The translations under genes and the position numbers were made by a program. Source: Dipteris shenzhenensis (lineage: Eukaryota). Taken from it: 64,000 nucleotides of DNA. The stretch lies in assembly GCA_047967505.1 (NCBI GenBank), contig CM106538.1. One strand, written 5' to 3'. The first letter of the stretch is position 1. Each line of letters begins with the position of its first letter. This document shows, piece by piece, positions 1 to 64,000 of this stretch. The notes under the pieces are model-generated. The model ran no database searches. It saw nothing but the letters and a program-made list of their open reading frames with translations, and had not been told where the DNA came from.

Positions 1-25529: not shown

Positions 25530-27556
25530 CCCAATTCCTGCACACCAAGCAGGTTTCTGAATTTGCGTAGCTTCTCTGTACCCATCCATCATAAAAAACA
25601 TCTCTGCTCACTGTAAACTTACAAATAGAAGGATTATAGCATCTATACCCTTTCTGCTACAAAGAATAACCAATAAAGATGCACTTCTCAGCTTTTGGAT
25701 CCAACTTGGATCTCAACTCATTTGGCACATGAACATATGCAATGCAACCAAAAACTTTCAAATGAGAAATATCTAGTTTCCTACCAGTAAACCTCTCCTC
25801 TGGCATCATGCCATGTATTGCTGCAATGGGAGTCCTGTTCATTATGTAGACTACTGTAGCAACTGCTTCAGCCCAATAATAATCTAGTAGGTCTTTTGCG
25901 TTAAGCATGGCACAAGATACCTCTCCAATATTCCTGTTTTTCCTTTCTATAAGTCCATTTTGCTGTGGGATATGACTGCATGAATATTGCTGCTTTATGC
26001 CATGCACGTGCAGGAACCTTGCAAACTCATTTGAGAGGTACTCTCCCCCTCCATCTGACCTTAGGCATTTTATTTACAAGCATGTTTCTTTTTCAACCAT
26101 AGCTTTAAAAGCTTTGAAATGCCCAAACTCTTCACTTTTCTTTTTCATAAGATACACCCAAACTTTTTGTTGTAGTCATCAATAAAAGTGACAAAATAAT
26201 GACAGCCTCCAATAGATGCAACTTTAGTAGTCCACACATCAGAGTGGATTAATTCCAATGGCCTCTTACTCTCTTGAACATATCTAGGAAATGGTTTCTT
26301 GCCTGTTTTCCAAATTGATAGGCTTCACATACCTTATGCATTTCTACAACCTTGAACTTAGGCAATCCTACAACAATATTTTGGGCTTGCATTAATTTAA
26401 GTCGATGTACATTAACATGACCAATGCATTTATGCCAAATATCAATATTTGCAATTACACTGGTCCCATGTACCAACATTGCTGCACTCAATTCAGGCAT
26501 GTCCGCATCCAACATAAACATCCTACCCTTCTTCTTCCCTTTTGCTATCAAGCGACCTTTATTTTTCATATCCTCAACAAAGCATCCATGAGGATTAAAT
26601 ATGACCTGCAAGCCCTACTTAACCATTTGACCAATAGAAACCAGGTTCTTGGTGATATTTGGGACATGAAATACATCAGACAGGTATTTCTTTTTTCCAT
26701 CCTACATAGACAAAGGAATTTTACCAATCTGCACAATAGGATGTGCAGTATCATCACCAGTCTCCACAAATCCTGGTCTTTTCATTTTTCTTGCATCCTG
26801 CATCCATTCTACGTGACCTATCATGTGGTTTGATGCACCTGAGTCAACATACCACACATCATTGCTTTCTTCTACACTTGTCATAGAATTGGTCATGTGC
26901 TGCACCATAAACAGATGCTCATTTCTGCCATCACCCTGTCTACTAGAGGATGCATAATTGCCTTGCTGCAATTTTCTAGTCATGATGTCATTCTTCTTTT
27001 TATAGCAGTCTTTAACCATATGACCCATTTTACCACATTAGTAGCATTCAACATTGTTGTTTTCATTTTGGCCTCTTTGCCATCCACCACAACCTCTTTG
27101 ACTCCCACGTCCTCCTCCATAGGACTGATTTTCTTGAATTTGTTGCATATTATGATTTTTGCCATGGCCTCCAAATCAGCCTACTCTACCTCTGCCTCTA
27201 CCTCTTCTAGCATTTGAGTAGAAGACAGCTTCTTTTGAAGTTCCTCTTGAAGAAGATGCACCACCATTTCTCTACTCTTCAGAAATTAGAAGAGCAATCA
27301 ACTCCTCAAAATCAGGAAAATTCTAATGGATAGCAATGGATGTCTGGAATTGTGCATAATCCTTTCCTTAACCATTCAAGGTCATAGAACTAAATCATCA
27401 TCTTCCACTGGTGACCCAATAGAAGCAAGTGCATCTGCAATCTTCTTCACCTTCATGTGGTAGTCATTAATGCTCATATTTTGTCTCTACACATTATGCA
27501 GCTCCTACTTGAGTTGCATTTTCCTGGCTTGTGTATTTGTGCTATACATTTTTGTC
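25530..27556 (-). pseudogene. D gag-protease-integrase remnant fused to the last RNase H codons
   Basis: GHMVKDC, WYVDSGASNHM, IWHKCIGHVN, PQQNGLIERKNR, KLDPKAEKCIFIGYS; jumps near 25583 to ..GTEKLRKFRNLLG. Confidence 0.9.
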
Positions 27557-27561
27557 AAAGT

Positions 27562-27818
27562 TGACAAAATATAAAGAGGGGAGAGGAGAAGAGTGGAGAT
27601 GAGGAGAGAGGGCATAGCGAGAGAGCACACCACAAATGACTAACTATACACTAGATTTAGTTGAAAAAATAGAATATATACAAACCCATTTAGGGTTAGG
27701 GTTAGGGGATCTAACCCTTTCCTTTATAGCACTCTATAAGGTTAGTACTATGCACATATGATCACATGATGGTGCTATGCACACATGATCACATGATGTT
27801 GAGCATGAACTCTCAACA
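27562..27818 (-). repeat. 3' LTR of C2
   Basis: TGACAAAA..TCTCAACA, adjacent to PPT (ccttccctc on +). Confidence 0.95.
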
Positions 27819-28178
27819 CCTTCCCTCAAGGTCAACATCATGAAGTAGGCCTTCCCTCAAGATGATGATTCTAGGGAATCGAAGAAAGACTGAGCATTAC
27901 ATTCCATCACACCCCTTTAATGGGAATGTCCTTCCTTTGCATCAAACCAAGAGCTAGTCGGTGTTTCTCAGATAGCTCTTTACCGAGTGGTTTGGCAAAG
28001 ATGTCTGCAACATTCTCTTTGCTATCACAATGCTGTAGTGTGATGTCACCAAGTAACACTCTTTCTCTGATGAAGTGCTCTCTGACATCAATGTGCTTTG
28101 TCCTGGAGTGATATACACTGGATTTTTGGCCAATTCTTGAGCCGATTGATTATCACAATATATTGTTGTTGGCTTAGA

Positions 28179-28435
28179 TGACAAAATATGAAGAGGGGAG
28201 AGGAGAAGAGTGGAGATGAGGAGAGAGGGCACAGCTAGAGAGCACACCACAAATGACTAACTGTACACTAGAATTAGTTGAAAAAATAGAATATATACAA
28301 ACCCTTTTAGGGTTAGGGTTAGGGAAGCTAACCCTTTCCTTTATAGCACTCTATAAGGTTAGTGCTATGCACATATGATCACGTGATGGTGCTATGCACA
28401 CATGATCACATGATGTTGAGCATGAACTCTCAACA
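28179..28435 (-). repeat. 3' LTR of C1
   Basis: Near-identical to 35265-35521. Confidence 0.97.
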
Positions 28436-28523
28436 CCTTCCCTCAAGATCAACATCATGAAGTAGGCCTTCCCTCAAGATGATGATTCTGGGGAATCGAA
28501 GAAGGACTGAGCATTACATTCCA

Positions 28524-31500
28524 TCACACCCCTTTAATGGGAATGTCCTTCGTCTGCATCAAACCAAGAGCTAGTCGGTGTTTCTCGAATAGCTCTTTAC
28601 CGAGTGGTTTGGTAAAGATGTCTGCAACATTTTCTTTGCTATCACAATGCTGCAGTGTGATGTCACCAAGTAACACTCTTTCTCTGATGAAGTGCTCTCT
28701 GACATCAATGTGCTTTGTTCTGGAGTGATATACTGGATTTTTGGCCAATGCTTGAGCCGATTGATTATCACAGTATATTGTTGTTGGCTTTGACTCATCA
28801 AAGTAATCTATTTCTGACAATAGTCTTCTGAGCCATATAGCCTCACATGCACCTGTAGTGAGTGCCCTATATTCTGCTTCAGTCGAAGACAAAGAAACAG
28901 TTGGCTGTTTGTTTGACAACCATGATATAGCACCTTGACCAAGGAAGAATGCATATCCCTGTGTCGATCTCCTGGTCTCATGATCTCCAGCATAGTCACT
29001 ATCACAGTATCCATGCAACCGTGGATGACTTCCTCTGTATTCTATCCCAAATTGTCTTGTACCTCTGATGTATCTCAAGACTCTTTTGGCTGCATTCCAG
29101 TGAGACTGTTTTGGATTTGCCATAAATTGTGCTAGTGAGCTTACTGCATAACAAATATCTGGCCGTGTGATTGTCAGATATATAAGAGATCCAATGAGTT
29201 GCCTGTAGTATCTGTCATTGACTGTAGGCTTTTCTGAATCTTTAGTAAGTTTCAAACTCTGTTCCATGGGAGTGGCTGCAATCTTGCAATCTGCCATATG
29301 AAACTTCTTCAGGAGACTGTCAACATATTTGAGCTGACTCATGAATGTGCTATCTGAATCTCTCCAGAACTCAATTCCAAGACAATAGTGCATAAGTCCA
29401 AGATCTTTCATGTCGAACTCTGCAGATAAGTCTTGTTTTAGCTTTCTGATGAAGCTATCCTTGCTTCCTGTCACAATCAGATCATCTACGTACAAAAGTG
29501 CAATAGTAATATCCTCCCCTTGAACTTTGTAGTAGAGAGTATGATCTGCATTGGACTTCATGTATCCCAGATCAGCAAAATGCTTGTCAATCCTGTTGTA
29601 CCAACTTCTGGGTGCTTGCTTTAAGCCATAGAGACTTTTCTTGAGATGGCAAACCTTGTTCTCCTGTCCTGGTTCAACATAACTGGCTGGTTGTTGCATG
29701 TAGACTTTTTCGTCTAGATAACCATTGAGAAATGCATTCTTGACATCGAGCTGATACACATTCCATTTACTGAGTGTTGCTAGTGATATCAAGAACCGTA
29801 TGGAATCCATCTTTGCTACTGGAGCATAAGTCTCATCATAATCTTGACCATATTGTTGTGCAAATCCTTTTGCAACTAATCTGGCTTTGTATCTCTGAAT
29901 ACTGCCATCTGGATTGTACTTCACTTTGTATACCCATTTGTTGGCTATGGCCTTCTTTCCTGGTGGAAGGTCGCATAATTCCCAAGTGTTATTTTTATAC
30001 AAAGCATCCATTTCTTCATTCATTGCAGTTTGCCATTCTGGCTTATCTACTGCGTCTTCGAAGTACACTGGCTCTTCTGTAGCCATGATGGTAGTCATAA
30101 GAGCATAGTTGGTGGTTTCCACCTGAATTGCTAATCTGGCTGGTGGTCTGCTTTCCCTAGTAGACCGTCTGAGCTGCTGTGACGCTGATTGGGGTGTTGC
30201 TGGCAATTCTTGCTCTTCTTCATCAACCTGTTCTGTAGATGACTGTGAAGTCGATGCTTCTATCTCCTGTGTAGGTAAGGTTTTCCATTCTGATTCCTCA
30301 TCGAAGATTACATCTCTGGAGATAATGACTTTGCGGTTGATGGGATCATACAATTTGTATGCTTTACTTTCTTCACTGTAGCCAACCATGATGCATTTGC
30401 GTGACTTCGCATCCAATTTCCTGCGATGATCATCATGTATGTGGGCATATGCTATGCAACCAAATATGCGGAGATGCCCAATGCGTGGCTTGTGTCCAGT
30501 GAATGCTTCATAAGGAGTCATACCTTGTATCGGTTCGGTAGGAAGCCGATTAAGCAAGTAGTTAGCTGTAGCTATTGCTTCTGCCCAATACTGATTCGGA
30601 AGATGCTTTTCACTAAGCATTGCTTTAGCACTGTCTGCTAAAGTCCCATTCTTCCTTTCAGCTATTGCATTTTGCTGAGGAGTATCTGCACATGTGAATT
30701 GTCTTCGAATGCCGTGAGTTTTGCAAAAGTTCATGAAGGCTGAAGACATGTATTCATCTCCTCTGTCTGATCTCATGACCTTGATTTTTCTGCCTGTCTG
30801 GTTTTCTACCATGGCTTTGAATTCTTGAAATCTGGCAAACACTTCAGATTTTTCTTTCAGAAAGTAGACCCAACAATATCTGCTGTAGTCGTCGATGAAG
30901 GTCAAGTAATAAAGTGAACCATTGATGCTGCGGGTCTGGGCATAACCCCATACATCTGTATGAATTAAATCAAGAATACCTCGTGCACGAGAGGTACTTC
31001 TGACAAAGTTGGTTCGCTTTTGTTTGCCGAAGCAGCATGCTTCACAAACCTTTCCAAGAAACTGTAGCTTCGGAATCCCAATTGCCATATTTTGATTCCT
31101 TAGATCTAACAAGTACTTGAAGTTGACATGACCATATCTCTTGTGCCATTTTGCAGATAGTGGCATCTGTTGCATTTGAGCTGACATGGCATGTTTATCT
31201 GGTACTATAGCTAGCATCCTGTATAAGCGTCCTTCCTTGACACCTTTTGCTACTAGCTGACCTCTTTTGGATTTGTCTCTGATAGTGCATTCATCACCGT
31301 CGAAGATGACTTTGTAGTTGTGTTCCGTCATTTGACCTACTGACAAAAGTTTCTTGCTGAGCTTCGGAACATAGAGCACATCTTTGACTAATCCTTTTGT
31401 ACCAGTGAAATTGTTCATAGGGATAACTCCTGTCCCTTGAACCGGATTCGGTGTATTGTCTGCTGTATAGATGACATTCTTTTGACCTTCTAATGGCTTC

Positions 31501-31850
31501 ATTTCTGTGAACCATTCCTGATGATTTGTCATATGAGATGATGCACCGCTGTCGATGTACCAAGGATCCTGTTCCACTTGGTCGACTTGATAGCTGAAAT
31601 CTTCTTTGGGATTGAAATCAGTGTCTAGGTGCATTGTATCAGTCTGATGCAATTCCTCACTTGCAAGAAACATATTTCCATGTTCATTTGCAAAATGACT
31701 GTGACTAGAATGTCCACCACGATGATTTCCTCTTCCTCGGGAATTCCCTCTATTACTGTTGGATTGACCGCCTTGGTCATACTGCTTCTTGCGGCAATCT
31801 CTTTCATAGTGCCCAAACTTGTGACAATAGTTGCATTGAATGTTTGACAC
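28524..31850 (-). CDS. pol: Copia polyprotein (Zn knuckle, protease, integrase, RT, RNase H); open frame of 1108 aa
   Basis: CNYCHKFGHYERDC, WYIDSGASSHM, IHTDVWG, TPQQNAIAE, QLDVKNAFLNG, LYVDDL, YCDSDYAG, ADIFTK. Confidence 0.95.
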   Translation of the reverse strand: MSNIQCNYCHKFGHYERDCRKKQYDQGGQSNSNRGNSRGRGNHRGGHSSHSHFANEHGNMFLASEELHQTDTMHLDTDFNPKEDFSYQVDQVEQDPWYIDSGASSHMTNHQEWFTEMKPLEGQKNVIYTADNTPNPVQGTGVIPMNNFTGTKGLVKDVLYVPKLSKKLLSVGQMTEHNYKVIFDGDECTIRDKSKRGQLVAKGVKEGRLYRMLAIVPDKHAMSAQMQQMPLSAKWHKRYGHVNFKYLLDLRNQNMAIGIPKLQFLGKVCEACCFGKQKRTNFVRSTSRARGILDLIHTDVWGYAQTRSINGSLYYLTFIDDYSRYCWVYFLKEKSEVFARFQEFKAMVENQTGRKIKVMRSDRGDEYMSSAFMNFCKTHGIRRQFTCADTPQQNAIAERKNGTLADSAKAMLSEKHLPNQYWAEAIATANYLLNRLPTEPIQGMTPYEAFTGHKPRIGHLRIFGCIAYAHIHDDHRRKLDAKSRKCIMVGYSEESKAYKLYDPINRKVIISRDVIFDEESEWKTLPTQEIEASTSQSSTEQVDEEEQELPATPQSASQQLRRSTRESRPPARLAIQVETTNYALMTTIMATEEPVYFEDAVDKPEWQTAMNEEMDALYKNNTWELCDLPPGKKAIANKWVYKVKYNPDGSIQRYKARLVAKGFAQQYGQDYDETYAPVAKMDSIRFLISLATLSKWNVYQLDVKNAFLNGYLDEKVYMQQPASYVEPGQENKVCHLKKSLYGLKQAPRSWYNRIDKHFADLGYMKSNADHTLYYKVQGEDITIALLYVDDLIVTGSKDSFIRKLKQDLSAEFDMKDLGLMHYCLGIEFWRDSDSTFMSQLKYVDSLLKKFHMADCKIAATPMEQSLKLTKDSEKPTVNDRYYRQLIGSLIYLTITRPDICYAVSSLAQFMANPKQSHWNAAKRVLRYIRGTRQFGIEYRGSHPRLHGYCDSDYAGDHETRRSTQGYAFFLGQGAISWLSNKQPTVSLSSTEAEYRALTTGACEAIWLRRLLSEIDYFDESKPTTIYCDNQSAQALAKNPVYHSRTKHIDVREHFIRERVLLGDITLQHCDSKENVADIFTKPLGKELFEKHRLALGLMQTKDIPIKGV

Positions 31851-32760
31851 ATTGGTGGATGCATTCCCTCGTCCTTGGAATCTTCCTCTGTTGGAATGAT
31901 TTCCTCTTTGCTGATTTTGATGTTGCTGAGGATGCTGCTGATGCTGATGCTGATTCTGACTTTGATTTTGACCACTTTTCTGATATGATCTACCTCTGTT
32001 TCTGCCTTTGCCTCTGCTTCTGTCTGAAGCTGTGAATGCCTGATCATTACAATGACCTTTACGTGCTTGAATGGCCTAAATCCTGAGTTCTTCACCAAGT
32101 AGAACTGACTGAAGTTCTTCAAGTGTTGGAATTTGCCGTTGGATGGCAATACTCTGGACCAGATTCTCATATCCTTCTCCTAGTCCATTCAGGATTACTT
32201 GAACCATTTCTGCGGGATTCATAGTTTCTCCTGCTGCTGCAAGTTGATTGTTGTAGTCTTTGATGCGGAGTACATAAGCATGACCAGTTTCATTGCTATT
32301 GCGGAAACTCTGGTTGATCTGGTTTCTCAGGGTGAGAATCCTGGATGTGTTCTTGGACTCGTAGAGAGCTGCGAACATATCCCATGCTTCTTTTGATGTC
32401 TTGACTGTGTTGAGCTGTCCTAGCATGACATCTTGCACATTCTACTTGATCAGGTGATAGGCATACTTATCTTTCTTATCCCATTCTGCTTGAGCTCGGG
32501 CAATGGCAGGATCTGCTACTGGTGCGGAAACTGTTTGTGTAGATGTAGATCCCGATGTAGATCCCGTTGCTGGTGCTGTGACAACAGATGGAGTAGAGCT
32601 ACTCGTGGCTGGATCGGCCAATGGTCTAGGTATGGAACCATCAACATACTCCCATTTGTCCTGAAGCACAAGAATGGTCTCCATTCGGTATTTCCATGTA
32701 CCGTAATTGGAGTTGTCTAACTTAGCAGATGCCTCTAGATTGAGGTTGCTAGTCGACATG
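31851..32760 (-). pseudogene. gag: C1 gag, in frame with pol but with two TAG stops (32442-32444, 32076-32078)
   Basis: MSTSNLNLEASAKLDNSNYGTWKYRME..HLIK*NVQD..EELRI*AIQ.. Confidence 0.88.
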
Positions 32761-33650
32761 GTGCAAACAATGTACTCAAAAGTGTCCTGAAAAAACTCTG
32801 TATGAATCAACTGCAAATACACTGAAGATGCCAAGTGAAATCTCTGTACCGTCGGTGAAGATAGAACTGCAGTAAATAAGATCTGACCTGTGTTACAAGG
32901 CTTGTGGCAATGATGCCGGGAATAGCCAAGAGGCTTTACAAGGCTGAAAAATGATGTGCACGATGCCGTGAGATAGCCAAATAGGCTTTACAATGGTGGC
33001 ATGTGTGTCTGAAATCAAGTGCTATCTGCCCACTGAATCAATCTGCAATGCCTCTGAACTCTGAAGTCTGCTCACTGAACTGATGAACGTAAGATTTCAG
33101 GTAATGTAATGATGTGAAATCGGATGTGAGCGTATGGACTGACTCCGAGTAGGTACTAGTCGGGAATTTTGGGCATGGCTTAGATTGGCAACTTGGGGAA
33201 TTCAAAGCGTCCCCTCTATGGCGATCTAGTCTACTCTGATCTAGATCTAAACCAACCGTCGATCGATGAAAGAGCAGCAAATAATTCCTTTTCCTTTGTT
33301 CTTTTTAAGTGCTGGGTCAGATGCGTCGATGTAGAGGCAAATGTGCGTGAAGGAAGTGGTTTTGTCGGCGAAGCTCAAATGTGAGTGTAACTTGCGCCGA
33401 AATGTGCGCGTGATGTAACGAGCGCGTAGAGCACAAAAAATCGAGCGACTTTCCTTTTTGGAGCACCCTCAAATTCTTCCTGGATCAAGAGATATGACTT
33501 GATCTAGGTGGAGGGGCAAAAGGAGTGCAAATGGTGCTCAATGATGATGTGTCACTGTGAGTCACATGCAGTGATGATGTGGCACTGTGCTTAGCAAGAG
33601 GTGTGCCAGTGAAGCTCTGTGCTGAGGTGGCAGTGCTGAGGTGTCACTGA

Positions 33651-33920
33651 TGACGTGGCACTGATGACGTGGCAGTAATGACGTGGCAGCTGACGTGGCA
33701 GTGATGACATGGCAGCTGACATGGCAGTGATGATGTGGCACAGATGACGTGGCACAAGTGACGTGGCAGATGACGTGGCCTGATGATGTGGTAGAGGTGA
33801 CGTGGTAGGTGACGTGGCAGAATGACGTGGACTGCTTACGTGGCGCTGATGATGTGGCTCCGATGGTGACGTGGCAGATAAGATTGTCTGATGACGTGGT
33901 AGATGGATAAGGGCCACGTG
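33651..33920 (+). promoter_or_regulatory. Array of about 12 TGACGTGG (Hex/ABRE-type bZIP sites) in the C1 leader
   Basis: TGACGTGG(C) repeated at 12-14-bp spacing, plus TACGTGGC and CCACGTG. Confidence 0.6.
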
Positions 33921-34538
33921 TCACAAGGAGGCCGATCGAAATCTTTGAGATTCTGACGGAATCTCAAAGATTCCGTCTTCTTCTTCGAATGAGCCGTCAA
34001 TGGAGCTGGGTTGAAGAAGCCGCCGTTCGAGGCGTTGTAGGAGGCGTCGCTCGACGAAGAGGCTTGGAGCGCTGCACGAAGGAGGTCGCCGGAGTTCGTG
34101 GGAGCTGTTCGTAGCGAGAGGAGTTGGGAGACGAGGGCGCTGTAGAAGGCTATGGCGGCCGTGGAGCTATGAATGGCGGCCGTGGAGAGCTCTTGTGAGG
34201 TCGCTGTAGTAGCTGTATCGCGTTGCACGAGCGCCCGAGACCAAGAGCTTGGGCTCTGTCTTCGTGTTGTTTTGACGGGCAAGGCTTGAAGCGAGAATGC
34301 GTGGAGGCAGAGTTCGTTTGGAGCCTTCAAGGCTTTGTTGGAGAAGACTCGTTGATGAGCTTGTTGATGGGAGCCTTCGCGGCTGTGTGCAGATGGAGGG
34401 GCGCTTCGTTGTAGCGTAAGCTTGTTGTAGCTAGGAGCTTGCACAGGGACTGTTGTCGCTCGTAGTTGATGGAGCGCAGTTGAAGTACGTGTCTCTCGTT
34501 GGAAGGCTAGGGAGCTTGGCACGCCTGAAGGTGTTGCA

Positions 34539-34844
34539 GACTATACGGCTTTGCTCCCCGATGAGTGTTTAGCTTGCATCTTTCAAAAGATGTGCGCCAC
34601 TGATCGCAATCAGTGCTCTCTTGTATGCAAGCGCTGGCACTCGGTGGAGGGGCAGGGACGCCAACGCCTTTCCCTCCTTGCGCACGCTGAGATTGTTTCG
34701 CATCTGCCAGCCCTCTTCACTCGATTCGACCATGTCACCAAGCTTGCTCTCAGATGCGACAGGAAGACTGCTAGCATCACTGACACGGCTCTCTTTTTAG
34801 TCGGCCGAAACTGTATCCATTTGAGGAAGCTCAAGCTCAAAGGT
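34539..34844 (+). pseudogene. Captured fragment of a VIER F-box (VFB)/SKIP2-type F-box-LRR gene, antisense inside C1
   Basis: DYTALLPDECLACIF..CSLVCKRWHSVEGQGRQRLSL..LPALFTRFDHVTKLALRCDRK..LRKLKLKG; no ATG; truncated at both ends; lies between C1 PBS and gag. Confidence 0.9.
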
Positions 34845-35252
34845 TCGTCGTTTGCAGTGGAGCTGTAGTATGTCCCTCTCCAGTCCTCAAACTCTGAAAA
34901 AAAGGACTCTTACTCCCTGGCTTTTCTTTCCATCAACAACTCTCTTTTTCTCTCAAAGACAAGATTTCCTCCTCCAAATCTCAACCTCACGGAACTCTCC
35001 CTATCTTTCTCACAAAGATAATGGATGGACAATCTCTCTCTCACTCATAATGGAAGTCCTCACAAAGAATGAACGGAATGAATAACTCTCTCAAATGACG
35101 GAAATCTCTCAAGAACAAATGACGGAAATCTTCTTCCGATGGACGGAATTTTCTCTCAACGGAAGAGAATGGAACACTCAATCTCTCTCAATCTCTCAAT
35201 CTCTCAATCACTCTCACAAGAAGGATGGCGCCTCAACGGAAGGCAGAACCAT

Positions 35253-35264
35253 GCTCTGATACCA
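35253..35264 (-). other. PBS of C1 (TGGTATCAGAGC, tRNA-iMet)
   Basis: Directly follows the 5' LTR on the minus strand. Confidence 0.95.
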
Positions 35265-35521
35265 TGACAAAATATGAAGAGGGGAGAGGAGAAGAGTGGA
35301 GATGAGGAGAGAGGGCACAGCTAGAGAGCACACCACAAATGACTAACTGTACACTAGAATTAGTTGAAAATATAGAATATATACAAACCCTTTTAGGGTT
35401 AGGGTTAGGGAAGCTAACCCTTTCCTTTATAGCACTCTATAAGGTTAGTGCTATGCACATATGATCACGTGATGGTGCTATGCACACATGATCACATGAT
35501 GTTGAGCATGAACTCTCAACA
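35265..35521 (-). repeat. 5' LTR of C1
   Basis: TG..CA termini; followed by PBS. Confidence 0.97.
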
Positions 35522-35526
35522 TTAGA

Positions 35527-37741
35527 ATCATCAAAGTAATCTGTTTCTAACAATAGTCTTCTAAGCCATATAGCCTCACATGCACTTGTAGTGAGTGCTC
35601 TATATTTTGCTTTAGTCAAAGACAAAGAGATAGTTGGCTGTTTGTTTGACAACCATGATATAGCACCTTGACCAAGGAAAAATGCATATCCCTGTGTCGA
35701 TCTCCCGGTCTCATGATCTCTGGCATAGTCACTATCATAGTATCCATGCAACCGTGGATGACTTCCTCTCTATTCTATCCCAAATTATCTTGTACTTCTG
35801 ATTTATCTCAAGACTCTTTTGGCTGCATTCCAATGAGACTGTTTTGGATTTGCCATAAACTGTGCTAGTGAGCTTACTGTATAATAAATATCTGGCCATG
35901 TGATTGTTAGATATATAAGAGATCCAATGAGTTGCCTGTAGTTTCTGTCATTGACTATAGGCTTTTTTGAATCTTTAGTAAGTTTCAAACTCTGTTCCAT
36001 AGGAGTGGCTACAATCTTGCAATCTGCCATATGAAACTTCTTCAGGAGACTGTCAACATACTTGAGCTGACTCATGAATGTGCTATCTGAAGTTCTCCAA
36101 AACTCAATTCCAAGACAATAGTGCATAAGTCCAAGATCTTTCATGTTGAATTCTGCAGATAAGTCTTGTTGCAGTTTTCTAATGAAGCTATCCTTGATTC
36201 CTATAACAATCAGATCATCTATGTATAAAAGTGCAATAGGAATGTCTTCCCCTTGAACTTTGTAGTAGAGAGTATGATCTGCATTGGACTTCATGTATCC
36301 TAGATCAGCAAAATACTTGTCGATTCTGCTGTACCAACTTTTGGGTGCTTGTTTTAAGCTATAGAGGCTTTTCTTGAGATGGCAAACCTTATTCTCCTTT
36401 CCTAGTTCAACATAACCTACTAGTTGTTACATGTAGACTTCCTCGTCTAGATAACCATTGAGAAATGTATTCTTGACATCGAGCTAATACACATTCCATC
36501 TGCTGAGTGTCGCTTGTGATATCAAGTACCATATGGAATCCATCTTTGCTACTGGAGCATAAGTCTCATCATAGTCTTGACCATATTGTTGTGCAAATCC
36601 TTTTGTAACTAGTTTGGCTTTGTATCTCTGAATACTGCCATCTGGGTTGTACTTCACTTCTGAGTACACTGTATCAGTCTGATGCATTTCCTCGCTTGCA
36701 AGAAACATATTACCATGTTCATTTGCAAAATGACTATGACTAGAATGTCCACCATGATGATTTCCTTTGCCTCAAAAATTCCCTCGATTGCTACTGGATT
36801 GACCTCCTTGGTTGTACTGCTTCTTGCGGCAATCTCTTTCATAGTGTCCAAACTTGTGACAGTAGTTGCATTGAATGCTTGACACATTGGTGGATGCATT
36901 CCCTCGTCCTTGAAATATTCCTCAGTTGGAATGATTTCCTCTTTGTTGATTCTGATGATGCTGATGCTGATTTTGTTGCTGATGATGACCACTTTTTTGA
37001 TATGATCTACCTCTGCCTCTGCCTGATCATTAGAATGACCTTTACATGCTTGAATTTCCTGAGTTCTAAGTTCTTCACAAAGTAGAACTGACTGAAGTTC
37101 TTCCAGTGTCGGAATTTGCCATTGAATGGCAATACTCTGGACTAGATTCTCGTATCCCTCTCTCAGTCCATTTAGAATGACTTGAACCATTTCTACGAGG
37201 TTCATAGTCTCTCCTGCTGCTGCAAGTTGATTGTTGTAGTCTTTTATGCAGAGTACATAAGCATGACCAGTTTCACTGCTGTTGCGGAGACTCTGGTTGA
37301 TCTGGTTTCTCAGGGTGAGAATCCTGGATGTGTTCTTGGACTTGTAGAGAGCTGCGAACATATCCCATGCTTCTTTTGATGTCTTGATTATGTTGAGCTA
37401 TCCTAGCATGACATCTTGCACATTCTACTTGATCAAATGATAGGCATCCTTGTCTTTCTTATCCCATTCTGCCTGAGCTCAGGCAATGGCAGGATCTGCT
37501 ACTGGTGTAGAACTATTTGTGCCACTGTAGATGTCATTGTAGATCCTGTTGCTGGTGCTATGACAATAGATGTAGTAGAGCTACTAGTGGCTGGATCAGC
37601 CAATGGTCTAGGTGTAGACCCATCGACATACTCCCATTTGTCTTGAAGTACAAGAATTGTCTCCATTCAATATTTCCATGTACTGTAATTGGAGTTGTCT
37701 AACTTAGCAGATGCCTCTAGATTGAGGTTGCTAGTCAACAT
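35527..37741 (-). pseudogene. C2 gag-pol remnant (gag joined to RT/RNase H; continues at 27909-28173)
   Basis: Junction QTDTVYS|EVKYNPDGSIQRY near 36660; LYIDDL; YYDSDYARD. Confidence 0.92.
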
Positions 37742-39967
37742 GGTGCAAGAAACGTACTCAAAAGTGTCGTGAAAATCTCTGTATGAATCAACTGCAAATA
37801 CACTGAGTATGCCAAGTGAAATCTCCAAACCATTGGTGAAGATAGAACTGCAATATATAAAATCTGATCTATATTACAAGGCTTGTGGCAATGATGCTGG
37901 GAATAGCCAAGAGGCTTTACAAGGCTGAAATGATGTGCACGATGCCGTGAGATAGCCAAATAGGCTTTACAATGTTGGCATGTGTGTGTGAAATCAAGTG
38001 TTATCTACCCACTAAATCAATCTGCAATGCCTCTGTACTCTCTGAAGTCTGCTCACTGAACTGATGAACGTAAAGTTTCAGGTAATGTAATGATGTGAAA
38101 CCGTATGTGAGTGTATGGATTGACTTCGAGTAGGTACTAGTCAGGAATTTCGGGCATGGCTTAGATTAGCAACTTGGGGAAATTCAAAGTGTCCCCTCTA
38201 TGGCAATCTAGTCTACTCTAATCTAGATCTATACCAACCATGGATTGATGAAAGGACAACAAATAATTCCTTTTCTTTTATTCTTTTTAAGTGCTGGGTC
38301 AGATGTGTCGATGTAGAGGCAAATGTGCATGAAGGAAGTGGTTTTGTTGGCGAGGCTCAAATGTGAGTGTAGCTTGCACCAAAATATGTGCATGATGTCA
38401 CAAGCGCATAGAGCACAAAAAAATGAGCGACTTTTCTTTTTGGAGTACCCTCAAATTCTTCATGGATCAAGAGATATGACTTGATCTAGGTGGAGGGGCA
38501 AAAGGAGTGCAAATGTGCTCAATGATGATGTGTCACTGTGGGTCACATGTAGTGATGATGTGGCACTATGCGTGCCCACAAAAATCAGTGCTCATTGGAT
38601 AGCTGAGATGGCATAAATGATGATATCAGTAGATGACATGGCAATGTTGACATGACAATGATGATGTGGTTGGTGATGTGACAGTGATGATGTGGCTGCC
38701 ACCGTGGTAGATGAGGTGGCAGATAATTCTGACATGGTGAGTGCGGGAGATTATTGATGTTGCAAGTGGGGTTGATGTGGCAAATAAGGAGATAAGGCCA
38801 CGTGTTAGGATGTAGTGCCCCAAAATCTGGGAAAGATGCCAACAGAATCTTTGGGATTCTGTCGTCTTCTCCGTCATTGGTCTTGAATGTTGAGCTTTGT
38901 GGAGGCGATGGAACGTTGTTGGCGAGTAGCCCGTTGGCTCTCTATAAGAATTGCTAATGAAGAAGCTTGCTGTTCGAGAGCCGAGATCATGAGCCAGTCG
39001 TTGGTGTTGGAGATATCGCTATTGTGCGGGATCGCTGCTTGGATTCAAGCTTGGAGCTTTGCAGGGACGTCACTACTACTGGAGAAGGTTGTATTCCTTG
39101 GAGGTTGTAGAGAAGTGCATTGGAGCATAGGAAGGAGCCTTAGAGCTCCTTAGTGCAGTCAGGCCATGAGCGTTGAGTCGAGGAACTTGGCGCAGAAGCT
39201 CTATTGGAAGCTTTGAGTTTGTAAGAGATAAAAGCAGGTCAAGGCTGAACACAAATGCAAGTCGAAGCATGTGCGTGGAAGCTTGCTGGAGCGTGCTAAG
39301 TCATCGATGATGTGTGCAGTGTTAGAGCAGCCAGTCGTTGTAGGAGGCTTTTCTTGGTGTAGAGGCTATCGTTGTTGGGCTAGAGTAGGGCTGGAGTAGT
39401 CGACTAAAAGACGACTATTGGAGAAGCTTCTTGAGCTGGTGGACATAGGCTAAGCACAGGACGTCATCGGCACTGGCAGTCAACGTATTGAAGGAGCTGG
39501 TGAGCTATAGTCACATAGGTGGCAATTGATGAGCCATGTGAGCTAGGAGCATTGGAGCCATAGGAGCTTGTATATGCTGCACACGGGCTATTGTAGTGCT
39601 GCTACTACAAGCTATGGGTTGTAGAGAAGGGGTTGCCTATGATGGGTGAGGTTGACTATTGACGATGTAGGGCTCAAGGGAATCCCGTGGCTGAACTCCT
39701 ACATTTCTATGCTTGTTGATGATGGTAATTACCTGCATAGCTCAAAACTCTACCTCACTCAATCGGATAGAATACAGAGGAGCAGCTCTCTCTCTCTCTC
39801 TCTCAATAAACAGAAATTCCTCACATGAATGGAATTCTCTCTTTCAATGAACAAAAATCCTTCACTCAACGGAAGTGAACAGAATGAAAGACTACCTCTC
39901 AATCTCTCAATCTCACACTCTCAAGGATTGCAATGCCTCAGCAGAAGGCAAGGGAGCTCTGATACCA

Positions 39968-40224
39968 TGACAAAATATGAAGAGGGGAGAGGAGAAGAGT
40001 GGAGATGAGGAGAGAGGGCATAGCTAGAGAGCACACCACAAATGACTAACTGTACACTAGATTTAGTTGAAAAAATAGAATATATACAAACCCATTTAGG
40101 GTTAGGGTTAGGGGATCTAACCCTTTCCTTTATAGCACTCTATAAGGTTAGTGCTATGCACATATGATCACATGATGGTGCTATGCACACACGATCACAT
40201 GATGTTGAGCGTGAACTCTCAACA
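39968..40224 (-). repeat. 5' LTR of C2
   Basis: Followed on the minus strand by PBS TGGTATCAGAGC. Confidence 0.95.
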
Positions 40225-40229
40225 AAAGT

Positions 40230-40520
40230 ATCCCATGCCTCATTCGACGTGCTTGCATCCTGAATATGCACAATCATAGAAATTGAAATATTGATAGACA
40301 GCCAGTACATAACTTTTCTGGCTCTCTCATGCCAGCCTTTAAATGCCTGCAACTCCTGTTGATTGGGAACATTAGGAATAACTAGTTCTTGTTCAGCTCT
40401 AGTAATGAACTCCCAATAGCCTTTTCCCTTAAGGAAATTCGTCATTCTAAACTTCCATGCTTGGAAGTTGTTCTTGCCAAGCTTTTCAGTGACAATCTAT
40501 GAAAGAGCATCAAATGCCAT
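40230..40520 (-). pseudogene. gag: N-terminal gag of D
   Basis: KLGKNNFQAWKFRMTNFLKGKGYWEFI..EAWDT. Confidence 0.88.
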
Positions 40521-41043
40521 TACAGAACACTGCAAAATATTCTGTTACTGGAAAAAAACACAACTTTTGCCTCACAAGGGCAAATCTGCAAAACTGACGA
40601 AAGTGGTATTTGACCACACAGTCACTTCCTAGTGATGATTATGCATCAACAGGCAATAAGAATGATTTTGTCACTCCCAATATCTCTATGCACAGACATA
40701 CGATGTAATTTTTGCGATAACTTTTCATCGACATGCAGAACAGTGGTCGCACATAAAAAATAGGGCACTTTCCTGAGTGCCTGTGGAAAACTTCCACCAC
40801 CAAAATGGGCCTCGAATCAAAAAAATAATTTCACCAAGGGCTTTGCCCTTACCGTAGCGTATACTGCCCTCTCGCCACACTGCAAAGGGCGTCTTGCACT
40901 CTTGCACTTTTCGACTGTGCTACCTGCAAAGATTTTCTCCCAAACTCGAAAAAAAAGGAAAGCAACACTGATCCTCTTACTAGGACACCATGAACTTGGT
41001 TTGCCTTCTTGAGCTCCTTACCATGAACCGAGCTCTGATACCA

Positions 41044-41371
41044 TGTGAAGAGAGTGAGAGAGAAGGAAGGAGTCTCACTTGCAGCTTTCTCACATACACA
41101 ATGGGGGAATATACACAAAGGTGGAGACTGAAAATAGTTTTCCTCTTCTTAGTTGTGAAAGCCAAAATAACCCTAAGTACAAAAGAATAGGTGAACCCTA
41201 TATGTGGGTCTCAAACCAAACTCAGCTATCTAAGGTGGCATACTAACTGAGACACTAACTAGAGTACATAAAGATAGCTGTCATCCAGCTATTATTCATG
41301 CTAACAAGTCGGTGACATAAATGCACAATAGTCACCCTGGCATATCACGAGTGGAGCTCGATATCTCAACA
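41044..41371 (-). repeat. 5' LTR of D (328 bp, about 25 bp shorter than the 3' LTR)
   Basis: Followed by PBS at 41032-41043. Confidence 0.92.
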
Positions 41372-41376
41372 ATGGC

Positions 41377-42067
41377 ACCAACATTGAGGGTATACCAACA
41401 GGCTGACCTACTAGAACTCAAGGATCCCAACATCATTGTGTCAAAATACCTTGAAGAAGCTACAAGAACATATGAAAGTATGAAAGAAGATAATTAGGTA
41501 GTTGATCAAAATCTAGACAAAGAAACATGGACATAGAGCCGGATTTACAAGTCAATAATCGGGGATATTACACAATTCCAAATAGCCCAAGAGAGAAGGG
41601 CTAAGAACCACACCAGAAAGCACTAAGATTTCCACAACCATCGATGCCTTACCCAAATATTCCCACTTTGAAATGCAAGTTCTTAGAATTTAGAGGAAAA
41701 GAGAAGGAAGATCTGTACAGCCACATGGCTCAATTCGGCAAGCAAGCACCTTTGACAAGAAAAGTTCTAATAGTTTGTTGGAACACTTGTGGGCAAAGAA
41801 ATGAGATGGTTTACCCCATATGGAGTGGCAAATTTTAGAAGGTATGATGAACTCACGACATCCATTTTGGGAAGATTAAAAAAGGAGAAGACTCTAAGTG
41901 ATGTTCGAAAAAAGTTGAAGAAATTGAAACAGAAGAAGCTATCAGTGGAGGATTATGCACATCAATTCCTAAATTTGAATGCAAAACTTGATCCCATAGA
42001 AAGGCCAACACTAGAAACAATGGTGGAATAATTCTACAAAGGACTACAACCAAAAATCAAAAGCGTC
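41377..42067 (+). pseudogene. gag: Decayed Gypsy gag (retrotransposon gag-like)
   Basis: FRGKEKEDLYSHMAQF; KLKQKKLSVEDYAHQFLNL; FYKGLQPKIK. Confidence 0.7.
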
Positions 42068-42109
42068 TGTTGACTCTGTGCCAACATGAACTTATGTAGA
42101 AAGGGAAGG

Positions 42110-42385
42110 TGATACAACTTTGTGATACAACTTTGTGTTACAACTTTGTGTTACAACTTCTAGATACAACTTTGTGTTACAACTTTGTGTAACAACTTAT
42201 ACATGTAGAAAGAGAATGTGTTACGACTTTGTGACACAACTTTGTGTTACAACTTTGTGTAACAACTTTGTGTAACAACTTTGTGTTACAACTTTGTGTT
42301 ACAACTTCTACATGTAGAGAGAGAATGTGTTACAACTTTGTGATACAACTTTGTGTTACAACTTTGTGATACGACTTTGTGTTAC
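42110..42385 (+). repeat. 13-bp tandem array (TACAACTTTGTGT) in the B/F LTR U3; also at 44071-44340, 45320-45440(-), 63540-63830(-)
   Basis: Direct inspection. Confidence 0.92.
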
Positions 42386-42799
42386 ATGCAGAGAGAGAAG
42401 CTCTCCAACTTGTATAAATACCCCATAATGGAATGAAGCCCACACTCTTTGGGGCATTGTGTTGAGTCTACTTTGGTATTCCAAGCATTTGTCTCAAGTG
42501 TCCATGCTTCCTTGCACTGCACGTCCAAAAGCATGTCCTAACCTTGCAACTCCTCCTCCCCTCTCCTCCAACCTTGCAACCCACCCTCTCCCTCTCCTCC
42601 TCCCTCCTCCTCCTTCCTCCTCCTCCTCCCTCCTCCTCCTCCTCTCTCCTCCTCCTCCCTCCTCTCTCTTCTTTCCCCCATGCTCTTACACCTTCTTCCT
42701 CTTCCACTCCTATGCTCCCCTAAACCCTTTGTTCCTCAACCCTTAAAACTCCATGATCTATGAGGGAGATGAGTTCTCCACCATGTACTCTACCTTGAA

Positions 42800-43020
42800 C
42801 GCTGGAACCTCCTTTTAAACCCTGGAACTCTTCCTAAACCCTAGAACCTCCTTCTGAACCCTGGAACCTCCTTCTAAACCCTGGAACTCTTTCTAAACTC
42901 TGGAACCTCCTTCTGAACCCTGGAACCTCCTTCTGAACCCTGGAACCTCCTTCTAAACCCTGGAACTCTTTCTAAACCCTGGAACCTCCTTCTGAACCCT
43001 TAAACTCCTCCTAAATCCTA
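42800..43020 (+). repeat. 20/21-bp tandem array (AAACCCTGGAACCTCCTTCT) in the B/F LTR; also at 4800-4920, 44760-45020, 57270-57560(-)
   Basis: Direct inspection. Confidence 0.88.
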
Positions 43021-45303
43021 CAACCCCCAATGAAGGTGAAAGCCTTCATTACCTCAACAAAGATGATTTACGTTCCTTTTACACATGCATGCACTTTGTT
43101 TGCTTACCACACTTAAGCCTACGTCTCTCACCGGAACATGACTCGAGGTCCTAAGCTACACATATACTACAACCGACAATCCCAATATATCTGTAGGTGA
43201 CAAAAAGCCTCGGAACCCTGCAAACATAGAATACCCAGCTCTTCCTACAAAAGCAGTAGGAAAGAGCAAACTTTTGGTGCCATTGCTGGGGAGACTAGCG
43301 TCTCAAGTAAGAGTAAACATACGCAGGTATGTGTAGAAAACACTGAAATTTCACAAACATAACACTCAAGGGCAAGGAGAGAGAATTTTTTTTTTCCATT
43401 TCTAGCCAAACATATCAACCCCAAGCATCAACCTTGGGTAACTACCTTAAGAATTTTTCTTAATTTCTTAAATAGAAGCCACAGGATATACAATCAAGCT
43501 AGGTAGTGGACACGAATGCGTAGAGCTTGCAATTTTGCTCATTTTACCTTTTTACAGAAAAGCAAACCAAGCTCTCCATAAAGAGTTATGGCTCAGGAAG
43601 AGTTTAGGGTTAAACCCTAAACCTAAAATCACATCCTATAAAAACCCACTCCACCCCCTCATTCTTCATCTTACACTTTTTGCCTCCATTCTCTTCTTCA
43701 TTCCGAGCCCCATGCAAGACACTCCTCCCTCTCCATCGACCACCACCTTACTCCCATCCTCGCATTGTAAGTGACTTTGAGCCCTTCTCATAGCGATAAC
43801 CTAGCCTTCCACCCATCGTCCATTGTTCCACAACAATCTCGTTACATCAAGAAAGTCTTGGAGAGCATTCAGGTGACCACTTCTCCCTCCTTTTCAATTT
43901 CCATCCATCAAGTTTTTGTGCTCTTTTTTTTTCCCCCTCCCATCACCACCCCCTCCCCCCTCCCCCCTCCCCCCTCCATCTCCACCACCACCTCCCCCCT
44001 CCATCTCCACCACCACCTCCCCCCTCCATTTCCACCTCCCCCTCTCCCCTCCACCTCCTTTTCCACCTCCAACTTTGTGTTACAACTTCTAGATACAACT
44101 TTGTGTTACAACTTTGTGTAACAACTTTGTGTTACAACTTTGTGTTACAACTTCTACATGTAGAGAGAATGTGTTACGACTTTGTGACACAACTTTGTGT
44201 TACAACTTTGTGTAACAACTTTGTGTTACAACTTTGTGTTACAACTTCTACATGTAGAGAGAGAATGTGTTACAACTTTGTGTTACAACTTTGTGATACA
44301 ACTTTGTGTTGCAACTTTGTGATACGACTTTGTGTTACATGCAGAGAGAGAAGCTCTCCAACTTGTATAAATACCCCATAATGGAATGAAGCCCACACTC
44401 TTTGGGGCATTGTGTTGAGTCTACTTTGGTATTCCAAGCATTTGTCTCAAGTGTCCATGCTTCCTTGCACTGCACGTCCATGTCCTAACCTTGCAACTCC
44501 TCCTCCCCTCTCCTCCAACCTTGCAACCCACCCTCTCCCTCTCCTCCTCCCTCCTCCTCCTTCCTCCTCCTCCTCCCTCCTCCTCCTCCTCCTCCCTCCT
44601 CCTCCTCCTCCTCTCTCCTCCTCCTCCCTCCTCTCTCTTCTTTTCCCATGCTCTTACACCTTCTTCCTCTTCCACTCCTATGCTCCCCTAAACCCTTTGT
44701 TCCTCAACCCTTAAAACTCCATGATCTATGAGGGAGACGAGTTCTCCACCATGTACTCTACCCTGAACCCTGGAACCTCCTTCTAAACCCTGGAACTCTT
44801 CCTAAACCTTGGAACCTCCTTCTAAACCCTGGAACTCTTTCTAAACCCTAGAACCTCCTTCTGAACCCTGGAACCTCCTTCTAAACCCTGGAACTCTTTC
44901 TAAACTCTGGAACCTCCTTCTGAACCCTAGAACCTCCTTTTGAACCTTGGAACCTCCTTCTAAACCTTGGAACTCTTTCTAAACCCTGGAACCTCCTTCT
45001 GAACCCTTAAACTCCTCCTAAACCCTACAACCCCCAATGAAGGCGAAAGCCTTCATTACCTCAACAAAGATGAGTTACGTTCCTTTTACACATGCATGCA
45101 CTTTGTTTGCTTACCACACTTAAGCCTACGTCTCTCACCGAAACATGACTCGAGGTCCTAAGCTACACATATACTACAACCGAAAATCCCAATATATTTG
45201 TAGGTGACAAAAAGCCTCAGAACCCTGCAAACATAGAATACCCAGCTCTTCCTATGAAAGCAGTAGGAAAGAGCAAACATTTGGCACTGCTACCAAGGAG
45301 TAT

Positions 45304-45480
45304 AGTTGACATATTCTCTCTCTACATGTAGAAGTCGTAACACATTCTCTCTCCACATGTAGAAGTTGTAACACAAAGTTGTTACACAAAGTCGTAACAC
45401 AAAGTTGTATCTAGAAGTTGTAACACAAAGTTGTATCACCTTCCCTTTCTACATAAGTTCATGTTGGCACAGAGTCAACA
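45304..45480 (-). repeat. First ~177 bp of the 3' LTR of B (truncated)
   Basis: Reverse complement of the LTR start at 42068. Confidence 0.88.
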
Positions 45481-45514
45481 TACTCCCAGATCCATTTTAT
45501 TACCCGTCCTTGGG

Positions 45515-46758
45515 TTATGGCTTATTGCGATCATGTACCTGGGTTGCCATGTTTTTAGTCCAGTGGCTGTGGAACTTATGTCGTGCCAGTCGATCCTGCT
45601 GTAGAGCCTTAGCACCATACAATTTTTGTGCAATTTCCAGGTAGCCTGTATCTACCATTTGCTCGAACAGAGATATGTGGTGTGCCTCCAAGAAGATCAC
45701 TCTTTGATAGAGTCAGCTTGTAATCTGAGCATCAATCCTTTCATTGGGATTAAAGCTGAGTGGAGGCAAATGGGAATGAAGGTAACATGGGACCTCTAGA
45801 ATGAATTCTAATGTTTTACAGAATATGGCACTTTGGCGAAGGAAGCGATCAATGTTGCCGCGCATTATTTATTCATGCTGCTGAAGTGCTCGGATCATGG
45901 TGCCTTGGATATTCCATTCTACACCAAAGTAGGGTTCAATCATTGGCCAATTAATGACTCGATCTTCAGCCAAAGTGTGTATGTTGGCTTCCCATTTTTT
46001 ACGCCATGGAACTGCATAGAACTTGAGTTGGGTTCTGAGACATGAGGTGCCTGTAAGTACTCCTTTAAGAAGATTACATCAAAGAGCTTGGGATGGCGCC
46101 AATCAGGTTGTGGATCCAATTTTCTAATCCAACCTTCACTTATTTGATGCTGACGAAGGTTGGTAGGAAAGTTATCCAGGGTCCATCCACCGCGAGTTTT
46201 CATATCAGGATATTTGCTCCAAAATTCCTTGATGGGGTTACTAGGAAGTGGTATCTCATCAAAATCATACCCATCATTGGAACTTGGCATGGGCGTACGA
46301 ATTGGATTATCCGGATCCTGATATTCAAAATCAAATACTGTGTCATTTTTTGCTGATGGAAGCACCAGAAGTGTCGGAGGTGATGACGGGGCCGGGAGAG
46401 AATCAGGGGACATTGGGGAGAAATATGGCTAACTGATAGTGGCAGAAGGGGGAGTAGAGGGAAGGGGGGGAAGAATTGGGCAAATGGTTTGAGCAGCTTG
46501 GTAATCCTCAAGGGTAGGATTAGCAAGGGAGGGGAAAAAGCTAGGTGTGAGGGGCTCATAAGTTTGTGACTGTTGGGTAAGTTGAAAATGGTGAGAGGCA
46601 TGAGCAAAGAGACGATGGAGGAAATAGATGTTAGGATGGAGCTCGGGGAAGGTTAAGAGGGTGGTAGCAGCAAGAGGAAGTGAGGTTATGATGTTGGCAG
46701 AAAGAGTGGTTAGATATGGGAAGTTGGATGTGAGATAGGCCTTGTCATCTTCTGACAC
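45515..46758 (-). pseudogene. Distal extra ORF remnants of B, unknown function
   Basis: Sense ORFs 46429-46758, 45940-46413 and 45515-45700 with protein-like composition. Confidence 0.5.
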
Positions 46759-46767
46759 TTCTCTTTG

Positions 46768-49225
46768 CTAATGCAATTGGATGATCAGCTGCATGGGTTG
46801 GATGTCGGTTATGTCGTGCCATGCAAATAATAGGGATGGCCTTTGTAGCAATGGCAACAATCTTGCAATAACCCTAAGGGGAGGACTACCCATGAGGTAG
46901 ACATATGCAATGAAAGCATCCATCCTGAGTGTTATAAACCTAGCATGTGTAGACAGGCAGAAGATATTCTTCTCATCTTCAGACAAGTCTTGGCAAATTA
47001 TGCACAGGGTTTTAGTCCCGATTGATCGTTCCCAGTTGATTGTTGGATGAGCAGACATGATCCTGATTTGGAGTTGCTTCCATTGGATAAGCACGCGTGC
47101 GTTGAGGTGATCTTCCACTTGTAGTGTAGCCACAAGCTCTTCGTACACCACGGTTGTGCATTGTAGTGGGGCGTCATTGGTGTTGTCTTCCAATGCTCAT
47201 TGTTGTGCACTAGCAATTGGAGTTCAAGCTTAGAGATGGCTATTTTTTGGGAGTGCATCTCATTCATTTTTTCTTTGTACTGATGGTAGATGGTTGTGTA
47301 TGCCTCCTTAAGCTTTTTCATTTGCAAGGTGACCTTTGCCTATTGAGGAATGTCTTTAGTGGTATTGGACCATTGGTCCAAGACTTGGGCTTGTGAAGTG
47401 CTGGCCTCTTGAACAGTAGCAAGTTGGTCTTTTAAGAGTCGGCATTCCCTTGTAAGCTCATCAATGCTGAAGGCACGTAGTGCCAAAGATTGTTTCATGT
47501 CTTCAAGCTTGTCTTTGCAATCCTGGAGCTCTTCTTCTTTGTGAATGAGAGTGAGTCAAGCTTGTGCCACTACCTCCGTTTGTTGCGCATGTGCAGATGT
47601 TAAGGAGTTATAGTAGGTCTGTAGGATTGCCATTGCTTCTACTGCCGCAGTCAGCTGTGTTTGACTTTGGTGGAGGTTGGAGGTCACATCCCTTACTGCC
47701 TTCTCTTGAGCTTGGAGAGCTTGGTTCATGCGCACTTCTTCTACTCCTTCTCATCTATCTGTGCCCGAAGTGCCTTGACCTCTATGGCGATTGCTTGGAA
47801 TTGGTCGTCGATTTCTGATGCAGTTTGCCTTTCCAATTCTCTTGCATATGCTTCCTTGGCCAAGCTAGTGAATACTTCTGACATTTGGATCATTTGGCTA
47901 GCTTGATGTTGGAGAATGACAGACGGTGATGAGGTCTGGCAATATTGCTAATACAAGTGGTGCCCATGTAGCCATCCCGATGATTCTGTAGTACTTGGGG
48001 GAGGTTGTTCCAATGGCATCTCAGTCCCTTGTGTACAATAGTCATACTGCTGATCTGGCACTAGCTCCCCTTGTGGCTCATCGACTGGCATGGCGTCAAT
48101 GGGCGGTTCGAGTGCTGATGTGGTCTCAAGCTCTGGTGCTAATCTTTCCTTAGGTTCGGGTGCCGACCTTGTCTCAAGCTCGGGTGTTGGTTCTGTTGGT
48201 GGAGACTTAGTGGTTGCAGTTGTGCACCGAGCTGTAGCATTTCCTGGGGCAATTTTGCAATCCTGCTTTCTAGAATAGGTACTTCTGTTAAGGCATCTGC
48301 ACTTATCAATGTGATAGCTAGAGAAGTTGGTGATGGCTCCCATACTGGTGAGAAGGGTATGTCCAACTCCTTAATTGGCTTTGGTGACTGGATTTCTCTT
48401 TCTTGTAGTTCTTTTTTTATGATTATAGCCAATAAGTGTGGAATTTTACATTTCTGGCCTGAAGAACCATCGAGTTTTTTGGTAAAGAAAATGACGAAGT
48501 GCTGGACCCAGTCTTGTTTTAGCTTCCTACTCAGCAAAACAAATGTGCGGAGTGGAAGGGAGCGTTCCTTGCCATACTTTATTCCCAGGATTGTGGATAG
48601 AAATTGTGCTACTTCCTTGAGGCGATGGTCAAGGATTGTGTGAAGCAATATGCCATCTCTATGGATTAGGGTACCCTTGGTGAGGAGAGACTGTAACTTT
48701 GATAAACTTTGCATCAACAGACTGTTTAGGGTATTTGCCACCTTGTTTTGGCAGTGAGAAAGCCCTTTGAATGACTGTACTGTCGAGGATAATGTTCAGT
48801 GGGCTCTGCTGTATAGTGATTGTACCGTACTTGCCATCCTTTGCATTGCTGGAGTAGTAAGAGTGGAGAAAGTCCGTGATGTAGGTGGTCAAGATAGGAC
48901 TGTCCTCCAAGGATTTGAGGCTCTCATGCAAACTACCTAGACCCCGTTGCTCTAAGTAAGATGTTGCTTCCTGGGAAAGAGCATAAGTCAATGTGGGTGG
49001 CTAGACAAGTTCCAATGATTGGGCCTTGTTAACGGTTGTGTAGGCCGGTTGGGGTGGCATTTGTTCTGCTTGGTCATGCACTGAATCTTCTTTGGAGCTA
49101 TTGCTTTGGACCACGAATGCCTGTGGTCTCTGTGGTTGAGAGGATGTAGATGGCTGTGAACTCTAGAGGGGGTCCCGTGGTTGAGGCGGTGGGCTCTTTC
49201 TGCGCATCCTCTTTAGTGGAGGCAT
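46768..49225 (-). pseudogene. Long decayed extra ORF of B (basic N-terminus, globular region, coiled coil), at the env-like position
   Basis: MPPLKRMRRKSPPPQ.. links across two TAG stops to ORF 48659-48991, then to 48139-48741, 47948-48343, 46998-47327 and 46768-47193. Confidence 0.6.
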
Positions 49226-49592
49226 CTTTTCAGAACCTGCATCCATGTACATGTAGTGTACCATTGATCATTAGACTGATTGGCATGCCGGTATGACCTT
49301 TTTGTGTGTGTGTGTGGGAGAGAGATCTTTTTTTATACATCTTTTGAGAGTGTGGAATGAAAGTGTGTGGTACAATTATTCATGCAATCATCTATGTGTC
49401 TAAGCAAAAGCGTGTGAGTGCACGTGACCTAGTAGCTAAGTAGGGACTAACTATATGCTTTTTTTTGCTGGGATTTTCATAGGGCAGCTAGAACTCATTC
49501 ATCACTTCTGAGCTCTAGGTAAAATCGATTGATGCTACCTATATGTGCGAAGACATACATATGCAAGTGAGTGCTCGTGATACAATCTAATC

Positions 49593-51443
49593 CTAACTAA
49601 GGAAGACTTGGTTTCCCAAATCTTCATTTTTGTCGAGGATGGCTTGTGTGTTGATGTAGTAGCGCTTCAGTCGGCTCCCATTTATTGTTGTGTTGAATTG
49701 GACTCCATCTAGTGTTTCAAGTAGCACAGCTCTGATGGGATTCATCTTTCGTACTCGGTAGGGTCCTTGACCTAGATACTTCAGTTTTCCCTTGTGTACT
49801 TTGGCATTGTATAACAGGACTAAGTCGCCTTCCTTGATGTCTTTAGCTTTCAGATTCCTGTCAAACCATGCCTTTCTTCTGCATTTTTCTGTTGTCATGG
49901 CATGGTAGGAGACTAGTCTTGTCTTTGTATGCTTTTCCAACTGACAGAGCCTTTCTTTCAAGGACTCATGATCACCCATGCGTTCTTGTACTGTGATGCG
50001 TAGACTTGGTATTACAAATTCGAGTGGGACCATGGCTTCAAGGCCATACACCAATTGAAAAGGTGTGTTCCCTGTACTGACCTTGAATGTGGTTCTGTAT
50101 GCCCATAAGGCTGCATTCAATTTCTCTGCCCAATCAAAACGCTGTGGTTCTACTACCTTGGTGAGGATATTGCATATGATTTTGTTTGTGGATTCTGCTA
50201 GTCCATTCCCTTGGGGGTAGTAGGGTGTGCTTTTTCTATGAATTACCATGAAGCCAGACAAGAGTTCTTGGATTACCTCATTGAAAAAATGTGTGCCTCT
50301 ATCCGATACAATTTCAATGGGGCATTCGAATCGAGTGATCACATTTTCGTATAAGAATCTTGCTGTGCTTCTGGCATCTGCCTTTCTGACTGCTTTAGCT
50401 TCAGCCCATTTTGTAAAGTAATCAGTGGCCACAATGATGTAGCGTGCCTGTGTTCCTTTTGCTGCTGGATTATGGGACCCACATAGTCAATCCCCCATTT
50501 TTCAAATGGTTGTTGTGCAACAGTTGGTGTTAGGGGATTGAAGTCTTTGTGTTGTGGTTTAATAGTCCATTGGCATACATCAGAGCCTTTTACATATTCA
50601 TAGGCATCTGCCCATAGTGTTGGCCACCACTAGTAGCCTACGAGGAGAACTTTTCTTGCTGTGGCTTCCCCTTGGAAGTGTCCTCCTACAATACCTTCAT
50701 GGACTTCACTCAAGATTGGCAGGATCTCATGAGGCATTACACATCTTCTTAATATCTGGTCCTTGCCCATCTTGTACAGTTGTCCTGCAATGAGTTGATA
50801 GGGTGCAGCCTTTAGAATCACTTTTCTGGCATCTACTGCTTTCATGTCAGGGGGTGGTCTTCCTGCCATCAAGTACCCAATGATATCGCCACACCATTCT
50901 GGAACATCATCTATTTGAAATAGTGTGGCATCTGGTAAGTCGTCTTCTACTCCAGTGGCTTCTTCTCCTGACTTGACTCGAGACATGTGATTGGCAATGT
51001 AGTGTTGGGCACCTTTGCGGACCACGAATTTGAAGTTGAATTCTTGCAGCAAGAGGAGCCATCTGGTTATTCTTCCTGTGGTACACGGACGGTTCACAAG
51101 ATAAAGCAATGCTTGATGGTCGGTGTAGAAGACAAAATCATTTGCGAGTAGATAGTGCCAAAATTTCTTTACACTATACACCATTGCTAGGGCTTCTCTT
51201 TCTGTGGTTGTATAGTTGATCTCTGCATCATTGAATTGTCGACTGGCGAAGTAGACAGGGTAGTCTTTCTTATGTTCACCAGGTTGACAAAGCACACTCC
51301 CAATTGCATACTTGGATCCATCAGTATGAACATGAAAATCAATATCCCAATTGGGAGATATAAGGATGGGTGCTGTGATTAGGCACCATTTTAAAAGCTC
51401 AAAGGCTTGGTCGCACTCTTCAGTCCATAAGAACTCCACAAAG
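49593..51443 (-). pseudogene. pol: B RT connection, RNase H and integrase
   Basis: FHVHTDGSKYAIG, NYTTTEREALA, TDHQAL, DYFTKWAEA, SDRGTHF, YPQGNGLAE, GQGPYRV. Confidence 0.93.
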
Positions 51444-54159
51444 GTTATTCAACTGCGGAGGTTCAACTTTTGGGAGCTCGACTGCCATTAGGGCATGCAG
51501 AATGGCTAGGTCATTATCAAAGATTTGATCTTCAATTTCAGCATTCGCAGCCTCTGTTTCAAGGTCCCAAGGAAAATCTGAGTCATCATTGGTATGTGTA
51601 CCTTCTTCAGGTTCATTATACCATTCGAGGTCAACCATAAAGAATGGCATCTCTAGATCGATTGGTTCTTCATGTGTCAGTGGAGGATCGACCTGTAGTG
51701 CATTAGCATCTATCTGTGAGAAGATGGGGTCTAATGAATGGCAGTTGTCGATGGCTGCCAATTTTGCTCGAGATTGTCGTGGAAGATGTGTCATCCAATG
51801 CTCTAGGCACAATTGGTTTAATGGCTCCTGTCCCCACATTCACCCTGACTGCAGTGTCTTGATTCTGGATTGTCAATCTATTAGTTCCCCAGTCATGGAG
51901 GACTGATGCTGCCCGTAACCAAGGATGTCCAAGTAAGATTTGATAGGATTTTTTGGGGAGATCCAAGATTGTGAATTGAAGGGAAAAGCGAACTCCTGCA
52001 ATTTTTGTGGACACACCATTCACTATTCCCAAGGGTTTAGCCCGTGAATCATCAGTAAGGCGTATGTTGAAATTAGCCTTTTGCATTGGTGGGAGACCCC
52101 ATTCTTCGTAGAGCTCCTTTGATAGGACATTGACACCTGATCCACCATCCACTATGGCTTGGACTTCATTATATGCCTTGTAGATCAAAGGCACAATAAT
52201 GTTGCATATGTCATCTCTCTCACCCATCCGCACAGGGATATCTTCAATGTCGTTCATAGGTGGAGGGGGATTTGCGAGTTCAATCCATCCTTTGAAACTC
52301 TCCCAGAGATTGGGACAACTCCGTAAGAGGATTTTGATGGGAATTGAGACATGGCAACTCAGGATGCTAGAGAGTGCGGCTCCTTCAAGTTGACATGGCG
52401 GTACATTCTGTTGTGGAGTCTGTTGTTGGAACAAAGGCTCGAGTACAGTATCAATACTTTGTGGGGCCAAGTCATGGATTGGGTCTTGAGCTTGCTTCTC
52501 AGCCTCAAATTGAGCTTGTTCATTTTGGACCCATTGCTGAAGTACCTGAAAACGAGCCTTCTCCACCTCTGCATTTGGGTATGGAGCTTCTTTTATTTGA
52601 GGCTCGGGAGTTGATGTGGATGAGCTCGACTGCTCATTGCTTAGCGGAGGTGGAGGCACTTGTGCTTTCTTTTTCAGAAGTCGCTTTGGTTGGATTGGAA
52701 TGATAGGGTCCTTCGTGGCCTCTTTCTGTTGGCGTGTAATTACATTGATAGGTTGTGACCTTACACTTGCCAGACCCAGACTTTGATGGTCCACCCCAAT
52801 GATGTCGATGGGGATGTCAAGCTTAACCTCTGTTTGTTCTGGGACCTTATTTTTTATGGGACAATCCATACAGGCATGTCCTATGCCACAATCTCTGCAG
52901 AGTGGTTGGAAAGTAGCTGGGCTACCACGATGAGGGCACTCTGCGATCCGATGATTTTCTCCACAACCGTAACACTTGATTGGTGCTCGATATGTGTTGG
53001 GTCGTACTTGATTTGCATAAACTGGTATGAGACCCTCTGCACCTTCTACATAGTACACTGGGTACTTTGCTTCATACTCAAACAGCGAGTCTACTTCCTC
53101 AGCTTGTAATTGATGTATGGGAACTGCCTGAGGAGCTGGATTTGGTGCTCTTGGATACACTCATGGATTTGGATTCCTGAGTAGTTGTGGGAATTGTGTC
53201 TGAACGGGAACAGGATTTAGCCTTGGAACTGAGGGCGCTTGTGCAAGTGCCGGTTGCCTGTATACTGGCATGGATGCCGCTTGGTATTGTGGAGGTCGAG
53301 GCGGATTGTTGCGCATGTTGAAGATGCAACTGTTCTCATCATGGCCACCGACGACACAGATATGGCATCACAATCATGGCAGTGGATTTGCTTGTGTAGT
53401 GATCCTTGCTCTTAGGACTGGGCATTCATTTGCTGTATGATTTGCCAAGCAGTGTGGGCACCAGACATTTTCTCGCTGTGGATATGTTTGAGTTGGCGGC
53501 TGAGACAAGTGGAGTTTTTGATCCATGGCCTGCATCATATCTTCTTTCAGTTTCAAGGTCATGGCCTCTAGGCGATCTTCATTGGATGTTTCGACAGTGT
53601 CCTTTGATTTACCCTTTTTCGAGCGCTTATCTCGTGTATTTGATCTATCGTCATCACTACTAGTGTCTGAGTCTGTCATGCCATCTTCGATGTCAATGGC
53701 TGCCGCATGAGCAGCATTGAATGTTTCATAGCTACTTATCTTTTTCATATCCTTTCGGATTTTCTTTCTTAGACCTGCTATGAACCATGCCGTGAGGTAC
53801 TTTGCATTTGGGTGTGGGTCACATTTGGCGATCAATCTCTTCATCTTTCCCAGGTATGTGCGTACATCTTCTCTCCGGCCTTGTTCGATCTTGCTGAGTT
53901 GGAGAGCAGGATCATCTTGTAGCCTCTCCGTTTGAAAGCGACGTTTGAATTTGGTTTGAAGTAGGTCCCATGTGGCACGTTCTTCCATGAGAAGGTTGAG
54001 GTACCATTCTGATGCCTCATCAGTTAAGGCCATTGGAAACCAAGCCACCTTGGTTTCATGGGATTGATCACCACCTGCTCGACATGCGACATCAAAATGC
54101 TGGAGGAAGCGAGCTGGGTCTCCCCTACCATTATATTTGGGAAGTTCTAGTTTTCCCAA
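51444..54159 (-). pseudogene. gag: B gag-protease; gag to protease is one frame broken by three TGA codons
   Basis: LPKYNGRGDPARFLQHF..WYLNL..; four Zn knuckles; AIVDGGSGVNVL..ILLGHPWL. Confidence 0.9.
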
Positions 54160-55187
54160 GGGGCGTCGGCCTTGATTATGGTGATTTCATCGATTGAAGA
54201 AGTTTTTAGCCTCTGCATCAAGCTCGATATCCCCATCATGGTCATGACAGCGTCCAGCCATGTTGGGGTGTGGAGGAGTTAAAGGGAGTTGTTGAATCTC
54301 AGGGGGGGATTCGGGGTAGAGGATTGGCAGGGGCGGTGGTTGCAGTGGAGTTAGATGCGGATGGGGCGAGCGTTGGAGTCAAAGTCGTTGGCCGGAACGT
54401 AACTGCATGCAGATTGTGCGTGATTTGCCAAGGGTGTTGCTACCCCAAGTGCGGGTGTGGAGGTGGTGTTGTTAGGAGAGTTAGAGTGGTGTTAGTTTGT
54501 GTAGGGACCGTCGTGTTGATAATGTGCCTAAGATTGTCCTACGTGTGTAGCGAAATGTGCCGGTGCAGACGGATCGTTAATCGGAGGTCACGGCGTGAAA
54601 ATACGAGTGAATTAATGCAAAAAGAGGCCCACATGGGGGCACAAATGAACGTGTGCTAGGGATGCCGAAATGGTGTGCAATGGGCTGGAAAAATACCTCG
54701 TAATGTGCTGTTTCTGTATGTGAAATCTAGGTTCAAACGGGGTTTAGTTTGGGTCCCAAACGGATGAGTTTCGAGGGGTTAAAGTAGGGGTAAATTTTGC
54801 GTTGGGGGGTCCTAATGGTGGTGTGAATGGACTTTAAGTCCAACCGAGGGGTTGAAACCAAGTTGATCTAGTTAGACTAACTGACCTATTTGTCTAGTTA
54901 GAGGCTAATCAATTAGTCTAACCTAGCCTAGTGAGGGTTAGACTGACCATAGTTAGTTCAACTAACGTAGTCAGTGTAAGTAACTACATTTAAGTTAACT
55001 GAGGTAAGGTTAAACTAATCGAACCAAGGGCAAAACTAACCTAGCCTAGGTTTCTGCTAACTAACCTAGCTTAACCTAATCTAACTGAGTTAGACTAACT
55101 AGCCTAGGGTTAACCAACTAACCTAGCCTAACCTAACCTAAGTTAACCAACTAACCTAACCGCAGTTAGTCACTAACCTGAGAGTAG

Positions 55188-56348
55188 TTTTTTTTTTTTT
55201 TTTTGGGGTGGGGGGGGGGCCTTCCTGACGGCGGCGCCCAGGGGGGGTCGCGCGGGGGGTGATTGGAAGAGGGGCGGCGCTGTGTGCGTCGCCGGGGGCG
55301 GGCGAGGGTGTGGAGCGGGGGGGGTGAGCGGGGCGGGGGGGTGAGCGGGGGGCGAGGGAGTTGCGAGGGGGGCTGGGGGCGATGGGGAAGGGCGGGGGGT
55401 GGCCGGGGCGGGGGCGGGGCAGGGGATGGCACAGGGCGGGGGCTGTGAACGGGGGGCGGGGGAGTTGCGAGGGGGGCGGGGGGCGACGGGGGAGGGCGGG
55501 GGGTGGTGGGGGGCGGGGGCGGGGCGGAGGAGTGGCACGGGCGCGGGGCGGGGTGGGGGATGGCACGGGGCAGGGGTTGTGAATGGGGGGCAGGGGAGTT
55601 GCGAGGGGGGCGGGGGGGCGATGGACGCAGGGCGGGGGGTGGTGGGGGCGGGGGTTGGCTGGCAGGGCGGGGCGATGAGGGCCGCCAGGGGATGGTCACG
55701 GGGCAGGGCGGCGGGGGCGACCGGGGGATGGCCGCAGGGGAGGAGCTAGCGAGCGCCGCCGCTGGCGGCTCCGCTGCTGGCGGGGCGGGCATCGCCGGCC
55801 CGAGCGGGGTGGGGGGTAGGTCGCGGCGGCTCTGCGGAGCGCGGCCGCGGGGTAGCTGGGGGGGTTGACAGAGGGGGCGGTGTACAGAGAGGGGGGTAAG
55901 GGGGAGAGAGAGAGGGGGGTGGGGGAGAGAATGAGGGGGAGAGAGGAGAGAGTGAGAGAGAGAGGGGGGGAAGGGGGAAGAGAGGAGAGAGAAAAGAGAG
56001 AGAGGGGGGGGAAGGGGGAGAGAGGAGAGAGAAAAGAGAGAGAGAGAAAGAATAAGAGAGAGAAAGGGGGAGGGATAGAGAGAGAAAGAAAGAGAGAGAG
56101 TGAAAGGGGGAGGTGGTGGAAATGGGAGGGGGAGGGGGAGAGGGAGGGGGGTGGTGGAAGGGGGGAGGGGGAGGTGGTGGTGGAGATGGAGGGGGAGGGG
56201 GGAGGGGGAGGTGGAAATCGAGGTGGAGGGGAGAGGGGGAGGTGGAAATGGAGGGGGGAGGTGGTGGTGGAGATGGAGGGGGGAGGTGGTAGTGGAGATG
56301 GAGGGGGGAGGGGGGAGGTGGTGGTGATGGGAGGGGGAAAAAAAAAGA
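55188..56348. repeat. Extremely G-rich (+) / C-rich (-) low-complexity tract in the B leader, bounded by T and A runs
   Basis: Dozens of G3-G8 runs; ggagttgcgagggggg repeated three times. Confidence 0.9.
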
Positions 56349-56979
56349 GCACAAAAACTTGACGGACGGAAATAAAAAAGGAGGGAGAAGTGGTCACCTG
56401 AACGCTCTCCAAGTCTTTCTCGATGTAACGGGATTGTTGTGGAACAATGGACAATGGGTGGAAGGCTAGGTTATCGCTGCGAGAAGGGCTTGAAGTCACT
56501 TACAATGCGAGGATGGGAGTAAGGTGGTGGTCGATGGAGAGGGAGGAGTGTCTTGCGTGGGGCTCGGAATGAAGAAGAGAATGGAGGCAAAAAGTGAAAG
56601 GTGAAGAATGAGGGGGTGGAGTGGGTTTTTATAGGATGTGATTTTAGGTTTAGGGTTTAACCCTAAACTCTTCCCGAGCCATAACTCTTTATGGAGAGCC
56701 CAGTTTGCTTTTTTGTAAAAAGGTAAAATGAGCAAAATTGCAAGCTTTACGCATTCGTGTCCACTACCTAGCCTGATTGTATATCCTATGGCTTCTATTT
56801 AAGAAATTAAGGAAATTTATTAAGGTAGTTACCCAAGGTTGATGCTTGGGGCTGATATGTTTGAAATGGAAAATTTTTTTTTACTCTCCTTGCCCTTGAG
56901 TGTTAAGTTCATGAAAGTTCGAAGTAGTGTGTTTTCTACATATAGCTGCATATGTTTACTCTTACTTGAGATGCTAGTC

Positions 56980-56997
56980 TCCTCAGCAACGGCGCCA
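56980..56997 (-). other. PBS of B (TGGCGCCGTTGCTGAGGA; 16/18 match to the tRNA-Asp PBS TGGCGCCGTTGCCGGGGA)
   Basis: 2 nt after the LTR end. Confidence 0.85.
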
Positions 56998-57810
56998 AAG
57001 GTTGGCTCTTTCCTACTACTTTCGTAGGAAGAGCTGGGTATTCTATGTTTGCAGGGTTCCAAGGCTTTTTGTCACCTACAGATATATTGGGATTGTCGGT
57101 TGTAGTATATGTGTAGCTTAGGACCTCGAGTCGTGTTCCGATGAGAGACGTAGGCTTAAATGTGGTAAGCAAACAAAGTGTATGCATGTGTAAAAGGAAC
57201 GTAAATCATCTTTGTTGAGGTAATGAAGGCTTTCGCCTTCATTGGGGGTTGTAGGATTTAGGAGGAGTTTAAGGGTTCAGAAGGAGGTTCCAGGGTTCAG
57301 AAGGAGGTTCCAGAGTTCAGAAGGAGTTCCAGGGTTCAGAAGGAGGTTCCAGGGTTCAGAAGGAGGTTTCAGAGTTTAGAAAGTGTTCCAGGGTTTAGAA
57401 GGAGGTTTGGTTTGAGGGAGCTTTGTTTGGAATTGCAAACCTTGATGATAGGTGTTTGCAAGATAAAATCGATTTGTGCTTATGGCAAAGCATAACCAGG
57501 GTTCAAAAGGAGGTTCCACGGTTTAGGAAGAGTTCCAGGGTTTAGAAGGAGGTTCCAGGGTTCAAGGTAGAGTACATGGTGGAGAACTCGTCTCCCTCAT
57601 AGATCATGGAGTTTTAAGGGTTGAGGAACAAAGGGTTTAGGGGAGCATAGGAGTGGAAGAGGAAGAAGGTGTAAGAGCATGGGGGAAAGAAGAGAGAGGA
57701 GGGAGGAGGAGGAGAGAGGAGGAGGAGGAGGAGGGAGGAGGAGGAGGAGGAGGAAGGAGGAGGAGGAGGAGGAGGAGGGAGGAGGAGGAGGAAGGAGGAG
57801 GAGGGAGGAG

Positions 57811-58505
57811 TGTTAGAGTTAGCTCAAATGTCCACCTCTCATGTAACCCACCAATATTCTGTGTACCCAATGTTGTAAGGCCCCCATATGAGGAGAAGCC
57901 ATGATGGGTATCAGATATTGGGAGGGATCCCCAGTTTAGACACTGGAAGGGGTCTTAGAGTAGACCAGATGGTTATGAGACGGCTTAGGAGCCAAGAGTA
58001 GATACCCGTCTGCACAAAGGGGGGGTTCGGGGGGGCGATAGCCCCCCCGATAGCAGGGGGTCCGGGGGGCGCAGGCCCCCGGTGGGGGTCTGGGAGCAAA
58101 GCCCCCAGCGGTAGGGTCCGGGGGCTGCCGGTAGCCCCAGGCCCGACGGTATGACCTATGCGCGATCCTTCATCTGCCCGACGGCATGTTTTCTGAAGGG
58201 TCGGTGGTCTTCCAGGCCGACTGTCTATTAGGCCGACTGCCTATTACAGGGCCGACCGTCAACCACTTACACTATATAAGTGGCCACCCCCTATCATCAG
58301 ATCACCAGTTCTTCACGCTCATAGTCCTCCGTCCAGCATCTGTCTAGATCACCATCGAAGCTCTGTCTGTAGAGCGCACGGGTGGACAGCCAACCATCAG
58401 TTGTATCAGCAGTTTGGTATATCAGAATTTTTTGTATTCTCTCCAGCTTTTCCATCGTGTACTTGCGTTTTGTTGTTATCTTCCGCTGCGTACTATTTTC
58501 TTACA
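57811..58505 (+). repeat. 5' LTR of A
   Basis: TGTTAG..TTACA; TATATAA at 58273. Confidence 0.97.
58200..58279 (+). promoter_or_regulatory. DRE/CRT (RCCGAC) cluster immediately upstream of the LTR TATA box
   Basis: GCCGAC at 58216, 58232 and 58251; GTCGGT at 58200; TATATAA at 58273. Confidence 0.55.
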
Positions 58506-58585
58506 TGGTATCAGAGCTCAGGCTATCTGAGTAACGACTTTATTGCAAGTTCAACGAGCTTTGTTAGCAAAGGCTACTAGGAGTG

Positions 58586-64000: not shown

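Follow-up and report, generated by a model that had tools for sequence, protein, structure and literature searches.

A leader segment that does not align among three copies of a plant Ty1/copia family, and an antisense F-box gene fragment within one of its versions

Introduction

Tobacco Tnt1 reportedly falls into subfamilies with specific U3 regions and similar coding parts; a non-coding regulatory part that differs sharply between subfamilies may likewise mark the family described here, the part being the LTR U3 in Tnt1 and not the leader. Among Ty3/gypsy elements, the hypervariable 3′ UTR of the Tat/Ogre group is ascribed, in the passages of PMC7004042 that treat it, to abnormal strand transfers (Macas et al. 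2009 as cited in PMC7004042). The untranslated leaders of the grapevine Ty1/copia elements Tvv1 and Noble are polymorphic in size through large deletions and insertions and measure 269–695 bp, according to the corresponding passages of PMC2576258. Gene fragments are also transduced by LTR retrotransposons, as in maize Bs1 and the captured genes of rice and sorghum; the parts of PMC7264820 concerned with them describe such pieces as present in one or few copies and usually in sense.

Here, we analyse a 64-kb window of repeat-rich plant DNA (the whole stretch that was studied) holding three copies of one Ty1/copia family. These copies, C1, C2 and C3 of family C, all lie on the minus strand and within 21 kb, and two of them are nested. 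Between the PBS and gag, each carries at the same place a segment, hereafter the slot, that does not align with its counterparts. As in Tat/Ogre, to go by the passages of PMC7004042 that describe it, a delimited untranslated region varies in sequence and length among similar elements; conserved flanks enclose the non-homologous region in family C as well, and a tandem array of TGACGTGGCA units lies right beside it. Unlike the Tat/Ogre region, which these passages place in the gypsy 3′ UTR, the slot sits in a Ty1/copia 5′ leader, is not itself made of tandem repeats (the 14-bp array next to it is what varies in copy number), and shares a word signature between its versions. With Tvv1 and Noble, as far as these passages of PMC2576258 go, family C has in common the copia host element, the location of the variable region between PBS and ORF, and variation that is structural rather than by point changes, whereas those leaders change in size and family C keeps a length of ~0.85–1.0 kb and replaces the sequence. 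Finally, C1 resembles the Bs1-like transductions outlined in PMC7264820 in having a cellular gene piece, seen in one copy only, in the internal region of a transposed element, and differs from them in that the piece is antisense to gag-pol, spans ~105 codons, has no start codon and lies in the 5′ leader.

Results

Three Ty1/copia copies, two of them nested

The assignment of these copies to Ty1/copia, proposed in a first-pass annotation of the window, is borne out by LTRs, target site duplications (TSDs), PBS and Pfam domain order. The integrase of C1 precedes its reverse transcriptase: on the 1183-aa C1 ORF, Pfam places gag_pre-integrs at residues 308–352, rve at 370–465 and RVT_2 at 695–938, with Retrotran_gag_2 and Retrotran_gag_3 upstream of this pol ORF. 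Two TG...CA LTRs with a 5-bp TSD are present in both C1 and C2, and in C1 the PBS adjoins the 5′ LTR. The elements and their parts are as follows.

28179–35521, minus strand: C1, a complete Ty1/copia element with LTR pair, TSD TTAGA and the expected Pfam domain order
35265–35521, minus strand: C1 5′ LTR, reading TGTTG...GTCA on the minus strand
28179–28435, minus strand: C1 3′ LTR, partner of the 5′ LTR
35253–35264, minus strand: C1 PBS, TGGTATCAGAGC, directly after the LTR end
28524–32759, minus strand: C1 gag-pol, with two in-frame stop codons (32442–32444 and 32076–32078)
27562–28178 (3′ part) and 35522–40224 (5′ part), minus strand: C2, LTRs 97.7% identical, TSD AAAGT
39956–39967, minus strand: C2 PBS, TGGTATCAGAGC, the same as in C1
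19415–23630, minus strand: C3, truncated, cut within pol at 19415, with most of the 5′ LTR and the PBS lost

The two C1 LTRs (257 bp each) differ at a single position and are 99.6% identical; the shared PBS presumably matches the initiator Met tRNA. C1 is inserted in the RNase H region of C2 pol, the two halves of C2 joining at adjacent positions of the C1 homologue, and C2 is the older copy. Both C1 and C2 transposed as units: because the target duplications of both are perfect, either slot version was carried along when its element transposed. The gag ATG of C1 lies at 32759, which gives its leader a length of ~2.5 kb. Despite its nearly identical LTRs, C1 carries the two in-frame gag-pol stops listed above, and it may derive from a master copy that was defective already, or may have been mobilised in trans.

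Searches by the gag N-terminus confirmed no family C relative among 52 pattern matches in viral contigs and 596 in metagenome contigs, and the exact LTR–PBS 24-mer had no match in metagenome contigs. Among the 24 sequencing runs listed by a run-level search the best share was 0.40, and no RNA run was among them. The protein collection searched contains no relative of the pol ORF above 48% identity, and family C is therefore not represented in it.

Layout of the leader

Read in the sense direction, the leader runs from the LTR and the PBS through a GA-rich module of repeat motifs to the slot; beyond the slot come the conserved anchor and its stem-loop, the tandem array of ACGT-core motifs, a conserved stretch of 0.8 kb and finally gag. 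The modules that flank the slot are the following.

34881–35252, minus strand: PBS-proximal module of C1, CT-rich on the plus strand, with CTCTC runs and ATGACGGAA-like motifs, poorly conserved
33926–34008, minus strand: conserved anchor (GGAGAAGAC, or CCAWTGACGG on the sense strand) and stem-loop of C1, abutting the gag-side edge of the slot
33930–33975 (C1), 38815–38860 (C2) and 22270–22315 (C3), minus strand: stem-loop beside the gag-side breakpoint of the slot, from folding and three-copy alignment
33541–33925 (C1), 21834–22071 (C3) and 38604–38700 (C2), no strand assigned: tandem array of TGACGTGGCA-type units, period 14, ACGT core, between slot and gag
32760–33540, minus strand: conserved gag-proximal leader of C1, 89–92% identity between copies

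Pairwise identities of the gag-proximal leader are 91.6% (C1–C2), 91.8% (C1–C3) and 89.4% (C2–C3). Taken together, gag, pol and this leader stretch are 89–93% identical among the three copies, and third codon positions 87.8–90.7%. The hairpin of C1 comprises 19 pairs (−25.7 kcal/mol, z −3.3); the consensus of the three copies retains 17 pairs, four of them with compensatory changes. The array differs in copy number between copies, Tandem Repeats Finder (TRF) reporting 17.9 copies at 33619–33858 in C1. Its units read TGATGTGGCA or TGACATGGCA in C2 and C3, where the CpGs have decayed, and these variants are as expected from CpG decay. The TGACGTGGCA array might be a putative enhancer of the stress type.

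Slots of similar length at one place that do not align

All three copies cease to align at one left anchor (...GTCTTCT..CCGTCAWTGG), within a few bases and beside the conserved stem-loop; its last base is 34008 in C1, 38888 in C2 and 22340 in C3. The right anchor, TCAAACTC, is short, lies in the poorly conserved CT-rich module and is found near 34888, 39741 and 23343, respectively. These anchors delimit the slots as follows, refining the earlier limits of 33985–34870 (C1), about 38875–39740 (C2) and about 22330–23340 (C3).

34009–34880, minus strand: C1 slot, 872 bp, made up of slot-type sequence (34009 to ~34529), an F-box piece (~34530–34844) and a slot-like tail (34845–34880)
38889–39740, minus strand: C2 slot, 852 bp, slot-type throughout
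22341–23340, minus strand: C3 slot, 1000 bp, with the slot-type signature strongest at 22350–23150

At word size 7, blastn gave no HSP inside 33985–35085 of C1, 38880–39775 of C2 or 22332–23353 of C3. Smith-Waterman scores between slots were 17–19, against 14–15 ± 2 for Markov shuffles (within ~1–3 standard deviations), and a global alignment of the C1 and C2 slots reached 42.5% identity, the level of unrelated sequence. Recoding into the two-letter alphabets RY, SW and KM likewise produced no alignment of the slots, with control leader scores of 388–507, and hypermutation of the slots was rejected on these grounds. Because neutral divergence is only ~10%, judged by third codon positions and the proximal leader, a neutral stretch of 0.9 kb should align easily; ordinary divergence cannot account for the non-homology of the slots.

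The slots are nevertheless alike in composition, with 32–39% G and a GC skew of +0.27 to +0.35 on the plus strand. The first-pass annotation had reported that the copies align in their flanks around unalignable slots of similar length and composition. This description stands: the slots score like shuffles while the flanks are ~90% identical, and the left breakpoint is common to all three copies.

A word signature common to the slots

The sense strand of the slots is C/A-rich and repeatedly uses the short words CAAC, GCTCCAA, CTACAAC and CAAGCTT. On the other strand, TTGGAGC, GTTGTAG and AAGCTTG are strand-specific words common to the non-F-box part of C1 and the whole slots of C2 and C3, and GTTG occurs 18–28 times per kb in slots, compared with 5.7 per kb in the window. 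The three slots have 28 7-mers in common, where 4.6 ± 2.4 are expected; GGAGCTT in rotated forms accounts for many of them, and others are of the GTTGTAG type. Between slots, 8-mer matches number 42, 47 and 74, where 15, 17 and 27 are expected (~2.7-fold; none of 200 dinucleotide-model shuffles was as high). Trinucleotide profiles correlate at r = 0.71–0.90 from slot to slot, at 0.18–0.24 with the F-box piece, and at no more than 0.37 with the other element parts compared.

We also ran a leave-one-out scan in which a third-order Markov model was trained on two slots and the third was scored against the whole 64-kb window on both strands. Scan intervals inside the slot beat the best interval elsewhere in three of three cases for C1, six of six for C2 and six of eight for C3. 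The signature was not found at other places in the 64-kb window, which contains several other repeat families, on either strand. Its profile stops at the F-box piece, which lacks it. The slot-type sequence of C1 (34009 to ~34529) and the slots of C2 and C3 are thus one kind of sequence.

The common words are scattered and not colinear. No colinear block between slots was significant, the longest match being 35 bp at 77%, and diagonal tests for internal duplicates within slots stayed at chance. At 34152–34192 in the C1 slot, a 15-mer (ATGGCGGCCGTGGAG) is duplicated at a spacing of 21 bp, the sole clear internal repeat in any slot.

Several candidate contents of the slots were examined and rejected. 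A Pfam search covering 72 slot ORFs of at least 30 aa (4 further ORFs were left out) yielded none that reached the cut-off. The longest slot ORF, an open frame of 234 codons, has no relatives among 1.84 billion protein representatives, contains no Met and lies in stop-poor sequence. We found no coding periodicity in the slots beyond a short-range G-N-N-G bias. Protein-coding slots were rejected on the combined lack of Pfam match, relatives and Met, with the stop-poor composition explaining the 234-codon frame. Tandem or cryptic periodic repeats were dismissed as well: TRF found no array in the slots, autocorrelation no peak, and long-range repeats were at chance. No slot matched Rfam, which excludes a known RNA family as its content (one weak hit, E 0.85, fell outside the slots), and sense-strand folds of the slots gave z-scores of −1.5, −2.3 and −0.1, amounting to no structural signal, on which a structured sense RNA was rejected.

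An antisense F-box gene fragment in the C1 slot

One part of the C1 slot is of cellular origin, as the first-pass annotation had recognised.

34530–34844, plus strand: VFB/SKIP2-type F-box gene fragment, covering the F-box and the beginning of the LRR region, open in frame, antisense to C1

The plus-strand frame at 34470–34868 matches the Pfam F-box with E 1.3e-10. It is related to F-box-LRR proteins of the VFB/SKIP2 (At1g47056-like) type, which are ~500 aa long. The fragment corresponds to residues 55–158 of a 526-aa relative, or ~105 codons, and lacks a start codon ahead of the F-box. The best protein match is 83% identical; among named matches, ferns are closest, at 65–72%. In tblastn, 104 of 104 VFB/SKIP2 proteins matched the fragment, the best over 104 aa at 81.7% identity (E 7.6e-52). 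The HSPs end almost uniformly after ...KLKLKG (92 at 34844 and 8 at 34841, hence 100 of 104), and most start between 34515 and 34539. Elsewhere in the window, the slots of C2 and C3 included, the same 104 proteins had no match beyond chance (best other E 0.13). Comparison of the F-box ORF with proteins of similar length gave no match.

The full LRR domain of a VFB/SKIP2 protein is absent, and the piece is a fragment and not a gene. At ~315 of 872 bp, it occupies ~36% of the C1 slot. Between it and the right anchor lie ~35 bases of slot-like sequence (TGGAGC, GCTGTAG), and the F-box piece therefore sits within slot-type sequence and does not form the slot. We rejected the slot-type sequence of C1 as a VFB N-terminus, only low-quality extensions matching upstream of ~34515. 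C1 thus holds a cellular gene fragment between its LTRs, as in Bs1-like transduction, and departs from the usual gag-pol sense, the piece coding on the plus strand and the element on the minus strand. The hexamer TTGCAG is present at both edges of the piece (34524–34529 and 34851–34856); it could be a capture microhomology, or could be chance.

Uneven divergence and upstream ATG codons

How far C1 and C2 have diverged varies from one part of the element to the next, as the following identities illustrate.

LTRs: 95.7–96.9%
pol 3′ end with 3′ UTR: 96.3%
pol: 92.9%
gag: 90.9%
Proximal leader: 91.6%
Motif array: 65.7%
Anchor and hairpin: 65.3%
Slot: 42.5%
PBS-proximal module: 55.8% (over 34881–35170)

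The LTRs are closer than third codon positions, which points to recombination within family C, and the uneven divergence as a whole fits within-family recombination. The three fast modules, namely the array, the slot and the PBS-proximal module, are those rich in repeated motifs or words.

The sense leader of C1 without the F-box piece (32760–35170, minus strand) contains 7 ATG where 24.3 are expected, and none of 2000 simulations was as low; its plus strand, with 70 against 52.9 expected, is not depleted. The F-box piece adds 5 upstream ATG (5.6 expected). For the C1 slot alone, the count is 0 against 1.0 expected, a lack that follows from its dinucleotide content. C2 and C3, the older copies, are not poor in ATG (14 against 9.2 and 19 against 11.1 expected), possibly as a result of ACG to ATG decay in old methylated copies.

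Discussion

On balance, we think it probable that the slot is a fast-turnover leader module owned by the family, to which a separate F-box capture was added in C1. The evidence comes from three copies in one 21-kb cluster, and the mechanism by which the slot changes is inferred. The slot would be a module of the element's own ~2.5-kb untranslated leader and not a container for host sequence. Its sequence would turn over, or be swapped between sublineages, far faster than the remaining element. As co-packaged RNAs are reverse transcribed, they would most likely undergo illegitimate recombination or abnormal strand transfer, and one of the breakpoints would be fixed beside the stem-loop. The slot would keep its length and composition, probably because a scannable leader is required. 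Within this scheme, the C1 lineage would have taken up ~315 bp of VFB/SKIP2-type coding sequence, in antisense, near the PBS-side end of its slot, in a one-off event of no evident use to the element; the antisense orientation could have arisen if plus-strand synthesis switched to an mRNA template, or if filler DNA was inserted at a break. What speaks against this reading is that no significant colinear blocks or internal duplicates were found, although repeated rearrangement through microhomology would be expected to leave such traces.

The first-pass annotation had proposed a dedicated hypervariable cassette, refilled repeatedly with host mRNA fragments by template switching of the reverse transcriptase. 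Its structural part holds, in that there is a delimited non-homologous segment with a common left breakpoint and one F-box fragment; the repeated sampling of host mRNAs is not supported. A real host coding fragment in C1, the left breakpoint common to three copies, the similar slot lengths (872, 852 and 1000 bp) and the documented gene capture by LTR retrotransposons (as portrayed in the relevant parts of PMC7264820) would all suit such a cassette. However, a detectable host piece is present in one slot of three and fills ~36% of it, none of the 72 slot ORFs reached the Pfam cut-off, and neither C2 nor C3 has a trace of VFB; within the limits of three copies and of searches at the protein level, no other copy contains host-derived sequence. 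These searches cover coding host pieces, and non-coding pieces such as UTRs lie outside their reach. The remaining slot sequence bears a strand-specific signature that is common to the copies and absent from the F-box piece, and it speaks against host sampling, since transcripts taken up independently from the host would have no such signature in common. The piece is, moreover, antisense, whereas the transduced sequences treated in those parts of PMC7264820 usually follow the gag-pol sense. We regard repeated host sampling as very improbable. Pieces drawn from a single non-coding source, such as another abundant element or repeat with this signature, would yield a common signature and orientation, yet the signature occurs nowhere else in the 64-kb window on either strand and no donor is visible there, which makes this origin highly doubtful.

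A signature and orientation shared without positional homology would also be expected if an ancestral slot-type leader of several kb had suffered large deletions, each copy keeping a different, non-overlapping part; the grapevine copia elements Noble and Tvv1, in the passages of PMC2576258 on their leaders, vary by large single deletions or insertions. Since homology is lost at one left anchor, the same starting point would be required of two or more independent deletions; the similar lengths of the three remnants would be a matter of chance, and no pair of slots overlaps. Differential deletion is accordingly an unlikely explanation. Alternatively, the slot could be an idiomorph-like cassette of fixed place, length and composition and without start codons, replaced wholesale at a breakpoint set by the stem-loop, so that the target of small-RNA silencing changes and the leader function is kept, foreign uptake such as the F-box piece being a by-product; we consider this decidedly unlikely. 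Ancient slot versions carried on homogenised backbones would need slot lineages several times older than gag-pol.

Under the favoured reading of a family-owned leader module, the slot is best read as comparable to the hypervariable UTR regions known from plant LTR retrotransposons. If the pattern holds across the family, a copia leader module would keep its position, length, strand composition and word content without positional homology, which would point to a constraint on RNA properties and not on sequence, and a strand-transfer hot spot would lie beside a conserved stem-loop. The known range of hypervariable UTR regions, so far the 3′ UTRs of gypsy elements, would then widen to include the 5′ leaders of copia elements. 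The F-box piece adds a further gene-fragment capture by a plant LTR retrotransposon, unusual in its antisense orientation and otherwise ordinary. So far, the finding is based on three copies.

Surroundings of the copies

The nest in which C1 and C2 lie has three levels and spans 25159–41371 of the window: C1 is in C2 pol, and C2 in turn apparently lies inside another copia-like element. This outermost element has LTR-like repeats at 25159–25511 and 41044–41371 with 88.7% identity, and position 41044 is immediately preceded by a PBS-like GCTCTGATACCA. The truncated end of C3 adjoins a long CT-rich repeat block (14767–19415) that is strongly strand-skewed, with a GC skew down to −0.8, and has many internal repeats. 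Each family C LTR contains three tandem TTAGGG units, at 35393–35410, 28307–28324, 27690–27707 and 40096–40113.

What the first reader, a model, noticed from the sequence alone, without database searches (positions are those of the whole stretch)
34539..34844. Host VFB/SKIP2-type F-box gene fragment transduced antisense in a young Copia leader
Seen: about 100 uninterrupted codons spanning an F-box and the first LRR region, inside the LTR-bounded C1 and antisense to its genomic RNA; not seen in C2 or C3. Established: the motifs match plant VIER F-box/SKIP2 SCF adaptors as I recall them. Inference: recent gene capture. Element RNA would be antisense to the host mRNA, so siRNAs could couple element silencing to the host gene. 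A sense transcript could give a truncated F-box decoy.
Basis: partly seen in the sequence, partly recalled or inferred. Interest (0 to 1): 0.8.

Follow-up and report, generated by a model that had tools for sequence, protein, structure and literature searches.

The report
F-box gene piece inside a Copia retrotransposon
A young Copia retrotransposon in what looks like a fern genome carries, backwards in its long untranslated leader, a well-preserved 312-base piece of a host F-box gene, which is a real but ordinary case of gene-fragment capture by a transposon.

Summary
Window 34470-34865 (+) is a 132-codon open frame. Codons at 34533/34539-34844 match VFB/SKIP2-type F-box/LRR proteins (Pfam F-box E=1.3e-10; best full-length hit 82% identical, E about 1e-50). 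No other part of that gene is in the window.

The piece lies inside a complete Ty1/Copia element, C1 (28179-35521, minus strand). C1 has 257-bp LTRs that differ at one position, a PBS, a PPT and the 5-bp target duplication TTAGA. C1 is nested in an older, internally deleted copy, C2 (27562-40224, duplication AAAGT). The piece sits in C1's 2.5-kb leader, antisense to the element. C2 and C3 lack it.

It keeps 28 of 28 positions that are at least 95% conserved in 104 homologues, so neutral divergence since capture is probably below about 5%.

The donor gene could not be found: no whole genome is held, and the host is absent from the protein database.

A truncated F-box "decoy" is unlikely, because there is no in-frame ATG upstream of the F-box. 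siRNA cross-talk with the donor is possible, is a published idea, and was not tested here.

Verdict: a real new member of a known kind (gene-fragment capture by LTR retrotransposons), of modest interest.

The parts
34533..34844 (+). Captured fragment of a VFB/SKIP2-type F-box/LRR gene: 104 codons holding the F-box and the first LRR region, equal to residues 55-158 of the 526-aa homologue P0001
   Evidence: tblastn and alignment; Pfam F-box; 104 homologues; 28 of 28 highly conserved positions kept
34470..34868 (+). Stop-to-stop open frame of 132 codons plus its TAG stop that contains the fragment. It has no in-frame ATG before residue 41 (34590-34592). Its first 21-23 and last 7 codons are not homologous to the gene
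35265..35521 (-). 5' LTR of Copia C1 (257 bp, TG...CA)
   Evidence: 1 mismatch in 258 aligned bases against the 3' LTR; alignment A2
35253..35264 (-). Primer binding site TGGTATCAGAGC, directly after the 5' LTR
   Evidence: That this motif pairs with initiator tRNA-Met is recalled, not tested
32760..35252 (-). C1 leader (5' UTR, 2493 nt) from the PBS to the gag ATG. The fragment lies inside it
   Evidence: gag ATG at 32759; PBS
34870..35252 (-). GA/T-rich first part of the leader, shared in part with C2 (35086-35252 matches 39798-39966) and similar in style to C3
33990..34530 (-). C-rich part of the leader (C 0.39, G 0.19 on the element strand). It cannot be aligned with the same part of C2 or C3 but shares 7-mers with them in excess, so it is probably native and fast-evolving. 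Its origin is not settled
33619..33865 (.). 14-nt tandem repeat array of the leader, present in all three copies
32076..32759 (-). gag of C1 with two in-frame TAG stops: 32444-32442, shared with C2, and 32078-32076, found in C1 only
28527..32075 (-). Open pol frame of C1 (1183 aa): protease barrel, integrase, SH3, RVT_2, in Copia order
28436..28444 (-). Polypurine tract GAGGGAAGG next to the 3' LTR
28179..28435 (-). 3' LTR of C1
35522..35526 (.). Target-site duplication of C1 (TTAGA on the + strand), upstream copy
28174..28178 (.). Target-site duplication of C1 (TTAGA on the + strand), downstream copy
27562..40224 (-). Older Copia C2 that hosts C1. Its LTRs are 39968-40224 and 27562-27818 (97.7% identical), its duplication is AAAGT at 40225-40229 and 27557-27561, and it has an internal deletion

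Best explanation
A lineage of a Ty1/Copia retrotransposon in a fern-like host picked up an internal 312-bp piece of a single-exon VFB/SKIP2-type F-box/LRR gene. The piece covers about codons 55-158 of roughly 520 and sits in the long untranslated leader, in reverse orientation.

Shown: the copy that carries it, C1, is a complete and recent insertion with near-identical LTRs and its own target duplication, nested in an older copy. The fragment lies between the PBS and gag, so any full-length element RNA contains 312 nt complementary to the donor mRNA.

Inferred: the piece entered before C1's last round of retrotransposition, by two template switches during reverse transcription or by an equivalent recombination or repair event at short homologies. 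Both junctions show the same short words (AAGGT and TTGCAG on the + strand). The piece is carried as passive cargo. It has no start codon and so makes no protein. Its only plausible activity is as a source of antisense RNA or siRNA matching the donor gene when the element is transcribed or silenced.
For: F-box identity: Pfam E=1.3e-10; 104 full-length homologues with E of 5e-18 or better, best 82% identical over 104 aa.

Position inside the element: LTRs 28179-28435 and 35265-35521 have 1 mismatch in 258. TG...CA ends, the PBS, the PPT and the TTAGA duplication on both sides are present. C1 sits inside C2, which has its own AAAGT duplication. The pol domain order is Copia. The gag ATG is at 32759, so the piece is in the leader.

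Only C1 has it.

Foreign nature of the 312 bp: it shares no excess 7-mers with the C2 or C3 leaders (z from -0.8 to 0.8), whereas the flanking leader parts do (z 3.4 and 3.6 on the left, 2.2 and 3.1 on the right).

Good preservation: 0 of 28 deviations at positions at least 95% conserved, 1 of 37 at 90%, 2 of 44 at 80%, which is like a typical functional homologue. Under neutral mutation the chance of keeping all 28 is 0.043 at 5% divergence and 0.001 at 10%. CpG observed/expected is 0.78.

C1 is younger than C2 and C3: CpG o/e is 0.58 against 0.27 and 0.51 against 0.40 in homologous stretches, and CpG is intact in C1's leader repeats but decayed in C2 and C3.

No nested second transposon: no terminal inverted repeats, poly-A or convincing duplication around the piece.

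Precedent: Bs1 and other LTR-element captures (review PMC13317346, passages). In maize, 3% of Sirevirus Copia elements hold exon fragments, with no orientation bias (10.1101/777037, passages).
Against: No donor gene was found, so 'host origin in this genome', the age of capture and dN/dS remain untested. The best database protein is only 82% identical and comes from an unnamed source. C1's Pol is at most about 44% identical to the listed (best-scoring) database Copia proteins, apart from four partial matches of 46-48% over less than half the query, so the host genome is simply not represented.

Only one copy was seen, so passage through RNA is inferred and not shown. The piece could have entered C1 after integration.

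An antisense orientation is not what a simple minus-strand copy-choice from a sense mRNA gives. It needs an antisense transcript, a switch during plus-strand synthesis, or a DNA-level event.

C1's gag has two in-frame stops, so C1 cannot supply its own Gag.

The 541-bp C-rich stretch left of the piece has CpG o/e 1.12 and GC 0.58 and aligns with neither C2 nor C3. The foreign segment could therefore be larger than 312 bp, up to about 1.1 kb.

Confidence: 0.7

Rival explanations
1. The fragment entered C1 after C1 had integrated at this locus. It would be filler DNA or an ectopic conversion tract copied from the F-box gene during repair of a double-strand break in the leader. It would then be a one-off scar and was never part of the element's RNA.
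For: Only one copy is seen. Short shared words at both junctions fit microhomology-mediated repair as well as template switching. The antisense orientation needs no special explanation at the DNA level. The repeat-rich leader is a plausible fragile site.
Against: The time window is short, since the C1 LTRs differ at 1 of 258 positions. The lineage had far longer to acquire the piece, because C1 and C2 differ by 7-11% in the blastn-aligned internal segments. No test here separates the two explanations.
Confidence: 0.2
2. The piece is cargo of a second, small mobile element (Pack-type DNA transposon, Helitron or retroposed mRNA) that inserted into the C1 leader.
For: Such elements are the commonest carriers of gene fragments in plants (10.1101/777037, passages). 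The same short word TTGCAG lies at both edges.
Against: No terminal inverted repeats flank the piece. The best pairs near it are 12-15 nt at 80-92% and do not bracket it. There is no poly-A next to its 3' end; the nearest A7 is about 50 nt away. The homology to the gene ends within a few bases of sequence that looks like native leader on both sides, which leaves no room for transposon termini.
Confidence: 0.04
3. Assembly artefact: reads of the F-box gene were joined into a repeat-rich Copia leader.
For: The region is nested, repetitive DNA.
Against: The piece is flanked on both sides by leader of the same element. The nested elements have matching duplications and a coherent order of parts. 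A mis-join would more likely break this co-linearity than give a clean 312-bp internal insert from the middle of a coding sequence.
Confidence: 0.03
4. The antisense fragment is kept because it is useful. It would act either as a trigger of siRNAs that tie silencing of the element to the donor F-box gene, or as camouflage that tempers silencing of the element.
For: Every full-length element RNA would contain the antisense of the donor (anatomy). The fragment is undecayed. [quoted passage not shown]
Against: Good preservation is equally expected from youth alone. The maize study reports no clear advantage to the elements (abstract). No small-RNA, methylation or expression data could be examined here.
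Confidence: 0.08

Closest known systems
Bs1 of maize and other LTR retrotransposons with transduced host gene fragments (review PMC13317346, passages read; original Bs1 papers seen only as references there)
   Same: A piece of a cellular gene without a full ORF lies between the LTRs of a retroelement and is carried by it. Aberrant template switching is the mechanism usually proposed.
   Different: Bs1 carries pieces of three genes that became part of a chimeric reading frame. Here there is one 312-bp piece, antisense, in the untranslated leader, with no start codon and no fusion to gag.
Exon fragments captured by Sirevirus (Copia) elements in maize, and the 'epigenetic conflict' model (Muyle et al., bioRxiv 10.1101/777037; abstract and passages read)
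   Same: A Copia-superfamily element holds an exon fragment, and antisense captures are as frequent as sense ones.
   Different: In maize the Sirevirus captures were mostly of 3' exons (64.2%). Here the piece comes from the 5' part of a single-exon coding sequence. The host is fern-like and not a grass. No siRNA or methylation data are available here.
LTR-captured genes of rice and sorghum (Jiang and Ramachandran 2013, PMC3726574; abstract and passages read)
   Same: Genome-wide, hundreds to over a thousand captured gene sequences lie within LTR retrotransposons, and some have small-RNA loci.
   Different: That survey does not mention orientation, Copia or F-box genes: each of the search terms 'orientation', 'antisense', 'Copia', 'F-box' and 'intron' had 0 occurrences in its main text.
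VFB/SKIP2 F-box/LRR proteins of plants. Names come from database records. Their role as SCF substrate adaptors needed for growth is recalled from the Arabidopsis literature and was not read here; search found only papers that mention them in passing.
   Same: The fragment aligns without gaps to the F-box and first LRR region and keeps every position that is at least 95% conserved in this family.
   Different: Only about 104 of about 520 residues are present. The N-terminal region, the start codon and the LRR body that would bind substrates are all missing.

Membership tests
Ty1/Copia LTR retrotransposon (element C1) | Two direct LTRs with TG...CA ends | tested here: met
   257-bp LTRs at 28179-28435 and 35265-35521, 1 mismatch in 258 aligned
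Ty1/Copia LTR retrotransposon (element C1) | 5-bp target-site duplication | tested here: met
   TTAGA at 28174-28178 and 35522-35526
Ty1/Copia LTR retrotransposon (element C1) | PBS after the 5' LTR and polypurine tract before the 3' LTR | tested here: met
   TGGTATCAGAGC at 35253-35264 and GAGGGAAGG at 28436-28444. The tRNA assignment is recalled
Ty1/Copia LTR retrotransposon (element C1) | Domain order gag - protease - integrase - reverse transcriptase (RVT_2) | tested here: met
   Pfam: Retrotran_gag_3; Pol_BBD 172-254; rve 370-465; RVT_2 695-938
Ty1/Copia LTR retrotransposon (element C1) | Intact gag-pol (autonomy) | tested here: not met
   Two in-frame TAG stops in gag. C1 is a structurally complete but non-autonomous or decayed member
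VFB/SKIP2-type F-box/LRR protein gene | F-box domain | tested here: met
   PF00646 E=1.3e-10, above its cut-off
VFB/SKIP2-type F-box/LRR protein gene | Closest relatives are members of this family | tested here: met
   All 104 hits are 471-1106-aa proteins, and all but one (P0076) carry an F-box Pfam family (PF00646, PF12937 or PF18511) next to LRR families. Many are named SKIP2, VFB or At1g47056 by their sources
VFB/SKIP2-type F-box/LRR protein gene | Complete coding sequence with a start codon and the C-terminal LRR body | tested here: not met
   Only residues 55-158 are present, there is no upstream ATG, and there is no other piece in the window. It is a fragment and not a gene
Gene fragment captured or transduced by an LTR retrotransposon | Cellular-gene homology located between the LTRs of one element | tested here: met
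Gene fragment captured or transduced by an LTR retrotransposon | Donor gene present elsewhere in the same genome | not testable with these tools
   No whole genome is held, and the host is not represented in the protein database
Gene fragment captured or transduced by an LTR retrotransposon | The same fragment and junctions in further transposed copies (proof of passage through RNA) | not testable with these tools
Pack-type DNA transposon or Helitron carrying the fragment (considered) | Terminal inverted repeats or characteristic termini with a duplication bracketing the fragment | tested here: not met
   None among 19 inverted and 23 direct repeat families (the 20 largest listed) in 33900-35300

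The most novel reading that the evidence does not exclude
The antisense F-box piece is more than cargo. Because it lies in the leader of a recently mobile Copia lineage, every element transcript is a long antisense RNA to a host SCF adaptor gene. siRNAs raised against the element would then also hit the donor, or the host would spare the element to protect the donor. That would be a fern example of the epigenetic-conflict or camouflage model. A related bold reading is that the middle of this family's leader is a 'cargo slot', because about 1 kb there is mutually unalignable in all three copies.
Probability: 0.08. Interest if true: 0.6.

Novelty: new member of a known kind. Interest (0 to 1): 0.3.

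Why it matters
Gene-fragment capture by LTR retrotransposons is documented mainly in grasses. This is a clean, young example with resolved element borders, from a host that looks like a fern by its best named protein hits. It could serve to date a capture and to test siRNA cross-talk between an element and an SCF adaptor gene. It changes no concept. Its practical value is for annotation: the 132-codon frame is a transposon-borne pseudo-exon and should not be called a gene.

Tried and rejected
- Whole genome: none is held for this window, so the donor gene and family copy number could not be sought.
- Sequencing runs: 5 of 11 listed rows hold part of 33950-35130 and none holds half. The best shares are 0.26, 0.23 and 0.21, in three studies and two coded organisms. 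I could not tell which part they hold, or whether it is the whole stretch at about 95% identity. No RNA holder was listed.
- A search for fragment-sized proteins of 72-231 aa found none. The 'shorter' range was not searched.
- Exon-border idea: the fragment is bounded by ...CAG| and |GT..., which looks like splice sites. I rejected this as a conserved exon. In 12 of 14 plant loci from metagenomes (L001-L012), the homologous coding sequence is one uninterrupted tblastn match across both fragment ends. L013 stops at residues 146-149 and L014 is cut by its contig end. These loci are only 52-63% identical to the fragment and so come from distant plants. The donor's own structure is unknown.
- The 234-codon open frame on the element strand (33836-34540) has no Pfam hit and no methionine, and lies in C-rich sequence that is poor in stop codons. 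I treat it as compositional.
- Nested DNA transposon: no termini were found.
- F-box decoy protein: rejected, because the frame has no start codon before the F-box.
- Alignment of the three leaders' middle parts found nothing beyond patches of 35-147 nt.
- A literature search for fern examples of LTR capture ('fern', 'LTR retrotransposon', 'captured', 'gene fragment') listed 12 of 27 papers, and none of those titles or abstract starts describes one. Supplements were not consulted.

Full report
**1. The observation**

The + strand has a stop-to-stop open frame of 132 codons at 34470-34865, followed by TAG. Pfam finds an F-box in it: PF00646 with E=1.3e-10 and 41.2 bits against a cut-off of 20.5. 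PF12937 and PF18511 are also above their cut-offs. The match covers ORF residues 29-59.

A search restricted to longer proteins gave 104 hits with E between 1e-50 and 5e-18. All are 471-1106-aa proteins, and all but one (P0076) carry an F-box Pfam family next to LRR families. Many are named SKIP2, VIER F-box protein or At1g47056 by their sources.

The alignment and tblastn show that homology is confined to 34533/34539-34844. That corresponds to residues 55-158 of the best hit P0001 (526 aa, 82% identical). The first 21-23 and last 7 codons of the open frame are not homologous. With 7 full-length queries, no other place in the 64-kb window matched (next best E=0.45).

**2. The host**

The best named hits are ferns (Adiantum, Ceratopteris; 65-72% identity), ahead of liverworts, gymnosperms and angiosperms. 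Three unnamed proteins are closer, at 77-83%. I therefore call the host fern-like, but it is not identified.

The Pol of the element is at most about 44% identical to the listed (best-scoring) database Copia proteins, apart from four partial matches of 46-48% over less than half the query. The host genome is evidently not in the protein database, so the lack of a near-identical donor protein is a database gap and not a finding.

**3. Anatomy of the surroundings**

Self-comparison and an alignment of the four LTR copies with their flanks resolve a nested pair of elements on the minus strand.

- **C1 = 28179-35521.** Its two 257-bp LTRs, 35265-35521 and 28179-28435, start TG and end CA and differ at 1 of 258 aligned positions.
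- The 5' LTR is followed at once by TGGTATCAGAGC (35253-35264). This is the usual Copia primer-binding motif; that assignment is recalled.
- The 3' LTR is preceded by the purine tract GAGGGAAGG (28436-28444).
- TTAGA flanks C1 on both sides, at 28174-28178 and 35522-35526.
- **C2 = 27562-40224.** C1 interrupts it. C2 has LTRs that are 97.7% identical, its own PBS, the duplication AAAGT on both sides and an internal deletion.
- **C3** (about 19415-23627) is a third, truncated copy.

Pfam on C1 gives Retrotran_gag_3 in gag. In a 1183-aa open frame it gives protease barrel, gag_pre-integrs, rve, SH3 and RVT_2, which is the Copia order.

The gag ATG is at 32759. Gag has two in-frame TAG stops, one shared with C2 and one private to C1. 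The leader between the PBS and gag is 2493 nt, and the F-box piece lies in it on the opposite strand.

**4. What exactly is foreign**

The three leaders share an order of parts:

1. PBS
2. a GA/T-rich part
3. a C-rich part of 0.5-1 kb
4. a 14-nt tandem repeat
5. a conserved stretch
6. gag

The C-rich parts do not align between any two copies; the best patches are 35-147 nt. They do share base composition (C 0.32-0.39, G 0.17-0.19 on the element strand). They also share an excess of same-strand 7-mers: 74 against 45±8.5 expected and 82 against 50±8.9, z=3.4 and 3.6, compared with 19 and 27 against the reverse complement.

The 312-bp F-box piece shows no such excess (z from -0.8 to 0.8) and has a different composition. 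It sits near the border of the GA/T-rich and C-rich parts. About 25 bp to its right (34845-34870) repeat words that are typical of the C-rich part to its left (GTTCGT, GGAGCTGT). That is weak evidence, from direct reading.

I conclude that the securely foreign segment is about 312 bp. The C-rich 33990-34530 stretch is probably native and fast-evolving. Its CpG o/e of 1.12 and GC of 0.58, together with its unalignability, leave open that up to about 1.1 kb is foreign.

**5. Age and state**

C1 is the youngest copy.

- Its LTRs are nearly identical.
- CpG o/e in homologous stretches is 0.58 in C1 against 0.27 in C2, and 0.51 in C1 against 0.40 in C3.
- The leader repeat keeps 8 exact CpG-containing 10-mers in C1. 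C2 and C3 have only one-mismatch versions, nearly all CpG to TpG or CpA.

The F-box piece is undecayed.

- It has no stop or frameshift in 104 codons.
- It has 0 of 28 deviations at positions at least 95% conserved among 104 homologues, 1 of 37 at 90% and 2 of 44 at 80%. This is like a median functional homologue.
- P0001 is closer to the fragment (81.7%) than to any other homologue in the set (76%).
- In a neutral-mutation simulation, all 28 positions survive with probability 0.28 at 2% divergence, 0.043 at 5% and 0.001 at 10%.

C1 and C2 differ by about 7-11% in the blastn-aligned internal segments. The capture is therefore younger than most of the C1-C2 divergence, which fits its absence from C2. 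Youth and constraint cannot be told apart without the donor.

**6. Source molecule and mechanism**

The piece is bounded by ...TTGCAG| on the left and |GTTCGT on the right, which looks like splice sites. In plant DNA recovered from metagenomes, however, 12 of 14 loci (L001-L012) encode the homologous protein as one uninterrupted tblastn match running across both fragment ends. L013 stops at residues 146-149, and L014 is cut by its contig end.

The ends are therefore not conserved exon borders. The piece is an internal chunk of what is, in those distant relatives, a single exon. This also means that introns cannot tell an mRNA source from a DNA source.

Both junctions carry the same short words on the + strand: AAGGT at 34526-34530 and 34840-34844, and TTGCAG at 34534-34539 and 34855-34860. 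This fits copy-choice or microhomology-mediated joining.

There are no inverted termini, no adjacent poly-A and no bracketing duplication, which argues against a nested carrier transposon.

My preferred reading, with probability about 0.7, is capture in the lineage before C1's last transposition. Entry after integration has probability about 0.2.

The antisense orientation needs an antisense template, a switch during plus-strand synthesis or a DNA-level event. That is inference. In maize Sireviruses, captured fragments show no orientation bias (10.1101/777037, passage), so the orientation is not unusual.

**7. Function**

The open frame has no in-frame ATG before residue 41 (34590-34592), which lies inside the F-box match at residues 29-59. 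An F-box decoy protein is therefore unlikely.

By anatomy, any full-length C1-type RNA contains 312 nt complementary to the donor mRNA. siRNA cross-talk is thus possible if the two are still similar enough. That model, with evidence from maize, is already in print. Nothing here tests it.

The most likely state is passive cargo.

**8. Comparison and verdict**

Gene-fragment capture by LTR retrotransposons is well documented:

- Bs1, Veju and BARE-2 (review PMC13317346, passages)
- rice and sorghum surveys (PMC3726574, passages)
- maize Sireviruses, 3% of which hold exon fragments

One literature search found no fern example among the 12 listed of 27 papers.

This is a new member of a known kind. 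It is cleanly resolved, young and antisense in the leader. Interest is about 0.3.

**What could not be done**

Noticed in passing
33619-33865 (C1), 38556-38782 (C2), 21726-22210 (C3): The leader of this Copia family holds a 14-nt tandem repeat whose 10-mer core contains an ACGT/CpG. C1 has 8 exact copies. C2 and C3 have only one-mismatch versions, nearly all CpG to TpG or CpA. The window holds 36 matches against 1.95 expected. The core resembles bZIP/ABRE-type binding sites; that resemblance is recalled and not tested.
   Followed up: partly
33990-34530 (C1), 38760-39640 (C2), 22330-23300 (C3): The C-rich middle of the leader is mutually unalignable in the three copies, although flanking parts are 85-92% identical. 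It still shares composition and excess 7-mers. It may be a hypervariable or repeatedly replaced region.
   Followed up: partly
32444-32442 and 32078-32076 (minus strand): There are two in-frame TAG stops in C1's gag. The first is shared by C1 and C2, which differ by 7-11% in the aligned internal segments, so it was inherited in the lineage. That points to trans-mobilisation or read-through.
   Followed up: no
33836-34540 (minus strand): A 234-codon open frame on the element strand ends exactly at the edge of the F-box piece. It has no methionine and no Pfam hit, so it is probably compositional.
   Followed up: partly
27559-28790: What looks like a 617-bp tandem duplication (95.8% identical) is in fact C1's 3' end (354 bp plus LTR) followed by C2's 3' end. 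This is a by-product of C1 inserting just upstream of that region in C2.
   Followed up: yes
14750-19400: A satellite-like array with a period of roughly 310-400 bp, built of 8-14-nt sub-repeats, abuts the truncated copy C3.
   Followed up: no
57801-63324 (+) and 49596-54186 (-): A second, different Copia has 705-bp LTRs that are 99.4% identical and an open 1274-aa gag-pol. There is also a degraded Ty3/Gypsy (gag, protease, RNase H, integrase). No non-transposon Pfam domain was found among the 12 other large ORFs tested.
   Followed up: partly
23557-23627: Only 71 bp of an LTR (98.6% identical to 35449-35519) remain at the 5' side of C3.
   Followed up: no
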